This document shows positions 1-64,000 of a DNA stretch of 64,000 nucleotides, one piece after another. Each line of letters begins with the position of its first letter. The stretch's first letter is position 1. A program made the position numbers and the translations under genes. The stretch is from Propionibacteriaceae bacterium (GTDB taxonomy: Bacteria; Actinomycetota; Actinomycetes; Propionibacteriales; Propionibacteriaceae). Where the stretch lies: NCBI GenBank assembly GCA_031261455.1, contig JAISJP010000003.1, positions 4,024-68,023 of the forward strand. The letters are read 5' to 3'. The notes under the pieces were generated by a model. The model did no database searches. It saw nothing but the letters and a program-made list of their open reading frames with translations, and had not been told where the DNA came from.

Positions 1-752
1 TCCTTGGCCAACTGGACAGGCACCGAGTCCCACACGAGGTTCAACTTGGAGATCAACGCAGCGGGTGCGTGTTTGGAGAAGTCGGCACGAAAGTTGTCCA
101 GTAGTTGCTGCTGCAGTTCACGGATGACATCGAATGACTCCCCGTCGCTGTAGTGCTGCACCACTTCAGGCATGCCGCCGACAAACATGTAGGTCTTCAG
201 CAGCTCAAGGAACCTCTGATGCAACGGCACGATCATGTCCAATCTCGAGTCCGCAAGCACTTTGGCGTACTTTGCGTCGCCGGTCGCCGCAAGGAACTCG
301 GTGAAGGACATCGGGAGCATCTTGATCGTCTCGACATTGCCAACCGGGAATGAAGTGCCCCGATGCAGGGCCATACCCATCTGCGAGCCGGCGCAGATGA
401 TGTGCTGCTCGGGCATCTCCTCGCGGAAATACTTGAGGCCGGTCAGCGCGGCAGGCACCTCTTGGATCTCGTCAAAGATGAGTAGCGTCTGACCCGGCGT
501 GATGTGGATGCCGCTCTCAAACTCTATGAGCTCTACAATCCTCTGGGGGCCATATCCGGACGAGAAGATCTTGTGGTAGTCCAGATAGTCTGGGTGATCA
601 AAGTTGATGTAGACGAAGCTCTCGAAATACTCTTTGGCAAGGTGTTTCATTGCCCAAGTCTTGCCGACCTGACGAGCACCATCGATGATCAGCGGCTTGC
701 GACGAGGTTTGGCCTTCCAGGCCAGCAGGTCTTTGAGGATGCTCCTGTCCAC
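1..752 (-). CDS. AAA+ ATPase, AAA_14/DUF4143 family (N-terminal part; 3' end lies beyond window start)
   Basis: Open at window edge so absent from ORF track. Manual minus-strand translation from GTG at 752 gives VDRSILKDLLAWKAKPRRKPLIIDGARQVGKTWAMKHLAKEYF...LLIFDEIQEVP (Walker A GxxxxGKT, Walker B hhhhDE). Same family as 35861..37129. Confidence 0.75.
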   Translation of the reverse strand, partial: MDRSILKDLLAWKAKPRRKPLIIDGARQVGKTWAMKHLAKEYFESFVYINFDHPDYLDYHKIFSSGYGPQRIVELIEFESGIHITPGQTLLIFDEIQEVPAALTGLKYFREEMPEQHIICAGSQMGMALHRGTSFPVGNVETIKMLPMSFTEFLAATGDAKYAKVLADSRLDMIVPLHQRFLELLKTYMFVGGMPEVVQHYSDGESFDVIRELQQQLLDNFRADFSKHAPAALISKLNLVWDSVPVQLAK

Positions 753-1219
753 ATTTTCTCCCTACGTCTTTATGTAGTAATCCACATTTAGTCACGACGT
801 GTTTATGTAGATTGTAACACTTACTGCTGGGCAAAGTGTGTGGGGTAGCTGGCGCGCTCTCTAGCGCGTGCGGACGGTCAGGGTGCCGGCGTTTACGGTG
901 ACGTCGAAGGTTAGCGTGGGGCCGCCGGGGTTGGGGGTCCAGGTGGGAGGACCCGGCCAACTGCCGTAGACGCTCCAGCCTCCACATGAGTCTTGGTGGG
1001 CTTGCGACAGATGGCAGCCAGTCCCGGCTAGCTGCCATAGACGCTCAGGCTCCACCGTTGACCGCTATGTTGAATGGGACATCGCCCTCGGTTATCTGCA
1101 TATTCTCTTGGACTGTATGTGCATATCTACCCATTTGCGGGTAGACTATCTGCATAGTTGACGATGCAGTTTATGCAGATTTGCGAGGTTTGCTAAAGCT
1201 CATCAGACTGACGGGAAGG

Positions 1220-2269
1220 ATGCAGATGCACAGGTTTGACTACTCGTTTTTGCGGGATGCGTTGGTGCCCGCTGGGGTGTTGTCACAGACCAGCGCGATC
1301 AGCGAGCTGCGGGTGCGGCAGTCGGACCGTCTTTCCCGTTACGAGAGCGTGTTTGCAGCGTTGGAGAGCGTTGCCAAAGTAGAGTCCGTCAAGGGATCGA
1401 ACGCGATTGAGGGAATCGTCACGTCAGATCAGCGACTAGAGGCCATCGTCAATCGGGCGTCGGAACCGCTCAACCACGATGAGGCCGAGATTGCCGGATA
1501 CCGTGATGCGTTGGCGGTCATCCATGCGAATGCTGGCACGCTGGACATCTCCGAGACGACGATTCGGGAGCTTCATCGGCTGATCTTCTCCTACACTGCT
1601 GTGAACGGAGGCGAGTACAAGCCGCGCGACAACTATGTGATGGACATTCTGCCTAGTGGGGAGCGCCGCATCCGGTTTACTCCCGTGTCGGCAGCGGACA
1701 CGCCACGGGCGATGCAACAACTCGTGCTCGCCTACTGGGACGCGGCGGCCGACCCGGCAATCTCTCCCCTGTTGCTCATCGGATGCTTCATCGTCGACTT
1801 TCTGTGCATCCACCCGTTTTTGGACGGCAATGGGCGCATGTCGCGGCTCTTGGCGCTGTTACTGCTGTACCGAAACGGCTATGACGCGGGCAAATACATC
1901 GCGCTGGAGCAACAGGTCAACGACGCCAAATGGCTCTACTATGACGCGCTCGGCGAGGCCTCGCTGGACTGGCACGACAATGCCGGTGACTATTTTGCCT
2001 TCGTCAAGTACTTTTTGAGCGTGCTGTTGGCCAGCTACCGCGAGCTTGACGCCCGGTTTGCCGTAGTCAACACCAAGTCGGTGAACAAACGGGGACGCAT
2101 CGAGGCGACGGTGCTCAACTCCTTGACCCCCGTACACAAACGCGACATCGCGCGAATTGTGCCCGATGCCAGCATCACCACCATTGAGGCGGTGCTAGCC
2201 CAGATGGTGCGTCAGGGCGTCATCATCAAGACTGGTGCCGGGCCCGCGACTGCCTACATTCGACCGTAG
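1220..2269 (+). CDS. Fic family protein (putative AMPylase) with N-terminal inhibitory helix
   Basis: ORF 1181..2269, likely start ATG 1220 (MQMHRFDY) or 1226. Fic motif HPFLDGNGRMSR. (S/T)xxxE(G/N) inhibitory motif SNAIEG. C-terminal winged-helix-like tail. Confidence 0.85.
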   Translation: MQMHRFDYSFLRDALVPAGVLSQTSAISELRVRQSDRLSRYESVFAALESVAKVESVKGSNAIEGIVTSDQRLEAIVNRASEPLNHDEAEIAGYRDALAVIHANAGTLDISETTIRELHRLIFSYTAVNGGEYKPRDNYVMDILPSGERRIRFTPVSAADTPRAMQQLVLAYWDAAADPAISPLLLIGCFIVDFLCIHPFLDGNGRMSRLLALLLLYRNGYDAGKYIALEQQVNDAKWLYYDALGEASLDWHDNAGDYFAFVKYFLSVLLASYRELDARFAVVNTKSVNKRGRIEATVLNSLTPVHKRDIARIVPDASITTIEAVLAQMVRQGVIIKTGAGPATAYIRP

Positions 2270-2496
2270 CGGCCTGTAAACATCTCGTGCTTTTTGGTCG
2301 TGTTGTGCGTTTCCGCGCTTCGCGATGCGGGCGACGACATATCAAGGGGACGGCCCCTTGCGTTGGGTTGTGGCGTCACTATGCTGGCAGGGTTAGGCAC
2401 GTCAAACAATGTACCTTGCCAGCACAGGCCATGTGGGCCAACCGGGGCCACATGTGTGCAGCAGCCATCGACCCGGAAGTGGCTAAGCTAAGAACC

Positions 2497-3204
2497 ATGA
2501 GTCGTTCCATTGAAGAGTTGATGAATGTTGATGACCCGTTCACCCCGGACTTTGTGCATCGGGTAGCGACCGCGAAGAACGACATTCTCGTGCTGCCATC
2601 CGAACCTGCTACTGGGCGTGAGGTGCTGCATCGCCTACAGGTGAGCGCGCGTTCATCTGCCAGTGGAACGATCCTCAGCGGCGGCGGCATGGTAGTCGAT
2701 CATGGCTGGATCCGGGTGTTCGGCGCTGGCACTCCCCTGCTGCCCGACATGGCGACCGCGAGCGGCTTCCCGTTGGAACCCGGCGAGGAGCCGCCTGCCG
2801 TGCCGGGCCTGTTCCTAGCTATCGACGTGCTGGGTGGCCAGTTCGCAATCGACTCCGGGCTGCTGGCCGGCTCGCCCGGTGAGCTATGCTACTGGGCGCC
2901 TGACGACCTGCAATGGACCCCATTTGGCCTGGGACAGGCACAGTTCCTGACGTGGCTGTGCGAGGGCGACCTAGACGGCTTCTATTCTGACTACCGCTGG
3001 GACGGCTGGCAAGACGAGGTCGAGGCCCTGCCGCTGGATCAGGGCATTTCCTTCTTCCCATTCGCCTTCACAAAAGAGTTTGACCTCGCCACCGCGACCC
3101 GTTCGGTCACCCCAATTGCAGAACTCGTCAGTCTGCACACCCAGATGGCCGAGTCGACGAATGCGTTGTCGCTACCCTTGCCTTGGCCTGCCCTCCCGGC
3201 CTAA
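2497..3204 (+). CDS. DUF2625 family protein
   Basis: ORF 2287..3204, plausible start ATG 2497 (MSRSIEELMNVDDPF). GGGMVVDHGWIRVFGAG and YWAPDDLQWTPFGLGQAQFLTWL segments match my recollection of DUF2625. Confidence 0.6.
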   Translation: MSRSIEELMNVDDPFTPDFVHRVATAKNDILVLPSEPATGREVLHRLQVSARSSASGTILSGGGMVVDHGWIRVFGAGTPLLPDMATASGFPLEPGEEPPAVPGLFLAIDVLGGQFAIDSGLLAGSPGELCYWAPDDLQWTPFGLGQAQFLTWLCEGDLDGFYSDYRWDGWQDEVEALPLDQGISFFPFAFTKEFDLATATRSVTPIAELVSLHTQMAESTNALSLPLPWPALPA

Positions 3205-3252
3205 CGCGACGCAACTCCTACGGCTAGCCCACTCGTGATATAGTGTAGAAAC

Positions 3253-3564
3253 ATGGAAGACAAGCGTTTCAGGACCCGTTTATGGGTCTCCGTGGCGGTG
3301 TTCTCCGGCGTGGCCCTTGGCGTCATCGTCAACGAGCTGGCTCGCGGATCCCAACTTGGCGGTCGCCCGTACGTCCATTACGTTGACCAAAACACGAGTT
3401 TTTGGGACACCCACGACCCGAACACTGTCTTCATCGAAGTCGTGACAATACTTGCCATCGCTGCTGTTGCGGGTTTGGTATGGGCAGTCCGCCGTCGCCT
3501 CGCGGTTGACGCGCAGTCTGCGACCGGTGCGCACGTAGCCACACCGACGGTTGCGGCAGCCTAG
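3253..3564 (+). CDS. hypothetical small membrane protein (two hydrophobic segments)
   Basis: 103-aa ORF with two hydrophobic stretches (LWVSVAVFSGVALGVIV, VVTILAIAAVAGLVWAV). No recognisable family. Confidence 0.4.
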   Translation: MEDKRFRTRLWVSVAVFSGVALGVIVNELARGSQLGGRPYVHYVDQNTSFWDTHDPNTVFIEVVTILAIAAVAGLVWAVRRRLAVDAQSATGAHVATPTVAAA

Positions 3565-3721
3565 CCGTCGCTGCCAGATATACAAACTCACGCCGTCATA
3601 CACACTCAGATGCACACTTTTTGTATGTGATGTCTATCTGTGCGCCGCGGCTCACGCATAGCAGCGTCATCCAAACATACAAATATCCGACGTCACATAC
3701 ATTTGGATACACAATTCATGT

Positions 3722-4170
3722 ATGCCATGGTCATCTGAAGAATTGGCAGCAGTGCTGAGTGACCTGCGGTGGCGTGGCGGCGACTCAAGTCTGGTTGAGG
3801 CCACAGCGGCCAGGGGTGGTGTACCGCAGTTAGCGGAGACGCTGTGCGCCTTCGGCAATATGCCGTCGGGCGGAGTGATTCTGCTCGGAGTGGATGAGGT
3901 CGCAACTTTGCCATCATTGGCGTTGCGGATGTCGCCCCGCTGGAGGCCGGCGTGGCCGCGCAGGCACGCACTGCTGTGACTCCGCCAGTCCACGTTGAGT
4001 TTGAGGTCGTAGATGCGCCTGAGGGCAGAGTACTTGTGGCGATTGTTGCCGATCTGCCTCTTGCCGACAAGCCATGCCGGACGTGGGCAAGGCATATTTG
4101 CGGCAGGCTGATGGCGACTACGTCATGTCTCCACAAGAGGCGGCCCAGCTAGCTGCAATGCAGGACCGCC
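3722..4170 (+). pseudogene. AlbA_2 / Schlafen-like divergent-AAA DNA-binding protein, frameshifted and truncated
   Basis: Homology-like reading continues across three frames: 3722.. (GGVILLGVDE), 3952.. (TPPVHVEFEVVDAPEGRVLVAIVADLP), 4074.. (GKAYLRQADGDYVMSPQEAAQL). It then runs into the inverted RhuM fragment. Confidence 0.5.
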
Positions 4171-4503
4171 CGCTGAACGAGAGCAAGTCCATGAACGGCT
4201 TGCCCACGTCGGCGCGCGCCTCGATGACTTCGGCTGCGGTATGGCCATGTGCCGCATAATGCAGCTTGTTTTGCACCAGGTTGTTGCAAAATCTGCAACA
4301 ACTGAGTCCCGGCTCAACTCGCCATCCGTGAAGACATTCGAGATGTGACGAGAAATCGTGGACTTGTCTCGCTGGAACAGTTCTGCCAGTTGGTCAAGTG
4401 ACAACCAGACTGTCTCGGCTGAGGTGCGCACATCTATGCGCGTGCGCCCGTCCTCGGTTTGGTAGAGGACGATTTCAGTGGCAGCGGCCTGTTGATCACT
4501 CAC
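4165..4503 (-). pseudogene. RhuM-family virulence-protein-like gene remnant (N-terminal piece fused out of frame to an internal piece)
   Basis: GTG 4503 with GAGAGGAAAG SD. EIVLYQTEDGRTRIDVRTSAETVWLSLDQLAELFQRDKSTISRHISNVF is RhuM-like. Another frame further on reads NLVQNKLHYAAHGHTAAEVIEARADVGKPFM. Most of the ~330-aa family length is missing. Confidence 0.5.
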
Positions 4504-4916
4504 GGTCTCTTTCCTCTCAAATCCCATCGGCCATCGGCAGGGCCCTCTGAACAAGCCTCTCGCTGGATTGCAGACAGGCTTTTGTAGCTGCCCCGATCAC
4601 AGTTCAACTCAATCTGACTACCAAAGCAGTCGGGTTCGTTGCTAAAGGTCCACGCTCAGAACCCCGCACTCAATCCAAAGAAGCACTCGAAGAATGTGGT
4701 TAGTTTTTGGATTACCCGTTGCTTCTGTTCGCCATAGTTGCCGTCAGGGGAGGAGCGGCGGTTTGGGGGCAAGATTTTGGTGATGGCTGTGCCGGTGGCG
4801 TGCACTTGGCCGTCACGGAAGGCGCTGTCGATGAAGGTGCGGGCCTCTTCGGGGCGGATTGTTGGCGGGATGCCGTCGGTTACCCGCTCAATACGAAACT
4901 GCCGAGAAGAACCGCC

Positions 4917-5399
4917 CTAGATACCCAAGCTCTCGACCCACTCAGCCAGACCGGCTACCGTTTGCTCGCCGTTGAGGACTTTGCCTTCGCGAATGACGGC
5001 GGACTCGGCGACGCTGGCACGCAGGTGTTCTACTGTCTTGCCAAACTTGCTGCTGCCGGAGGTTACAAACAGCACGATGGTCTTGCCGGCGAAATCGTAG
5101 GCTTCAAGGAACGTGTTGATGATTGTGGGGGCCACGTACCACCAGATGGGGAAGCCGATGAACACCACGTCGTACGCCTCGACGCCAGCTTGCGTGTCAG
5201 CAATTGGGGGTCGGAACGTTGGGTCCTTCATCTCGACCGAACTGCGGGACACGTCGTTGCGCCAGTCCAGGTCCGCCTTGGTGTACGGAACCACCGGCTT
5301 GATCTCATACAGGTCTGCCACGGCGGCCTCGGCCAACAGGCTGGCAACGCTGCCCGTGTTGCCGGTTGCGGAAAAGTACGCGACTAGTTTCTTGCTCAC
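4917..5399 (-). CDS. flavodoxin family protein
   Basis: ORF 4917..5420, likely GTG start 5399 (VSKKLVAYFSATGNTGSVA). Typical short flavodoxin N-terminal FMN-phosphate loop. Confidence 0.8.
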   Translation of the reverse strand: MSKKLVAYFSATGNTGSVASLLAEAAVADLYEIKPVVPYTKADLDWRNDVSRSSVEMKDPTFRPPIADTQAGVEAYDVVFIGFPIWWYVAPTIINTFLEAYDFAGKTIVLFVTSGSSKFGKTVEHLRASVAESAVIREGKVLNGEQTVAGLAEWVESLGI

Positions 5400-5735
5400 C
5401 CAACGTATCCTACCGTCCACACCGCCGAGGTTGGATGCAAAGCTGCGCCGGTTGGACGCCTATGTCTGACAGAAATTGACTCTTGCGTCTGACAGGCAGA
5501 GAAAGGCAGATGAAAACAGGAAGACAGAGACGGACGACGAAGTGGGTGCCAAGTGACAGGCGCGAAGCCCTCTTCCCCGCGCGATCATCAGATAATGACT
5601 ACCAGTGTGCCACCGTCAGGCGAGTTCGTCCCCAACGCGTCATCTCGCGGGGCGGCCGGACGCAGTGGACAAAACGTCAGGCACGAGCGCACGTTTGAGC
5701 AGGCATCCGGACGACGGATGGGTACAGTAGATGTC

Positions 5736-6584
5736 ATGAGTGAACCGCAGGTACCTAACGCTGACAACTTTGCCGCGCTGGCTGCTGAGGCGGCGGAGGC
5801 CATCAAGCGCGCCGCCGACGTGGCCGACGTACAGATTGCGCTGATTCTTGGGTCTGGGTGGTCGTCTGGAGCGGACCAGTTGGGTTCGCCGCTTGCACGC
5901 ATCGCGCTGGAGACGCTGCCGGGGTTTAGCAAGCCGGTTGTTGCCGGACATGGTGGAGACGCCATTATTGCTGACGTTGGCGAGGGGCAGCGGGCCATCA
6001 TCTACACCGGACGCACTCATTTCTATGAGGGACGAGGGGCTGACGCCGTCGCCCATTCGGTGCGCACCGCCGCCGCGCTGGGCGCGCGCACGCTGATTGT
6101 CACCAACGGGTGCGGCAGTCTCAACCGCTACTGGGGTCCGGGCACCGTGGTGCTGCTGCGCGACCACATCAACCTCACCGGCGCAACGCCACTGCATGGG
6201 GCCACATTCATCGACTTGAGCGAGGCCTACTCGCGTCGCCTGCGCGACATCGCCCACAGGGTGGATGCGGACCTGCCCGAAGGCGTGTATGCCCAGTTCC
6301 ACGGCCCCGCATACGAGACGCCCGCCGAGGTGCGAATGGCCGGAATCATGGGCGCAGACCTAGTGGGGATGTCCACCACCCTTGAGGTAGTTGCCGCCCG
6401 CGCCGCGCACATGGAGGTGCTGGGCCTCTCCCTTGCCACCAACCTGGCTGCCGGCGTGCAAGACACCCCGTTGGACCACGCTGAGGTTATCGCTGCTGGA
6501 CAAGCTGCCGCACCCCGGCTCGCCGCCCTGCTGAGCGGCATCGTCACTGCCATCGTTGCGGATGCGGCCGAGTTGGAGCTGTGA
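5736..6584 (+). CDS. punA: purine nucleoside phosphorylase (trimeric PNP type)
   Basis: ORF 5553..6584, likely start ATG 5736 (MSEPQVPN). GRTHFYEGRG, GPAYETPAE and GADLVGMST motifs. Confidence 0.85.
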   Translation: MSEPQVPNADNFAALAAEAAEAIKRAADVADVQIALILGSGWSSGADQLGSPLARIALETLPGFSKPVVAGHGGDAIIADVGEGQRAIIYTGRTHFYEGRGADAVAHSVRTAAALGARTLIVTNGCGSLNRYWGPGTVVLLRDHINLTGATPLHGATFIDLSEAYSRRLRDIAHRVDADLPEGVYAQFHGPAYETPAEVRMAGIMGADLVGMSTTLEVVAARAAHMEVLGLSLATNLAAGVQDTPLDHAEVIAAGQAAAPRLAALLSGIVTAIVADAAELEL

Positions 6585-6677
6585 TGACACCAAGACAGAC
6601 TCGGACTGGAGCGAAACTGCGTTGTGGCAGTTTTGCGGTCCCAAATCAACGATAATGACCGTGGAGGTAACTGAATC

Positions 6678-8333
6678 ATGAGTTTGAACGAGCGCGTGCT
6701 GGAGCAAGTCAGTCAGTGGATCAAAAACGATCCAGATGAGGCGACGGTTGCCACGCTGACGGCCCTAGTGACCAAAGCCAAGGCTGGCGACGAGCAGGCC
6801 GAAGCCGAAGTGGCAAGCGCTTTCGCTGGACCTTTGACCTTTGGGACGGCAGGACTGCGCGCCGCGCTCGGGCCGGGGCCAGCACGCATGAACCGGGTGG
6901 TGGTCTCGCAGGCCGCGGCGGGGTTTGCCGCCTGGCTCAAAGCCAACGGACTGGAGAGCGGCAAGGTACTGATTGGCTACGACGCGCGGCACAACTCGGA
7001 CACCTTTGCCCGCGACACCGCCGAGATCATGGCGGCAGCCGGGTTTGAAGCGCTGCTGACAAGGCAGAACACTCCCACTCCGGTGGTGGCGTTCGGCATC
7101 AAACACTTCGGATGCGTGGCCGCCGTGGTAGTCACCGCGTCGCACAACCCGCCCGCTGACAACGGCTACAAGGTGTACTTGGGCGACGGCTCGCAGATCA
7201 TCCCCCCCACCGACACCGAGATTGCCGCCCAGATCGCCGTTGTTGCCGCCAGCCCGCTGTCCAGCATTGCCCGTTCCGACGCCTACACCATTGTGGACGA
7301 CGAACTGGTTGCCGCTTACGTGGAGCACACCGCCACGCTAGTCAGCGCCCCGACATCAGACATCAAGTGGGCATACACCCCCATGCACGGTGTGGGCGCG
7401 CGCGTGGTGCTGCGCCTCGTCGAAGCGGCTGGCTACCCCACCCCGGCATGCGTGACCGCGCAGATGGAACCCGACGCCGACTTCCCCACCGTCAAGTTCC
7501 CCAATCCGGAAGAGCCGGGTGCCATGGACCTGCTGCTCGCCCTAGCCAAAGAGACGGACGCCGACATCGCCATCGCCACGGACCCGGATGCGGACCGTTG
7601 CGCATGCGCCGTGCCCATTGGCGGAGTTTGGCGCAGACTCACCGGTGACGAACTCGGCTCGCTGCTGGGAGACGACGCGATTCGTCGCGGCAAGCCCGGC
7701 CTGTTCGCCAACTCGCTGGTGTCGTCCACGCTGCTGCGTGACATCGCGCTTGCGAACGGTCGCGAACACCGCACCACGCTCACCGGGTTCAAGTGGATCG
7801 GTCGCATCCCCGGCCTGGCGTTCGGCTACGAGGAGGCTATCGGCTACTGTCTGGACGCCGATTCCGTGCCCGACAAGGACGGCATCTCGACCACGCTCTG
7901 GCTGTTGCGCCTAGTCAGCGAGCTGAAGGCTGCCGGTCTCACCGTCGAGGATCGCCTGAACGAGATTGAGGCCGCATACGGCATCCACGCCACGCGGCAG
8001 GTTAGCCTGCGCGTCACCGACTTGGCGCAGATCCCCACCATGATGGCCGCCGTGCGCGCCAACCCGCCGTCCGTCATTGCGGGCGAACCGGTTGACGTGG
8101 CCGACCTGACCAACCCGACCAACGGCCTGCCACCCACCGACGGCATGGAGTTCACCGGCGCCAGCGTCCACGCGGTGGTCAGGCCGTCCGGCACGGAACC
8201 GAAGCTGAAGTGCTACCTTGAGGCCCGTCGCCCTGTCCCCCCAGCAGGTGCTGACTTGGCCGCCGAGCGCGCTGCTGCCGAAACGGTGCTAGACGCCCTA
8301 TGGGCCGACATCAAGCAGGTCCTCGGCGCGTAG
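6678..8333 (+). CDS. phospho-sugar mutase (phosphoglucomutase/phosphomannomutase family; position next to PNP suggests a phosphopentomutase role)
   Basis: Active-site loop TASHNPPADNGYKVY. 551 aa. Immediately downstream of punA. Confidence 0.85.
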   Translation: MSLNERVLEQVSQWIKNDPDEATVATLTALVTKAKAGDEQAEAEVASAFAGPLTFGTAGLRAALGPGPARMNRVVVSQAAAGFAAWLKANGLESGKVLIGYDARHNSDTFARDTAEIMAAAGFEALLTRQNTPTPVVAFGIKHFGCVAAVVVTASHNPPADNGYKVYLGDGSQIIPPTDTEIAAQIAVVAASPLSSIARSDAYTIVDDELVAAYVEHTATLVSAPTSDIKWAYTPMHGVGARVVLRLVEAAGYPTPACVTAQMEPDADFPTVKFPNPEEPGAMDLLLALAKETDADIAIATDPDADRCACAVPIGGVWRRLTGDELGSLLGDDAIRRGKPGLFANSLVSSTLLRDIALANGREHRTTLTGFKWIGRIPGLAFGYEEAIGYCLDADSVPDKDGISTTLWLLRLVSELKAAGLTVEDRLNEIEAAYGIHATRQVSLRVTDLAQIPTMMAAVRANPPSVIAGEPVDVADLTNPTNGLPPTDGMEFTGASVHAVVRPSGTEPKLKCYLEARRPVPPAGADLAAERAAAETVLDALWADIKQVLGA

Positions 8334-8339
8334 GCGCGG

Positions 8340-10214
8340 TTACCAGCTTCCGCCACCACCACCACCGAATCCGCCGCCACCACCGGAGAATGAGCCACCG
8401 CCCATGCCGGACGACGAACCCGAGGATGCGTAGCTCGACGAACTGGCGATCATGGATTGCATGCTTGATGTCATGGACACCAGACCTTCGCTGAAGTTGG
8501 ACATGCCACCGGATGAGAGGCCGTAGCCGTACGGCGAGTAGTACCAGTACGGGTTTGGCTGATAGCGACCCATGGCCTCCAGTTGCGCAAACACCTTGGT
8601 CCAGTGCTCCACCTCGTTAAACACGATAGCCCATGGCAGATAGGCAGAGTAGATGTCTTCGCCCTCTTCCCAGCGCAGTTGGTCAGCCTCAGCAGTGGAG
8701 ATGTACTCCTTGAAACCGCGCAGTTGGGCGTCAATTGCTGAACCAACAGCAGTGCGGTTTGTGATCGACATGCCTGAGATGAGCGCCGCCACCGACACAG
8801 CAACGATGACAATGCCGACGTAACTGACGCCCAGCAGCGCTCCGCCCAAGGCAGCCAACGCGCCCAGGCAGATGCCGCCGAATGCCAAGAACAGCCACGC
8901 TGCGCGCAATACGGTTGGGTTGCTGCGGAACCAGTGCCGCGTCGAGACAGCCTGCACGGCGATGTTCGTCTTGGCGTCCAAAAGCTGTTTAGCAGACGAC
9001 TGCGTGCTGGTGAGGGCCTTCAAACTGACCGGCCCACCACTGCGTCCACCCAGTAGACTCAACACGCCCACTTCATACGGGAATAGCCCCTGCACAGGCC
9101 GGTTTGTCGGCGCAATGGTCCAGTCCTTTGACTTGAACGCCCCGAACAGCCCGCCGGTCTCCTCCTCAGCGATGGTCACATAGCCTCGGACGGCCAAGTC
9201 CACAATGGTGGCCGACAGCTCCGTGCCCTTTGCCGTCGCCCCTCCACCGTTTAGCAAGACTGCCGCTTCACCAGGTCGTACCCCAGTTGGTGGCGTGAAG
9301 GCGACAGCAACCGTGTCAAGCTTGCCTCTCATGGTGGGACCGTCGCCACCCGCAGGGATGTTGCCTGGTGTCAGTCCAGCAAAGATATCGTCTCGTCCAA
9401 AGCGACGTTTTGCGGCCGTTAGCGATGCCACCCCGACGAGTGCCGCCACCGCACCGACCGAGACGTTCAGCACACTAGGACCAAACAGGGCAGCGAGAGT
9501 CAGGTGCTCGCCGTACTCCGGTTCAGCGCCCACAAAGGTGCCGACAGGGTAACCCGCGCCGATCTGCATGCCCTGTCCGGCCCGCAGCGTCGGCGCCTTG
9601 TAAGTAACAGTGGACCCGCTGGTCGTCGCCTCACACGGCGTGCTGAACGTAGAGCCATAGAAGCAAGCACCCTGACTGGTGACGGCAGCAGGACCACGCA
9701 GGGTAACGCTCGGGTTGACGATCCGAAGGTCGAAAGACTCACCGATAATGTTCCAGTTGAACTCGTCGAAACCGCTGGAGTGATTCGGCTGCACCAAGCC
9801 GAACACGGAGTACGTGATGACGTAGCTCTGCACATCGTAGTAGTAGCGGTTCTCGTTGCCGATCTGGTACGTGATGGTGTTGCTGTCGGTCTGCGTGTGG
9901 ACCTGCGTGCTGGCACCGGTGGGACTGGTCACGTTGAAGTTCTTGTACTCAATGATGCGGTAACGGTCTGTGCCCGGCTCGTCCATCTGTGTGATGAAGC
10001 TGAGTATTGGACCACGCCCACGCTGGGCGGTGAAGTCTAAATCTAGATATGAAGTGACGTCAGCCCAACCGTCGGCGCGCAGCGTCACGTCGAAGTCATA
10101 ACGCGAGTAGAAAGTGTTCGAGTCGGCATAAGCGGGCGACGACGTGCCCAACATCCCCGCCATCGCGCTGATAACCACCAGCAGACCAGCACCGAGCAAC
10201 CTGACAAACTTCAT
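8340..10214 (-). CDS. DUF2207 domain-containing membrane protein
   Basis: Signal peptide, DUF2207-like N-terminal beta-rich domain, several TM segments, C-terminal Gly-rich tail GGGGGFGGGGGGSW. Confidence 0.7.
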   Translation of the reverse strand: MKFVRLLGAGLLVVISAMAGMLGTSSPAYADSNTFYSRYDFDVTLRADGWADVTSYLDLDFTAQRGRGPILSFITQMDEPGTDRYRIIEYKNFNVTSPTGASTQVHTQTDSNTITYQIGNENRYYYDVQSYVITYSVFGLVQPNHSSGFDEFNWNIIGESFDLRIVNPSVTLRGPAAVTSQGACFYGSTFSTPCEATTSGSTVTYKAPTLRAGQGMQIGAGYPVGTFVGAEPEYGEHLTLAALFGPSVLNVSVGAVAALVGVASLTAAKRRFGRDDIFAGLTPGNIPAGGDGPTMRGKLDTVAVAFTPPTGVRPGEAAVLLNGGGATAKGTELSATIVDLAVRGYVTIAEEETGGLFGAFKSKDWTIAPTNRPVQGLFPYEVGVLSLLGGRSGGPVSLKALTSTQSSAKQLLDAKTNIAVQAVSTRHWFRSNPTVLRAAWLFLAFGGICLGALAALGGALLGVSYVGIVIVAVSVAALISGMSITNRTAVGSAIDAQLRGFKEYISTAEADQLRWEEGEDIYSAYLPWAIVFNEVEHWTKVFAQLEAMGRYQPNPYWYYSPYGYGLSSGGMSNFSEGLVSMTSSMQSMIASSSSYASSGSSSGMGGGSFSGGGGGFGGGGGGSW

Positions 10215-10492
10215 ACCTCTAGCCTATCTGCCGAGGGGTTTACTCAGGTCTTTTCGTGACGGTCCCAGCCTGTCAGCCCACCACCAGCATGCAGCTCTTG
10301 GGGTTTGCGGTGAGCAAGTCTGTGGCGGCGGCCCACTGACAGCGAAATCTGTTTGACGCGGTGTCTTAGGTCTTGCGGAGGACTATGGGACGAATCCGCA
10401 GATGGTGTGTCCTCCCGTCGCGGCTGTTTCCATTGCTCATGTTCCCGGCTAATACCCACGAGCGATAACCCAAACCACTATGCTGTTGAGTC

Positions 10493-11101
10493 GTGAAGCC
10501 GATCATCTTGCTCGCGGGGCCATCCGGCTCCGGCAAGACCCGTTTGGGGCGTCACTCGGGTGCGTTCATTCTGCGACTGGACGACTTCTACCTAGACGAG
10601 GACTCCCCCGACATGCCACGCGCTCCCGGCGGATTCATCGACTGGGACAATCCGCTCACGTGGGACGCGGAAGCCGCTGTCCGCGCCCTTGCATCCTTGG
10701 CCGTGAGCGGCACGGCAACCGCACCCGCCTATGACATCTCGACGTCGCAGCGCGTCGGCACCCGAGACTTGGACGCCCGCGACGCGCGACTCATCGTCGC
10801 CGAGGGCATCTTCGCCACCGAGCTGCTCGCCCTCTGCCTGCGCGAACGCCTAGACGCGCGTGGCATCTGGGTGGACCGTCACCGCGCAGGCAACTGGTGG
10901 CGTCGTCTCAACCGCGACCTCCACGACCATCGCAAGCCCGTGCCAATGTTGTTACGTCGCGGTGCTCAACTGTTCCAAGCCGAACCCGCCCTGCGCCGCG
11001 CCGCCATTGCGAAGGGTTTCTCGCCACTGAGCTACGCTGCCACGCAAGCTGCTCTCAGCACAGCCAAGCAAGACGGTCCGCTTATCATCGCAAACACATA
11101 G
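10493..11101 (+). CDS. uridine-kinase-like P-loop NTPase
   Basis: GTG start. Walker [12 protein letters not shown]. 202 aa. Confidence 0.55.
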   Translation: MKPIILLAGPSGSGKTRLGRHSGAFILRLDDFYLDEDSPDMPRAPGGFIDWDNPLTWDAEAAVRALASLAVSGTATAPAYDISTSQRVGTRDLDARDARLIVAEGIFATELLALCLRERLDARGIWVDRHRAGNWWRRLNRDLHDHRKPVPMLLRRGAQLFQAEPALRRAAIAKGFSPLSYAATQAALSTAKQDGPLIIANT

Positions 11102-11226
11102 TTTGCGATTATCGCCCCTCTACTACGAAAGTATTGCCGATACGAGGGCATTCTGGTCTGCATTCTTCATACCAAAAGTGCCGCATTCTTCATATTTGCG
11201 AGCAAATTCATCGCTTCGCCCTGCCC

Positions 11227-13017
11227 CTACTGGATGGGTGCCCACTCGGGGCCGGTTTCGGCCAGCTCGTCGGGGAGCTTGGGGAACAGGGGGATGGGCT
11301 TGTCTAGGGGGGTGCCGGGGGTGACCGGGCGGGATTCCCAAACGGCCTTAGCGGTCTTGTAATCGCCCGTCAGGACCGGGTAGTCCGGTTGGTTGTCGCC
11401 CTCGTTGACGTAGCGAATCTCGGGTTGAGCGGCCCAGATGCCTTCGCCGCCTAGCATCTCATAGACCTTCTGGCAGGAGTGGGGCAGGAACGGGGTCAAC
11501 AGGGTGTTGACATCCGAGACCACCTGCAGCGTCACGAACAGGATGGTGTCGCGTCGTAGCGGGTCATCCTTGAGTTTCCACGGCTCGGTAGCGGAGAGGT
11601 ACTGGTTGGCCAGGCCGACGACGCGCATCGCCTCGCTGATGGCGTTCTTCAGTTTGCAGGCACCCAGCAGGTCACCCACCGTCTTGAAACCGAGCGCACT
11701 GGCCTCCAGCAGTTCGGTGTCGATGGGTTGCAGTTCACCGGGGGCGGGAACCGCACCGTGCGCCTTGTTGGCCATCGAGATGGAGCGGTTGACCAGGTTG
11801 CCCCACTCGTTTGCCAGCTCGTTGTTGTTGCGCCGGATGAACTCGTCCCAGGTGAAGTCGGTGTCCTGATTTTCCGGACCGGCGACGGCGATGTAGTAGC
11901 GCAGTGCGTCGGGGCCGAACTCGCGCAGGAAGTCGCCGACGAAGATGCTCGCACCGCGCGACGACGCCACCTTGGAGCCCTTCATCGTCAGGAACTCACT
12001 CGACACGATCTCGGTGGGCAGGTCAAGCACGCCAAAGTCGAGCGATGGGGTGCCGCCGAGCGAAGCGGCGCCGTTGGTGCCGAGCAGCATCGCGGGCCAG
12101 ATGACGGTGTGGAAGACGATGTTGTCCTTGCCCATGAAGTAGCGGCTGGCAGCGTTGTCGCCCGTCCACCATTCGCGCCAAGCCTCCGGGCGGCCGACGC
12201 GACGCGCCCATTCGATGCTGGCGGACAGGTAGCCGATCACGGCGTCGAACCACACGTAGATGCGCTTCATCGGCTCGTCGCGCCAGCCGTCCAGCGGGAT
12301 GGGGACGCCCCAGTCGAGGTCGCGGGTGATGGCGCGGGGCTTCAGCTCTTTCACAAAGTTGTGGCTGAACTTCAACACGTTTGGACGCCAGTCCACGCGG
12401 GAGTCGAGCCACGCAGTGAGCTGGTCCTTGAACGCGGGCAGGTCGAGGAAGAAGTGGGTGGTCTCCACAAACTCCGGCACCTCGCCGTCGATGCGCGAAT
12501 GGGGGTTGATTAGGTCAATCGGGTCCAACTGGTTGCCGCACTCGTCACACTGATCGCCGCGGGCACCGTCGTAACCACAGATGGGACAGGTGCCCTCAAT
12601 GTAGCGGTCGGCCAGCGTGCGACCGGTGGACGGCGAGATGGCACCGAGCAACGTCTGCTCAATGATGTAGCCGTTGCGATACAGGCTGGAGAACACCTCC
12701 TGTGTCACCCGCTCGTGGTTTTGCGTGGTGGTGCGCGTGTACAGGTCGTACGTCAGCCCTAGGCCCTGCAGGTCGTCCACAATGATGCCGTGATACTTGT
12801 CGGCGGTCCCTTGCGGGGTGAGACCCTCAGAGTCGGCCTTCACTTGGATGGCGGTGCCGTGCTCGTCGGTGCCGGAGACGAACAACACGTCATGCCCACA
12901 CATGCGCATGTACCGCGCGAAGACGTCCGAGGGCACCCCGAATCCGGAGACGTGCCCGATGTGACGCGGCCCGTTAGCGTAGGGCCAAGCTGCGGTTGTC
13001 AGAATGTGTGCACACAT
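11227..13017 (-). CDS. metG: methionine--tRNA ligase
   Basis: ORF 11227..13188, likely start ATG 13017 ([26 protein letters not shown] motif). Zn knuckle [18 protein letters not shown]. Confidence 0.9.
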
Positions 13018-13609
13018 GATGCTTAGTTTATCGGGCAGAATAGAGCGTGTGATAACTGCTGCCGCCGATGGCTCTTCCCTGTCCAACCCTGGCCCCGCCG
13101 GATGGGCGTGGTATGTGGACGACGAGCACTGGGCATCGGGCGGTTGGAGCACCGGCACCAACAACATGGGCGAGCTGATGGCGGTCATCGATCTGCTGCG
13201 CCAAACCGCCCGGATGCCCGGCGACGAGGGCGGGCTGCTGATCTTTTGTGACAGTCAATACGTGATCAACATCGCCACCGTCTGGATGGCTGGCTGGAAG
13301 CGTCGCGGCTGGCGCAAGAACGACAACAAGCCGATCCTCAACCTCGACCTAGTGCAGCAGCTTGACGCCGCCCTAAGTGGGCGTAAGGTGCGGTTCGAGT
13401 GGGTGAAAGGCCACGCCGGTCACCCCCTAAACGAGGAGGCCGACACCCGGGCGCGCGCCGCCGCTACCGCATTTCGTGACGGCTATGCCTACGAGCCCGG
13501 GCCTGGGTTTGGGTTCTCTGTTGCGCCAGGCTGTAGCGACGATGCCATCGCTTCGGCCAGCATTCGGCCGACTCTGGCCCTAGCCGCGGAGCAACCGCCG
13601 CTATTCTGA
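13004..13609 (+). CDS. rnhA: ribonuclease HI
   Basis: [21 protein letters not shown]...[13 protein letters not shown]...[15 protein letters not shown]. Start uncertain (ATG 13004 overlaps the metG start; GTG 13049 is an alternative). Confidence 0.8.
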
Positions 13610-13657
13610 CGGCAAGGACCGCGCGCGCGACGAGTGCCGTCCTTCTGACCGTCCTAG

Positions 13658-13713
13658 GCGCGTTTGCGTACGATTTTCTACTGACTACGGTAGAAAATCG
13701 TACGCAAACGCGC
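13658..13713. terminator. perfect 24-bp-stem hairpin between convergent rnhA and cdd (candidate bidirectional terminator)
   Basis: gcgcgtttgcgtacgattttctac (13658..13681) / 8-nt loop / gtagaaaatcgtacgcaaacgcgc (13690..13713). No obvious U-tract on either side. Confidence 0.5.
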
Positions 13714-13800
13714 GCAGGCTTACCTGTTTGGCGCCGAAATCGCGCCAAACAGAGGCGGTGCGGCGTGCCGGTGGGGGCAGGGGCGCCGGGTCAGCTCGAG

Positions 13801-14190
13801 TCACGCCAAGTTGTCGGGACCGAACGCCTGCGGGAGCAGTGCGGACAGGGGCAGGATGCCCGAGGGGGTGTCTAGCAGTAGGTCGGGGCCGCCGTGCTCC
13901 CACAACAGTTGGCGACAGCGGCCACAGGGGGTGATTACGGCCCCGGCAGCGTCGCAGCAGGTGAAGGCTAGTAGGCGGCCACCACCACCGGCCACCAGGG
14001 ACGAGATCACGCCACATTCGGCACACAGCACCACCCCGTAGGCGGCATTCTCGACGTTGCAGCCCGTCACCACACGGCCGTCGTCTGCTAGGGCGGCGGC
14101 GCCGACCGGGTAGTGGGAGTACGGAACATAGGCCCGCGCAGAAACGTCGAGCGCGGATACCCGCAGCGAGGGCCAGTTGAACTCCGTCAT
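13801..14190 (-). CDS. cdd: cytidine deaminase
   Basis: CAECGVI and PCGRCRQLL zinc-ligand motifs. 129 aa. Confidence 0.9.
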   Translation of the reverse strand: MTEFNWPSLRVSALDVSARAYVPYSHYPVGAAALADDGRVVTGCNVENAAYGVVLCAECGVISSLVAGGGGRLLAFTCCDAAGAVITPCGRCRQLLWEHGGPDLLLDTPSGILPLSALLPQAFGPDNLA

Positions 14191-14395
14191 TTGTCTGCCT
14201 TTCTTTCATTCCCAAAGTCGGCGCAGTTGGGTCGAACCCGACTGCCAAGCGGTGCCCTCACTCTGCCACGGCACTCAGAGTTGCCCCCCAAGCAGGCAAC
14301 CCCCTTGCCCGTCTTGCCACGGGGCACAACCGCAGTGTCACGCCCTGCGACGGCACACCATGGCGACACAGCAAGGCCCAGCCAACTCGCACCAA

Positions 14396-15868
14396 CTACT
14401 TCACGTAGTTGGTGCCGTCCGCAGCGGGTGCCACCACCCGCCCGACCAGGCCAGCGACCGCCACCACTGTTGCCACGTAGGGCAACATCGAAAGGAACGC
14501 ACCGTCCAGGCCCGTGTTGAGAGACTGCATCTGGATCGTCAACTGGCTCACGAAACCGAAGAACAGGGCCATCAGCAGGCTGAGTCCGGGGCGCCAACGG
14601 CCCATGATGAATGTGGCGATGGCAACGAAGCCTAGGCCGGACGAGATGTCGCGCACGAACTGACCGGTGGCCATCACGATGAAGTACGAGCCGCCAAGGC
14701 CAGCAAACAGGCCACCGACAAGCACTGCCTGCCAGCGGGTGGCGCGCACGTTGATGCCGACGGTCTCGGCAGCTTCGGGATGCTCGCCGACCGAGCGCAC
14801 CCGCAGGCCCCACTTGGTGCGAAACAGCAGGAACCACACCAGCACCACGCATCCGAAGGCGATGTACGTCAGCGGCTTCTGCTGGAACAGGATGGGGCCG
14901 ATGAACGGAATCTCGCTCAAACCCGGCACGCTGATTCGCGACATGGTGGGCACGAAGTTGTAGGTCTCGCGGTCAGAGTTGACGAACTGCTGATACAGAT
15001 AGCCGGTGAGGCCAGTGGCGAACAAGTTCATCACCACACCCATGACCACCTGGTCAACCAGGTACTTCACAGTGAACAACGCCAGCAGTGCGGCCATCAA
15101 CAGCCCCATCACCATAGACGCCGCCATGGCAGCAGAGATCGCCCACGGTGCGGCGTCAGCCATACACTCCGAGGCGGCCATGGCGTCGGCCATGAGTTTG
15201 CACGGCGCTTGAATAGCGTTCTTAACCATCGTGCCCACCAAGGCCGCGGCAAATGCACCAGAGAGGAACTGCGCCTCCACGGCCACATTCACCACGCCGC
15301 TTCGCTCGCCGATCAGACCGCCAAGCGCGCCAAAGATCAGCGGCACGGCTAGAGCCAGCGACCCGTTGAGTTGCGCGGTGATGTAGAACGGGAAGGCACG
15401 GTCTCCGGCTGCCCACGACAGGAACCCGACCAGCAGCGCCAGTCCGGCAAGCACGTTGAGTGCAACTCTCACCTTGGGTGGTGCCTTGAGGAACAGCCCC
15501 GCCGCAGCAATAATGCAGATCACGGCACACACGATGACAGTGGGGACGGCTGGAACGCTGAACCGCGGCAACACCACGGAGTCGGACTCGTCCGACAGCG
15601 CAAACACGGCCGTGCCCCTGGCCTTGGTGGCCATGAAAAACAGCAGCGCGGACACGAGCAGCATCAGCGTGGCAACGCTCAAGCGGTGCGAACGGTCCTC
15701 AGCGGACTCCGCATGCTCCAGCGACGCACTGACAGACTCCACAGCCGCAGCAGCGGCAGCGGACGCCTCAACCTCGGAGCCAGCAGCCTCTACAGGGCCA
15801 CTCACGGGCAGCAACTCGTCAACAACATCTGTGGACTTTGGAAACTTGCCATCAATGATCGGACTCAT
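14396..15868 (-). CDS. ABC transporter permease (BMP/nucleoside-type importer, second permease) with ~90-aa acidic N-terminal extension
   Basis: Polytopic membrane protein. 4-nt overlap with the upstream permease. Operon context with BMP lipoprotein and double-ABC ATPase. Confidence 0.85.
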   Translation of the reverse strand: MSPIIDGKFPKSTDVVDELLPVSGPVEAAGSEVEASAAAAAAVESVSASLEHAESAEDRSHRLSVATLMLLVSALLFFMATKARGTAVFALSDESDSVVLPRFSVPAVPTVIVCAVICIIAAAGLFLKAPPKVRVALNVLAGLALLVGFLSWAAGDRAFPFYITAQLNGSLALAVPLIFGALGGLIGERSGVVNVAVEAQFLSGAFAAALVGTMVKNAIQAPCKLMADAMAASECMADAAPWAISAAMAASMVMGLLMAALLALFTVKYLVDQVVMGVVMNLFATGLTGYLYQQFVNSDRETYNFVPTMSRISVPGLSEIPFIGPILFQQKPLTYIAFGCVVLVWFLLFRTKWGLRVRSVGEHPEAAETVGINVRATRWQAVLVGGLFAGLGGSYFIVMATGQFVRDISSGLGFVAIATFIMGRWRPGLSLLMALFFGFVSQLTIQMQSLNTGLDGAFLSMLPYVATVVAVAGLVGRVVAPAADGTNYVK

Positions 15869-17091
15869 GCCGGCACCACCTCAACGCTCGAATCCGCGAC
15901 TCCGGAAGCAACCGAGCCCACCGCAACAGCAGGTTCGTCCTCTTTTCGTGTCCGTTTAGCCCGGTTGAGGAACATCAACGTGCGCACCAGCGCCGGGGCG
16001 GCCACAAACATCACGATGAACGCCTGAATAACGCTGGCCAGCTCGCCGGGCGTTTGGGCCGCACCCTGCATGCGCAGCGATCCAGCCTTCAGGGCACCGA
16101 ACAGCAGCCCTGCCATGACGGTACCCAACGGCTTTGAGCGGCCCAGCAGTGCCACCGTGATCGCGTCAAAACCCACAGAACCGACGATGAAGCGAGACAG
16201 TGGGTCGGTCTGGCCAAAGGCGTTGGGCCCAAGCACCGTCATTGCCCCAGCAAGGCCGCAGAGCGAGCCACCAATCACCATCACTAGGGTAAGCGTGAGC
16301 GGAACGTTCATGCCAGCAGTCGCGGCCGCAGAAGGATTACCACCAACCGCGCGGATCGCGAACCCGAGCTTGGTGTGATCCAGCAGCCACCAGATTAGTA
16401 GCGCCGCGATGATTACGATGACAAGTCCCAAGTGATACCGGGTGCCAGAGATGAACGGCAGCGCCGCCGTGGTGTCGATATTTGGAGCCACCGGATTGGG
16501 ACGATCCGGACGCTTCAGATGGTTCATCAACAGGTAATACACCAAGCCAGACGCCACATAGTTGAGCATGATCGTGACGATCACCTCATTGGCACCCAGT
16601 CGCGCGCGCAAGATGCCCGCGAGGGCACCCCAAGCGGCACCACCAGCAAGACCAGCGGCCACCGCCAGCGGCAAGTGAACGATGGCCGGCGCATGCACCG
16701 TGAAACCAACAAACGCGGCTGCCGTAGCGCCCCAGATCGCCTGGCCTTGGCCACCAATGTTGAACAACCCCACGCGGAAGCTGATAGCTACACCAAGACC
16801 GGCCGCGATCAACGGCACTGCCTGTGCAGTGGTGACCCCGAAGTCTCTAAATGACCCGAATGCGCCCGACAGCAGCGCCTTGTAAGCCTTGCCCACGATG
16901 TCGACGGCAGAGTCGAAGTCGACCACCTCAGGGTTTGCTAGCACGATGAGCACCGCACCCAGCACGAACGCAAAGACGAACGCCATCACCATGTCGCGCA
17001 TCTCGCGGGCAAAACCAACGCTCACATATTCACGCTTGAAGATCGCACCAATAGACTCGCCCTTGGGAGAGACAGGTTGTTGTTCACTCAT
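15865..17091 (-). CDS. ABC transporter permease (BMP/nucleoside-type importer, first permease)
   Basis: Polytopic membrane protein, 408 aa, operon context. Confidence 0.85.
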   Translation of the reverse strand: MSEQQPVSPKGESIGAIFKREYVSVGFAREMRDMVMAFVFAFVLGAVLIVLANPEVVDFDSAVDIVGKAYKALLSGAFGSFRDFGVTTAQAVPLIAAGLGVAISFRVGLFNIGGQGQAIWGATAAAFVGFTVHAPAIVHLPLAVAAGLAGGAAWGALAGILRARLGANEVIVTIMLNYVASGLVYYLLMNHLKRPDRPNPVAPNIDTTAALPFISGTRYHLGLVIVIIAALLIWWLLDHTKLGFAIRAVGGNPSAAATAGMNVPLTLTLVMVIGGSLCGLAGAMTVLGPNAFGQTDPLSRFIVGSVGFDAITVALLGRSKPLGTVMAGLLFGALKAGSLRMQGAAQTPGELASVIQAFIVMFVAAPALVRTLMFLNRAKRTRKEDEPAVAVGSVASGVADSSVEVVPA

Positions 17092-17094
17092 GAC

Positions 17095-18708
17095 TTACGC
17101 CTCCTGTCCCTCGTCTATAGCCGCTACGTTGGCCGCCGCTGGACGCACACCGCAACTGACCTGCGCGTCCTCGTAGGTCATGCCAGCCATCATTAGGCCG
17201 ATCACGTCTCGCCCGGTGTCAGGGGGGACGATGCCAACCACTTGGCCGCGATACATCACGGCGATCCGGTCAGCTAGGTTTTCTACCTCGTCCAACTCGG
17301 TGCTGATGATGAGTACCGCAGTGCCCTTGTCCCGCTCGGCGACTATTCGATTGTGCAGAAACTCGATGGCGCCAACGTCAACACCGCGAGTCGGCTGGCT
17401 TGCCAACAGCAGTTTTAGGGGACGGGACAACTCGCGAGCCAGCACCAGTTTCTGCTGATTACCGCCCGAGAGACTTGACCCGGGCAGGGCCGTCGACGGG
17501 GTGCGGATGTCGAACTCCTCGGTCAGGGCGTCAGCCTTGCCGACCACCCCCCGCAAGTCGATGCGACCAAACTTGGCGTAGTCGTCAATCCGGTCCAGCA
17601 CCAGATTCTCGGCGATCGTGAAGGACGTCACCATGCCGTCCCGCTGCCGGTCCTCAGGCACGTAGCCGATGCCCGCATAGATGGAGTCGTGCGGGTTGTT
17701 CTTGGTGATGTCCTTGCCATCCAACTCGATCTTGCCGCTAAGTATCGGGATCAGCCCCAACAGTGAGGACGCCAACTCGGTCTGGCCATTGCCTTGCACG
17801 CCCGCGACGCACACGATTTCGCCCGCCGCGACATCGAAACTGACATCATTGACCACCACCGCGCCGGATGGATCGGATACGCGCAGATTCTTCACACTCA
17901 GCACGGTGGCCCCAGGCGTAGCCACATCCTTGGCCACCGTGAGGCTGACGGAACGACCCACCATCATCTCGGCCAGTTGGGCCTCGGACATGCCCGGTTC
18001 GGCTTTGCCCACCACCTTGCCGCGGCGGATCACAGTGATATCGTCGGCAACCTCGCGCACCTCGTGCAGTTTGTGGGTGATGAACACAATCGCGTGACCC
18101 TCGTCACGCAGGGCACGCATGATGCCCATCAACTCGTCGGTCTCCTGCGGGGTGAGCACCGCGGTGGGTTCGTCAAAGATCAGATACTTGGCGTCGTTGG
18201 TGAGGGCCTTCAGAATCTCGACGCGCTGTTGCACGCCCACTGGCAGGTCACCCACGACCGCATCCGGGTTGACCTCAAGGTGGTAGCGCTCAGACAGGAC
18301 ACGCACCGACTTGCGGGCGGATGCCATGTCGAGGTAGCCAAACTTGCCCGGTTCGCGGCCCAGCACAATGTTCTCGGCCACTGTAAACACGTTGATCAGC
18401 ATGAAGTGCTGGTGCACCATGCCGATGCCAGCATCAATTGCGTCACGCGAGTCGCGGAAGTGCTGCACCTCACCGTCGATGCTGACCGTGCCTTCGTCGG
18501 CAGGCAGCAGCCCGTAGAGCACGTTCATTAGCGTGGACTTGCCCGCGCCGTTTTCACCCAGCAGGCAGTGAATGCGCCCTGGAATGATGTCAAGGTCAAT
18601 GGAGTCGTTAGCTACGAGGGAGCCGAAACGCTTCGTCATCCCTCGCAGCGTCAGTCCGCCGACACCTTCCGGCGCCACTGCCGGGGACTCAAGTAAATCT
18701 GATGCCAC
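17095..18708 (-). CDS. ABC transporter ATP-binding protein with two fused ABC domains
   Basis: GENGAGKST Walker A, LSGGNQQK signature, second domain with GVQGNGQTEL. 537 aa. Confidence 0.9.
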   Translation of the reverse strand: MASDLLESPAVAPEGVGGLTLRGMTKRFGSLVANDSIDLDIIPGRIHCLLGENGAGKSTLMNVLYGLLPADEGTVSIDGEVQHFRDSRDAIDAGIGMVHQHFMLINVFTVAENIVLGREPGKFGYLDMASARKSVRVLSERYHLEVNPDAVVGDLPVGVQQRVEILKALTNDAKYLIFDEPTAVLTPQETDELMGIMRALRDEGHAIVFITHKLHEVREVADDITVIRRGKVVGKAEPGMSEAQLAEMMVGRSVSLTVAKDVATPGATVLSVKNLRVSDPSGAVVVNDVSFDVAAGEIVCVAGVQGNGQTELASSLLGLIPILSGKIELDGKDITKNNPHDSIYAGIGYVPEDRQRDGMVTSFTIAENLVLDRIDDYAKFGRIDLRGVVGKADALTEEFDIRTPSTALPGSSLSGGNQQKLVLARELSRPLKLLLASQPTRGVDVGAIEFLHNRIVAERDKGTAVLIISTELDEVENLADRIAVMYRGQVVGIVPPDTGRDVIGLMMAGMTYEDAQVSCGVRPAAANVAAIDEGQEA

Positions 18709-18821
18709 ACGCTTAGTCTTCCACCTGTCAGCGATTTCCGCACGTCAACATGACAAATAGGTCACAAGGTGGCGGCCAACCTACGCGGCCACGAGGCACC
18801 AGCAGCAGGGCAGAAAACCAA

Positions 18822-18857
18822 AGTGGGGAGACCCCGGTTGCCCGGAACCTCCCCACT
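18822..18857 (-). terminator. stem-loop plus U-rich tract after the binding-protein gene (candidate partial terminator/attenuator)
   Basis: Minus strand reads AGTGGGGAG-loop-CTCCCCACT followed by TTGGTTTTCTG. Located between the BMP gene stop (18906) and the ATPase start (18708). Confidence 0.45.
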
Positions 18858-18905
18858 CTAGTTTGGGGCTTTGCTCTACCTAGCTAGAGGCGAGCATCGT
18901 TTGGC

Positions 18906-19973
18906 TTACGCCTCGCCGACTTCCTTCACCTTGATCTCGCCGGAGGCGATCTTGGCGGAAAGGTCGGTGATCTCAGTCTTGAGCCCAGCCGGGATCTTCG
19001 CATCGAAGTCGTGGTAGTCGGAGAGCTTGACGCCCTTGTTTGCCAGCGTGCCGACGAACGGATCAGCGACCCATTTGTTCTCGTAAGCGGCCTTGATGGC
19101 CTCGTACACAGCAACATCCACAGCCTTCTCAACTGAGGTGATGATGATGGCGCCATACTCAGATGCCGTTACGTAGCCGTCGGTGTCAACCCAGATCGCG
19201 CCGACAACCTTGTCGGAGTTCTCTTGAGCGGACTGCAGCGCGCCGTTGCCGGTGCCACCAGCGACTGGGAACAGGATGTCAGCGCCTTGCGACACCTGGG
19301 TGTCGGCGATGGTCTTGCCCCCGGCGGCGTCGCCGAAGTTGTCGGCACTGGTGCCGGTCTTCGCAGCGCGATCCCAGCCGATGACCTTGACGTTGGTGCC
19401 CTTGACGGTGTTGTAGTACTCGACGCCCTGAGCGTAGCCATCCATGAAGATGGTGACGGACGGGATCTCCATGCCGGAGAAGGTGGCAACCGTACCGGTC
19501 TTGGTGAGGCCAGCAGCCAGGTAACCAGCCAGGAAGCCGGGCTCGTTGGTCTGGAAGGTCAAGCCACGCAAGTTGGCAGTGCCACCCTCAGCCGGGTCAT
19601 CCACAATCGCGAAGTACACGTCGGGGTTAGCGGCGGCAGCGGTCTTGATGGAGTCGGACAGCAGGTAGCCAGCAGCGATGACGATGGAGCAGTCAGCGTC
19701 AATCATGGACTGGATGTTGGTGGCATAGTCTGCGTCTTGCGCGGACTGGACCTTGTTGATCTCGATGCCGAAGTCGGTCTGGGCCTTCAGTACGCCGGCG
19801 TACGAGATTTGGTTGAACGACCTGTCATCAAAGCCGCCGGTGTCAGAGACGATGCACGCCTTGAACTTCGGAGCTTCGCTTGTGGTGGACGACGGGGCGT
19901 CTTCCGAACAGCCAGCTACGGACAGTGCAATCGCACCTGCGAGTGCGAGTGCCAAAAGTGGGGACTTTTTCAC
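18906..19973 (-). CDS. BMP family (PnrA-like) ABC transporter substrate-binding lipoprotein
   Basis: Lipobox LSVAGCSE. BMP-family-like sequence. Heads the importer operon. Confidence 0.9.
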   Translation of the reverse strand: MKKSPLLALALAGAIALSVAGCSEDAPSSTTSEAPKFKACIVSDTGGFDDRSFNQISYAGVLKAQTDFGIEINKVQSAQDADYATNIQSMIDADCSIVIAAGYLLSDSIKTAAAANPDVYFAIVDDPAEGGTANLRGLTFQTNEPGFLAGYLAAGLTKTGTVATFSGMEIPSVTIFMDGYAQGVEYYNTVKGTNVKVIGWDRAAKTGTSADNFGDAAGGKTIADTQVSQGADILFPVAGGTGNGALQSAQENSDKVVGAIWVDTDGYVTASEYGAIIITSVEKAVDVAVYEAIKAAYENKWVADPFVGTLANKGVKLSDYHDFDAKIPAGLKTEITDLSAKIASGEIKVKEVGEA

Positions 19974-20188
19974 TTGGTTTGCCTCCTAGGCAAGTAAACG
20001 GATCATTCGTTTCGCCAATATGGCTAGGTCTCACCCTATCGTGCAACCCGACCAAACACGATTCCGAAACTGAGTTTTCAGGGTATTCTTATTCGCTTTT
20101 CAGGATTGGGCGCGTTTGGCTAGAACCTAGGGACTAGAGATAACATCTTGCTATCCACGCAGGGCCGACTTCCCGGCCGTTGGGCCAC

Positions 20189-20737
20189 CTATGCCAGCCC
20201 TAGATCGCCCAGTCCGTAGGCGTAGCGATACGGCAACCCGGCCGCCTCAATGGCCTCCTGCGCCCCGGCGCTGCGGTCAACAACGACTGCGACGCCCACC
20301 ACAATGCCGCCCTGTTCGCGCACCGCCTCCACGGCCGTCAGCGGCGATCCACCGGTCGTTGACGTGTCCTCCACCACCAAACAGCGGCGCCCTTTAACTG
20401 AGGGACCCTCAATACGCTTCTGCAGCCCGTGCCCCTTGGCCTCCTTGCGCACCACAAACGCGTCGATGCCTTGCTTGTGCTGACTTAGCGCGGCCTGATG
20501 CACGATAGCCAACGCCACCGGATCGGCACCCATCGTCAGTCCACCAACGGCGTCAAACTCCCAGTCTGCAACGGTGTCCAACATCACCTGACCGACTAGG
20601 GGAGCCGAACGTCCGTCAAGCGTGACGGCGCGCATGTCAACGTAGTAGTTCGCCTCGCGTCCGCTTGCCAGCGTCACTTTGCCGTGCACGACGGCTAGGT
20701 CCTTGATCAACTGCAGCAGTTCTTCGCGTGCGCTCAT
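20189..20737 (-). CDS. pyrE: orotate phosphoribosyltransferase
   Basis: ORF 20189..20815, likely start ATG 20737 (MSAREELLQLIKDLAVVHGKVTLASGREANYYVD). PRPP loop CLVVEDTSTTGGS. Confidence 0.85.
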   Translation of the reverse strand: MSAREELLQLIKDLAVVHGKVTLASGREANYYVDMRAVTLDGRSAPLVGQVMLDTVADWEFDAVGGLTMGADPVALAIVHQAALSQHKQGIDAFVVRKEAKGHGLQKRIEGPSVKGRRCLVVEDTSTTGGSPLTAVEAVREQGGIVVGVAVVVDRSAGAQEAIEAAGLPYRYAYGLGDLGLA

Positions 20738-20869
20738 GGGCACGAGTATAGTGTCGGCTCTTTGGCAGTCTGTGGTGTGGTGGTGGAAATTGGAGAGATG
20801 TTCTGCTTGTCGCAAAGTCCTCGGACAGCCTCGCTTGGAGGTTGCGCTTGGCGCGCTAGGGTTGCTGAT

Positions 20870-21421
20870 ATGGATTCTTCCGATGTCGCCCCTGACCTCA
20901 CTGAAATACTCGTTACCCAGGAGCAGATTGCTGCCCGCACGCTGGAGTTGGCCGCTCAGATCGACACCGACTATGCCGGACGCGAGCCACTGCTGGTCGG
21001 CGTGCTAAATGGGGCCGTGATGGTGATGAGCGACCTGTCTCGCGCGCTGCACATGCACGTGCGCATGGACTGGATGGCGGTCTCCAGTTACGGTGCTGGC
21101 ACCAAGAGTTCCGGCGTGGTGCGCATCCTGAAAGACCTGACCAGCGACGTCCACGAGCGCGACGTGCTGATCGTCGAGGACATCATCGACACCGGCCTCA
21201 CGCTGTCGTACCTGATCGAGAATCTGAAGGGCCGTGGCGCCGCGAGCGTGGAAGTGGCAGCCATGTTCCGCAAGCCGGACGCGCTCGCCGTGCCCCTTGA
21301 GGTCAAGTATGTCGGTTTCGACATCCCCAACCAGTTTGTGGTGGGTTACGGTCTGGACTTCGACGGTCGCTACCGCAACTTAAGAGACGTCGGCATTCTC
21401 GCCCCGCACGTCTACTCGTAA
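20870..21421 (+). CDS. hpt: hypoxanthine phosphoribosyltransferase
   Basis: ORF 20762..21421, likely start ATG 20870 (MDSSDVAPDL). PRPP motif VLIVEDIIDTGLTLSYL. Confidence 0.9.
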   Translation: MDSSDVAPDLTEILVTQEQIAARTLELAAQIDTDYAGREPLLVGVLNGAVMVMSDLSRALHMHVRMDWMAVSSYGAGTKSSGVVRILKDLTSDVHERDVLIVEDIIDTGLTLSYLIENLKGRGAASVEVAAMFRKPDALAVPLEVKYVGFDIPNQFVVGYGLDFDGRYRNLRDVGILAPHVYS

Positions 21422-21539
21422 ACAAGCTGCAACTCACCACCCAACGCAAGTCCGAGTTGCACAGACTGCCACGTACCTATGGACCGTGGTGTTGCAAACA
21501 TGCCCAACCAGCACCGGAATAGACGCGTCCGTGGTAAAG

Positions 21540-21558
21540 TTGAGTTAAGTACACTCAA
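21540..21558 (+). promoter_or_regulatory. HAIR-like inverted repeat (HspR operator candidate) upstream of clpB
   Basis: TTGAGT-taagtac-ACTCAA, 20 nt before the clpB ATG. Matches the core of the CTTGAGT-N7-ACTCAAG consensus. Confidence 0.6.
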
Positions 21559-21578
21559 CTTTATTTGCGAGGTGCGAT

Positions 21579-24152
21579 ATGGACGTAGAAAAGCTCACAA
21601 CGCTGTCGCGTGAGGCGGTGTCGACGGCTATCCGGTTGGCGCTCACCAACGGCAATCCGAATGCGGAGACGGTGCACTTGTTGCACGCCCTGCTGCTGAC
21701 CCCCGAGAACACCGTGTCGGCGCTGCTGGCCGAGGTCGGCGTGGACGCCAGCGTGGTCAACACTAAGGCGCTGGCGGCGATCAAGAAGCTGCCGAGTTCC
21801 TCCGGGTCGTCGGTGTCACAGCCGCAGTTGTCGGGGGCGTTGGCGCGTGTGCTGGCCGACGCGCAGACCCGCGCCGAGGCGCTTGGCGACGAGTATGTGG
21901 CAACCGAGCATCTGCTGATTGCGTTGGCGGGGGTGCCGTCCGATGCGTCCAAGATTCTGATCGGCGAAGGTGCGGACGCGGACGAGCTGACTGAGGTTTT
22001 CAACGACAACCGTGGCGAGCGGCGCGTCACGTCGCAGGAGGCGGAGGGCGGCGAGTCCGCACTAGACAAGTACTCGGTGGACCTGACCGCGCGCGCCCGG
22101 GACGGCAAACTTGACCCAGTGATTGGTCGCGATGTCGAGATTCGGCGCATCGTGCAGGTGCTCAGCCGTCGCACCAAGAACAACCCGGTGCTGATCGGCG
22201 AGCCAGGCGTGGGCAAGACTGCGGTCGTCGAAGGGCTGGCGCAGCGTGTGATCGCGGGAGACGTACCGGACTCGCTGAAGGGGCGACGAGTCGTCAGTCT
22301 TGACTTGGCGTCGATGGTTGCCGGGGCCAAGTATCGCGGCGAGTTTGAGGAGCGACTCAAGGCTGTGCTCACCGAGATCAAGGACGCCGAAGGTCAGGTG
22401 ATCACGTTCATCGACGAACTGCACACCGTGGTGGGCGCGGGGGCCAGTGAGGGCGCGATGGATGCGTCCAACATGTTGAAGCCGATGTTGGCGCGTGGCG
22501 AACTGCGCATGATCGGTGCCACCACACTGGACGAGTACCGCGAGCACATCGAGAAGGACCCGGCGCTGGAGCGGCGCTTCCAGCAGGTCTATGTTGGCGA
22601 GCCGTCTGTGGCGGACACCGTGGCGATTCTGCGCGGACTGCGGGAGCGTTACGAAGCGCATCACAAGGTGCGCATCACCGACCAAGCTTTGGTGGCGGCG
22701 GCACAACTGTCCCACCGCTACATCACCAGCAGACAGCTTCCTGACAAGGCCATTGACCTGATCGATGAGGCCGCGAGTCGGTTGCGAATGGAGATTGACT
22801 CGTCCCCCGAGGCGATTGACACCCTGCGCCGCAGCGTTGACCGGCTGACGATGGAGCAGTTCGCGCTCGACAAGGAGGACGACCCGGCGAGCAAGGCGCG
22901 GTTGGCGGCGTTGAACGAGGAGCTAGCAAACACGCAGGAGCAGTTGCGCGTGCTGGAGGCGCAGTGGGCCGCCGAGAAGAGCCAACTCAACCGCGTGGGC
23001 GAGCTGAAAGGCGAGATCGACGCCCTGCGAACCCAAGCTGACAAGCTGCAACGCGACGGCGATTTCGCCCATGCATCCGAGATTATCTACGGTCAGATCC
23101 CGGCGCTCGAAGCCGACTTGGCCACCGCTGCCGCCGCCGAGGCAAACAAGACAGGCGAATCGATGGTCTCCGAGGAGGTCACCACGCAGGACATCGCCGA
23201 GGTGGTGAGCGCCTGGACCGGCATCCCCGTCGGCAAGATGCTGGAGGGCGAGTCCGAGAAGTTGCTGCACATGGAGCAGCGTCTTGGCGAGCGTCTGATC
23301 GGCCAAACCAAAGCGGTCACGGCGGTTGCTGACGCGGTTCGCCGCAGTCGGGCAGGCATCTCCGACCCGAACCGTCCCACCGGCTCGTTCCTGTTCCTCG
23401 GCCCCACCGGCGTCGGCAAAACCGAGTTGGCCAAGGCACTGGCCGCGTTCCTGTTTGACGACGAGTCCGCGATGGTGCGCATCGACATGAGCGAATACAT
23501 GGAGAAGCACGCGGTATCGCGCCTCGTGGGAGCGCCCCCTGGCTACGTCGGATACGAAGAGGGCGGCCAGTTGACCGAGGCGGTGCGCCGTCGTCCCTAC
23601 TCCGTGGTGCTGCTAGACGAGGTCGAGAAGGCGCACCCTGACGTGTTCAACATCCTGCTGCAGGTGCTGGACGACGGTCGCCTCACCGACGGTCAGGGCC
23701 GCACCGTCGACTTCCGCAACGTCATCCTCATCATGACCAGCAACCTCGGCTCACAGTTCCTAGCCGACCCGCTGCTAGGCGACCACGAGAAGCGCGAACA
23801 GGTGATGGCAGTAGTCAAACAGGCATTCCGTCCCGAGTTCCTCAACCGCCTAGACGAGATCGTGCTGTTCGACACCCTCAGCAAGGACGACCTGACCCAC
23901 ATCGTGGACATCTCCCTGGCCCGCCTCAACAAGCGCCTGTCCGAACGTCGCATCACGCTGAACGTCACCCCCGAAGCCCGCGCCTGGCTAGCCGACACCG
24001 GCTACGACCCCGTCTACGGTGCCCGCCCCCTGCGTCGCCTAGTCCAAAGCACCATCGAGGACCAGTTGGCTCGTCAACTCCTAACCGGCCAAGTGACAGA
24101 CGGCTCCACGGTCACCTTCGACCGCACCTCCGACGGCATCGGCATCCAGTAG
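21579..24152 (+). CDS. clpB: ATP-dependent chaperone ClpB
   Basis: 857 aa. Two AAA modules ([17 protein letters not shown]), coiled-coil middle domain. Confidence 0.95.
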
Positions 24153-24339
24153 CCTAGCGTCCATCCGCCCCTGAGTATCGCTGCTGCGTCGCTCTTAGTA
24201 GCGCTTCTGCCATAACGACGATGGAGCAGGGACGCTGCGTACATCTACCCTCCGTCATGCTGCGCGCAGAGTGACGAGGAAGACTATCCCAGCGCCGAGA
24301 GCGCGCCTTGTATATGTCTGCATATGCACTGTCCGCTGA

Positions 24340-25368
24340 TTAGCGCTGGGATAGTCGCAGCTCGCCAGCGGCGCGGGAGACGCATGTGCCGGGGAGGTTG
24401 ACGCCTGATTGGCCGTGCCAGTCTGCGACTAGGGCGTAGACGGATGCTGTGTGGGCGAAACCTAGTTCGACTACACCGTTGGCGTTGAGCCAGTCGCGGA
24501 TTAGGCGGGTGGCTAGGGGACGCGGGAGGTTGGCGACCTGGGCAACCGGGAGTGGGCCAGGTGACGCTACAGGGACCAGTGAGTCGAGGAAGTCGGCGTC
24601 CTCCTGCGCTAGGTGGGCGGTTCTGGCTAGTGCATCGACCACGCCGGGGCCAAGCACGTCGTCCAGCGCAGGGATGATCTCGTGACGCACGCGCACGCGC
24701 AGGAACCTTGGATCGGCGTTCATCGGGTCTTGCCATGGGGTGAGATCCCAATCTACGCATGCCTGCGCGGTAGTGGCACGGCGCAGGGCCAACAGCGGAC
24801 GGGCGAACGGTATGCCCGCCACCGTGAATCGCGCGGGCATACCGGCGAGAGAACGCGTGCCGGAGCCGCGCGCCAAACCCATCAGGACCGTTTCGGCCTG
24901 ATCGTCCATGGTGTGCCCGACAAGCACCAACGCCGGGGCAACGGTCCCAAATTCGTCAGCGGCCTCTGAGGTGGAGGCGCTTACGACAGCCGAGGGAGAG
25001 TGCGCCGTCGCCAAAGCGGTGTACCGCGCGTCCCTGGCGGCGGCTTCAACACCGACACCGGATTCAGTGACATGCACCTTCACCACAGTGGCGCTTAGAC
25101 CAAAGTTCTGGACGGCGGCGGCGGCGGCCTCAGCGATGTCAGCTGAACCGGGCTGCAGGTCGTGGTCAACAACTACCGCCTCACTGGTGCGCAAGGGGTC
25201 GGGTTCGTGAGCGTCCAACCACGCCAGTCCGGCTGCCAACGACAGTGAGTCGGCTCCACCGGAGAGGGCGATGCGCACCACATGGCGGGTGGCGCTATCG
25301 GAAGGCAAGCAAGCCCTGACCGCCGCGACGACGGCTAGACACTCCGCGCTCAGTCCCCTCTTGGCCAC
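24340..25368 (-). CDS. tilS: tRNA lysidine(34) synthetase
   Basis: PP-loop ALSGGADSLSLA. ORF 24340..25443, likely GTG start 25368 with GGAG upstream. Confidence 0.85.
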   Translation of the reverse strand: MAKRGLSAECLAVVAAVRACLPSDSATRHVVRIALSGGADSLSLAAGLAWLDAHEPDPLRTSEAVVVDHDLQPGSADIAEAAAAAVQNFGLSATVVKVHVTESGVGVEAAARDARYTALATAHSPSAVVSASTSEAADEFGTVAPALVLVGHTMDDQAETVLMGLARGSGTRSLAGMPARFTVAGIPFARPLLALRRATTAQACVDWDLTPWQDPMNADPRFLRVRVRHEIIPALDDVLGPGVVDALARTAHLAQEDADFLDSLVPVASPGPLPVAQVANLPRPLATRLIRDWLNANGVVELGFAHTASVYALVADWHGQSGVNLPGTCVSRAAGELRLSQR

Positions 25369-25384
25369 TTCTCTTACTCCGAAC

Positions 25385-26437
25385 TCACTCCGCGCCGAGA
25401 ACGTCACCCAGCAGCGGAGGAGCGACGCGCTCAATCCAGGCATCGGGGTTGCGGAGTTCGTCGATGCTGGGCAGGGTGGCCGGGCCCTCGAAGGCTAGGT
25501 TGAGCACGTCGATTCCTCGGGCGTCGATGACGGCGCGACAGAAGACGGCACCGTCCTTGTACTGCGCCATCTTGGCGTCCATGCCCATGAGTTTGGTGAC
25601 GGTGGCGCTCCAGCCGCCCTTCGCGCGGCGTTTGGTGAACTTGGCGCGGATGTTGGCAAGATCGGGGATCACCGTGGGGCCCACAGCGTCCATCATCACG
25701 TCGGCGTGGCCTTCGAGCAGGCTCATTACTGCTGTGGCTTGCTGTAATGCCTCGGCTACCTCGGGAGGAGCCTTTTCTATGAAACGATCCATACTGGTCT
25801 TGCCGTCGTTGGCTTTGCGAACCAACGCACCCAGTTGCTCCCACAGCTCCGACAGCGATCCTTGTTCGTCTATCTCGGATGCGGCGGCTCGTGACACCAT
25901 GTCGGTCAGATACGCGGGCAGCCACGAGGCGCGGCCGAACTGGGCCTGGTGAGTCTGCTCATGGAGACAGACCCAAAGTCTGAACTGAGACGGATCGACA
26001 CCCAAATCATGCTCGCACTTCATTATGTTAGGCACCACCAAGTAGAGCGCAGGTCGCGCCCCAAACGGGATAAATTGGCCCAGCACGCGCCCCGTGATTG
26101 CGGCAAGCGCAACGCCCGTGGCAACGCCCGACGCCTTGGCAGACAGCGCACCCAGCGCCCCGCCGAGCACCTCGTCCACCCCGGATTCCGCGAACATGTA
26201 ACGCAAGTTGTCGATGTTGGCGTCCACAATTGAGGGGCGATCCACCGCCCAAACCCGCGCGTGCGCCGCCACCGGCAGGTGCGACTCCCCCGCCACTAGG
26301 TCAATCGCCTGTTCGGCACAGGCATGAAGCTCAGCGACAGCCTGTCGAATCTCAACTTGGCTCGCCTTCCCGCCGGGACGAGTCGCCCGCCTCGCCGCGT
26401 TGCGTACCACGTCCCAGTCGATCCACGAGTCACTCAT
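25385..26437 (-). CDS. zinc-dependent metalloprotease (actinobacterial DUF2342-type hydrolase)
   Basis: HEQTH metal motif. Conserved actinobacterial position upstream of tilS. Confidence 0.7.
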   Translation of the reverse strand: MSDSWIDWDVVRNAARRATRPGGKASQVEIRQAVAELHACAEQAIDLVAGESHLPVAAHARVWAVDRPSIVDANIDNLRYMFAESGVDEVLGGALGALSAKASGVATGVALAAITGRVLGQFIPFGARPALYLVVPNIMKCEHDLGVDPSQFRLWVCLHEQTHQAQFGRASWLPAYLTDMVSRAAASEIDEQGSLSELWEQLGALVRKANDGKTSMDRFIEKAPPEVAEALQQATAVMSLLEGHADVMMDAVGPTVIPDLANIRAKFTKRRAKGGWSATVTKLMGMDAKMAQYKDGAVFCRAVIDARGIDVLNLAFEGPATLPSIDELRNPDAWIERVAPPLLGDVLGAE

Positions 26438-26531
26438 AGCTTTAAGTATCGTCTATCTTTAGGCCACGGTGCGCGCGTGACGTGCTGTCAGAGGCCCGGC
26501 TCTCATGAAGCGAGCGCATCAAGCGAAAGGA

Positions 26532-27950
26532 CTAGGTGTCGCATTGCGGCAGGACTCCGACAACAACGTCGAGGGCATAGGCGGTGTCATCGTGCGACGC
26601 CAACGAATGGTTGATGATGAAGGAGAACGCCAAGACCCTGCCCGTCCAGTCCACCGCGTAGCCGCTCAGCGCGGATACTTCGCCGGTGGAGTCGCCGTGA
26701 GTTCCCGACTTGGCGCGCAGTCGTCCGGCAACATCAGGGGCGTCAACGAAGTGCGAGGTCAGCGTGCCTTCGTCCGCCGACGGCAGCGAACGGAGCACCT
26801 GATGGAGTTCCGGACGTCCGGATGTCACGGCCCAGTGGATGGTGGCAGCAAAGACTTCTGGGCTGACCTTGCTCTCGCTCACCATGCCAGAGGAGTCAAG
26901 AATCAACGTGCCCTCACGCCACAGGCCGTGTCTAGTCAACCAAGCAGTGAGAGTCTCGTTGACTCCGGCGATGGTCGGTGGGTTACCGAACGCCAACGCC
27001 AAGTGGCGGCCCAGCAGTTCGGCATATGAGTTGTCTGAGTACTGCAGCATGACGCGCACGATTTCGCGCAGAGGCAACGACTGCATGCTGGCCAGACGTT
27101 GGGCCTCGGTGGATGCAGTCACGGGCTGATAGGTGTGTGGCACCGTGATGCCAGCGTCACGCAGGTACTCCGCAAAGACAGCAGTGGCCTCCTCCGCATC
27201 ATACCTTGACGAATATGAGTAGGAACCGCGGTATAGCTGCTTGTCAACCCACAATGAGGACGGCGGCAGCACCATATCCGACCACCCCGGAACCAAAAAC
27301 CAGAGCGGGTTTGGTTCGGCGGGCCCCAAGAGCGACTCGTCCCAGTTGAGCGTCACACTGGTAACATCTCGTTCCCACAACTCAGCCGCCGTGGCCTCGG
27401 CCAAGGACCGCAAGCTGCCCGGTTGCGTCAGTCCGTACAGCCGAGTGTCAGGCTCGCTGACCAGCATGGGATCGCCCCCACCGACCAGGGTCACGGTCCC
27501 GTCCGGGTTGAGGACTGCGCGCGTGCTGAACGTGGCATCAACACCCAGTGCCGACACCACAGCCAATGCCGTGAGCAGCTTCATGTTGGACGCGGGTGTC
27601 ATGTCCTGATCGGCATCCTGCTGCCAGATGACCTCACCGCTCAGCGCGTCAACAACCTGTCCTACCAGTTGACCTGGCGCGTTGGCCGCAGCGAGGCTCA
27701 GCCTGGCTGCCAGCTCAGCATCGGTTTGGGACAACAATTCAGTGCCAACACGAGACTCGGGCACCACGCAAGTGCGCAGTTTGGCGTCGAAACTGTCATC
27801 GACAAGCACAGGCGGCGGAGTTGGGCTTGAGGTTGTGGTCGCTGTTGGCGACGGAGTCTGAGCGGTCTCAAGGCTTGGCGACGGAGTGCAACCAGTGAAC
27901 AGACCCACTGCCAGAACCCAGACAACAGCGCAGACCCATCGCCAAGGCAT
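26532..27950 (-). CDS. dacB: D-alanyl-D-alanine carboxypeptidase/endopeptidase (PBP4 family), probable lipoprotein
   Basis: ORF 26532..28079, likely start ATG 27950 (MPWRWVCAVVWVLAVGLFTGC lipobox). SxxK as PASNMK. Confidence 0.8.
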   Translation of the reverse strand: MPWRWVCAVVWVLAVGLFTGCTPSPSLETAQTPSPTATTTSSPTPPPVLVDDSFDAKLRTCVVPESRVGTELLSQTDAELAARLSLAAANAPGQLVGQVVDALSGEVIWQQDADQDMTPASNMKLLTALAVVSALGVDATFSTRAVLNPDGTVTLVGGGDPMLVSEPDTRLYGLTQPGSLRSLAEATAAELWERDVTSVTLNWDESLLGPAEPNPLWFLVPGWSDMVLPPSSLWVDKQLYRGSYSYSSRYDAEEATAVFAEYLRDAGITVPHTYQPVTASTEAQRLASMQSLPLREIVRVMLQYSDNSYAELLGRHLALAFGNPPTIAGVNETLTAWLTRHGLWREGTLILDSSGMVSESKVSPEVFAATIHWAVTSGRPELHQVLRSLPSADEGTLTSHFVDAPDVAGRLRAKSGTHGDSTGEVSALSGYAVDWTGRVLAFSFIINHSLASHDDTAYALDVVVGVLPQCDT

Positions 27951-28209
27951 ACGGGCGACTGCAACAACAGTGCGGGCTCCCCGGCCCCATCTCGCTTCCC
28001 GGTCACATCTCGCTCGGCGCGAAACGGTGCCGCCAGCCTCGGTCAATCGCAGACTGGGAGTGCGCGTCGTCGTCCCCATTTGTCCATCTTCTCATCAGTG
28101 TGAGAGTATCGTCATTTCTGTGTGAACTGGTTTGGCCTCAGCACATGACGTCAAATCACAGCCCACACGAACTTAATCAAGTCTCTCCGAACAAAGGAAA
28201 CCAAGTCAA

Positions 28210-28770
28210 GTGAGCGAAGACTTCAGGGCCGCAACCGTCGCCCCGGTCAGCAACATCGAGTTCGACGTGACCATCGAGATCCCTCGTGGGGTCAAAAACA
28301 AGTACGAGATGGACCACGCGACGGGACGCATCGTGCTGGACCGCCCGCTGTTTACGTCCACCCAATACCCTTATGACTACGGGTTTGTCGAGGGAACACT
28401 TGGTGACGACGGTGATCCGTTGGACGCAATGGTCATCCTAACTGAGCCGACTTTCCCTGGCTGCATGATCCACTGCCGCGCCATTGCCATGTTCCAGATG
28501 ACCGACGAGGCGGGCGGCGACGCCAAGGTGCTGTGCGTGCCCACGTCCGACCGTCGTCGCGACTATCTCGACGACATCGACGACATCGCGCCGTATGTGC
28601 TGTTGGAGATCGAGCACTTCTTCACCGTCTACAAGGACTTGGAGCCGGGCAAGAGCGTCGAGGGTTCCAGTTGGGTGGGCCGCACGGCTGCCGAAGAGGA
28701 GATTCGCGTCAGCTTCGAGCGCGCCAAGGGCACCGACTACGAGCAGCCCAGTCACTTCCAGCATCACTAG
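28210..28770 (+). CDS. ppa: inorganic pyrophosphatase
   Basis: EIPRGVKNKYEMD, YPYDYGFV and DGDPLDAMV motifs. GTG start. Confidence 0.9.
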   Translation: MSEDFRAATVAPVSNIEFDVTIEIPRGVKNKYEMDHATGRIVLDRPLFTSTQYPYDYGFVEGTLGDDGDPLDAMVILTEPTFPGCMIHCRAIAMFQMTDEAGGDAKVLCVPTSDRRRDYLDDIDDIAPYVLLEIEHFFTVYKDLEPGKSVEGSSWVGRTAAEEEIRVSFERAKGTDYEQPSHFQHH

Positions 28771-28889
28771 GCGTTAGCCCGACCATCTAGCGCTCTGCGT
28801 TTGCGAGTTGCTGGGACCATATTGTTTGCAGTGACCCGTGCGCTTGTGCCGACACGTCAGGCATCCCGGAGAGGACGAGGACAGAGCCA

Positions 28890-29888
28890 ATGGGCGAGTA
28901 TCTACTGCTGCTGAAGGACTCCGCAAACCGGGTTTATGCTGCCGCGGCGGCTGAGCTGTCGGTTGCCGAGGCGCGTTTGACGACGCCCTTTGAGGTTTCC
29001 GGTGTCGTATCGGTGGCTGGGACAGCGTATGTAGCGTTACAAGGCGAGTTGGATGACGGTGGGCTGGCGTCGCTGGCCCAGCTGAGCGCGGCCCGTGCGC
29101 TGTTCGAGCAGGTGGGCGATGGCCTGTTGCGACCCGTCGAACTGCCGTCCCCTTTTGTGCTGGACGAAGATCTGGTGACCATCCCGAAGTACGCCGGCAA
29201 GACAAACGAACTGTTCACCCGCTTGTTGCTGCACCTGACCACGTCCCAAGTCTGGCGAGAATCGCCCTCTGACAAGGTGCAACTCAACATTCTGGACCCG
29301 CTGGCCGGACGTGGGACCACCTTGCTGACCGCCTGGCTCACCGGCAACAGCGCCTGCGGCGTGGAGTCGGACGTCAAGTCCTTCGAAGCTCTAGCGTCGT
29401 ATATGAGCACGTACCTGCGCACCAAGCGACTCAAGCACGCTTGCGACGTGACACCGGTGCGTCGGGACGGCAAGACGCTCGGCAAGCGACTCGATGTCAC
29501 GTTGAAGGACGCCTTGCCGCTCACCATGACCGTCTTTACCGGTGATACTCGGGATTCGGCGGCGCTGTTCGGCAAGAAGGCGCGTTTTGACGCTGTGGTC
29601 ACCGACGCACCCTATGGGGTGGCACACGGGGCGCAGTCTGGCGGTGGGCGATCCCGCTCTCCCGAGGCGCTGCTGAGCGACGCAATACCCGTTTGGGCTT
29701 CTCAACTGCGCATTGGCGGCGCGATGGGCATCGCTTTCAACACCTACACCCTGCCCCGCGACGTCCTAACCGACATCATGAACGACGCCGGACTAGCCGT
29801 CTGCGAAGGTGGTGCCTGGGAGTGCCTGTCGCACCGGGTGGACGCCGCCATCGTCCGTGACATCGTCGTCGCCACTCGCGTGCGCTAG
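28890..29888 (+). CDS. SAM-dependent methyltransferase (TRM11/UPF0020-like, DAPYG motif IV)
   Basis: Motif I ILDPLAGRGTTL, motif IV VVTDAPYGVAHG. Confidence 0.6.
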   Translation: MGEYLLLLKDSANRVYAAAAAELSVAEARLTTPFEVSGVVSVAGTAYVALQGELDDGGLASLAQLSAARALFEQVGDGLLRPVELPSPFVLDEDLVTIPKYAGKTNELFTRLLLHLTTSQVWRESPSDKVQLNILDPLAGRGTTLLTAWLTGNSACGVESDVKSFEALASYMSTYLRTKRLKHACDVTPVRRDGKTLGKRLDVTLKDALPLTMTVFTGDTRDSAALFGKKARFDAVVTDAPYGVAHGAQSGGGRSRSPEALLSDAIPVWASQLRIGGAMGIAFNTYTLPRDVLTDIMNDAGLAVCEGGAWECLSHRVDAAIVRDIVVATRVR

Positions 29889-29954
29889 TCGCTCTGGTGT
29901 CTTCCGCGACTACGCACTGGTCACGGTAGAATGAGACGCAGGAGAGGAGACTAA

Positions 29955-30974
29955 GTGCCTGAAGTTGACGACGACGCCCGCGCCACTGACGAGCCCGCGT
30001 CCCCGGAGGTCAAGCTGTCACGACGCAGCGCGCTGGCGTCACGCGTGCGCGCGTGGGCGAAGTGGATGGGGGGCCAGCCACTTTGGCGGATCGCCCTCGT
30101 TGGGTTTTTGGTGCTCAGTGCCATTGTGATGTTTGCCGCCACCCGTCCGACCACCCGTCCCCAACCCCCGGTCATCAGCACCACACCTTCGGCGTCTTTC
30201 AACCCACCACCAGCCAACAGTGACCTGATAAGCCCGCCAGCGCTGTCTGCGCTCACGCAAACTATCGTCTACCTTGAAGACAAATACCAGACCAGTTTGG
30301 GCGTCGCGATAGCCCCAATTGCTCCTGCGGGTCGGGCATTCATGCGTCCGTGGACGGGCGGCTCGCTGGTCACCGGGTACGCGTGGGCCACCGCCGACCT
30401 GCCCGTCGCACTGGCCGTGTTGCGTGAACCGAAGGAGCCTAACGACCCCGAATACCTGCTGACAAGGGCATTCAATGACTCATCAGCCGCCGGAGACTTG
30501 GCGCTGTGGCAGTACTTGGGCACTGACACCGTCGCAGCCGAAAAGACGCAGGCCATCATCGTGGAGGCCGGTGACCTGAACACCGTGGTGCGGGTCAACG
30601 AAGCATCTGCGGCACTGGCCCCGTTCGGTCAGACCCGTTGGACGCTGAGTGACCAGGCGATGTTCATGGGGTCGTTCTACTGTATGACCGAGTCCGACCG
30701 GGTGCTCACCCACATGCGGCAACCGTCCCTAGACGACACCTACGGTCTGGGCCTGCTGCCCAGTGTGCGGGTCAAGTCTGGCTCCGGCACCGAGCCCAAC
30801 GGCGTCGACTCGCTGCGCCAAATCGCCCTCGTTGAGGTCGCGACCGGCACACCCTACGCGGTTGCCGTCTCTGCCATTGCCATCGACGGTTCCCTGGCCA
30901 CCGCCAAAGCCGCCCTCAATGAGTTGGCTCCCGCCATCGCAATGATTACTCATGGCATGGACGGTTATTGCTGA
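29955..30974 (+). CDS. membrane-anchored secreted protein, possibly a degenerate class-A beta-lactamase-like fold
   Basis: N-terminal TM segment LWRIALVGFLVLSAIVMFAA, Pro-rich linker. ATAD where S-x-x-K is expected, NDS, and a KSG triad-like VKSGSG. Confidence 0.4.
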   Translation: MPEVDDDARATDEPASPEVKLSRRSALASRVRAWAKWMGGQPLWRIALVGFLVLSAIVMFAATRPTTRPQPPVISTTPSASFNPPPANSDLISPPALSALTQTIVYLEDKYQTSLGVAIAPIAPAGRAFMRPWTGGSLVTGYAWATADLPVALAVLREPKEPNDPEYLLTRAFNDSSAAGDLALWQYLGTDTVAAEKTQAIIVEAGDLNTVVRVNEASAALAPFGQTRWTLSDQAMFMGSFYCMTESDRVLTHMRQPSLDDTYGLGLLPSVRVKSGSGTEPNGVDSLRQIALVEVATGTPYAVAVSAIAIDGSLATAKAALNELAPAIAMITHGMDGYC

Positions 30975-30990
30975 GGGTAAGCTTTCCGCC

Positions 30991-32658
30991 ATGAGCAAAC
31001 GTGAACTCACCGCCATTGATATCTTGGCTGAAAAGTACTTCGACGATTCCGTAGCGGACTCGCCTATCGAGATGACCGGCTTGGGCATCAACGAACGTCA
31101 GGACGAGTGGGACGACTTCTCGCCCGCCGGTCACGAGGCCGACTACCAGCGCGCAAAGAAGACGCTGGCTGCCTTGGCCGCCCTCACCCCGGTTGACGAC
31201 ACCGACCGCGTCACGGCGCATGCGCTGAACGAGCGTCTCTCCATCACGGTGGAGCAGCACGAGACCGGGTCTGACCTTGACAACCTGAACGGCATCGAGT
31301 CGAGTCTGCACAACATTTACATGACGTTCGACCTGATGCCTACGGAGACGGCCGAGCAGCGCAACACCATCGCGCGTCGTCTGGCCGCGATTCCTGCTGC
31401 GGTTGAGGGTTGGTATGCGTCCGAGTTGGCGAGCGTTGCTGCTGGCAAGCCGACCACGTTGCGCCAGTGCGATCTGGTGTCCGGACAGGCAGAGACTTGG
31501 GTGGCTCCGGGTGGCGTCTGGGACAAGTTGGCTGCGCGCATCGCCAAAGATGCCCCGGCGGGCACCGATTTAGCGCTGCTGGAGCAGGGCACTGCCGCCG
31601 CCAAGGAAGCCACAGCGAAGACCATCACCTGGCTGCGCGAGACGCTGCGTCCCCTCGCCGTGGCGCGTGACGGCGTGGGTCCGGAGCGCTACGCGCTGGC
31701 GTCGGCGTACTTCGTTGGCACCCGCGTAGATCAGGAAGCGACTTACGAGTGGGGCAAGCAGCAGGTTGCCGACATAGAGGCTCGTCAGGTGGAGTTGGCT
31801 GCACAGTTGCGCCCCGGCCTGAGCGTCATCGAGACGAAGAAGGCGCTGGACGCCGACCCGAAGTACTCGATCGCCACTAAGGAGGAGTTCCAGAAGTGGA
31901 TGCAGGCCACCGCAAACAACGCGATTGCTGAACTGAACGGCACCCACTTCGACATCCCCACCGAGTTGCAGACCATCGAGTGCATGATCGCCCCGTCCAC
32001 CGATGGCGGCGTCTGGTACACGCACCCCACTGAGGACTTCTCCCGTCCGGGCCGCATGTGGTGGTCCGTCACTCCTGAGGTCACCGGTTTTGGCACATGG
32101 GCTGAGACCACCACCGTCTACCACGAGGGCGTTCCCGGCCATCACCTGCAGATCGGCACTGCCGTCTATCAGAAGGAGCAGTTGAACCGTTGGCGTCAGA
32201 TGGGTGGCTGGACGTCCGGACATGGCGAAGGCTGGGCCTTGTATGCGGAGACGCTGATGCAGGAGCTTGGCTACATGGACGACCCGGGCCTGGCGTTGGG
32301 TCTGCTCGACTCGCAAGCGATGCGTGCGGTGCGTGTGGTCATCGACTTCGGCGTTCACTGCCACTTTGAGGCTCCCGCCGAAGTTGGCGGCGGCGACTGG
32401 ACGTTCGAGAAGGCGCTGCAGTTCTTCAAGAACCACGTCACCGCCCCCGAGGGTCAGATGCTGTTTGAGGTGAACCGCTACTTCGGTTGGGCCGGTCAGG
32501 CTCCCGCCTACAAGATCGGCCAGAAGACGTGGCTAGACATCCGCGGCGCTGTCCGTGAGCGCGAAGGTGACGCCTTCGACCTCAAGAAGTTCCACACCGA
32601 GGCCCTAAACCTAGGCGGCCTAAGCCTAGACACCCTCCGCTACGCGCTCCTGGGTTAG
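30991..32658 (+). CDS. DUF885 domain-containing protein
   Basis: ORF 30952..32658, likely start ATG 30991 (MSKRELTAIDILAEKYF). HEGVPGHHLQ motif. Confidence 0.75.
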   Translation: MSKRELTAIDILAEKYFDDSVADSPIEMTGLGINERQDEWDDFSPAGHEADYQRAKKTLAALAALTPVDDTDRVTAHALNERLSITVEQHETGSDLDNLNGIESSLHNIYMTFDLMPTETAEQRNTIARRLAAIPAAVEGWYASELASVAAGKPTTLRQCDLVSGQAETWVAPGGVWDKLAARIAKDAPAGTDLALLEQGTAAAKEATAKTITWLRETLRPLAVARDGVGPERYALASAYFVGTRVDQEATYEWGKQQVADIEARQVELAAQLRPGLSVIETKKALDADPKYSIATKEEFQKWMQATANNAIAELNGTHFDIPTELQTIECMIAPSTDGGVWYTHPTEDFSRPGRMWWSVTPEVTGFGTWAETTTVYHEGVPGHHLQIGTAVYQKEQLNRWRQMGGWTSGHGEGWALYAETLMQELGYMDDPGLALGLLDSQAMRAVRVVIDFGVHCHFEAPAEVGGGDWTFEKALQFFKNHVTAPEGQMLFEVNRYFGWAGQAPAYKIGQKTWLDIRGAVREREGDAFDLKKFHTEALNLGGLSLDTLRYALLG

Positions 32659-32767
32659 TAGTCTCCACGGAAGGTCGAGTGCGGGTCGCGATGGTTGAGC
32701 GAGAGGTAGCGGTTGTTGCTGTCTGCGACCTTGACAGCAACAAGTCTCATCGTCTTGTCGCCGCTGG

Positions 32768-33364
32768 TCAGCGATTAAAGTGATTCTGCGCAGCCTCAAG
32801 GCCGCGGGTGATTAGCATCTCGACCGCGTCGGAGGCTTCGGAGATGTTGACGGCTAGGGTGTCGGCGTCGCGCTTGGGGAACTGGCCTAGCACGTAGTCA
32901 ACTGGGTTCTGGCTGCCGGGAGGGCGGCCGATGCCGATACGTACCCGGTAGAAATCTCCGGTGCCTAGGTGAGAGCGGATGGACCGCAGGCCGTTGTGGC
33001 CGTTGTCGCCACCGCCCAGCTTGAGCCGCAACGCGCTGAAGTCGATGTCCAACTCGTCGTGAATGACGATGATGTGGTCCGCCGTGACCTTGGCGAACTG
33101 CGCGATCTGCCCAACAGCGATGCCGGACTCGTTCATGAACGTGCGCGGCTTGACGATGATGAGTTTCTCGGCGTCTGCGGACACTACGCCAAGGCCGGAC
33201 GCGGCGATTCGCGTCTCACACACGTCGGCACGAAAGCGCAGCGGCTTCTTGAACGGGGTGTGGGCGCGCGATGCCAACTCGTCGGCACACATGAAACCGA
33301 CGTTGTGGCGCGTGTTTGCGTAACTCGGACCCGGATTACCGAGCCCAGCAACTAGCCACGTCAT
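32768..33364 (-). CDS. pth: peptidyl-tRNA hydrolase
   Basis: MTWLVAGLGNPGPSYANTRHNVGF and GGGDNGHNGLRS motifs. Confidence 0.9.
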   Translation of the reverse strand: MTWLVAGLGNPGPSYANTRHNVGFMCADELASRAHTPFKKPLRFRADVCETRIAASGLGVVSADAEKLIIVKPRTFMNESGIAVGQIAQFAKVTADHIIVIHDELDIDFSALRLKLGGGDNGHNGLRSIRSHLGTGDFYRVRIGIGRPPGSQNPVDYVLGQFPKRDADTLAVNISEASDAVEMLITRGLEAAQNHFNR

Positions 33365-33634
33365 TGTCTCGCCTGTCTTTCATAACAGATCGATGGGAAA
33401 GCTACGTCAAGTCGGTTTGCCAACCAGTTTGGCCGCCAAACCGACAGCGGGAGGAGCGCCGGACCAGCGTTCGAGAAGTGGAAAAACGGCGGACAGCGGA
33501 GAGATCTTCACACCGACCACTTAGGGCGTACCGGGCCAGTCGCGAGGGTATGCGACTACTCGCCGCTTCGATAGCAGGCTCGCACTTGGACGCGTAGGCC
33601 ACGTCCAAGTGCGAACTCTAACTCTTCGGTGCGG

Positions 33635-34246
33635 TTATTCTGCTGCTTCGGCAGCAGCGGTCTCGCCTTCGGCCGTCTCGGCCCCGGCCTCGGCCTCAGC
33701 GATGGCGGCACGCGTGGCGTTGATGGACAGCACCAGCAGCTCCGGATCCTCCGCCAACTCGGCACCCGTCGGCAGCACTAGGTCGCCGAGGGTGACCTGC
33801 GAACCAATCTCCAACCCCTCGACCGACACATCGATCTCGTTGGGGATGTGCGTTGCTTCCGCGTTGATGGCAACGTAAGTGCGGTCCTGGTTGATGATGC
33901 CCTCGGCGACGACATCGCCAGACACCACGAGCTGAACCTCGACGGTGACCTTCTCGCCGCGCTTCACGATGATGAGGTCAACGTGCTCGATGGAGTCGCG
34001 GATCGGGTCGCGCTGCACCTGCTTCGGCAGCGCCAACAGGTTTGCGGCACCCGGCAGCTCGATCTCCAGCAACACGTTCGCCTGACGCAGCGCCAACGCG
34101 GTGGCGTGAGCGGGCAGCGAGATGTGAACGGGATCGGTGCCATGTCCATAGATAACTGCCGGGATACGCCCAGCGCGACGGGTGCGACGGGCAGCACCCT
34201 TGCCAAACTCTTCGCGAGTCTCAGCCTCAAGCTTGATTTCAGCCAT
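33635..34246 (-). CDS. rplY: 50S ribosomal protein L25 / general stress protein Ctc
   Basis: KGAARRTRRAGRIPAVIYGHG N-terminus. Acidic Ala/Glu-rich tail. Confidence 0.9.
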   Translation of the reverse strand: MAEIKLEAETREEFGKGAARRTRRAGRIPAVIYGHGTDPVHISLPAHATALALRQANVLLEIELPGAANLLALPKQVQRDPIRDSIEHVDLIIVKRGEKVTVEVQLVVSGDVVAEGIINQDRTYVAINAEATHIPNEIDVSVEGLEIGSQVTLGDLVLPTGAELAEDPELLVLSINATRAAIAEAEAGAETAEGETAAAEAAE

Positions 34247-34559
34247 TGTTTTCTCCTCAACCTAGGTCTAATAAACACTGCACCAGGGAGGTGGGCTTGT
34301 CGATAACGGACGCATTCGTCCCTCGCCAGGCAGCTTGTTTAGCCTAGTCGTTCAGGCGTGCGCCGAGCAAACCAGCAGTGCTGAAAGCCAGCCAAGACAA
34401 CGGACCCTACGACTGCGCGGAGGGGACCAAAGAGGCACGCGTTAAGTGACGAACGTCTCGCATCGAACGAGACGGCAAAATCTGTTCTAGGAACTCATCG
34501 CGTCATTCTGCACGAAGTTGCAGAATCCACGTGGCGGAGCCGGGGTACCGAGTCGTCGG

Positions 34560-35591
34560 CTACGACGCGGAACCATGGATGGGATCGTCGGCGCCGAAGA
34601 GGCGGGTTACCGAGCCGTTGGTGAACACTTCATGAATCGCCTTTGCCAGCAGCGGGGCGATGGACAGCACCGTCATCTTGGGGATGATAACGTCCTCAGG
34701 GATCGGCAGCGTGTTGCAGAAGATGATCTCCTCTAGGCCGCAGGCGTTGATACGCTCCGCCGCCGGATGCGAGAGCACCGGATGCGTGGACGCAGCGATC
34801 ACTCGCTTGGCACCGTGCTTGAGCAGGGCTTGCGCGGCCTGACAGATGGTGCCAGCGGTGTCCACCATGTCGTCCACAAGCACGCAAGTGTGCCCGGCTA
34901 CATCGCCCACAACCTCGTTGACCTGCACCTCGTTTGCCTTCTTCGGGTCGTGGCGCTTGTGGATGATGGCCAGCGGCACCTGCAATCGGTCAGACCACTC
35001 GTCGGCTAGGCGCACCCGTCCGGCATCTGGAGAGACGATGGTCATGTCGTCCGTCCCGTACTTCTCTTCGACGTAGTCAGCGAGCACTGGCAGGCCAGAC
35101 AGGTGGTCTAGAGGGCCGTCGAAGAAGCCTTGGATCTGCGAGGCGTGCAGGTCCACCGAGATGATGCGGTCGGCCCCTGCGGTACGCAGCAGGTCGGCAA
35201 TCAGGCGCGCCGAGATCGGCTCACGTCCCAAATGTTTCTTGTCCTGACGGCCGTACGGGTAGAACGGCACCACCACAGTGATGCGGCGGGCGGAGGCTCG
35301 TTTCAGGGCGTCCACCATGATGAGCAGCTCCATCACCCACTCGTTCACCGGAACTGGTGTGGCCTGGATGACGAAGGCGTCGCAACCGCGCACACTTTCC
35401 TCATAGCGAACGTAGACCTCAGAGTTGGCGTAGGTGATCAGCCGCGACGGAGTGAGATCGATGCCGAGCAGTTCGGCCACTTCGGTGGCCAGTGCAGGAT
35501 ATCCCCGCCCTGATACGACCATTAACTGTTTTATTTCAGGCTGGGACTCAAAGCGTAGCGACACTATTTCTGCGCACTTTCCGGTTGGCAC
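34560..35591 (-). CDS. prs: ribose-phosphate diphosphokinase
   Basis: VVPFYPYGRQDKK, DLHASQIQGFF and VLVDDMVDTAGT motifs. Exact start uncertain. Confidence 0.9.
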   Translation of the reverse strand: MPTGKCAEIVSLRFESQPEIKQLMVVSGRGYPALATEVAELLGIDLTPSRLITYANSEVYVRYEESVRGCDAFVIQATPVPVNEWVMELLIMVDALKRASARRITVVVPFYPYGRQDKKHLGREPISARLIADLLRTAGADRIISVDLHASQIQGFFDGPLDHLSGLPVLADYVEEKYGTDDMTIVSPDAGRVRLADEWSDRLQVPLAIIHKRHDPKKANEVQVNEVVGDVAGHTCVLVDDMVDTAGTICQAAQALLKHGAKRVIAASTHPVLSHPAAERINACGLEEIIFCNTLPIPEDVIIPKMTVLSIAPLLAKAIHEVFTNGSVTRLFGADDPIHGSAS

Positions 35592-35737
35592 TTAGGCGAG
35601 CTGTTGGGGCGTGCCCTAGTCTAGTCGCTTGTGTAACTTAGGCACACTTGACGTTCGCGCACAGCCACATGCTGCGAGTGGACCCTGCGGCTGCGCGCAG
35701 AGTGACCTCCGCTTCGCTTCGCGCGCCGGATGACAGA

Positions 35738-35852
35738 ATGGTTCACACTGAACGACAGGTGGCGAAACGACGGAAAATGAGGTGTCCAAACGACGGGTTT
35801 TGAGGTGGCGAAACGACGGAAAATGAGGTGTCCAAACGACGGATGGGCTAGT
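35738..35852 (+). repeat. four tandem 23-bp units (two 46-bp doublets) plus a degenerate fifth unit, ending 9 nt before the ATPase ATG
   Basis: ggcgaaacgacggaaaatgaggt / gtccaaacgacgggttttgaggt / ggcgaaacgacggaaaatgaggt / gtccaaacgacggatgggctagt at 35761, 35784, 35807, 35830. Solo copy of ggcgaaacgacgga at 39769..39782. Confidence 0.9.
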
Positions 35853-35860
35853 ATTGTGGC

Positions 35861-37129
35861 ATGTCAAGTTATCTTTCCCGGCTCATAGAACGGCAGTTGA
35901 GCGAACTCCTCTCCGAGTTGCCCGCAATCGCTATTGATGGCGCCAAGGGAGTGGGCAAGACCTCTACGGCGCAGCGGTTCGCCAAGAGCACTTTTCGGCT
36001 AGATGATAATCGAGTCGCCGAGGCGGTACAGGCTCGCCCGGAGGAGCTTCGAGATGCGGCACCACCAGTCTTGTTGGATGAGTGGCAACGCCTCCCTCTG
36101 GTGTGGGACGTGGTGCGTCGTTCAGTAGACGACGACCGCGTGGCAGGCCGTTTCATCCTCACCGGCAGTGCGGTACCGGCACAGACACCAGTACACTCGG
36201 GGGCTGGTCGGATCATTCGACTACGGATGCGACCACTGTCCCTGGCAGAACGATCCCTCGTTGAGCCGACGGTGTCATTGGCTGGTTTGCTGGGCGGGCA
36301 GAGTGAAGTCTCCGGGTCTACAAGCTTCGACTTGCGGGGCTACGTGGATGAAATGCTGCGCTCCGGTTTCCCGGGCCTGCGAGATGGGTCATGGCGAGCA
36401 ATCAGAAACGCGTTGGACAGCTACGTTGACAACATCGTTCAGCGCCAGTTCGCCGAACAAGGCGTTTCGGTGCGCAAACCCGAGACTCTCCGCGCATGGC
36501 TAACTGCGTACGCTGCCGCCACAGGTGGAACCGCGAACTACACCGAGATTCTAGACGCTGCCACGGCAGGACAACCTGACAAACCATCCAAGGATCAGAC
36601 GCTTGTCTATCGAGACGCATTAGCGGACTCTTGGTTAACTGACGAGGTGGCTCCATGGCTTCCCGTCGGTAGTTCACTGCCGACGCTCACGCGGTCGCCT
36701 AAACACTTCTTAGCCGATCCAGCAATCGCGGCACGACTCCTAGACCTCAGCCATGAAAGTCTCTTGAGCGGCGACACCCCCGAACCGCTTGGGCCACAAC
36801 AAAGCACGCTCCTTGGCAGATTCTTTGAGGCACTCGTGGGTCAGAGCCTACAGGTATACGCCGCTGTCAACGAGGCCAAACTCAGTCATCTGCGACTAAA
36901 GGAAGGCAAACGAGAGATTGATTTCGTCATTTCCCGCGGCAGGGACGTTGTCGCGGTCGAGGTCAAGCTCAATCCCACTGTGGACGGTTGGGACGTACGA
37001 CACCTCAACTGGCTCGCAGAGAAGTTCGCCACCTACCACGTCACCAAAATACTCATCACCCCAGGACCCTACGCATACACCCGAAGCGATGGAGTACACG
37101 TTATCCCCGCAGTGTTGCTGGGAGCATAG
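35861..37129 (+). CDS. AAA+ ATPase (AAA_14) with C-terminal DUF4143 / PD-(D/E)xK-like domain
   Basis: Walker A DGAKGVGKTS, Walker B VLLDEWQ. C-terminal EIDFVISRGRDVVAVEVK signature. No SD; TAGTAT 6 nt upstream of the ATG suggests a leaderless mRNA. Confidence 0.8.
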   Translation: MSSYLSRLIERQLSELLSELPAIAIDGAKGVGKTSTAQRFAKSTFRLDDNRVAEAVQARPEELRDAAPPVLLDEWQRLPLVWDVVRRSVDDDRVAGRFILTGSAVPAQTPVHSGAGRIIRLRMRPLSLAERSLVEPTVSLAGLLGGQSEVSGSTSFDLRGYVDEMLRSGFPGLRDGSWRAIRNALDSYVDNIVQRQFAEQGVSVRKPETLRAWLTAYAAATGGTANYTEILDAATAGQPDKPSKDQTLVYRDALADSWLTDEVAPWLPVGSSLPTLTRSPKHFLADPAIAARLLDLSHESLLSGDTPEPLGPQQSTLLGRFFEALVGQSLQVYAAVNEAKLSHLRLKEGKREIDFVISRGRDVVAVEVKLNPTVDGWDVRHLNWLAEKFATYHVTKILITPGPYAYTRSDGVHVIPAVLLGA

Positions 37130-38296
37130 CTACCTATTGCCTTTGGCTCGGTTGTGAGTGACGCACAACATTTGACAGTTGGCTAGGTCGGTCGCACCTC
37201 CATGTGACCAAGCAGTAACGTGGTCTGCCTCCATCTCGTCAGCCTTGTAGATGCGAGTGATGTTTGCGGTGTTGCTTGTGGCACACAACGGACAGTTCGA
37301 CGTGCATTGCCTATTTGCATCTTCAGTTTGGCGCTGGTAGGCCAGCCCCTTGGTCGTGCCATCAAATATGCGAATTGCTAGCAACTCCGGATGCTGTTTG
37401 CCGCCAAGGAGATACTCGTAGATGCCTTTGTGGCTCTTGACTGCCTGATCCCCCATCAGGCGGCGTAGGTCCGATTCCAATTCGGCAGGATCAAACGCGC
37501 AACTGTGGTAGGTCTCATAGAGACGCCCCCACTCCAAACCACGCATCTCCTTGTCTGGAGGTGCGGCGAATACGCTCCCAATCCAGTCAATGACAGACGT
37601 AAAATACGTCTTCAACTCGTTGGTGCTGTCATCCTGACGGTGAAGCGCCATGTAAGCATCAATCGACGTGCCGTGTGCCCCAGCGAGCCACCCTAGCGCG
37701 ACCTCCAACACCTGCTGCCGTTTCGCGTCCCCGTTGATGTAAGCAGACCACTTTTGCAGATTCGCGTTGTGGGAGTTAGAGAACTCGGCCTTCGCCAGCG
37801 TAACGAAAGGCCCTGAGTAGATCGCGTTTAACAGCTCCTGATTGTTCAGTGGCACCCCGGCAATATTGATGGTCTTGAACCACTCCTTAATCTCCTTCTC
37901 CGTACCTGAGCATTCATAGACGAGCAGTTCGCTATCTAGGATCATGGCCTGTTCCTCAAGCGGTAGCGACGAAAATGTCTGTTCCCTGTCATCCACGCGG
38001 ATCGCAAACTTGCCGGTAACAAACCTGCCCACGGACGTAATACGCTGTTGCCCATCCAGCACCTCAAGACAAGAGCCGGCATCATTGAAGTAGATCAGTC
38101 CCAGCGGATAGCCCTTCAACAACGAATCAATGACAGCCACATCCTTCTTGCCATCGTTGTAGATGTAGTTGCGTTGGTACTCCGGTTGAATGACAAGCTT
38201 GCCAGAAAGGCCGTAAAGCCCCTTGCTCTCAAACTCGTTGTAAAAGAACCCCGCCACAACCTCACGTACCGTGTAATGCTTCAGTTCAGTCTTCAC
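37130..38296 (-). CDS. DUF262 (ParB-like/GmrS-like) domain protein fused to a zinc-finger HNH nuclease
   Basis: IQPEYQRNY and [12 protein letters not shown]262 motifs. C-terminal CPLC...[33 protein letters not shown] start overlaps the methylase stop by 11 nt. Confidence 0.8.
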
Positions 38297-39407
38297 TGGT
38301 TACCTTCCGCTGGATGAAGATTCGCTTGTACGCTCGAATGCCCCGCACCAGTGGTTGCGCGACTTGACTGTCGGAATCCCACAGGCCGTTGGCAAATCCC
38401 TTTCCTTCGGACTCGGTTGCGCCGACAATCTCGAATTGTCCGGGATTGTACTTGTCAAGAAATGTGATGGGAACTCCCATCGTCCCATCATGATCGTCCG
38501 GGATGGCGTCAACAAATGGAACTTCAATAGCGTCGTAATTGTCGTAGCACACGTACCCAATTCCACGTACCTCTTTGTGCTTGCTGAATCTAATATTGTC
38601 CTCCATTGTCATCAGTTGCAGCGGTTCGTGACGACGGCCATGCTCAATGTTGGTGTACCAACACGAGTTTCCCAGCCGGGTGTAGTCATGCTTGTCGTCA
38701 CTGGGGTACCCGAGTCTGGCTGCTTTTCCTCGATCGCTGTCTGCAATGAGTGTGCCTTTGGGGACTCCGAATACCATATCCGTTGTGTTCCCGGTGGCGC
38801 CCTTCCACAACAAGTTCTCTCTAATTAGAGGGAAGACTTCTTTGTAAGTCACAGCGTTGCTATTGCCAATGGCGGCAAACTGCTTATCACCCTGTACGAG
38901 CCATGCGATAAACTCACGGAAAAGACTAAATGGCGGATTCGTGATGACGATATCAGCCTCGTCTCGGAGTCCGGTAACTTCGGCGCTCCGGAAATCGCCG
39001 TCGCCGTCCAAGTATCTCCACTGGAAGTCATCAATGTCAATGGCTCCATCGGCGCTGATATCCTTCGACTCCAACACAAAGAGCTTGCCTTTTGTGCGGT
39101 CTTTGCTCTTATCAAACTGGGGATCAGCAGACCGCGTCGGCATGTAGAAGGTGCTGTGGTTGCTATTGGGCGCGTAACTGGTGGAGATTAGCTTTCTAAG
39201 TCCAAAATCAACGAAATGAAGTGCGAAAAACTTGGTGAAATTGCTCCACTCCGGATCATCACACGGCAGCAGAATCACCTTGCCGCGAAAGACATCTGGG
39301 TCATACTCAAGATAGGCGTTCATCTCCCGCTCGATGTCGGCCCACTGCGTGTAAAACTCGTCGTTCTTGGCCTTGGCCGCGCGCCCAAGCGCGTCGTTGC
39401 CCGCCAT
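38286..39407 (-). CDS. EcoRI-family adenine-specific DNA methyltransferase
   Basis: N-terminal NDEFYTQ motif and ITNPPFSLF (NPPF) catalytic motif. GGGAG SD 7 nt upstream of the ATG. Confidence 0.8.
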
Positions 39408-39487
39408 CAGTGGACTCCCGCACCAATGCGAGAAAGATAGCTCCCCCAGGCCTGAAGCCTAGGCCGTCGCTCTAAACTAGGAGAGAG

Positions 39488-39567
39488 GCCTGCTGCCTGC
39501 TGCCTGCTGCCTGCTGCCTGCTGCCTGCTGCCTGCTGCCTGCTGCCTGCTGCCTGCTGCCTGCTGCC
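39488..39567 (-). repeat. perfect heptanucleotide tandem repeat, GCCTGCT x11 plus 3 nt (AGCAGGC on the methylase strand)
   Basis: Counted unit by unit from 39488 to 39564, with partial gcc at 39565..39567. Lies 81-160 nt upstream of the methylase ATG. Confidence 0.95.
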
Positions 39568-39822
39568 ATAATGATGTATCCCTTGTTGATAATCAGGTGT
39601 TCACCCGTGGTACACAGCCTAACGGGAGTGTTTCACAAACCCAACGCCAACTCGCCATCAACGAAGAACACGGTTGCCAACCTCAACAACAAGAGGACAA
39701 TGGAGCTCCACTCAACAAGAGCATCTACACTCGAGTGGCTTCAGTGCCTTGAGACAGCACACAGAGATGGCGAAACGACGGATTTGGCGTCTCTTACCTA
39801 GCCGTGGGCGATTTCCCCTGTG

Positions 39823-40929
39823 TTACGCGGTTGCGGGTTCGCGACGCTCGCCCGCGGCGATTTGGGTGCCGGGTTTCAGGTATAGGAACGGGCCGACCCG
39901 CGAACCCTCACCGATTACGGCCAGTTCGGCGTGGACGCGGATTACGCGGGCGTTGGCACCGACTTCGCAGTCTTTCAGGGTGGTGCTGGGGCCGATGGTG
40001 GCGCCCGATTCGATGCTGGTGACGCCGTGGAGTTCGACGCCAGGCAGCAGGGTGACGTCTTGACCCAGGTCCACGTCGGCGTCAATCCACGTGGCGGCGG
40101 GGTCGATGACGGTGACGCCGGCGAGCATCCAGCGCGTGACAATTCTGCGGTTGTACTCGGCAGTTAGCGCGGCCAACTGAACGCGGTCGTTGACGCCTTC
40201 GGTCTGCCAAACGTCGGCGGTGACTACCGCACCTACCCGTCCGGAGGCCTCACGAGCAAGGGCGATAGCGTCGGTCAGGTAGAGCTGACCTTGGTCGTTG
40301 TTGGTGGTCAACTGACCTAATGAACTGCGCAGTGTGGGGATGTCGAAGACGTAGACCCCGGCGTTGATCTCGGTGATTTGCAGCTCGTCTGGGGTAGCAT
40401 CACGATGTTCGACGATGCGGGCCACCTGCGCAGGGTCGGCAGCGTCACGAACAACACGGCCATAGCCGGAGGGGTTGTCGGCGTGAGCACTCAGCAGGGT
40501 TGCGGCATTGGCGTAGTCGCGATGAGCAGCCACCAACTCTTCGAGAGTTTCAGGCTCAAGTAGGGGGACATCGGCATAGGTGACAGCGACCTCGCCGGTC
40601 AGGTCGGACGGCAGGGCAGCAAGCGCGGTGCGGACGGCGTCGCCGGTGCCCAACAACTCCTGTTGGACGACGGTCTGGGCGTAGGGCGCTATGCGCGACA
40701 GCTCGGTCAGCACCGACTCGCGTTCATGCCCGACCACAACCACTAGGTGTTCGGGGCGTAGCGGCTCCACGGCGTTGATCGCGTGTGCCAGCAACGTCTT
40801 GCCGCCGATGGTGTGCAACAACTTGGACTTGGCGGACTTCATGCGCGTGCCCGCGCCAGCGGCCAAAACTATGACTGCAGCAACCCTATCGCTCATACTT
40901 CCAATTCTAGTCGGATATGGGCCGCTCAT
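39823..40929 (-). CDS. glmU: GlmU (UDP-GlcNAc diphosphorylase / GlcN-1-P acetyltransferase), apparently 3'-truncated within the LbH acetyltransferase domain
   Basis: LAAGAGTRMKS uridyltransferase N-terminus. Hexapeptide repeats run to GPFLYLKPGTQIAAGE, then 7 unrelated residues and a stop. About 100+ C-terminal residues expected from the E. coli and Mtb proteins are absent. Confidence 0.75.
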   Translation of the reverse strand: MSGPYPTRIGSMSDRVAAVIVLAAGAGTRMKSAKSKLLHTIGGKTLLAHAINAVEPLRPEHLVVVVGHERESVLTELSRIAPYAQTVVQQELLGTGDAVRTALAALPSDLTGEVAVTYADVPLLEPETLEELVAAHRDYANAATLLSAHADNPSGYGRVVRDAADPAQVARIVEHRDATPDELQITEINAGVYVFDIPTLRSSLGQLTTNNDQGQLYLTDAIALAREASGRVGAVVTADVWQTEGVNDRVQLAALTAEYNRRIVTRWMLAGVTVIDPAATWIDADVDLGQDVTLLPGVELHGVTSIESGATIGPSTTLKDCEVGANARVIRVHAELAVIGEGSRVGPFLYLKPGTQIAAGERREPATA

Positions 40930-41081
40930 GTAGGTGCATCATGCTCCCGACATCAAGTTGCGTTTGTGCCGTTTTGGCCGCGTGGGGCGTTTAGATGCTG
41001 GAGTTGGCAGCCGTGTAAGCCTGCTCGACCCCACTCTCTGCGTCTGGAATTGAGACCAGGACAGCCGGGCGGGCGAACCAG

Positions 41082-42308
41082 CTACTCCGCCTCTTCCTGT
41101 CCGACCGCCTCGGCTTGAGCCTCAAGCAGGGCGCAGGCCTCGCGGGCGATGGCGAGCGCCTCGCGCTGCTGGATCATCAGCACCGGGATAGCAGAGTGCG
41201 GCGTGGAGATGATGCGGGAACGCACGTCGGAGTGCGTCTTCTCGTTGATGTTTTGGTCTAGGTCTACACCGATCACTTCAAGACGGTCGCAGACGGCGCG
41301 ACGCAAGCGGTGGTCTTGCTCGCCCGCAGTGCCGGTGAACGAGATGGCTTGCGCCCCCCCCAGCACCACGTGGTAGGCGGCGATCAGCGAGACGATGCGA
41401 TGCACCAGGATGCCCAGCCCAACGCGAGCTTGCTGGTCCCCCTCGTCAGCGGCAGCCCAGACGTCAACCATGCTCTTCTGGCCAGTCATGCCAAACAGGC
41501 CGGAGCCCTCCCGCAGCAGTTGGTCAAACTCCTCAATGCTCATGCCCGTTTTCTCGCACACGTAACGGTGGATGCCGGGGTCGATGGAGCCGCTAACGGT
41601 GCGTCCGGGCAGGCCGTCGATGGGAGTGATGCCGGTGGACACCTCGATGGGACGCCCGGAATCGATAGCCGAGATGGACGCCCATCGTCCCAAATACACG
41701 ACGATCTGTTTCAGTTCGTGCCGGCCCAGCAGCAACGACACCCGGTTGGCGACGTAAGAGTGAGTGGGACCGTGGAACCCGACCTTGCGCAGTCTCAGCT
41801 TGTCTGACAGTTCGGCAGGCAGGGCGTAGCCAGCGGTGGCGTCCGGCAGTTGCGAGAAGAAAGACGTATCGAACACCGCGACGTTGGGCAGGTTGGGCAG
41901 CAACTTCTCGGCGGCGCGGATCCCGTCGATGGTGGCGGGGTTGTGATCGGGAGCCAGCAGCGCGAACTCGTTGATGGCGTCGATAACCTCGTCATCAACA
42001 AGCCTGGACTCGGTGAACCGGTCGGCAGTGTGGACAACGCGGTGGGCGACGGCGGCAAGCGAGCTGACCGGCACTCCGTTGGTCTCCATCATGCGCAGTG
42101 CCGACGCCAGCGCGGCCTCAACCGTCGGGATGCTCAGGTCTGGGGTGTAGACCTTGCCCTCGGTGAGTTCGTGCCAGATCTCGCCGGTACCGTCCTCGCC
42201 GATGCCCCGCACCTTGCCTTGGGAGATCGGGTCCTTCGCCCCGGCTTCAAACACGTAGTACTTCAGCGCGCTCTTTGAAGCCTTCAGTACCAAAATGAGG
42301 CCAATCAT
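41082..42308 (-). CDS. acetate/propionate kinase family protein (divergent motifs)
   Basis: ORF 41082..42524, likely start ATG 42308 with AGGAGA SD. AHRVVH, APDHNP, VAVFDTSF, VGFHGPTHSY and FTGTAGEQ resemble AckA signatures, but NAGSSS is replaced by LKASKS. Confidence 0.65.
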   Translation of the reverse strand: MIGLILVLKASKSALKYYVFEAGAKDPISQGKVRGIGEDGTGEIWHELTEGKVYTPDLSIPTVEAALASALRMMETNGVPVSSLAAVAHRVVHTADRFTESRLVDDEVIDAINEFALLAPDHNPATIDGIRAAEKLLPNLPNVAVFDTSFFSQLPDATAGYALPAELSDKLRLRKVGFHGPTHSYVANRVSLLLGRHELKQIVVYLGRWASISAIDSGRPIEVSTGITPIDGLPGRTVSGSIDPGIHRYVCEKTGMSIEEFDQLLREGSGLFGMTGQKSMVDVWAAADEGDQQARVGLGILVHRIVSLIAAYHVVLGGAQAISFTGTAGEQDHRLRRAVCDRLEVIGVDLDQNINEKTHSDVRSRIISTPHSAIPVLMIQQREALAIAREACALLEAQAEAVGQEEAE

Positions 42309-42375
42309 GTGTTTCGTTTCTCCTAAAGTCCGGTCAGCAGGGGGTCCTGATGCTAGGCAGTATTTGTTGGTCGGC

Positions 42376-43686
42376 TCAGCCGAAAACAAAGAACCTGACA
42401 TAGATGTAAACCCACGAGATTGCGACCGTGAGCAGGGTGATGGGAATGCCGTATTTGGCAAACTTCCAGAAGCTGATTTTCTCGCCTGCGGACGCGGCGA
42501 GGCCGAGCACGACGACATTGGCACCGGCGGCGACAGCGGTCATGTTGCCGCCGAGGTCTGCGCCAAACACGAAAGCCCACCACAGCGGGCTGTCCGCGCC
42601 GACGTGCGGGGTGGCGGCCACCATCTCGGCCACAATGTTAACCATGGCGGTGGTGTAAGGAATATTGTCAACAACGGCACCGATGATCGCCGAGCCAAAC
42701 AGCAGTCCGGTGACACCGCCAAGTTCGTTGCCGTCCATCAGTTCGGCGGCAAACTCGCCCATCTGTCCGATGACGCCAACTTCAACTAACACTCCCACAA
42801 GCACAAACAGTGACATAAAGAAGGCCAGCGTGGTCCATTCCACCTCGGCAAGGAACTGCTTGGGTTTGGTCTGGCTGACCAGCACCATGAACCCGGCGCC
42901 GAGCATGGCAACGATGGACGGGTCCAGTGGCACAAACTCGTGCATGCCGAACGTAACCATAACTATTGCCAACACGATGAGGCAGCGCACCAGCAGGGCG
43001 ACGCTGGGGATAGCGTCTTTGGGATCGAGGTCGCCAAGGGCCTCGTCAACGTCAATCTTCTTGTGCATCTGCTTGCGGAACACGACGATTAGTACCAGTA
43101 CTAGTACCACGAATAGCAACAGCGTCAGCGGAAGCGAGTAGACCAGAAAGTCTGTGAACGACAGGTCGGCGCGGGAGGCGATGATCAGGTTGGGCGGGTC
43201 ACCGATGAGGGTGGACGTGCCGCCGATGTTTGCCGCGAAGATTAGACCCATAAGGTAAGGCATGGGCGAGATGGACAGCCGTTGACACACAGACAGGGTC
43301 ACGGGCGCGACGAGCAGCACCACTGTCACGTTGTCCAGAATTGGAGAAAACAGTGCGGTGACGCTCATGAGCACGATTAGCAACCGAACCGGGCTGCCTT
43401 TGGACACCCGCGCGGCCCACAAGGCGATGAACTCGAACAGGCCGGTATGGCGCAACACCGAGACCACGATCATCATGCCGAACAGCAGGAAGATGACGCC
43501 CCAGTCAACGCCGGTGTGTTCACTGAAGAACGCGGTGTCGGCGGAAACCAACGGCCCCTCTTCGCGGAACAGGCCAAGGATTGCCATCGCGGCCACGCCA
43601 CCAAGCGCGGCGGCCACGCGGTGGACCTTTTCGGACGCGATCAGGGCGTAGGTGATGGCAAACACGATCAGCGCAATGCTGGTCAT
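42376..43686 (-). CDS. ArsB/NhaD-superfamily (YbiR-like) anion permease
   Basis: ORF 42376..43803, likely start ATG 43686 (MTSIALIVFAITYALIASEKVHRV). Polytopic membrane protein. Confidence 0.7.
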   Translation of the reverse strand: MTSIALIVFAITYALIASEKVHRVAAALGGVAAMAILGLFREEGPLVSADTAFFSEHTGVDWGVIFLLFGMMIVVSVLRHTGLFEFIALWAARVSKGSPVRLLIVLMSVTALFSPILDNVTVVLLVAPVTLSVCQRLSISPMPYLMGLIFAANIGGTSTLIGDPPNLIIASRADLSFTDFLVYSLPLTLLLFVVLVLVLIVVFRKQMHKKIDVDEALGDLDPKDAIPSVALLVRCLIVLAIVMVTFGMHEFVPLDPSIVAMLGAGFMVLVSQTKPKQFLAEVEWTTLAFFMSLFVLVGVLVEVGVIGQMGEFAAELMDGNELGGVTGLLFGSAIIGAVVDNIPYTTAMVNIVAEMVAATPHVGADSPLWWAFVFGADLGGNMTAVAAGANVVVLGLAASAGEKISFWKFAKYGIPITLLTVAISWVYIYVRFFVFG

Positions 43687-43708
43687 CGCCTCACCACCTT
43701 GTGCTTGT

Positions 43709-43762
43709 GTGTTACGCGTGTTGCGTGCGTTATGCGCGTGTCGTGCGTTATACGCGTTTCGT
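43709..43762. repeat. 18-bp periodic tandem repeat (about 3 units) in the permease upstream region
   Basis: gttacgcgt at 43711, gttatgcgcgt at 43729 and gttatacgcgt at 43747, spaced exactly 18 nt. Each contains an ACGCGT or GCGCGT palindromic core. Confidence 0.7.
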
Positions 43763-44039
43763 CTTGCGCATTTTGAGCGTTTCGCCCGTTTTGGCAACAG
43801 CAAACTGCGCGCCTAAGGCTCATGTCACTCTGCGAGGTCAACCCGCAGAATCAAGCAAAAGCCCTAGCCGTGTAAGGAGTTGTGTTACTTAAATCAGTAT
43901 ACCGGAGTGAGTCGCTAAGCCTGCCATCTGCGGTTATGTGGCCCCTCCAAAGCAGATTCTGCGAGAAAACTGTCAGTGGGGCCACGTACTCTTGTTGTTA
44001 GAAGATGCATCAGGGCATCTGCGGGAATGAGGAAAACGC

Positions 44040-44867
44040 ATGATTGGGGCAATTGTTGGCGACATTGTTGGCAGTCCATTCGAGTTTGATCGAGGTAACA
44101 AGACCAGCGAGTTTGAGCTGTTCAGCCCTGAAGCAGACTTCACCGACGACACGTTGATGACGCTTGCGGTGGGGCGGGCGCTCATGGATGTGGCCGGTGA
44201 CGAGTCGCTGGCTGACGAGGCACTGGTTAGGCGGATGCGGGAGTTTGCTAACCGGTACGACCTTCCAAAAGGTGGTTTTGGCGGACGGTTCCGGGTGTGG
44301 CTCCGCTCCCCCGATCCGCACCCGTACGGCAGCTACGGCAACGGATCCGCAATGCGCGTCTCATCCGTCGGTTGGTTGTTCGACACCTTAGAAGAGACCG
44401 AACACTGGGCTGAGATCTCGGCTCGCGTCACGCACAACCATCCTGAAGGCATCAAGGGCGCACAAGCCACGGCGGCTGCAATCTTCTTGGCCCGCACCCA
44501 AGGCGCGTCCGAGGCGGCCAAGGCAGGCCTGAAAGCGTACATTCAGCAGCGTTTCGACTACGACCTGACCCGTACCCTTGACGACATCCGTCCCAGCTAT
44601 CGCCACGTCGAGTCCTGTCAGCAGAGCGTGCCCGAGGCCATCACGGCTTACTTGGAGTCGTCCGACTTTGAAAACGCCCTCCGCCTGGTCATCAGCCTCG
44701 GTGGCGACACGGACACCACGGGTGCCATCACCGGTTCCATTGCCGAGGCAGCCTACGGCATCCCGGCGTCCATCCAAACTGAGGCTTTCAAACGCTTGCC
44801 CGATGACCTGCTTGGGGTCGTCGCCAGCTTCAACGCCAAACTGGGGCGACCTGCTATCCCGCGCTGA
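44040..44867 (+). CDS. ADP-ribosylglycohydrolase family protein
   Basis: MIGAIVGDIVGSPFEFD...FTDDTLMTLAV...GGDTDTTGAITGSIAEA motifs. Confidence 0.85.
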   Translation: MIGAIVGDIVGSPFEFDRGNKTSEFELFSPEADFTDDTLMTLAVGRALMDVAGDESLADEALVRRMREFANRYDLPKGGFGGRFRVWLRSPDPHPYGSYGNGSAMRVSSVGWLFDTLEETEHWAEISARVTHNHPEGIKGAQATAAAIFLARTQGASEAAKAGLKAYIQQRFDYDLTRTLDDIRPSYRHVESCQQSVPEAITAYLESSDFENALRLVISLGGDTDTTGAITGSIAEAAYGIPASIQTEAFKRLPDDLLGVVASFNAKLGRPAIPR

Positions 44868-44892
44868 GTTGCGGGGTTGAGCTGAGAGAGGC

Positions 44893-45606
44893 TCAGTCTT
44901 CTAGGCGATAGCCTAGGCCGCGGACGGTGACTAGACGCACCGGCTGGGCAGGGTCTACCTCGATGCGTGAGCGGATGCGACGGACGTGAACGTCTAGGGT
45001 TTTGGTGTCTCCGTAGTAGTCACTGCCCCATACGCGGTCGATGAGCTGGTCACGAGTGAGGACCCGTCCGGCGTTGCGCAGCAGGAGTTCTAGCAGCTCG
45101 AACTCGCGCAGTGGCATGGTCACCTCGGCGCCATCGACCCACAGGCGGTGTCGCTCCACGTCCATCTCGATGCCGCTGGCTCGTAGTGTCTCTTCAGGGG
45201 CTGAACCCGTGGGGATTGGGCCTGCGGGTGCTCCAGTGGGAGTCTTGGAACGGTGGCGCAGGACAGCGCGAATCCTCGCCAGCAGTTCAGGGGTAGAGAA
45301 GGGCTTGGTCACGTAGTCGTCCGCACCTAACTCCAGACCGACGACTATGTCGCCCTCCATGTTCTTTGCGGTGAGCATGATGATGGGCACGTCGCTGGTG
45401 AGGCGCACTTGGCGACACACCTGCGTGCCGGACACGGCGGGAAGCATCAGGTCGAGCAGGATCAGGTCGGGTTGGTGCTCTGCGATGGCAGTGAGCGCCA
45501 CGGCACCATCGGAGGCGGTGCGCACCGAGTAGCCCTGCCGAGTAAGCAGGTACGCCAGCGTCTCGCGCAGCGTCGTTTCGTCTTCTACTAGCAGCAGTTC
45601 GGTCAT
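44893..45606 (-). CDS. OmpR/PhoB-family response regulator (RegX3-like position)
   Basis: ORF 44893..45669, likely start ATG 45606 (MTELLLVEDE). Receiver domain plus winged-helix (VRGLGYRL). Confidence 0.9.
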   Translation of the reverse strand: MTELLLVEDETTLRETLAYLLTRQGYSVRTASDGAVALTAIAEHQPDLILLDLMLPAVSGTQVCRQVRLTSDVPIIMLTAKNMEGDIVVGLELGADDYVTKPFSTPELLARIRAVLRHRSKTPTGAPAGPIPTGSAPEETLRASGIEMDVERHRLWVDGAEVTMPLREFELLELLLRNAGRVLTRDQLIDRVWGSDYYGDTKTLDVHVRRIRSRIEVDPAQPVRLVTVRGLGYRLED

Positions 45607-45607
45607 G

Positions 45608-46585
45608 CTAATCCTCCTCGTCCGGCCATGTCTGTGTTGTGACGACAGACTCGTCGCTCGGCACACCATGCTGGGCCTGCTGGGCCTGTTGACTCGGCTG
45701 CCCTGGTCGCTTTGGCTCGCTCAGGTTCTCGAAACCGTCCCCGTGATAGAGCGGAAGACATAGTGTGAACGTCGAGCCTTGGGCTAGACGCGACCACACC
45801 TCCACTCGTCCGCCATGGCTCAGCGCCGTGTGTTTGACGATTGCTAACCCCAATCCAGTGCCCCCGCTGCGCCGAGAGCGCGCCGCGTCCACGCGATAGA
45901 AACGCTCAAATATCCGGTCGATCTCCTCCGCAGGGATGCCGATTCCGGTGTCGATTACGGCGATGTGCAGTTCGTCTGCCTCGCTGTCGATGGACATTGC
46001 CAGCGATACCCGCGAGCCAGGCGCGGAGTAGTTGATGGCGTTTGCTAACAGGTTTTCCACAGCCGTGGTAAGCGCTTGCGCGTCTCCCAGCACCTCGGCG
46101 TCCAATTCGGTGCCCACGCTGACTTCGATGTTGCGCCCTTCGGCGGCCATGCTTTGTCCAGCCATGGCGCTGGCGACGACGTCTCGGGCAGCAACGGGGC
46201 GGAGTTGAGCGCTCTGTGCAGCGTCTTGAATCGCTGCAAGTGCCATCACGTCTTCGATCAGATGCGCCATGCGGTCGCCTTCCTCCTGAAGACGCGACGA
46301 GAAGTGTCGCACCGTGTCTGGACTGTCGCTGGCAGCAAGCAAAGTCTCGGCGATGAGTTCGACTGCGGCTATTGGGGTGCGAAGCTCATGGCCAATGTTA
46401 GCCACAAAGTCGCGCCGGACTCGGTCGGCGCGGGCAGTTGCCAAGGCGGCCTCGTCTAACGCTGCTGACGACGTGTATTGTGCGTGGATGCGCCTAGCAT
46501 TGATCCACCAAACCAATGCCAAGATCGCGGTTGCAATGAGCGCTCCTAGCAGCCCGGCCAACACGAGAGGGGGTTTCTCCGGCAC
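45608..46585 (-). CDS. sensor histidine kinase (SenX3-like, single TM, short)
   Basis: H-box ANIGHELRTPI; N, G1 and G2 boxes (GTGLGLAIV). Its stop lies 1 nt from the response-regulator start. Confidence 0.85.
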   Translation of the reverse strand: MPEKPPLVLAGLLGALIATAILALVWWINARRIHAQYTSSAALDEAALATARADRVRRDFVANIGHELRTPIAAVELIAETLLAASDSPDTVRHFSSRLQEEGDRMAHLIEDVMALAAIQDAAQSAQLRPVAARDVVASAMAGQSMAAEGRNIEVSVGTELDAEVLGDAQALTTAVENLLANAINYSAPGSRVSLAMSIDSEADELHIAVIDTGIGIPAEEIDRIFERFYRVDAARSRRSGGTGLGLAIVKHTALSHGGRVEVWSRLAQGSTFTLCLPLYHGDGFENLSEPKRPGQPSQQAQQAQHGVPSDESVVTTQTWPDEED

Positions 46586-46741
46586 ATTCTTCAGCCTAGT
46601 TGAAAAAATCGCGTAGCCAAGGGCAACCGCGAGAGTTGTTCTCAGGGTTCACCTGCTGGCAACCTCTCGTTAACCTTGCAGCCCGGCGGGTCACTGAGAA
46701 ATCTGCTACCCCAAGGATTCGTTGAAACCTTCCACGTTGGA

Positions 46742-47014
46742 CTAGCCAAAGCGACCCGAGATGTAGTCTTCTGTGGACTTCAGCGTGGGCGTCGAAAAGA
46801 TCCTGGCGGTGTCGTCACACTCGATTAGTCTGCCAGGGTCTCCGGCCTGGCTGATGCTGAAGAACGGCGTGCGATCAGAGACGCGCGCCGCCTGCTGCGT
46901 GTTGTGGGTGACGATGACCACCGCGTGGCTCTTCTTCAGATCAACTGTCAGGTCCTCGATGGCGAAACTGAGGCCTTCGATAGCGCAGAAGTTGCCGTAG
47001 TAGGCGTTCAGCAC
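46742..47014 (-). pseudogene. pstB: pstB (phosphate ABC ATPase) remnant with internal deletion
   Basis: N-terminal [15 protein letters not shown] is joined directly to the C-terminal [18 protein letters not shown]...[11 protein letters not shown]. Walker A and signature regions are missing. Confidence 0.7.
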
Positions 47015-47097
47015 GGAGCGTCACCACTTTTCGAGCCAAGGAGATGAAGCGAGGGCCACCTGGCTGTCTCTACGATGGCCATCCACGGGCTTCCCAT

Positions 47098-47997
47098 CTA
47101 CAACGGTAGGAACCAGCCTGGCGTTGAGATCAGTTTGTCGGCGGTGATCGCGACTGCTTTTGTCTCGGGATGGATGTTGGCTAGTTGCGGGAGAGCGGTG
47201 CTGCCTAAGACCAGCAGGGCCGTTGACCATGACTCGGCAGTGGCGGCGCGTGGGGCGGCCACCGCGGCACACATGATGTCCGAGGTGCTGGGACGCGAGG
47301 TGAATGGGTCTACGATGTGGTGACCGCGCTCAGCGAATCCGGAGACAGACAGCGAAAAGCCGTTTGGCAACGATAGATACCCGATGGCCTTGGTCCGATC
47401 ATGTCCCGGAGCGCGAAGCGCAATCTGCCAGTCGTCCGAGCCTCCTTGACCAAAACAAGTGAGCGAGGATGACCCGAAGCTGACCAAGGCACCAGCAGCG
47501 CCGCGCCAAGATGCGAGGTCGCACAGTCTCTCCGTAACGATACCCTTCGCGATACCGCCAAGGTCTAGTGAACACCCCGCTGCCAGTCGCCAAGAACGAC
47601 CTTCTCGGCGTTCCAGCGGAGAGTAGGAAGGCGAGTCGTGGTTGGTCGCATCGGTCTCTGATTCGGTGGCCTCACCCCGCCGTTGGTCACCACCATGTGG
47701 CTCACAACCCTGATGGTTTGCGTCGACCACGGTGGCAAGCACGTCGAACGCGCCTCCGGTCTCCTCGCGTGCCTCCAGAGCTGACACCAACACGTCGTCC
47801 GTTATGGGAGCGACTTCGACCCATTCTCCGGTCGCCTGTTGCAGTCTGCTCACGTCTGAGTCCGAAATGAAACGGCTTAGTCTTGACTCCCACTCGGCAA
47901 CAAGCGGATGGCACTCGGCCTCAACGTCCCAATTTGGTGCTCCGACAACGTGGAGTTCCAGCAGAGTTCCCATCGCGGGCCAACGGACCGTACTCAT
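47098..47997 (-). CDS. apbE: FAD:protein FMN transferase (ApbE family)
   Basis: N-terminal WPAMGT and LDLGGIAKG motifs. Last gene of the iron-uptake operon. Confidence 0.8.
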   Translation of the reverse strand: MSTVRWPAMGTLLELHVVGAPNWDVEAECHPLVAEWESRLSRFISDSDVSRLQQATGEWVEVAPITDDVLVSALEAREETGGAFDVLATVVDANHQGCEPHGGDQRRGEATESETDATNHDSPSYSPLERREGRSWRLAAGCSLDLGGIAKGIVTERLCDLASWRGAAGALVSFGSSSLTCFGQGGSDDWQIALRAPGHDRTKAIGYLSLPNGFSLSVSGFAERGHHIVDPFTSRPSTSDIMCAAVAAPRAATAESWSTALLVLGSTALPQLANIHPETKAVAITADKLISTPGWFLPL

Positions 47998-48007
47998 CGC
48001 ACCGACC

Positions 48008-48481
48008 TCAGGACGCCTTGGTTTGGGCCTGTTCCAACGCCGCTATCGACGCCTCAAGAAACTGTTTGTGCGCCCATGTGGCACCGGCGATCACGTCCAC
48101 GTCGTTCGGGTTGCCCACCTTCAAAAGGTCAAGGGCGTACATCTCAAACTGCGCCACGGCGAACTGCGCCTTGGCGTAAGATCGCTCGTTGGTCACCTGA
48201 CCGCTGGAGTCTTTGCCGTAGCTCTCGTCCTTCAGCGACCCGTCGGAGTTGATGCCGTGGAACTCTGCGTCAACAATCTTGCCGCTGGCGACCGTGATGG
48301 TGATGACACCCTTGCCGCCCTTCTCGTCGAGACTGCTTTGGGACGTGTAAACGCCGTCGGCAAGCGGTTTCGACGTGTCGAATGCCGGACCAGGGTCGTC
48401 GGCACACCCGCTCAGAAGCGCGACCAAGCCGAGGGTGGCAATCGCGCCAACCCGGTTTGAGTTATGTAGTTGTGGTGTCAT
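48008..48481 (-). CDS. FMN-binding domain lipoprotein (predicted ApbE substrate)
   Basis: Lipobox LLSGCAD. Flavinylation-type motif DVIAGATW near the C-terminus. Confidence 0.65.
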   Translation of the reverse strand: MTPQLHNSNRVGAIATLGLVALLSGCADDPGPAFDTSKPLADGVYTSQSSLDEKGGKGVITITVASGKIVDAEFHGINSDGSLKDESYGKDSSGQVTNERSYAKAQFAVAQFEMYALDLLKVGNPNDVDVIAGATWAHKQFLEASIAALEQAQTKAS

Positions 48482-48490
48482 TTTCCTACC

Positions 48491-49171
48491 TTATCTAAGC
48501 ACGGAATCTCGGACCAAAGTACCGTGGTCGAGCACGATTTCACGTGTCCCACGAGCGGCAACAGATGGGTCATGAGTGACGACGATCAGCGTGACGCCTT
48601 GGGTGTGGAGTTCGGCGAACAGCTCCAGCACGGCGGCGGCGTTTGCCGCATCGAGGTTGCCGGTGGGCTCGTCGGCGAGGATCAGCGGGGGCTGGTTTAT
48701 TAGGGCGCGGGCGATGGCGACGCGCTGTTGTTCGCCACCGGACAGTTGGCTAGGACGGTGTGTTGCGCGCGCAGCCAAGCCCACGCGCTCCAGCACCGCC
48801 AGCGCCTCAGACTCGTCGGTGATCGAGTGGTAATACTGCGCCAACATCACGTTTTCGAGTGCGCTCAGATGTCCGATGAGGTGGAACTTCTGAAACACCA
48901 AGCCAATCTGCTCGCGACGCACCCTAGTCAAATCGTTTTCATTCATGTTTGCGAGGTTTAGGCCCGAGATCTCCACCACGCCGGACGTTGGCCTGTCCAT
49001 ACAGCCGATCAGATTCATACACGTGGTCTTGCCCGACCCCGATGGCCCCACAATCGACACCCACTCGCCCTGCTTGACCACTAGGTCGAGTTCGTCGAGC
49101 GCTTTAAGCTCACCGTACGCCTTGGTCACCTTGTCCATCCGCACTGCGTCTGTCATTTCACTCATTCTCAT
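48491..49171 (-). CDS. ABC transporter ATP-binding protein (MacB/LolD-like)
   Basis: [17 protein letters not shown] and [11 protein letters not shown] motifs. Confidence 0.9.
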
Positions 49172-50310
49172 TCCTCCCGCAAAACTAGGGCCGGATCAAT
49201 CGCGGCGGCACGACTCACCGGATGACGGCTGGCCAGCCACGCCAGCAGCATGGCCGTACCGACGCAAACCAACCCAAACCAGACGTTGAATCGGACGTCC
49301 GCCGCAAACACCTGCTGACTGACCGTGTTAGCGAGCACGTACCCCAACCCGACGCCCAAAGTGCCGCCGAGCGCGCCCAGCACCACAGCCTCGCCGATGA
49401 ACTCGCGCTGGATCGACCTGCTGCTCGCACCAAGCGCCATGCGCAGGGCGATCTCGACGCGACGCTCGGTGACCACAGCCATCATTGTGGTCGAGATCCC
49501 GATCAGCGTCAGCGCGAGCACGATCACCGACACCAGCACCAGCAGCGACCGCAACATTGCCAACACTTGAGCTTCGGAGCTGGCCATCCGCTGCACGGGG
49601 GACGCCGTCACTCCCGCGACACTCCCGTTGATCTGGGCAGCGAGGGCCGACAGTTGAGTCTGATCCAGCGCCACCGAGAACTCAGCGATGTCGTACCTGC
49701 CGCCGCGTCCGGTGAGGGTGGTGAGGTCTGACTCAGTGATCACCACCAGCGCATCCTCGTTGCCACCAGCGGAGAAGATGCCGCTGACCTGCAGTCGCAG
49801 TTGCTGCTCGATGCTGGCACCTTCAAGGGTGACTCGCTGCCCCACCTGCAATCCGATCCAATCCGCCACATCACGTCCGACCAGTACTTCACCTGACTGA
49901 CTAGGCCATTCGCCGTCAAGATCCCAGTAACCCTTGACTGACTTGGCGGCTGCAATGTCTGTCCCCGCAGCCAAGTAGGGCTGCTCGTTGATGGTGATTG
50001 TCTGGAACCGGAAGGCGGCATGCGCGACCAGCGCGTCGTCAGGAATCAGCTCCTCAGCCTGTTGCAGTTGGGTAGCGTCTAGTTCTGATTCGGGACTGAC
50101 AAGCAGGTTTGCGCCCAGTCCGCGCAACTCCTGCCCCAGTTGACGTGGCACGTCCAAAGCGAGCGTGGCCAAACTGAACATCGTGCTCGCCCCGATGGCG
50201 ACAGCCAGCAGCTCGATCAGCACCCGCGAGCGTCGTCGCATCAGTGACGCCCGCAGCAGTCGGAACCGCATCCGCCTGCCAGCAAGACTGCTCCCACTCA
50301 TCCCAATCAC
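49168..50310 (-). CDS. ABC transporter permease, FtsX/MacB type
   Basis: N-terminal TM, large extracytoplasmic domain, three C-terminal TMs. 4-nt overlaps with both neighbours. Confidence 0.8.
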   Translation of the reverse strand: MIGMSGSSLAGRRMRFRLLRASLMRRRSRVLIELLAVAIGASTMFSLATLALDVPRQLGQELRGLGANLLVSPESELDATQLQQAEELIPDDALVAHAAFRFQTITINEQPYLAAGTDIAAAKSVKGYWDLDGEWPSQSGEVLVGRDVADWIGLQVGQRVTLEGASIEQQLRLQVSGIFSAGGNEDALVVITESDLTTLTGRGGRYDIAEFSVALDQTQLSALAAQINGSVAGVTASPVQRMASSEAQVLAMLRSLLVLVSVIVLALTLIGISTTMMAVVTERRVEIALRMALGASSRSIQREFIGEAVVLGALGGTLGVGLGYVLANTVSQQVFAADVRFNVWFGLVCVGTAMLLAWLASRHPVSRAAAIDPALVLREE

Positions 50311-51692
50311 CGCCCGTGCAGAACGTCGGCGGGACGCAGTCGGAGCAGTTGGGAGACTGCCGGCAAACTACCTGCAAGCACGACCAGCACCACCAACACC
50401 GCAGTCAACCCGGCAACGGCGGCGCGGATCGAGATCCACGAACCGAACACCACCTGCCCGATGACTTGCGACGCGGCAACGCCCAGTCCGTAACCGAGCA
50501 GACCTCCCAACGCCCCGACGACACTCATTTCGCTCAAGATCAGGCGCACCACGGCACCATTCGTGGCGCCTATCGCCTTCAGCAGGCCGATCTCGGCCGA
50601 GCGTTCCAGCACCGAAGCTGTCACCAGGTTGGCGATGCATAGCGCGGCCGACAGCAGGGCCAACACCGTGACCAGCACCATCAACAACTGCGTCTTAGTG
50701 AGGATGACCCCCTGTGTCTCGGTGACCAACCTCACCGGCTTGGCGACCGCACCGTCGATCACCTCCTCGATCTGGTAGGCGATCGCGGACGCGTACGCGG
50801 TGCAGTACCACGTCTCCCAGTCGGAGACCGAGAGGGACTGTGGACTGCGGGCCGCGCGTCGCGACAGATCATTATCGGGCGTAGTCAGCGCCGAAACCTC
50901 GATCCAATCGACCTCGCCCTCGCGGTCGCTCAGCCGTTGAATCACCGCCATCGGGGCGATAATCTGGTCGTCCTCGTCACCACCGGAGTTGATGATGCCA
51001 GCAATCCGTAGCCGGACCGACTGCCCGTCCACAGCATCACCGCCACTGCCACCGTCGGCTCCACCACCGCCTCCGTCACCCGCTCCACCGCCGCCTCCGT
51101 CGCCAACTCCAGTTCCGACTCCAGCGCCGCTGCCGACGCCAACGTCAACGTAGTCGCCCAACGCAAGGCCAAGCCGAGCCGCAGCCGTGACGCCGATCAG
51201 CACCATATCCTCCTCGGCATCAGCGATCCAACCGCCGTCGATGCTCCACCAACTGCGCAGGCCGATCAGCCCGGCGACCGCCATCTCGCCGGTGGGTAGC
51301 GATAACTCCTTCGCGAACCACGTGCCGACCAGCGTGACCGGTTCACCGTTGGCCTCGCCTTTGACGGACAGGAACGGGCTGAACTGCAGCACGTTGAATG
51401 CCCAGAAGATCGTCTTGATGTTGGCAACTTGGTCCTCGCGCAGCGGTTCCCCCGCCTCAATGCCGTCGAGGTCGTAGAACTGGTCCAGCACCGCCGCGCC
51501 CCGGGGTCGTACCACAATGTTGGCACCGTACGTGCTCAGCTCGCGGCTCACCTTGTCCCCAATGTCGAACATGACCGCCAGCATCGACGTGGCGACACAT
51601 GACCCCAACGCCGTAGTCAGCGCGATTAGCACCTTTCCGCCCCGATTGAACGTCAGGGAACGAAACAACATCCGCAAGAACATCTTGACCAC
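50307..51692 (-). CDS. ABC transporter permease, FtsX/MacB type, with Gly/Asp-rich insert
   Basis: Same architecture as the neighbouring permease. Insert GVGSGAGVGTGVGDGGGGGAGDGGGGGADGGSGGD lies in the extracytoplasmic domain. Confidence 0.8.
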   Translation of the reverse strand: MVKMFLRMLFRSLTFNRGGKVLIALTTALGSCVATSMLAVMFDIGDKVSRELSTYGANIVVRPRGAAVLDQFYDLDGIEAGEPLREDQVANIKTIFWAFNVLQFSPFLSVKGEANGEPVTLVGTWFAKELSLPTGEMAVAGLIGLRSWWSIDGGWIADAEEDMVLIGVTAAARLGLALGDYVDVGVGSGAGVGTGVGDGGGGGAGDGGGGGADGGSGGDAVDGQSVRLRIAGIINSGGDEDDQIIAPMAVIQRLSDREGEVDWIEVSALTTPDNDLSRRAARSPQSLSVSDWETWYCTAYASAIAYQIEEVIDGAVAKPVRLVTETQGVILTKTQLLMVLVTVLALLSAALCIANLVTASVLERSAEIGLLKAIGATNGAVVRLILSEMSVVGALGGLLGYGLGVAASQVIGQVVFGSWISIRAAVAGLTAVLVVLVVLAGSLPAVSQLLRLRPADVLHGR

Positions 51693-51711
51693 GCGCTATA
51701 CCTCCCCACCG

Positions 51712-53133
51712 TCACGCAAAGATGTGTGAGACCGACTCGAGGTCGTCTAGGTCGATGATCAGTTGACCGTCAATGATCTGGTGGCCCAGCGGGATGGGGT
51801 TGCAGCCGCCGCGGAAGCCGATGGTGGCGATGTTCATGATCACGTCGCACAGCCGACAGATGATGTTGCCGTCGCGTTCGTAGTAGCCGGTGGCGCCGCA
51901 GATCTCGCACGCGTCCAGCCCGACGCCGTAGGAGACGCCGTTGCGCATGACCACGATGAAACGCACCTCAATCCCGTCGGACGTGACGTACGCGAAACGG
52001 TGCATGTGCCCATCGCTCACGTCCTCAAGGGGGACGATGGCCTGGCCGTTGCTGATCGTGAACGGCTCCGGCTCGGACAGTTCGGGCGTGTACTCGTTCA
52101 GCCAGGCGCCGACGGTGACCGCAAAGATGATGGCGCCAACCCCGAGCAGCGCCAGGCAGGCGAAGCGGATCTTGCTGAGCGCGTGCGCCTTCGCCAGTCG
52201 GGTCTGGGCGGCGTTGGCGTCGGCAGGAATTATGGGACGACGGTTCGCCCTGAGGCACGCGACCGCGCCGACGAGCGCCAAGGTCGTCAGCACAAACAGC
52301 ACAATCCCTTGGTGGTTGACCGCCCAAACGAGCGCCATGAAGGCGTCATGGGACAGCTTGATGAGACGCCGCGAGAACAGCACCTGCGCCACCACAACCA
52401 CCTGCCAGGCTGCGTAGACCACCGCGCCGACGATCAGCAAGACGAACGCAAGACGGCGGGACAGCCCCTCGCCCGCCTTGGCAAACGCGAACGAACCCAT
52501 CGCCACCGTGATGGTCCCCAGCAGGAATCCCACCACGCGTAACAACGTGTCCGTCGAGAACACCGGTTGTCCCGGCACCAAGAACGACGTGAACTGCAAG
52601 AACGCCGCCGGAAGCGCCGCAAACAGCACCACCGCGCTCAGCATCGCGAAAACGACGCGAATTATCGGCTCAACTACTATGAGTCCTGCGACTTCGCGCA
52701 GGGCGTGGGTGTTGGGTTGGCCGTCAACCAGAGCGCCCTGCCTGCTGTCAGCGGGGGCGACCGCCTTTCCCGTCATCCTGCGCGAAGTCGCCGGATCCAT
52801 GGCGCAGATGCGGCCCCTACCGACCTTTAGTACGCTCAAGACCAGCGTGAGCAACGTCAGCACGACGATGGCGACCGCGGACCACATTGAGACCAACTCG
52901 CGGTTGATCCAGGTGGTCGTCTCACGCAGGACTGCAAGGGCAAGCGCGGCGGCGATCCCGGCAGCCACACCGGACGCGAAGAGTCGTCGCGTCAAACCTA
53001 ACGCGCGTGATTCTTGCGTCTGAGTGATCGCACAGTCTGCCCCGAACCGTGCTGCCTGCCAGATCCATAGCAGGGAGACCAGCAGCACGGCGGGGGCAGC
53101 GGCTTGAATCACGCTCACATATTGCCCAAGCAT
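51712..53133 (-). CDS. DUF2318-type membrane protein with C-terminal Cys-rich domain
   Basis: Multiple TMs. C-terminal GLDACEICGATGYYERDGNIICRLCD. Position after the P19 gene matches campylobacterial P19/FTR1 clusters. Confidence 0.65.
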   Translation of the reverse strand: MLGQYVSVIQAAAPAVLLVSLLWIWQAARFGADCAITQTQESRALGLTRRLFASGVAAGIAAALALAVLRETTTWINRELVSMWSAVAIVVLTLLTLVLSVLKVGRGRICAMDPATSRRMTGKAVAPADSRQGALVDGQPNTHALREVAGLIVVEPIIRVVFAMLSAVVLFAALPAAFLQFTSFLVPGQPVFSTDTLLRVVGFLLGTITVAMGSFAFAKAGEGLSRRLAFVLLIVGAVVYAAWQVVVVAQVLFSRRLIKLSHDAFMALVWAVNHQGIVLFVLTTLALVGAVACLRANRRPIIPADANAAQTRLAKAHALSKIRFACLALLGVGAIIFAVTVGAWLNEYTPELSEPEPFTISNGQAIVPLEDVSDGHMHRFAYVTSDGIEVRFIVVMRNGVSYGVGLDACEICGATGYYERDGNIICRLCDVIMNIATIGFRGGCNPIPLGHQIIDGQLIIDLDDLESVSHIFA

Positions 53134-53148
53134 GAAGTCAGTGCATCC

Positions 53149-53778
53149 TCACCACTGGCGGGGGATGTAGTCAAAATCCCAAGAGACAACGATGGGCTCG
53201 CTCCAGAAGCGCCCGGTCACGCCGGTCTCCGGGTCGATATGCAGCACGGTGCCAGTGTCCTCGGGCGACTTGATGGAGAACGTCACCACATACGAACCAG
53301 CGTTTGGCAAGGCGATATTTGCGCCGTAATGCGGACCATCGGAGGCGTTCATCGGCATGAACGTGCCCTCAGCGGCAGTCCTGGATGTGGCAGAATCGAC
53401 AATCTTGTAATCGACCGTGAGTCCGGGCACAAAGTCGCCAACGCCGTATCCCAGATTGTTGCCGTCAGCGGCGGAGATGTCCGCCTCAATGTGCATGTCC
53501 GACTCGGCTGCGGTCAAGCCCATGCCCGCAGGAGCCATGTCAACCGGCTGGAAGTACACCGCCGCAATGTCCAACGGACCGGACGTCTGCGGGTCCCCAA
53601 TCGGGAACTCCTCAAACCCTGCGGCCTCCTCATCGCCCGGTGCGGGAGCCTGAGCCTGGGTGGCGTTGCTGGTGGTGTTTGTGGCGGCGGTCTTGGTGTC
53701 GTCGTCGCTACTACACGCGCCCAACCCCAGCAGCATGACCAGAGCAGAAGCCCCAGTCAGCGTCTTCTTCATATTCAT
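53149..53778 (-). CDS. P19/Tp34-family periplasmic iron-transport lipoprotein
   Basis: Lipobox LGLGACS. FEEFPIGD, MHIEADI and FMPMNASDGPHYG motifs. Confidence 0.8.
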   Translation of the reverse strand: MNMKKTLTGASALVMLLGLGACSSDDDTKTAATNTTSNATQAQAPAPGDEEAAGFEEFPIGDPQTSGPLDIAAVYFQPVDMAPAGMGLTAAESDMHIEADISAADGNNLGYGVGDFVPGLTVDYKIVDSATSRTAAEGTFMPMNASDGPHYGANIALPNAGSYVVTFSIKSPEDTGTVLHIDPETGVTGRFWSEPIVVSWDFDYIPRQW

Positions 53779-55040
53779 TCGATTACCTCTCCTTTTGTGT
53801 TTTCTTGTTGGATTTCGGACGCTCGAATATCGTCGTCCGGACGTCTGCGTAGTGACGTGAGCGTGATCCCGATCAGGAGCAGCAGCACGAATGCCTGCGC
53901 AGCCAGCGACTCAACCGTGGGATGAATGCCGAGCAGATCGATGGCTGGCACGTGCGACACGGGGGTGATGCTGACGAGGTCACCCTCCTGCAGTTCGGTG
54001 ATGCCTGAGCCGGCGAAACTGAACGCCATCAGCGCCAGCAGAGTCGATGTTGCCAAGAAGAATGGGCGCAACGGCAGCCGAACCGACAGGTATCGAATGG
54101 CGACATACACCACGATCAGCGCCACAAACCCGACGCCGGCACCGGCCCACAGCACCGAGTTTTGATCGGTGGCTTGCGCGCCAAGCGCCTTGAACATCAG
54201 CACCACCTCGGCGCCCTCACGGAACACGGCGAGGAACGCGACGAACGCTAGCGACAGCACCGAACCGCTCTCCAATGACGCGTCGGTTTTGGTCTTGATG
54301 TAGTGCTTCCACGACCGCTCGTCGGCCTTCTTCGCCATCCACGATGACGCCCAGATCAGCATGGCGCAGGCCAACAGGATGGTGATGCCCTCAATCACCT
54401 CTTGACTAGCCCCTGCCAGCGCGGTGATTCTGTCAATAGCGACGGCCAGCAGCACCGACGCCGACAGCGCGAACCCGGCACCGGCGTAGATGATGGGAAG
54501 TTGTTCGCGCTGCCCGGCCTTTACCAGATACGAGATGATCGCACCGAGCACCAGGATTGCCTCAGCACCTTCGCGCAGGATGATGGTCAACGCGTCCACA
54601 AACAGCTTGGAGTTGGACGCCCCCGGACCGTCCAGTTGTCGGGCCTGATCCAGCAGCATCCCCTGCAGCGCCTCGATGTGGAGTGTGACCTCTGCGGCCG
54701 GTCCGCCCGCAAGAATCGTCGTCTTGATTATGCCAAACTCGTACTCGGCAGCCGTCGCCGAAGCCCCCGAGACATAGGCCATGACGACCTTCTCAAACCC
54801 CTTGGCCTCGTAGTACGTGTAGTAGGCATCGTTCACCTGATCGCGAGCCGCCTCCAACTGCCCGACCTCAAAGGTGGCCTGTGCGTCGTCAAGAATCCCA
54901 TTCATGGTGGCGGCGACGGCGGTCCAGGTATTCTCCCCCGGCTCACTCACGCTTGTCGAACCAAACGCCAGTAGCCACGCAGCAACTGCCACAAGGAAAC
55001 TCCCCAGCACCGCCCCCAGCAGCAAGTAGTTGCGCTTCAC
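53775..55040 (-). CDS. FTR1-family iron permease with N-terminal extracytoplasmic extension
   Basis: Two REGAE motifs (ILREGAEAILV, VFREGAEVVLM). ORF 53775..55061, likely GTG start 55040. 4-nt overlap with the P19 gene. Confidence 0.85.
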   Translation of the reverse strand: MKRNYLLLGAVLGSFLVAVAAWLLAFGSTSVSEPGENTWTAVAATMNGILDDAQATFEVGQLEAARDQVNDAYYTYYEAKGFEKVVMAYVSGASATAAEYEFGIIKTTILAGGPAAEVTLHIEALQGMLLDQARQLDGPGASNSKLFVDALTIILREGAEAILVLGAIISYLVKAGQREQLPIIYAGAGFALSASVLLAVAIDRITALAGASQEVIEGITILLACAMLIWASSWMAKKADERSWKHYIKTKTDASLESGSVLSLAFVAFLAVFREGAEVVLMFKALGAQATDQNSVLWAGAGVGFVALIVVYVAIRYLSVRLPLRPFFLATSTLLALMAFSFAGSGITELQEGDLVSITPVSHVPAIDLLGIHPTVESLAAQAFVLLLLIGITLTSLRRRPDDDIRASEIQQENTKGEVIE

Positions 55041-55070
55041 GCTCGCCCTTTCCAAGCCCAATCACCATTT

Positions 55071-55090
55071 ACGCAACGCCAACGTTGCGT
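55071..55090. promoter_or_regulatory. 8-4-8 inverted repeat upstream of the FTR1 operon (candidate metalloregulator operator)
   Basis: ACGCAACG-ccaa-CGTTGCGT, about 30 nt upstream of the likely start. On the operon strand it is followed by a TAAAT -10-like hexamer. Confidence 0.3.
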
Positions 55091-55440
55091 TATGGTTCAA
55101 GAAGTGAGCCTATAGCAGTCATACGGGTATGCGCAAGCCCTATCTTGGATGTTGGCCGACGACTATTCGTCAATCGCTGCGGACAGTCAACCTATTTATG
55201 CAACTGCTAAGTTGCTAAAATAATAGACTCGCTGTGCAGTGTCTCAGCGTGATCCACTCAAGAGTGCTGCTCGCTTCTGCGGCCCGACTCCAAACTGTCG
55301 CCGCAAGTGCCACTGTGCGCAGGGGGGTGTTGCCGTAGCTGAGATGCGTGATGTAGCCCAATTGCAAGTGCGACGTGCGCTGTGTTCCCCTCGCGTCCGC
55401 AAGGGTGCATGAGCGAACTCTTGATGGAGCTCCTGACGAT

Positions 55441-58400
55441 CTATTCGCTGCGGAGGGACTCGACGGGGTCGCTGCGGGAGGCGGCGCTGGAAGGGATTAG
55501 GCCGGCGATGAAGGTCAGGCCCATGGAGACGGCGATTAGGACTAGGCCGGAGGTGGGGGACAGGCGGGCAATATCAACAATGTCGAAGCGTTGCTCGATT
55601 ATCACGTTGGCTATGGCGGCGAGGATCAGGGTGATGCCAACGCCCATGGCACCAGCGACTGCGCCGACGATCAGGGTTTCGGCGTTGAAGACGTTGGCAA
55701 TGTCACGTTTGGAGGCGCCGATGGCGCGCAGGATGCCGATCTCTTTGCGTCGCTCCAGCACAGAGATGTACGTGATGACGCCGATCATAATGGACGAAAC
55801 GACCAACGAGATCGAAACGAAAGCGACCAGAACCATGGAGATCTTGTCGATAATGTCAGTCACCGACGTCATCAACGTGCCCACCAGGTCGGTGTAAGTA
55901 ATGACTTTGGTGTCCTCACCGGTGGCCTTCTGCGCAGCGTTATAGCCGTCCAGAATCTCGACGATTCTCTGCTTGCTCTCAAAATCGATGGGATAGATGT
56001 CTATCTGACTAGGCTTTTCAAGGGTGGCATAGCCGAGACGACGCAGGTTCGAGTCGTACGAGTCGTAGGACGTGTTCATCAGCGACGTCATCAACTGACT
56101 CATCTGCTCGCCGGTCATGTTGAACTTGAACGCACCGGTGATGGTCTCCGGGCTGATGTTCAGCGCCGAACCGAGTTGGGAACCCATGCTGCCCATCGCC
56201 GAGCTCATGTACGAGTTCAGTTGGCTCTCAAGGTTGTTCGCCACCGAGGTCATCATCGACGCCATGAGGGACTGCATGTAGCTGTTCAGCGCGGTGGACA
56301 CCTCAGCCTGCAACTGGTCGCTGTCGATCGCGCCCGCAAGACCGGCCGCCAACTTGGCCTGCACTTCGGGACGATTCAGGTACTCCTCGAAACTGGCCGC
56401 AATCTCGTCGCCTGTGGGGATGGACGGCAGCACCGTTGGCAGGACAGTGGGAGGAGCAGTGGGGGACGGTGAGGGCGAAGGCGGCGGAAAGACGCCAGGA
56501 AACATGGTCCCCAGCAGTTCGTTCAGGTAGCCCGACAGAATGTCACCCATCACGGCGGCAAGCTTGGCCTGGTCCACCACCCCCGTCAGGTCAACGCCGG
56601 ACAACAGCGTCATCAAATCTGGCACCTCGATAGGCGGCATGCTGGCGAGCAGTTGGCTGGTGTCAATGTCGATGGACGGGAAGCTCAGGGCACCCGGATC
56701 AACCTGGAAGGCGCGGCTGAGCGCGTCGGCATCCACACTGATCAACTGGGCAAAATCGAAGGTGGCCAGCAGGTCGCCCTTGGCCTCCTCCGCGAAGGTC
56801 CTGCCGGAGAACACATTCACGTCTGGGTGAGCCATCTGGCTCTTGACGATTTGGGAGTTGGCGGACGCAGTCATCACGTCACCAATCAAATCGTCGGTGT
56901 AGTACAAGCCTGGCTGCATAGATACAGTTGTGGTGTCCTCACTGGCACGCACCACACCCGAGATGTTGAGCGTCCGTCCTTGTGAAACGAGAGTTTGCAG
57001 TGCGGCACTGTCGGCACGCTGGTCCGCCCACATGCCCAAGGTGGCGTCGTAACGATAGAAGTCACCAGCGTTCACCTGCTTGAAAGTGATGCCCATCACC
57101 TCGTCGTACGTGAACGTCAGTCGCTCGGTCGGCAAATCCACCGCCTCGTTGTTGGCAAATTTGCGCAACATTTCAGCAAAGTCGGCTGGGTCGCGCAGCC
57201 CCATGGCGTACAGCGCGATGTCGGGCAGACCGCCGCTGCTGGTGAGCACCAGCAACAGTTCGTCGTCACCCTTGGGCCACTCTCCAGCCACCAGGTCGTA
57301 CTGTTTCTGCACCAGCGACACGTCGGACGGCAGCGCATGGAACACGTCTGTGGAAGTGAACATTGACATCAGCGAACTGCTGGACGCCCCACTTCCCATG
57401 CCAAGACTCGACAGCATGTCATTCGGGTTCACTTGCCGGACCGATTTGTCGTTGGCAACCGAGAATATCTGCGGCGTCAGGTCGTATGAGTATTGAATGG
57501 CGTTGGTGTACGGTTTGATGCCTGACGCGGGCGAGTCGAGGAACGCCTTCAGCGACGCCAGGTCGTTGGCCCCGACGCGCTGGAAGATGCGGGTCATCGT
57601 CTGAAACTCGCGAACCTCGGCGTTCGCCCAAACGCTTGGGTCTCGCGTGGGGTCGGCGCTGGCGCTGGGCTGCGAGTCGTCACCGGTGGCCGCCCCTAGC
57701 ATCGATCCAATATCAATGCCAGTGGCGTAGATCGACAGTGGATACAGCGACAGCGTGTCCTCTTCGACACTCTTGATATAGGCGTTCACGCCGTTCGCCA
57801 GCGCTAGGATCGCGGCGATGCCGATGATGCCGATGGAGCCCGCAAAGCTGGTCATCAGCGTGCGGCCCTTTTTCGTCAGCAAGTTCATAAACGACAGCGA
57901 AATGGCCGTCAAAAACCCCATTGAGGTGCGTTTTGACGGCTTGGCGGCCCGCACTTCGGCCTCGGCCGCCGGGTCGAACGGGTCGGTGTCCGTGGTGATG
58001 GAGCCGTCGTGCAACGTGACCGTGCGCGTAGCATACTCCGCAGCAAGGTCGGGGTTGTGCGTCACCATGATGACCAGCCGGTCAGACGCGATGTTGGTAA
58101 GCAACGCCATCACTTCGACGGACGTCTTGGAATCCAGTGCGCCGGTGGGTTCGTCAGCCAGCAGAATCTCCGGGTCATTGATGAGCGCACGCGCGATGGC
58201 AACGCGCTGCATCTGCCCACCACTGAGCTGACTGGGCAGTTTATGCACATGGTCAGCCAAACCGACGTCCGTTAGCGCCTGAATCGCGCGCTCACGACGA
58301 GTCTCGCGGTCAACACCAGAGAGCGTCAAAGCCAACTCGACGTTGGCGAGCACGGTCTGGTGCGGGATCAGATTGTAGGACTGAAAGACGAAGCCGATGC

Positions 58401-58650
58401 GGTTGTTGCGGTAGGCATCCCAATCGCGATCCGAGTAGTCGGACGTGGGGATTCCGTCGATAATCAGGTTGCCCGAATCGTAGTGATCAAGCCCGCCGAT
58501 GATGTTCAGCAGCGTGGTTTTGCCGGAACCGGACGGCCCCAGAATTGCGACAAACTCATTGTCGCGGAACCCCATAGACACGCCATCGAGTGCGGTCTGA
58601 GAAAACCCCGCAGTCACGTAGGTTTTCCGGACGTTCTCTAGGACCAGCAT
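55441..58650 (-). CDS. fused ABC ATPase / FtsX-type permease (MacB-like) with very large extracytoplasmic region
   Basis: N-terminal [28 protein letters not shown]. Central ~650 aa non-membrane region with a Pro-rich stretch PPPSPSPSPTAPPTVLPTVLP. C-terminal FtsX TMs. Confidence 0.85.
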   Translation of the reverse strand: MLVLENVRKTYVTAGFSQTALDGVSMGFRDNEFVAILGPSGSGKTTLLNIIGGLDHYDSGNLIIDGIPTSDYSDRDWDAYRNNRIGFVFQSYNLIPHQTVLANVELALTLSGVDRETRRERAIQALTDVGLADHVHKLPSQLSGGQMQRVAIARALINDPEILLADEPTGALDSKTSVEVMALLTNIASDRLVIMVTHNPDLAAEYATRTVTLHDGSITTDTDPFDPAAEAEVRAAKPSKRTSMGFLTAISLSFMNLLTKKGRTLMTSFAGSIGIIGIAAILALANGVNAYIKSVEEDTLSLYPLSIYATGIDIGSMLGAATGDDSQPSASADPTRDPSVWANAEVREFQTMTRIFQRVGANDLASLKAFLDSPASGIKPYTNAIQYSYDLTPQIFSVANDKSVRQVNPNDMLSSLGMGSGASSSSLMSMFTSTDVFHALPSDVSLVQKQYDLVAGEWPKGDDELLLVLTSSGGLPDIALYAMGLRDPADFAEMLRKFANNEAVDLPTERLTFTYDEVMGITFKQVNAGDFYRYDATLGMWADQRADSAALQTLVSQGRTLNISGVVRASEDTTTVSMQPGLYYTDDLIGDVMTASANSQIVKSQMAHPDVNVFSGRTFAEEAKGDLLATFDFAQLISVDADALSRAFQVDPGALSFPSIDIDTSQLLASMPPIEVPDLMTLLSGVDLTGVVDQAKLAAVMGDILSGYLNELLGTMFPGVFPPPSPSPSPTAPPTVLPTVLPSIPTGDEIAASFEEYLNRPEVQAKLAAGLAGAIDSDQLQAEVSTALNSYMQSLMASMMTSVANNLESQLNSYMSSAMGSMGSQLGSALNISPETITGAFKFNMTGEQMSQLMTSLMNTSYDSYDSNLRRLGYATLEKPSQIDIYPIDFESKQRIVEILDGYNAAQKATGEDTKVITYTDLVGTLMTSVTDIIDKISMVLVAFVSISLVVSSIMIGVITYISVLERRKEIGILRAIGASKRDIANVFNAETLIVGAVAGAMGVGITLILAAIANVIIEQRFDIVDIARLSPTSGLVLIAVSMGLTFIAGLIPSSAASRSDPVESLRSE

Positions 58651-58778
58651 GGTGCCCCCAACCGGCGCGAATTGCAGCGCGCTATTTCAATCGCCACAAT
58701 TCTACAGTGCTGCAAGGTGCAACCAGTTAGCTCACAGCAATTAACATGACAGCGCTCTATCCGAGTAAGCCCGAGTCC

Positions 58779-59258
58779 TCAGGCGATGTCGAGTTTCGCG
58801 GCGAGACGGTCGACGTGACCGGTGGCGCGGACGTTGTACTCGGCAAGCTCGACGTGTCCCACGCCATCTTGGTCCACAGCGACGACGAAGGTGGATCGAA
58901 TGATGCCTTCCATCTTCTTGCCGTAGAGCACTTTGGTGCCCCAAGCGCCGTACGCTTCGATGACCGCGCGATCCGGGTCGGCCAACAGCGTGACGGACAG
59001 GTCCTTGGCGTCCGCGAACTTAGCCAACTTGGCCGGGTTGTCCGGTGAAATGCCAACAATGTCGTACCCGGCGTCCGCGAAAGCCTGCTGGCGCGACGTG
59101 AAATCGACCGCCTCCAGCGTGCAGCCCGGCGTCAGTGCGGCAGGATAAAAGTAGACAATGACCTTGCGACCAACATAATCGCGCAGGCTGACGGGCGTGT
59201 TGGTGGAGTCGGGGAGGGAGAACTCGGGGGCGGTGTCGCCAGCTTGGAGGTTTGCCAT
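58779..59258 (-). CDS. bcp: thioredoxin-dependent thiol peroxidase (Bcp-type peroxiredoxin)
   Basis: VIVYFYPAALTPGCTLEA active-site motif. 159 aa. Confidence 0.85.
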   Translation of the reverse strand: MANLQAGDTAPEFSLPDSTNTPVSLRDYVGRKVIVYFYPAALTPGCTLEAVDFTSRQQAFADAGYDIVGISPDNPAKLAKFADAKDLSVTLLADPDRAVIEAYGAWGTKVLYGKKMEGIIRSTFVVAVDQDGVGHVELAEYNVRATGHVDRLAAKLDIA

Positions 59259-59438
59259 AACCCCATCCTAGGTTCAATCGTGCGCGAGTTGGCCGAATCC
59301 CCACATCTCCACAGGTAATGCTCAGTGTGACGACACAAGTGCATCAACACCAAGATCGCGCGCTTGGTTGTAGTCTTGAGGGTGACAGGACGCGCCGCTC
59401 ACGGCGGCGAGCAACCGCGAACACGGAGGTTTCTTCAT

Positions 59439-59729
59439 ATGGCTACACCGAACACGGCCGCGATCATCGCCGACATCACCGCCACCCGCGCGCGCCTGCA
59501 ACAAAGCGTCGAGGGCTTAGTCTCGCAGGTCCACCCCGAAGCCATCAAAGGCACCATTGGGGACGCCGCCACCGAGGCCGTCGAGGCGCGCGTGGCCTGC
59601 GCCAAAGCCCTAGTGGTAGACGAAGCCGGAATTCGCTGGGACAAGATCGGCACCTACGCCATCGTTGGCGCGGGAGTCGTCATCTCCCTGCTGCTGCTCA
59701 AAGGCGTCGGACGCCTATTCCGCGCCTGA
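59439..59729 (+). CDS. DUF3618 domain-containing protein
   Basis: ORF 59364..59729, likely start ATG 59439 after GGAGGT. IIADITATRARLQQSVEGL N-terminus and a C-terminal TM. Confidence 0.6.
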   Translation: MATPNTAAIIADITATRARLQQSVEGLVSQVHPEAIKGTIGDAATEAVEARVACAKALVVDEAGIRWDKIGTYAIVGAGVVISLLLLKGVGRLFRA

Positions 59730-59793
59730 TTTCGCGTGCGAATGCTCCACGCGCTAACATTGTTGCCTGAGTGAGAGGCAACTCTTACCCCTA

Positions 59794-59866
59794 GCACCAC
59801 TAGCTCAACTGGCAGAGCAACAGACTCTTAATCTGTGGGTTCAGGGTTCAAGTCCCTGGTGGTGTA
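59794..59866 (+). tRNA. tRNA-Lys (anticodon CUU)
   Basis: Manual cloverleaf: acceptor GCACCAC/GTGGTGT (G1-U72 wobble), D stem GCTC/GAGC, anticodon stem ACAGA/TCTGT with loop CTCTTAA, T arm CAGGG-TTCAAGT-CCCTG, discriminator A. No encoded CCA. Confidence 0.8.
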
Positions 59867-59869
59867 CTC
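59853..59869 (+). repeat. 17-bp direct repeat copy 1 (tRNA-Lys 3' end), att-like
   Basis: tccctggtggtgtactc is identical to 60930..60946. Confidence 0.9.
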
Positions 59870-60032
59870 TCCGCCTCCGTCTTGTCTGGGGGCGATTCCT
59901 GTTTCCAACCACGGACGAGGAGGCCCAGCAACTTGGCCTCGGTGCGCTAGGTGCTCTCGTCAGGGTCGCGGTCACGCGGGCATCCGCAGCGCTAAGGGAC
60001 GGGGGATGGCATGGTTGTTCGCCTTGTTCCAG

Positions 60033-60752
60033 TCAAGAAGCGCAACGCCCACCTTCGCGCCTGATTTCTTCCGCTAGTTCGTCGATCTTGCGTTCTAACT
60101 CGACGATCTGAACATTCGCAGCACTCTGGGCCTTGGAATCATCGACCTGCTCCACTAGCCACGAGGCCAACATCGCGGTTACGACGCCCAGAAGGGCCAT
60201 CCCGCCAGCCATCAAGCAAGCCGCGACAATGCGCCCCGTCGTGGTTAGGGGGAACGTGTCACCATAGCCGACCGTTGTAATGGTCGTCACGGCCCACCAC
60301 AGGCCGTCACCAAAGCCTTGAATCATGGCATCAGGTTGACCACGCTCGGCATCAGTGATCGCAAGCGCGCCGCACACAACGAGTAGGACTACGCCACCTG
60401 TTGCGTAGACAGCAACCTTCCCCCTCAGACTATGCGAACCGGTGCGATTCAATACGCCGATCAGCGTCACCAATCGCAGCAATCGTAGCGGACGAAGCAT
60501 CGGGAGTATCAGTATGACAAGGCTAGGCAGATTGGTGTAGAACCATCGCCAGCGTTGCTCTGAGAGGCCCAGCCGCGCCAAGTAATCGATGCCGAACACG
60601 GCCCAAGTTATCCAAACAGCTATCTGACATGTTTGCGCTAGACGCACCGGCAGGTCAACCCAGATGATTGGAGCGGCATACGCGACTAGGAATACCACTG
60701 CGATTGCTTGTAGGGCGGCTTCTGATCGAGATTCCCACCGTTCCAACGTCAT
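60033..60752 (-). CDS. voltage-gated-like potassium channel protein
   Basis: Selectivity filter TTVGYGD. S4-like RPLRLLRLV. Confidence 0.85.
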   Translation of the reverse strand: MTLERWESRSEAALQAIAVVFLVAYAAPIIWVDLPVRLAQTCQIAVWITWAVFGIDYLARLGLSEQRWRWFYTNLPSLVILILPMLRPLRLLRLVTLIGVLNRTGSHSLRGKVAVYATGGVVLLVVCGALAITDAERGQPDAMIQGFGDGLWWAVTTITTVGYGDTFPLTTTGRIVAACLMAGGMALLGVVTAMLASWLVEQVDDSKAQSAANVQIVELERKIDELAEEIRREGGRCAS

Positions 60753-60776
60753 GGGAGAATTGTACGCGCAGGCGAA

Positions 60777-60995
60777 CTAGGCGGCAGTGTGTAGCTCTGG
60801 GGCGGAGTTCACGGCATCCCTGAGCGAGTCCGCACATAACTGCACGTAGACGGCTGTCGTACTGGGGGACTCGTGGCCAAGCAACGGCTGCACTTGAAGC
60901 AGGTCATGATTGCGGGAGAACACTTCGGTTCCCTGGTGGTGTACTCGTCGGGCTTTGCCCTCCTTAACGCTCTCGGCACCGGGGACAGCAGCAGA
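60777..60995 (-). pseudogene. tyrosine recombinase (phage-integrase family) C-terminal remnant
   Basis: Manual translation gives ...VKEGKARRVHHQGTEVFSRNHDLLQVQPLLGHESPSTTAVYVQL...*. This matches the GKGxKxRxV and LLGHxSxxTTxxY box II region with internal loss. No start or N-terminal domain. Confidence 0.5.
60930..60946 (+). repeat. 17-bp direct repeat copy 2 (duplicate of tRNA-Lys 3' end), att-like
   Basis: tccctggtggtgtactc. Lies inside the integrase remnant. Confidence 0.9.
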
Positions 60996-61001
60996 CTTCG
61001 C

Positions 61002-61034
61002 AAATGATAGAATGATATTATCATTCTATCATTT
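61002..61034. promoter_or_regulatory. 33-bp perfect AT-rich palindrome (16-1-16) upstream of the second Fic gene
   Basis: AAATGATAGAATGATA-t-TATCATTCTATCATTT, ending 46 nt before the ATG at 61081. Confidence 0.6.
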
Positions 61035-61080
61035 AGTCATTCAGTGATTACTGTGATGCTCCTCAGACGAAAGGCACGCT

Positions 61081-62208
61081 ATGTTGTATAGAGCTCCGAC
61101 ACTTGGGAGTTACGAACTAGACAAGCTCGCAGAGATTGAAGCTCTGCGAGCGGACTTGAAGTACCAATTGGCGACTCCTCGTCGGTGGAATGGGACACTT
61201 CGTCGCTTGGTGGTGGCCCAAAACACCAAAGGGTCCAACTCGATCGAGGGCATCCACTCTTCTGTGGACGACGTGCTGGCGGTCATGGGAAACCAGACCC
61301 CGCAAGAGACAACCGAAGCAGACGCAGCAGACATCAGAGGTTATCAACAAGCGATGACCTACGTCTTGGAACTCTCGAATGACGCGACCGCTGGCATTCG
61401 TCATGGCATTTCGTCTGACTTTCTGTGTGCCCTGCACTTCATGCTCACCAGCAGCCACCTGGAGGCACGTCCGGGACGGCCTCGCCTAGGTCAGGTCTAT
61501 GTGGTGGACGAGAGTAACGGCGAGACGCTGTATGAAGCCCCCAAAGCTAGCCAACTGCCCAAACTCATGGACGAACTGACGACCGGCGTGAACCTGGCCC
61601 TCGACGAGGCGACAGACGGAAACATCGTCACTGCAGCGATGGCACACTTCAACTGTGTCGCTATCCACCCCTTCAAGGACGGAAACGGCCGAGTTTCACG
61701 GATTCTGCAGAGCTTTGTGCTGGGACAGACGACCAGCACAGTGCCCCCGGAGTTCATGAGTGTCGAAGAGTATCTGGGCGCTCACACGAGCGACTACTAT
61801 GCCATCTTGCAACTAACTCACGGCAGGGCGTTCAAGCCAAAGACTGCGGACACTAGAGCGTGGGTGCGTTTCATACTGGACGCTCATGTCGAGCAGGCGA
61901 CGCTCAGGAAGCAACAAGCAATCAGGGCTGAACACGTCTGGTCGCGTCTGTTGACACTCCAAGGCGAGCTTCCTGTGCTGAGCACTCTGGAGCGGGCGCT
62001 ACCTGCCCTGTTTGACGCCATCTGCGGCATCCAAGTCCGCACATCCACCTATGTGGACTCAGTAACAGAGTCTGGAGAAAGCATTGCTGAGCAGACGGCA
62101 ACTCGCGACATCCGTCGTCTTCTCGACGCCGGACTCTTGGTGTCTCACGGTCAGACCAGAGGACGTTTCTACACCGCCTCTGAATATCTGATGAACGCCG
62201 TTCTCTAG
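61081..62208 (+). CDS. Fic family protein (putative AMPylase) with N-terminal inhibitory helix
   Basis: HPFKDGNGRVSR Fic motif. SNSIEG inhibitory motif. By eye lower GC than flanking genes. Confidence 0.85.
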   Translation: MLYRAPTLGSYELDKLAEIEALRADLKYQLATPRRWNGTLRRLVVAQNTKGSNSIEGIHSSVDDVLAVMGNQTPQETTEADAADIRGYQQAMTYVLELSNDATAGIRHGISSDFLCALHFMLTSSHLEARPGRPRLGQVYVVDESNGETLYEAPKASQLPKLMDELTTGVNLALDEATDGNIVTAAMAHFNCVAIHPFKDGNGRVSRILQSFVLGQTTSTVPPEFMSVEEYLGAHTSDYYAILQLTHGRAFKPKTADTRAWVRFILDAHVEQATLRKQQAIRAEHVWSRLLTLQGELPVLSTLERALPALFDAICGIQVRTSTYVDSVTESGESIAEQTATRDIRRLLDAGLLVSHGQTRGRFYTASEYLMNAVL

Positions 62209-62242
62209 CGCGCTCCAGCGCCAACAAAGGTAGGCTTGGACC

Positions 62243-63316
62243 GTGGCATTAACCATTGGAATCGTCGGACTGCCGAATGCGGGCAAGTCAACTCTGTTCA
62301 ACGCGCTGACTCGCAACAATGTGCTGGCGGCCAACTATCCGTTCGCCACCATTGAGCCGAACGTGGGCGTGGTCGGGGTGCCGGACAAGCGGCTGGGTGT
62401 GCTGTCGGACATGTTCAACTCGGAGCGGATCGTCCCCGCAACCGTGTCGTTTGTGGACATCGCGGGCATCGTCAAGGGCGCGTCACACGGCGAAGGCATG
62501 GGCAATGCTTTTCTGTCCAACATCCGCGAGGCTGACGCCATCTGCCAGGTGACGAGGGTGTTTACTGACGACGACGTCACGCACGTTGATGGTGCGGTTA
62601 ACCCAAGTTCAGACATTGAGACGGTCACCACCGAGCTTGTGCTAGCTGACCTACAGACCATGGAGAAGGCGCTCCCCCGTCTTGAGAAGGAAGCCAAGAT
62701 CAAGAAAGAGTCCCGTCCCAAGTATGACGCGTGGGTGAAGGCGAACGAGGTGCTCGAATCCGGGCAGACCATCTTTGCCGCCGGACTCGACCCCGCCCCC
62801 TTGCGTGACCTCTGGCTGCTGAGCGCCAAGCCGTTCATCTACGTCTTCAACTGCGACCAGGACGAACTGGCCGACGAGGCCTTGCGCGGGCGGATGAGTG
62901 CCATCGTCGCCCCCGCCGAGGCGATCTTCCTTGATGCCAAATTTGAGTCCGAGCTGGTGGAGATGGAACCAGACGAGGCCAAAGAGTTCCTATCCGAGAT
63001 GGGCGTCGAAGAGCCCGGCCTAGACAAGCTCGCGCGCGTCGGTTTCGCAACGCTGGGCCTGCAAAGCTTCCTCACTGCTGGCCCCAAGGAGTCCCGCGCC
63101 TGGACAATCCACCAAGGCTGGACCGCCCCCGAAGCTGCAGGCGTCATCCACACCGACTTCCAGAAGGGCTTCATCAAAGCCGAGATCGTCTCCTACGACG
63201 ACCTAGTCGCTTTGGGCTCCCTCCCCGCGGCCCGCTCTGCCGGCAAGGCTCGAATCGAAGGCAAAGACTACGTCATGGCCGACGGCGATGTGGTCGAGTT
63301 CCGTTTCAACGTCTGA
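62243..63316 (+). CDS. ychF: redox-regulated ATPase YchF
   Basis: GTG start. GIVGLPNAGKST P-loop. C-terminal TGS-like KDYVMADGDVVEFRFNV. Confidence 0.95.
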   Translation: MALTIGIVGLPNAGKSTLFNALTRNNVLAANYPFATIEPNVGVVGVPDKRLGVLSDMFNSERIVPATVSFVDIAGIVKGASHGEGMGNAFLSNIREADAICQVTRVFTDDDVTHVDGAVNPSSDIETVTTELVLADLQTMEKALPRLEKEAKIKKESRPKYDAWVKANEVLESGQTIFAAGLDPAPLRDLWLLSAKPFIYVFNCDQDELADEALRGRMSAIVAPAEAIFLDAKFESELVEMEPDEAKEFLSEMGVEEPGLDKLARVGFATLGLQSFLTAGPKESRAWTIHQGWTAPEAAGVIHTDFQKGFIKAEIVSYDDLVALGSLPAARSAGKARIEGKDYVMADGDVVEFRFNV

Positions 63317-63611
63317 GTACCATCTCGCGGTAGCTCACGGTACGTGGGGCACGCCAAGACTCTCTTACACCCACCAGTGACACTGAGTACTTGGACAGCG
63401 TTACTAGCGCCTTATTTCAAGATAGCGCCTCAAGTTGAAGTAAGGACAAGAACGAACTGAACCTCTCAAGCCGCTCTCGTTCCAAGGAACCTAGAAGCTG
63501 CAGAGAGCCTTGCCTGTCCGGGCAAGTTCGATGTCGCACAGCAATCAGCGATTGACAATGTTCAATAGTTGGCTTAGAGTGGCCAAAAATGAACTTATGG
63601 AGGAAAACCCC

Positions 63612-64000
63612 ATGAAAAAGACACCTGCGCTGGCCTTGGCTGTTGCCTTGACCCTGACAACGCCTCTTGCCGCCTGTTCGAGTGACGACGGTGGTGACAC
63701 GAAGAGGCCATCGGTGCTGATCTACTCCGGCGCGGAGGATTACCGCAACGCCGTTTTCCAAGAGTCGTTGAACGCCCAGTTCCCCGACTATGACATCTAC
63801 ATTGAGTACATGTCCACGGGTGACATGGCCGCAAAGGTGGTGGCCGAAGGGTCCAACACCGAAGCCGACATCATCTTCGACATTGAGGCCGGCAACGTCC
63901 CGAAGGTCTCCCCATTCTTGGCAGACTTGTCCGGCTATGACACCTCGGTCTTCACCGATGACATGATCATTCCGGGCAACAAGGTGCTGCCGGAGGTGCG
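63612..64000 (+). CDS. ABC transporter substrate-binding lipoprotein (family-1 solute-binding, iron(III)/polyamine-like), 5' part only
   Basis: Open at window end so not in track. GGAGGA SD, MKKTPALALAVALTLTTPLAACSSDD lipobox, then SVLIYSGAEDYRNAVFQESL. Confidence 0.65.
   Translation, partial: MKKTPALALAVALTLTTPLAACSSDDGGDTKRPSVLIYSGAEDYRNAVFQESLNAQFPDYDIYIEYMSTGDMAAKVVAEGSNTEADIIFDIEAGNVPKVSPFLADLSGYDTSVFTDDMIIPGNKVLPEV

Follow-up and report, generated by a model that had tools for sequence, protein, structure and literature searches.

A methylase-nuclease pair and a candidate defence ATPase gene in the glmU-prs spacer of a Propionibacteriaceae bacterium

The 4,231-nt gap between glmU and prs in a Propionibacteriaceae MAG most likely holds a small, horizontally acquired defence islet made of two independent units, a Type II-style restriction-modification (R-M) pair formed by genes b and c, and a stand-alone gene a. 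The insert is not a new three-gene system, but an ordinary R-M pair lying beside an unrelated candidate defence ATPase. The window, i.e., the whole stretch of 64,000 nucleotides that was analyzed, contains the following features around this site:

34560..35591, minus strand: prs (ribose-phosphate pyrophosphokinase), flanking gene (Pfam Pribosyltran_N, Pribosyl_synth, and Pribosyltran)
35756..35843, no strand: left border repeat, four tandem copies of a 19-nt motif, GAGGTGGCGAAACGACGGA, with a 23-nt period (TRF, repeat and pattern search)
35861..37129, plus strand: gene a, AAA_14 P-loop ATPase with a DUF4143 (PD-(D/E)xK-like) part, PADLOC candidate PDC-S01 (Pfam, PADLOC)
37130..38296, minus strand: gene c, predicted restriction nuclease (R), DUF262 and zinc-finger HNH (Pfam, PADLOC)
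38286..39407, minus strand: gene b, EcoRI-family N6-adenine DNA methyltransferase (M), first gene of an M-then-R operon (Pfam, PADLOC)
39478..39570, minus strand: possible 30-codon upstream ORF (MAAGSRQQ...RPLS, then stop; three-frame translation)
39488..39567, minus strand: heptanucleotide repeat, (GGCAGCA)x11 on the coding strand, candidate phase-variation tract (TRF)
39568..39763, no strand: non-coding spacer of low GC, lying between the heptamer tract and the right border repeat (GC)
39764..39782, no strand: right border repeat, fifth copy of the 19-nt motif, 18/19 identical (repeat search)
39823..40929, minus strand: glmU, flanking gene, short 368-aa form (NCBIfam GlmU models)

The open reading frames of a, b, c, prs, and glmU all lie at the coordinates and on the strands given in a preliminary description of this DNA, and Pfam confirmed the domain content proposed there for a, b, and c.

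The insert and its borders

The preliminary description had also stated that prs and glmU are normally adjacent and lie about 4.2 kb apart here, in agreement with what was found in relatives, where the two genes abut or overlap. The insert is missing from the junctions of L005, in which the gap measures 25 nt, and of L007 and L008, in each of which the genes overlap by 4 nt; in L004 and L006, glmU is followed after about 120-170 nt by conserved coding sequence of prs. On the prs side, similarity to the relatives starts near position 35541. GlmU is only 64-65% identical to its nearest relatives, and thus, the empty site and the exact borders of the insert are not alignable. The short GlmU covers positions 4-347 of the 488-position NCBIfam model, GlmU is cut short in the same way in L004, L005, and L006, and no C-terminal part was detected anywhere in the 64-kb window: the short glmU is the natural form in this clade. 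As previously noted, neither an integrase nor a transposase was found in the insert, and the ten large ORFs lying no more than about 10 kb away contain none either.

The borders are marked by direct repeats. The left copies lie just upstream of gene a, and the right copy, located 40 nt from the glmU stop, shares with them an exact 14-mer (GGCGAAACGACGGA), whose three exact occurrences in the window are all at the borders of the insert. When up to two mismatches were allowed, the 14-mer had five matches, a number reached in none of 100 shuffles. These 19-nt repeats enclose a, b, and c together, and a recombination event in which they took part probably brought the block into the glmU-prs spacer.

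The base composition was estimated by eye in the preliminary description as about 50% GC for b, c, and the spacer, and above 60% for the flanks and gene a. The first figure stood (52.3% for b, 53.1% for c, and 51.0% for 39568..39822), as did that for the flanking genes (61-64%), but gene a has a total GC of 58.4%. The suggestion of a composite insert, which was based on total GC, is not supported, since the GC3 of gene a (0.61) is as atypical as that of b (0.62) and c (0.66) when compared to 0.73-0.77 for glmU, prs, ctc, and ackA, and since the direct repeats surround all three genes. Taken together, the relatives without the insert and the matches of b and c to PADLOC Type II profiles (see below) support the proposal that the insert is acquired DNA carrying an R-M-type module.

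Genes b and c as a restriction-modification pair

Gene b matched the Pfam EcoRI_methylase profile almost end to end (2.5e-114, positions 2-345 of 345) and the PADLOC MTase_II profile PDLC03297 over its full length (3.7e-86), and its translation contains an NPPF motif of the catalytic (D/N)PP(Y/F) type. Gene b shares 37.5% identity, along 98% of its length, with a methylase on the E. coli plasmid pU90-3, which adjoins a gene annotated as "type-2 restriction enzyme EcoRI". Gene c encodes a protein of 388 aa with a GmrSD_N/DUF262 domain (4.5e-21) and an HNH domain (PF01844, 4.5e-08), and its residues 9-387 matched positions 9-371 of the 372 positions of the PADLOC REase_II profile PDLC03418 (6e-90). 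An alignment of 28 homologues showed that the catalytic residues of c are kept: E39, Q41, R42, and D81-G82-Q83-R85 are invariant, as are C335/C338/C378, D358-H359, N373, and H381-N382 in the HNH region, while Q84 and C374 are nearly invariant.

The two genes are tightly linked. The GTG start of c and the stop of b share 11 nt, GTGAAGACTGA (38286..38296), exactly as quoted in the preliminary description, which was also right about the stop-to-stop junction between a and c (TAG followed directly by CTA, 37127..37132, 0-nt gap). Among the 63 related loci for which 1.3 kb or more of sequence upstream is available, the methylase gene lies directly upstream of the nuclease gene, on the same strand, in all except L043, in which an IS110 transposase replaces the methylase, of which the 3' end remains. 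Of 54 distinct loci, 50 have a 4-nt overlap (ATGA) between the methylase stop and the nuclease start, and in one relative, a 688-aa protein (P0286) was called as a single EcoRI_methylase, GmrSD_N, and HNH polypeptide. The pair is spread over several phyla, on chromosomes, on plasmids (Pseudarthrobacter, Rhodococcus, Gordonia, Enterococcus, and Pediococcus), and in one phage (Flavobacterium phage laban6-1); further examples come from Gryllotalpicola and from a contig submitted under the name Burkholderia sp. RS01. The expectation that b and c would be conserved neighbours in unrelated genomes was thus borne out (62/63 loci), and, judged from their sequences, they form a conserved, widely travelled two-gene operon, methylase then nuclease, of a predicted Type II-style R-M system.

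The preliminary description matched these genes to no named defence system. This no longer holds, since PADLOC Type II R-M profiles match b and c end to end and PDC-S01 matches gene a. As in Type II R-M systems, b and c are two distinct genes that lie side by side on one strand, the methylase leading, with overlapping start and stop codons, but c carries a DUF262 of the NTP-binding type that is absent from classical Type II enzymes. The product of gene b and M.EcoRI are members of one methylase family, whereas the gene order is methylase-then-nuclease here and nuclease-then-methylase in EcoRI, and the DUF262-HNH nuclease is unrelated to R.EcoRI, a PD-(D/E)xK enzyme. The EcoRI system proper was therefore rejected on account of its nuclease and of a methylase identity of only 37.5%, and at such an identity (~37%) the GAATTC specificity is not transferable to b. 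Palindrome depletion was not specific, and site-avoidance statistics did not yield a recognition site. No described enzyme of the b/c family was found in the searchable literature; it is thus an assumption here that methylation protects and that cleavage is sequence-specific.

The leader repeat

Upstream of the methylase gene, the heptamer tract (period 7, 11.4 copies, 100% matches by TRF) lies about 80 nt from the ATG, and the 64-kb window has no second repeat of this type. L063 and L102 carry comparable repeats, that of L102 being inside the methylase gene. Over 613 kb of loci and the 64-kb window, four simple-sequence repeats were detected, three of them within the R-M operon. The possible upstream ORF starts at the first repeat unit, and with the repeat number seen here, its stop lies 70 nt short of the methylase start, without overlap; read-through in another frame would run to a TGA that shares bases with the methylase ATG (TGATG, 39405..39409). 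The one other assembly of the locus (L001) breaks inside the repeat and is uninformative on copy number.

Phase variation of R-M systems by simple-sequence repeats is known for Type III mod and Type I hsd genes in Haemophilus, Neisseria, Helicobacter, and Mycoplasma. The tract described here resembles these in its length, its perfect short units, its position at the 5' end of a methylase gene, and its recurrence in the family, but it is located in a leader or upstream ORF instead of the methylase frame (with the exception of L102), and it belongs to a Type II-like system in an actinobacterial host. The repeat and its recurrences in the family may therefore reflect phase variation of the R-M operon. 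Since the leader RNA folded no better than shuffled sequence, and a promoter scan of the leader, restricted to sigma-70 consensus sites, returned no convincing site, this idea is drawn from the anatomy of the leader. The spacer beyond the tract (39568..39763) had no Rfam match, and its 76-aa ORF had no Pfam match.

The same features could mean that the module is silent or decaying in this genome, being switched off via the leader repeat or otherwise unexpressed, and that it exerts no restriction at present. The early stop of the upstream ORF at the present repeat number and the leader without a promoter-like site are in line with this possibility, which nevertheless appears unlikely: the b and c ORFs are intact, full length, and carry all of the invariant residues, the methylase gene has a GGGAG Shine-Dalgarno-like sequence of its own, 7 nt upstream of its ATG, and the scan covered only one class of promoter.

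Relation to other defence systems and proposed mechanism

Gene c could instead be a Type IV modification-dependent nuclease directed against modified phage DNA, with b functionally separate, for example as an orphan or as a marker shielding the host from c in another manner. The characterized nucleases of the DUF262 type (GmrSD, BrxU, and SspE) are modification-dependent or modification-sensing (PMC4619093, PMC12707154), and their sensing of modified DNA (PMC4619093, PMC12065111) lends support to this idea. They follow a logic opposite to that of a methylation-blocked c, which counts against the R-M interpretation that we favour. In addition, c shares with these proteins an N-terminal ParB/Srx-like DUF262 with the DGQQR motif, a C-terminal His-Me finger nuclease, and a location in defence islands; its only links in fold and sequence, all weak, led to ParB CTPase domains and to BrxU, and its VLDGQQRIT motif is identical in BrxU (7P9K alignment). 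However, the C-terminus of c is a short zinc-finger PF01844 HNH, and Pfam found no match in c to PF07510 (DUF1524/GmrSD_C), the domain of the other three. Type IV enzymes are stand-alone, whereas c overlaps a methylase gene by a few nucleotides in nearly all loci and is fused to it once, a pairing which implies that methylation protects and does not trigger. In the metagenomic island L109, the pair even lies beside a separate, canonical, and complete GmrSD (~590 aa, with GmrSD_C), much longer than c, and the PADLOC profile matched by c is that of a Type II and not of a Type IV enzyme. We thus consider a Type IV role for c very unlikely; membership of the GmrSD family was rejected because c has the DUF262 and DGQQR motif of this family, but neither DUF1524 nor a stand-alone gene. 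Menshen (NsnABC) was likewise rejected: c matched NsnA only in part, over DUF262 (residues 32-206, 1.7e-25), and no NsnB or NsnC genes are present in the insert.

Gene a matched AAA_14 (1.7e-12) and DUF4143 (3.1e-22) in Pfam, and, over residues 1-419, the full length of the PADLOC profile PDLC04790 (2.7e-67) for PDC-S01, a computational phage-defence candidate with an AAA ATPase and a PD-(D/E)xK part, whose AAA_14 and DUF4143 architecture it shares (PMC12988326). Across 15 homologues, V31-G32-K33 of Walker A, D73-E74-W75-Q76 of Walker B, and E352, D354, and K369 of the PD-(D/E)xK-like region are invariant, with T34 and E367 nearly so. No homologue of a was found beside c homologues in any of 87 related loci, contrary to the earlier proposal that this ATPase-nuclease is part of the module, and gene a can thus be regarded, on comparative grounds, as an independent neighbour of the b/c pair and a candidate defence ATPase. 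It is extremely unlikely that a, b, and c form one non-canonical defence system in which a cooperates with the methylase and the nuclease: the absence of intergenic space between a and c, the low GC3 and the flanking repeats common to the three genes, and an independent Logan assembly contig with exactly a, b, and c would fit such a system, but b and not a accompanies c almost everywhere, the nearest homologues of a (59-60% identity) lie in unrelated neighbourhoods, PADLOC handles its family as a single-gene candidate (PMC12988326), and a converges on c, making a shared transcript impossible.

For the R-M pair, the following mechanism may be proposed. Gene b, translated first, would add an N6-methyl group to adenines within a specific sequence of the host DNA. 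Gene c would be translationally coupled to b via the overlapping stop and start codons, and its product would cut DNA without the mark of b through the zinc-finger HNH active site, so that methylation by b would protect against c. By analogy with GmrSD and BrxU, the DUF262 domain of c, in which DGQQR is kept, probably binds DNA and a nucleotide that licenses cleavage; cleavage by c may thus depend on NTP. Slippage of the heptamers in the methylase leader may switch the operon on and off.

Finally, it is possible, and we suggest it only tentatively, that the DUF262-HNH nucleases represent an uncharacterized mechanistic type, nucleotide-gated and GmrSD-like but blocked by m6A, and that the operon is phase-variable in some hosts, including this one. 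If this is true, the repeats would alter either the coupling of an upstream frame to the methylase, as in the window and in L063, or the C-terminus of the methylase that is coupled to the nuclease, as in L102.

The insert between glmU and prs

The coordinates given for prs, glmU and the three intervening genes in the preliminary description were all reproduced by the ORF list, and its domain assignments for genes a, b and c were confirmed by Pfam.

34560..35591, minus strand: prs
35861..37129, plus strand: gene a, ATPase with AAA_14 (E 1.7e-12) and DUF4143 (E 3.1e-22)
37130..38296, minus strand: gene c, GTG start, nuclease with GmrSD_N (DUF262; E 4.5e-21) and HNH (E 4.5e-08)
38286..39407, minus strand: gene b, EcoRI_methylase, profile matched in full (E 2.5e-114)
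39823..40929, minus strand: glmU, 368 aa

Both junctions were also as described: GTGAAGACTGA is common to the stop of b and the GTG start of c, and a and c abut stop to stop (TAG followed directly by CTA). The source is a Propionibacteriaceae MAG, as indicated by the NCBI name of the identical gene a protein; within the species collection, the closest genomes are MAGs of this family whose GlmU is 64-65% identical. As had been proposed, glmU and prs are neighbours in the five related loci compared (L004-L008): they are separated by 25 nt in L005 and overlap by 4 nt in both L007 and L008, and approximately 120-170 nt lie between glmU and the conserved coding part of prs in L004 and L006. Since the two genes are adjacent in these relatives versus 4,231 nt apart in the window, the insertion is real and the insert is genuine acquired DNA. 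The noncoding DNA of the relatives was too divergent for an empty-site alignment with the window. No Pfam match was found for the small ORFs of the insert spacers, and no hidden RNA was found when these spacers were compared with Rfam.

The window GlmU is without approximately 125 C-terminal residues of its acetyltransferase (left-handed beta-helix) domain, and truncation by the insert was considered. A short glmU (355-363 aa) directly followed by prs was also found in L004 (3444..4511) and L005 (7986..9077), the match in L006 (1681..2727) is limited to the same N-terminal part, and the missing 125 residues were not found anywhere in the 64-kb window; truncation by the insert was thus rejected, and the shortening of glmU predates the insert. 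GlmU is full length in the more distant relatives L007 and L008. The acetyltransferase function may have been lost, or may be supplied elsewhere, in this clade.

A composite origin of the insert had been suggested from its GC content. Total GC is 52.3% in b, 53.1% in c, 51.0% in the spacer 39568..39822 and 58.4% in a, and reaches 61-64% in the genes flanking the insert. GC3 is 0.61 in a, 0.62 in b and 0.66 in c versus 0.73-0.77 in glmU, prs, ctc and ackA. Gene a is close to b and c in GC3 and is therefore equally atypical, its higher total GC being due to codon positions 1 and 2. Composition thus gives no support to a composite insert.

The methylase-nuclease pair

Type II profiles of PADLOC cover both b and c end to end, with E-values of 3.7e-86 for b (MTase_II, PDLC03297) and 6e-90 for c (REase_II, PDLC03418; residues 9-387 versus profile positions 9-371 of 372). 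Close homologues of c number more than 8,000, and 385 clusters were found at E <= 1e-30 in a 50%-identity library; among the 120 homologues listed, all at least 70% identical, nearly all were 388-389 aa long and a few 393 aa.

The synteny of b and c in unrelated genomes was borne out in 87 collected loci carrying a c homologue: an EcoRI-family methylase lies upstream of the nuclease, on the same strand, in 62 of the 63 loci with at least 1.3 kb of upstream sequence, in which pairing was counted. In the sole exception (L043), the position of the methylase is occupied by an IS110-family transposase identified by Pfam (376..1311), the 3' end of the methylase gene being retained upstream of the nuclease, which may now lack its methylase partner. 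The methylase stop and the nuclease start overlap as ATGA in 50 of 54 distinct loci, and the 11-nt overlap of the window is a variant of this arrangement. One relative (P0286, 688 aa) was called as a single polypeptide with EcoRI_methylase, GmrSD_N and HNH domains. In the annotated loci inspected, no gene for a controller protein lay upstream of the methylase.

The pair was found on plasmids of Pseudarthrobacter, Rhodococcus, Gordonia, Arthrobacter, Dietzia, Microbacterium, Enterococcus faecium and Pediococcus, and in the Flavobacterium phage laban6-1; counting the nuclease alone, c homologues of 55-61% identity were also found on plasmids of Leuconostoc, Apilactobacillus, Phocaeicola and Moraxella. 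In some loci, the pair adjoins integrases, a relaxase or other defence genes. Pairing, occurrence on plasmids and in a phage, and these neighbours are the signature of a mobile restriction-modification (R-M) module in which the methylase precedes the nuclease.

In a metagenomic locus (L109 2925..7167, ENA ERZ27272730 k141_1901319), the pair directly follows a canonical 590-aa GmrSD (GmrSD_N and GmrSD_C), its nuclease being 78% identical to c and an integrase fragment lying nearby; the two adjoining DUF262 nucleases presumably follow opposite logic.

The catalytic residues of c, a point raised in the preliminary description, are kept. Across 28 homologues, E39, Q41, R42, D81-G82-Q83-R85, C335, C338, D358-H359, N373, C378 and H381-N382 are invariant, and Q84 and C374 nearly so. 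BrxU, through an identical VLDGQQRIT motif, is the sole sequence-level relative of c with a solved structure; in a sequence search of solved structures, c remained unmatched and b gave a match at chance level. The AlphaFold model of c was of mediocre quality (pLDDT 72.7, pTM 0.43), and the folds that Foldseek matched to it, those of ParB CTPase domains, of BrxU, of sulfiredoxin and of an HNH nickase, were weak hits that all failed to reach E <= 0.001. GmrSD and BrxU are nucleotide-stimulated nucleases in which the DUF262 domain forms a nucleotide-binding fold (PMC4619093, PMC12707154). By analogy with these enzymes, the DUF262 domain of c would bind DNA or a nucleotide and its HNH domain would cut DNA. 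Given the pairing of c with a methylase, the classical logic is expected, in which methylation by the partner would protect DNA from c. GmrSD-type Type IV enzymes have a DUF1524 C-terminal domain and are stand-alone, whereas the C-terminus of c is not DUF1524 and c is paired with a methylase; c therefore departs from this group in two defining features.

Methylase b shares 37.5% identity, across 98% of its length, with a plasmid-borne methylase of E. coli whose neighbour is annotated as type-2 restriction enzyme EcoRI. At this distance, the EcoRI specificity is not transferable to b; the EcoRI nuclease is unrelated to c and the gene order of that system is opposite to the methylase-then-nuclease order of b and c. 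Several 6-bp palindromes are strongly under-represented in the window (CGATCG, 5 observed versus 27.5 expected; CAGCTG, 2 versus 15.9; CTCGAG, 3 versus 16.2; GTCGAC, 10 versus 32.1; TTCGAA, 1 versus 9.1), a hint that several R-M systems act or have acted on this sequence. TTCGAA was the most depleted 6-mer in 92 R-M-bearing loci taken with the window (94 observed versus 204 expected), and control loci without the system gave the same ratio (9 versus 20.8). No single site was picked out by these avoidance statistics.

Many Lactococcus plasmids (matches H69-H77, for example NC_008505.1 28371..28526) bear nothing more than an unannotated stretch of 52 residues with 69% identity to residues 27-78 of b; these remnants appear to be decayed fragments of EcoRI-family methylases.

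Gene a and the repeats of the insert

The preliminary description had united a with b and c in one module. A homologue of a was absent from all 87 loci carrying a c homologue, and its nearest homologues (59-60% identity) lie in unrelated neighbourhoods. Over its full length, a matches the PADLOC candidate PDC-S01 (2.7e-67), with conserved Walker A, Walker B and E-x-D...E-x-K motifs; PDC-S01 has been described as a very common, unvalidated single-gene candidate in which an ATPase is fused to a PD-(D/E)xK domain (PMC12988326). For these reasons, a is a neighbour of the R-M pair and not a component of it.

Three repeat features were recorded in the noncoding parts of the insert.

35756..35843: 19-nt motif GAGGTGGCGAAACGACGGA, four tandem copies with a 23-nt period, upstream of a
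39764..39782: 19-nt motif GAGGTGGCGAAACGACGGA, one copy, near the glmU stop
39488..39567: (GGCAGCA)x11 on the coding strand, perfect heptamer repeat, approximately 80 nt upstream of the methylase ATG

The copies of the 19-nt motif enclose a, b and c together, and GGCGAAACGACGGA is a candidate target-duplication sequence at the insert borders. These border repeats fit an insertion with target duplication or a recombination at short repeats. A search of 11 loci for the 14-mer of this border motif found no copy. Within the left array, GGTGGCGAAACGACGG and GGTGTCCAAACGACGG cores alternate over the four 23-nt units, and 18 nt separate the end of the array from the start codon (ATG) of a; the arrangement resembles an iteron or operator array, with regulation of a or an insertion scar as candidate roles.

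The heptamer repeat is the only one of its kind in the 64-kb window. Four simple-sequence repeats were detected in 613 kb of loci plus the window, three of them inside the R-M operon (window, L063 and L102). A 30-codon upstream ORF that starts with an ATG at 39570 spans the repeat of the window; read-through in a different frame would end in a TGATG, where a TGA overlaps the start codon of the methylase. In the metagenomic locus L063 (Ga0075012_10036487), a homologous pair has (AGCA)x20 at 1026..1105, 49 nt ahead of its methylase ATG, and an ATG-started upstream ORF crosses the repeat and ends in a TGA overlapping that ATG. This TGATG layout corresponds to one frame of the window leader, L063 being currently in the overlapping frame. 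The leader repeats suggest candidate phase variation through translational coupling.

In L102 (IMG/VR UViG_2875199372_000002), (CA)x21 at 4107..4148 lies within the 3' part of the methylase gene, and the conserved C-terminal motif of the methylase follows in two alternative copies, in two reading frames. One copy ends at 4314 and the other at 4381, leaving 1 nt before the nuclease ATG (4383). Which methylase C-terminus is made, and with it the coupling to the nuclease, might here be switched by slippage.

Such repeats recur, a hint that a Type II-like system may be switched on and off. No promoter was found in a search of the window leader, and its RNA folded no better than shuffled sequences (z-scores of +0.5 and +1.2).

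Significance of the insert

The content of the insert is ordinary: a Type II-style R-M pair that is widely distributed and already catalogued in databases, and an unrelated catalogued candidate gene. The idea of an unnamed three-gene system did not hold, b and c falling in PADLOC Type II profiles and a in PDC-S01; b and c should be annotated as a Type II R-M pair and a as a separate PDC-S01 candidate. The locus is a case of a mobile R-M unit landing between the core genes glmU and prs, neighbours as a rule and overlapping in some relatives.

In the searchable literature, neither a prototype enzyme nor a characterised member with DUF262 and HNH (PF03235 and PF01844) or EcoRI_methylase was found. 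The pair is very widespread across phyla, on plasmids and in a phage, yet a biochemical description was not found. The remaining interest lies in the mechanism of an uncharacterised ParB-like/HNH nuclease, its recognition site and a possible repeat-driven switching. If this restriction enzyme uses a ParB-like nucleotide-binding domain, it would form a bridge between classical R-M and the GmrSD/BrxU group, and repeat-driven switching of a Type II-like system, if true, would be unusual in Actinobacteria.

Follow-up and report, generated by a model that had tools for sequence, protein, structure and literature searches.

The locus analysed here raises the question of how a long, perfect tandem repeat could control a Type II R-M operon from a position upstream of the methylase start codon, within a short leader ORF. 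The repeat lies in a 64-kb stretch of DNA (hereafter the window) whose source protein label is Propionibacteriaceae, an actinobacterial family. SSRs have been the subject of a general survey (PMC2651432). Judged from its sequence, the tract is probably a hypermutable SSR that makes the operon a contingency locus, and we give an even chance to the mechanism that we propose for it, in which translational coupling between leader ORF and methylase depends on the frame in which the leader is read.

The methylase-nuclease operon and its genomic setting

The operon consists of two genes:

38286..39407, minus strand: Type II N6-adenine methyltransferase of the EcoRI family, 373 aa (Pfam PF13651, E = 2.5e-114; PADLOC MTase_II)
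37130..38296, minus strand: predicted restriction nuclease, 388 aa, DUF262/GmrSD_N plus HNH (Pfam; PADLOC REase_II, full-length match)

The nuclease start codon is a GTG, and the gene overlaps the 3' end of the methylase by 11 nt. The methylase has more than 8000 homologues, and the nuclease lies directly downstream of it on the same strand in 152 of 157 homologous loci, which bears out the methylase-nuclease operon of the original prediction. That methylase and nuclease are encoded by two genes of matching families in one operon fits a Type II R-M system. In the window, and in each relative for which gene coordinates were inspected (7/7), the nuclease start overlaps the methylase end or is no more than 3 nt away; as far as gene layout can tell, coupling is usual in the methylase-nuclease operon.

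The operon is placed on a low-GC island in a Propionibacteriaceae MAG. Copies of a 19-nt motif flank the island (35756-35843 and 39764-39782), and glmU, next to it, is cut short at the island edge.

A perfect heptanucleotide tract upstream of the methylase

The repeat can be described as follows:

39488..39567, minus strand as sense: perfect heptanucleotide tract, (GCCTGCT)x11.4 on the plus strand, (GGCAGCA)x11 plus GGC on the sense strand

Tandem Repeats Finder returns the tract with a period of 7, 11.4 copies, 100% matches, no indels and a score of 160, which is the highest in the 64-kb window, where it is the sole long short-unit repeat. It is a long, perfect, short-unit repeat far above chance, as is characteristic of SSR contingency loci. 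The span agrees with the perfect GCCTGCT x11 plus 3 nt that had been read by eye at 39488..39567, and no sense-strand frame of the tract contains a stop codon, as had also been claimed. A distance of 80 nt separates the end of the tract from the methylase ATG downstream, so the tract is outside the methyltransferase ORF.

The copy number of 11 is the value from one MAG contig, and the copy number in the MAG is uncertain. An independent Logan assembly of SRR14710919 (contig L001) encodes identical methylase, nuclease and ATPase proteins and stops exactly 30 nt inside the tract, a break that is expected of a k=31 graph at a tandem repeat. Because this independent contig carries the tract, we take the tract to be real in the reads. 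Exact-protein look-ups with the methylase, the nuclease and the glmU product matched only the source contig and one Logan contig ending in the tract.

These data bear on the possibility that the tract has no regulatory role, and is either a neutral unstable microsatellite on a horizontally acquired island or a distortion of the MAG assembly. The source is a MAG contig, and the truncation of glmU at the island edge suggests a region with a disturbed history, or one that is possibly chimeric; however, the tract is also found in the independent assembly of raw reads and is situated about 200 nt inside the island, away from the junctions. The family survey below bears further on this explanation.

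The leader ORF ends at one of three stops according to repeat number

On the methylase strand the tract is enclosed by the elements of a short leader ORF:

39584..39579, minus strand: SD-like AAGGGA, 9 nt upstream of the leader ATG, read from sequence
ATG 39569..39567 to TAG 39479..39477, minus strand: leader ORF as assembled with 11 units, 30 codons, M(AAGSRQQ)n...RPLS
39472..39479, minus strand: two stops in two different frames just 3' of the tract (TAGTTTAG), TAG 39479..39477 and TAG 39474..39472
39407..39409, minus strand: TGA of the third frame, the coupled state, overlapping the methylase ATG by one base

The tract begins with the G of the leader ATG. When the locus was rebuilt by script with 6 to 16 units, leaders with n = 11, 8 or 14 stopped at TAG 39479..39477, 72 nt before the methylase ATG, and leaders with n = 12 or 9 stopped at TAG 39474..39472. 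With n = 10, 13 or 7, the leader continues to TGA 39409..39407, the A of which is common with the methylase ATG at 39407..39405 (TGATG). A stop at or near the downstream start, the layout of termination-reinitiation, is therefore present in one frame of three, both in the window and in the Propionivibrio locus described below. The original prediction holds in each of these respects: AAGGGA lies 9 nt before an ATG at 39569..39567 that opens into M(AAGSRQQ)n on the minus strand, 11 copies lead to the first TAG at the approximate 70 nt that had been given, loss of one unit or gain of two leads to the TGA overlapping the methylase ATG (n = 10, 13), and gain of one leads to the second TAG (n = 12). 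In the proposed model the assembled 11-unit leader would represent the uncoupled, low state.

Read back into the leader, the methylase frame is interrupted at 39479 and again further down, and between the last of these stops and 39407 it offers no start codon, which rules out an N-terminally extended methylase spanning the tract. Since the stops lie between the tract and the start codon, the tract cannot frameshift the methylase.

The methylase ribosome-binding site and structure of the leader RNA

The methylase has an SD of its own, GGGAG at 39419..39415, 7 nt upstream of its ATG, as originally noted. This motif is part of a predicted hairpin:

39415..39434, minus strand: 8-bp hairpin UUCUCGCA-UUGG-UGCGGGAG, with the entire SD GGGAG in the 3' arm; predicted -9.1 kcal/mol

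Only the coupled leader frame traverses this hairpin, which is weak and no better than those of shuffled sequences (z = -1.17; 27/200 shuffles fold as well). At the methylase ribosome-binding site, bases are predicted to be unpaired with a probability of 0.29 (window) or 0.28 (Propionivibrio locus), below the family median of 0.46; for occlusion of this site the window is only in 20th place among 147 loci.

The 216-nt window leader including the tract has an ordinary structure (z = +1.2), with 183/200 shuffles folding as well. No downstream arm complementary to the repeat was found in the window leader, and a long hairpin involving the repeat is unsupported. No Rfam family was found in the leader, and we therefore see no competing RNA element there.

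A convergent arrangement in a Propionivibrio locus

A second locus with a leader tract (L053) comes from a MAG of the betaproteobacterium Propionivibrio, assembled from nanopore reads. Its methylase and nuclease are each 66% identical to their window counterparts, and an exact-protein look-up with the methylase had the same restricted outcome as those with the window proteins. The tract of this locus is a perfect (ACGC)x30, which is unrelated to the window unit and ends 45 nt before the methylase ATG. An ATG, for which no SD was recognisable, lies 13 nt ahead of the tract, and two frames stop at TAA right after it (TAAAGCGTAA), in the same arrangement as in the window. The third frame, which is that of the assembled n = 30, stays open as far as a TGA, which precedes the methylase ATG by 4 nt, and crosses a 13-bp hairpin that adjoins the ATG and buries GGAG (predicted -22.2 kcal/mol; z = -5.3; 0/200 shuffles as good).

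The sequence of this locus supports the view that it is an independent, convergent case with the three-frame anatomy of the window, and so supports coupling through the leader ORF. For comparison with the rest of the family, the three-frame pattern was defined as two frames that stop within 20 nt after the tract and a third that is open to a stop within -12 to +2 of the methylase ATG; by this definition, made after the data were seen, both tract-bearing loci show the pattern, but among 8845 control positions, taken from 145 homologues with no tract upstream, only 123 (1.4%) do.

Promoter search and alternative targets of the tract

A scan for sigma-70-like promoters on the methylase strand found none upstream of the window leader, and none was found by scan in the Propionivibrio locus. 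The transcription start of the window operon could therefore lie within or after the tract. Terminators on the methylase strand in the window were likewise not found by scan, while the terminator-like matches in the Propionivibrio locus were confined to the opposite strand, inside the tract itself. The 80-nt tract is too long to be an SSR within a promoter spacer of 16-18 nt. By eye, an AT-rich hexamer immediately precedes each tract (CATTAT in the window and AATAAT in the Propionivibrio locus); they may act as -10 boxes, which would place the start of transcription in the tract.

Tract length could act on transcription, mRNA structure or processing without regard to frame, as an expression rheostat in the 5' UTR or between promoter and gene, in which case the leader ORF would be incidental. 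Tract length tunes expression of M. catarrhalis uspA2. The best-studied heptanucleotide SSR upstream of a gene, that of hmw1A, acts in such a manner (PMC12721329), and the promoter scan, the candidate -10 boxes before both tracts and the Propionivibrio leader ATG that lacks an SD are all compatible with a rheostat. Against it, the window leader with its tract shows no unusual structure, and a hairpin of the hmw type is unsupported since no downstream region complements the repeat. A rheostat also leaves unexplained why both loci have an ATG before the tract, stops in two frames after it and a third frame that ends at the methylase start; and the units of 7 nt and 4 nt are both non-multiples of 3, which fits a frame-based switch. 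We consider a rheostat unlikely. Coupling and rheostat models make opposite predictions for 10-, 11- and 12-unit versions of the locus.

Two features on the plus strand could assign the tract to a different gene: an ORF of 76 aa at 39571..39801 whose ATG is 3 nt past the tract end, and a single sigma-70-like site at 39674-39701. The site, however, is inside this ORF, downstream of its start, and the ORF extends antisense into the glmU 3' end. Pfam, PADLOC and NCBIfam gave no match to its product, and the Propionivibrio locus lacks a counterpart. That the tract regulates or belongs to this ORF is hardly credible, and the ORF was rejected as the tract's gene for want of homologues.

Tandem repeats across the methylase family

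Our census of the family comprises 160 homologous loci and 913 kb of sequence (80 genome and 80 metagenome loci). Perfect short repeats are nearly absent from it, and the few that occur are concentrated in the methylase gene or the leader upstream of it, which argues that the window tract is not a chance occurrence. Tracts at one position inside the methylase, of the form (AG/GA)7-15, are present in 10 loci, and another locus has a G10. The lengths of the intragenic (GA)n tracts differ between related alleles (15, 19 and 21 nt; alleles 92-99% identical in DNA): 98-99% identical alleles with 15- or 21-nt tracts are in frame, and a 92%-identical allele with a 19-nt tract has a truncated ORF.

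Leader-type tracts are restricted to the window and the Propionivibrio locus, or 2 of about 180 loci examined. No further cases were found in three plasmid loci and 20 more contigs of two relatives, and none of the contigs that end just upstream of the methylase end in repeats. This scarcity is what a neutral tract might lead one to expect; but the census loci contain very few perfect tracts of 80-120 nt, the repeats that do occur fall on the methylase gene or leader, and the convergent anatomy of the Propionivibrio locus is hard to obtain by chance. Together with the independent assembly and the position of the tract within the island, these observations make a tract without a regulatory role distinctly unlikely.

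Open frames of at least 61 codons that end at the methylase start occur in 20 of 147 loci, and long frames are common in this GC-rich family, which counts against the coupling mechanism. Many of the long upstream frames end in ATGA at the methylase start, and one of them, in L112, is an exception in encoding an HTH protein. A conserved upstream gene coupled to the methylase was rejected as a family feature, as the translations resemble GC-rich noise.

A proposed frame-counting switch

We propose that ribosomes would begin at the ATG at 39569 and traverse the tract, where none of the three frames has a stop, and that replication slippage, by adding or removing 7-nt units, would shift them from one frame to another. 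In two frames they would terminate at the TAG at 39479 or 39474 that is present about 70 nt before the methylase. In the third frame (n = 10, 13, 7) the observed layout would lead them through the SD hairpin to the TGATG; because these ribosomes would cross the hairpin and stop at the methylase ATG, they would be expected to unmask the SD and permit termination-reinitiation, and so to increase methylase translation. Translation of the nuclease would be expected to rise with that of the methylase, since its start overlaps the methylase end.

The switch is probably between high and low expression, rather than strictly on or off, because the methylase retains its own SD. A Type II system in which a separate nuclease is switched on in an unmethylated cell carries a risk of self-restriction, and this risk also favors a graded effect over a true off state. 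The phase-variation switch through coupling of the original prediction is thus upheld in part: the anatomy, the Propionivibrio analogue and the 1.4% frequency of the pattern among controls speak for it, while the window hairpin (z = -1.17) and the outcome of the promoter scan do not. We tentatively extend this reading, at somewhat less than an even chance, to the proposal that an SSR in a leader ORF is a frame-counting switch that has arisen independently at least twice in this family, with a 7-nt unit in an actinobacterium and a 4-nt unit in a betaproteobacterium, and that, given also the intragenic (AG)n and G10 tracts of relatives, the widespread family of EcoRI-like methylases with DUF262-HNH nucleases is recurrently phase-variable.

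If confirmed, switches of this kind would be overlooked by SSR surveys limited to ORFs or promoters, and the locus would be a classical two-gene Type II system that is phase-variable, in uncultured Propionibacteriaceae and Propionivibrio MAGs. Recurrent phase variation of the family, if true, would extend to hosts beyond the host-adapted pathogens and commensals named in the reports on phase-variable methyltransferases that the search found. Our analysis suggests that methylation state may differ among cells in lineages represented only by MAGs, and it raises the puzzle of how a cell survives when a separate restriction nuclease switches on.

Comparison with known systems

Our literature search, in which subscription journals were thinly covered, found no earlier case in which translational coupling is paired with an SSR located in a leader ORF; this points to an SSR in an upstream ORF, acting through coupling, as a route that is new relative to the literature searched. 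The phase-variable methyltransferases driven by SSRs include Type III mod, Type I hsdM/hsdS and Campylobacter Type IIG enzymes (PMC5909438, PMC7383803, PMC4889913), and the reports found on phase-variable R-M concern host-adapted bacteria with tracts in the Type I, Type III or Type IIG genes themselves. Like the phasevarions, the window has a long perfect repeat, whose unit length is not divisible by 3, tied to an N6-adenine methyltransferase of an R-M system, and stochastic, reversible switching of methylation and restriction would be the expected result. Unlike them, it has its tract 80 nt upstream of the methyltransferase ORF, rather than inside it where a frameshift leads to truncation, and it pairs a Type II methylase of the EcoRI family with a DUF262-HNH nuclease that has a gene of its own. 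The hosts differ as well: uncultured Propionibacteriaceae and Propionivibrio MAGs here, host-adapted pathogens and commensals in the reports on phase-variable methyltransferases that were found.

The H. influenzae lic1/licA (CAAT)n tract is situated in the 5' coding region of the gene itself, and its frames choose among in-frame ATGs for one and the same protein. In lic1, each of the three frames of the 5' tract corresponds to a translational state of its own, as we propose for the window; lic1, however, has no separate leader ORF and no coupling.

The tract of H. influenzae hmw1A, (ATCTTTC)n, is transcribed in the 5' UTR and forms a long hairpin that is cut by RNase III, with expression falling as n rises (PMC12721329). 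In both the hmw1A/hmw2A and window loci a heptanucleotide tract of at least 11 units separates the start codon from the promoter region, a presumed one in the window, and an RNA hairpin takes part in the control of hmw and would do so in the window. In hmw the control is independent of frame and the repeats pair with a G-rich arm, whereas in the window no repeat-containing hairpin is predicted; the repeats are not in a long stable hairpin with a downstream arm (216-nt leader, z = +1.2), and the control would be based on frame, the tract being preceded by an ATG and followed by one stop for each of the three frames.

SD-sequestering hairpins that are opened by upstream translation are known from the erm leader peptides, and reinitiation is known from overlapping genes (ATGA/TGATG). 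The window resembles these systems in that a short upstream ORF crosses a predicted SD hairpin and the stop of its coupled frame overlaps or abuts the downstream ATG. In the known cases the physiological input is a drug-stalled ribosome, or coupling is constitutive; here, in contrast, the frame of the leader ORF would be chosen by a heritable and reversible change in the length of the tract.

The heptamer tract and its leader ORF

Tandem Repeats Finder reports a single outstanding array in the 64-kb window, at 39488..39567 (period 7, 11.4 copies, 100% matches, no indels, score 160). On the minus strand this array forms part of a short leader ORF ahead of the methylase gene, with the following features.

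39584..39579, minus strand: Shine-Dalgarno (SD)-like AAGGGA, read from the sequence, followed after 9 nt by the leader ATG
39569..39567, minus strand: leader ATG, running directly into (GGCAGCA)x11 plus GGC
3' of the tract, minus strand: CTCTCTCC-TAG-TT-TAG...
Stretch ending at the methylase start, minus strand: GCGGGAGTCCACTGATGGCG, the last ATG of which is the methylase start, 39407..39405

Versions of the locus carrying 6 to 16 units were generated by script, and the leader of each was translated from its ATG. The leader ends at TAG 39479..39477 when the number of units, n, is 11, 8 or 14, and at TAG 39474..39472 when n is 12 or 9; with 10, 13 or 7 units it is open as far as TGA 39409..39407, the A of which is common to this stop and the methylase ATG. 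The original prediction had described the tract, the leader start signals and these three frame outcomes, and all of its sequence-level statements were right.

Identical copies of the window methylase protein were found only in the Propionibacteriaceae bacterium MAG (80-kb contig) and in one Logan assembly, from run SRR14710919. L001, the contig of that assembly, encodes the same three proteins (methylase, nuclease and ATPase) and has exactly 30 nt of repeat at its start; this is the behavior of a k=31 graph at a tandem repeat, and the tract is therefore present in the reads. The length of 11 units is that of the MAG assembly alone. A 76-aa ORF on the plus strand, considered as the target of the tract, found no support.

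The restriction-modification operon and its island

The restriction-modification (R-M) genes and the adjoining ATPase gene are as follows.

38286..39407, minus strand: EcoRI-family N6-adenine methyltransferase (PF13651, E = 2.5e-114; PADLOC MTase_II)
37130..38296, minus strand: DUF262/GmrSD_N plus HNH protein (the nuclease), a full-length match to the PADLOC Type II restriction-enzyme model
35861..37129, plus strand: AAA_14/DUF4143 ATPase, convergent and outside the conserved unit

In the window the nuclease start and the methylase end overlap by 11 nt. In 152 of the 157 homologous loci compared, methylase and nuclease share a strand and the nuclease lies directly 3'; the ATPase is present in the window and L001 only. 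In the window these three genes make up an island of low GC (0.51-0.58 versus 0.61-0.65), with prs and glmU on either side.

A 19-nt motif, GAG(G/A)TGGCGAAACGACGGA, occurs in four tandem copies with a 23-nt period at 35756-35843, just 5' of the ATPase gene, and in a single further copy at 39764-39782, in the same orientation, 95% identical and about 200 nt past the repeat tract. These two sites flank the ~4-kb island on both sides, and within the 64 kb the motif core, AAACGACGG, is confined to them (0.57 occurrences expected). The sites may represent attachment-like ends of the island, or operators. The glmU gene (39823-40929, minus strand) is truncated: GlmU models match only to about 347 of 488, with a score under the family cut-off, the last 8 codons diverge, from about 39845 on, and neither flank of the island holds any trace of the ~140 aa that are missing. 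Either a deletion accompanied island insertion or the MAG contig is chimeric. The longest acetate kinase ORF (41082-42524, minus strand) is 480 aa, with a Pfam match only from residue 76 on, and has either a long N-terminal extension or a true start further downstream.

A second leader-type tract in a relative

We scanned 80 genome loci and 80 metagenome loci (913 kb; relatives 53-78% identical) for short repeats. Perfect tracts are very rare in this set and cluster in two places, the leader and the interior of the methylase gene. The second leader-type tract is in L053, a contig of a Propionivibrio MAG from nanopore reads, with 66% identity to the window in the methylase and likewise in the nuclease. 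A perfect (ACGC)x30 tract ends 45 nt 5' of the methylase ATG, and another ATG lies 13 nt ahead of the tract. In simulation, two frames close at TAA directly after the tract, and the third, which is the assembled n = 30 state, reaches a TGA 4 nt ahead of the methylase ATG. This third frame crosses a 13-bp perfect hairpin, CACAUCACUCC...GGAGUGAUGUG (-22.2 kcal/mol, z = -5.3, 0 shuffles as good), with GGAG inside it and the methylase ATG adjoining. Because the repeat unit, host phylum and flanking genes (lipA and AP endonuclease) are all unrelated to those of the window, we read the two leaders as convergent rather than inherited in common. As assembled, the window (n = 11) is uncoupled, its leader frame stopping about 70 nt early, and L053 (n = 30) is coupled; both states would be expected from a switching population.

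The MAG source of the window and the truncated glmU at the island edge could point to a neutral microsatellite or an assembly distortion; however, the tract is found in independent reads, lies about 200 nt within the island and has a parallel in L053.

In the three-frame pattern as we defined it, two frames close no more than 20 nt from the tract end, and the third stays open until a stop at -12..+2 relative to the methylase ATG; the controls were 145 homologues without an upstream tract, each offset 40 to 100 nt upstream. The pattern is seen in both leader-type loci and at 123 of 8845 control positions (1.4%), a figure that is supportive rather than a formal test, since the pattern was defined after the data had been seen. 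Other measures carry less weight: in 20 of 147 loci an open frame of 61 codons or more ends at the methylase start; predicted accessibility of the ribosome-binding site is 0.29 in the window and 0.28 in L053 (median 0.46), with the window only 20th of 147; and the window hairpin at 39434..39415, 8 bp over GGGAG, is weak (-9.1 kcal/mol, z = -1.17).

The tract could also act as a frame-independent 5' UTR rheostat, as in Haemophilus influenzae hmw1A, where the (ATCTTTC)n repeat is part of a transcript that folds into a long hairpin and is processed by RNase III (PMC12721329). Promoter scans of the window and L053 placed no promoter 5' of the leader, and AT-rich hexamers adjoin both tracts, making a transcription start within the tract conceivable. 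Against a rheostat, the window leader has no unusual fold (z = +1.2), and the three-frame anatomy common to both loci would be left unexplained.

Repeats within the methylase gene

Ten loci carry a perfect (AG/GA)7-15 tract at one conserved position, about nt +970 to +1090 of the methylase gene, in longer versions of the protein (458-478 aa; L012, L051, L054, L063, L081, L106, L114, L115, L121 and L129). By label these are Rothia, Pauljensenia, a Microbacteriaceae MAG, a Bacteroidia MAG, a Gastranaerophilales MAG and five metagenome contigs. Alleles 98-99% identical over 2.6 kb have an in-frame tract of 15 or 21 nt and an intact ORF of 476-478 aa; in a 92%-identical allele the tract is 19 nt and the ORF is truncated to 359 aa, and thereby parted from the nuclease start. 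The methylase family thus carries length-polymorphic tracts, both in-frame and out-of-frame. A frameshift here might mainly turn the nuclease off, leaving the methylase core intact. The metagenome relative L160 has a third kind of short repeat, G10 at 4100-4109, about 20 codons ahead of the methylase stop.

Two relatives with the MAGN N-terminus of the window methylase (L087 1-83, L105 1-29) have GCGAGCAGGGCAGGCAGC directly 5' of the methylase ATG; this sequence is similar to degenerate AGCAGGC units, and may be what the heptamer tract arose from or what is left of one. Two other relatives, P0042 and P0008, are covered by contigs L176-L185 and L166-L175. In P0042 the methylase is an orphan: a 62-aa ORF comes next, a recA-like gene adjoins, and the nuclease is absent. 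In P0008 the neighboring genes encode ArdA (anti-restriction) and an HTH protein; many Logan contigs of this relative end at one point, 155 nt into the nuclease.

Proposed mechanism

We propose that, in a transcribed leader, slippage would alter the tract by whole 7-nt units and so set the frame read from 39569. Ribosomes in one of the three frames would cross the SD hairpin and terminate on the methylase ATG, with unmasking plus reinitiation; in the remaining two they would stop about 70 nt earlier. Translation of the nuclease would follow that of the methylase via the overlapping start. Given the methylase's own SD and the weakness of the hairpin, the switch is expected to be high/low, not absolute. 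Being graded would also ease the problem of self-restriction when a separate Type II nuclease is turned on in an unmethylated cell.

The original prediction of a leader-ORF switch has partial support, which the convergent L053 homologue and the short repeats across the family strengthen. We consider it probable that the tract serves the R-M operon as a functional contingency locus, and give even chances to its acting through frame-dependent coupling of the leader ORF.

Comparison with known systems

Intragenic simple sequence repeats (SSRs) are a well-established basis of phase variation in the methyltransferases of Type I, Type III and Type IIG R-M systems (PMC5909438, PMC7383803, PMC4889913). 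The window locus falls outside this class because its tract is not in the methylase ORF, and it fits neither the promoter-spacer SSR class nor the hmw-hairpin class. In the literature searched, which covered few subscription journals, we found no SSR that sits in a leader or upstream ORF and acts via coupling, though a precedent may exist; the words 'leader', 'translational coupling' and 'untranslated' are all absent from the text of a 2025 phase-variation review. The window locus does have the anatomy of translational coupling, with a stop that overlaps the methylase start in one leader frame of three and a weak predicted hairpin over the methylase SD.
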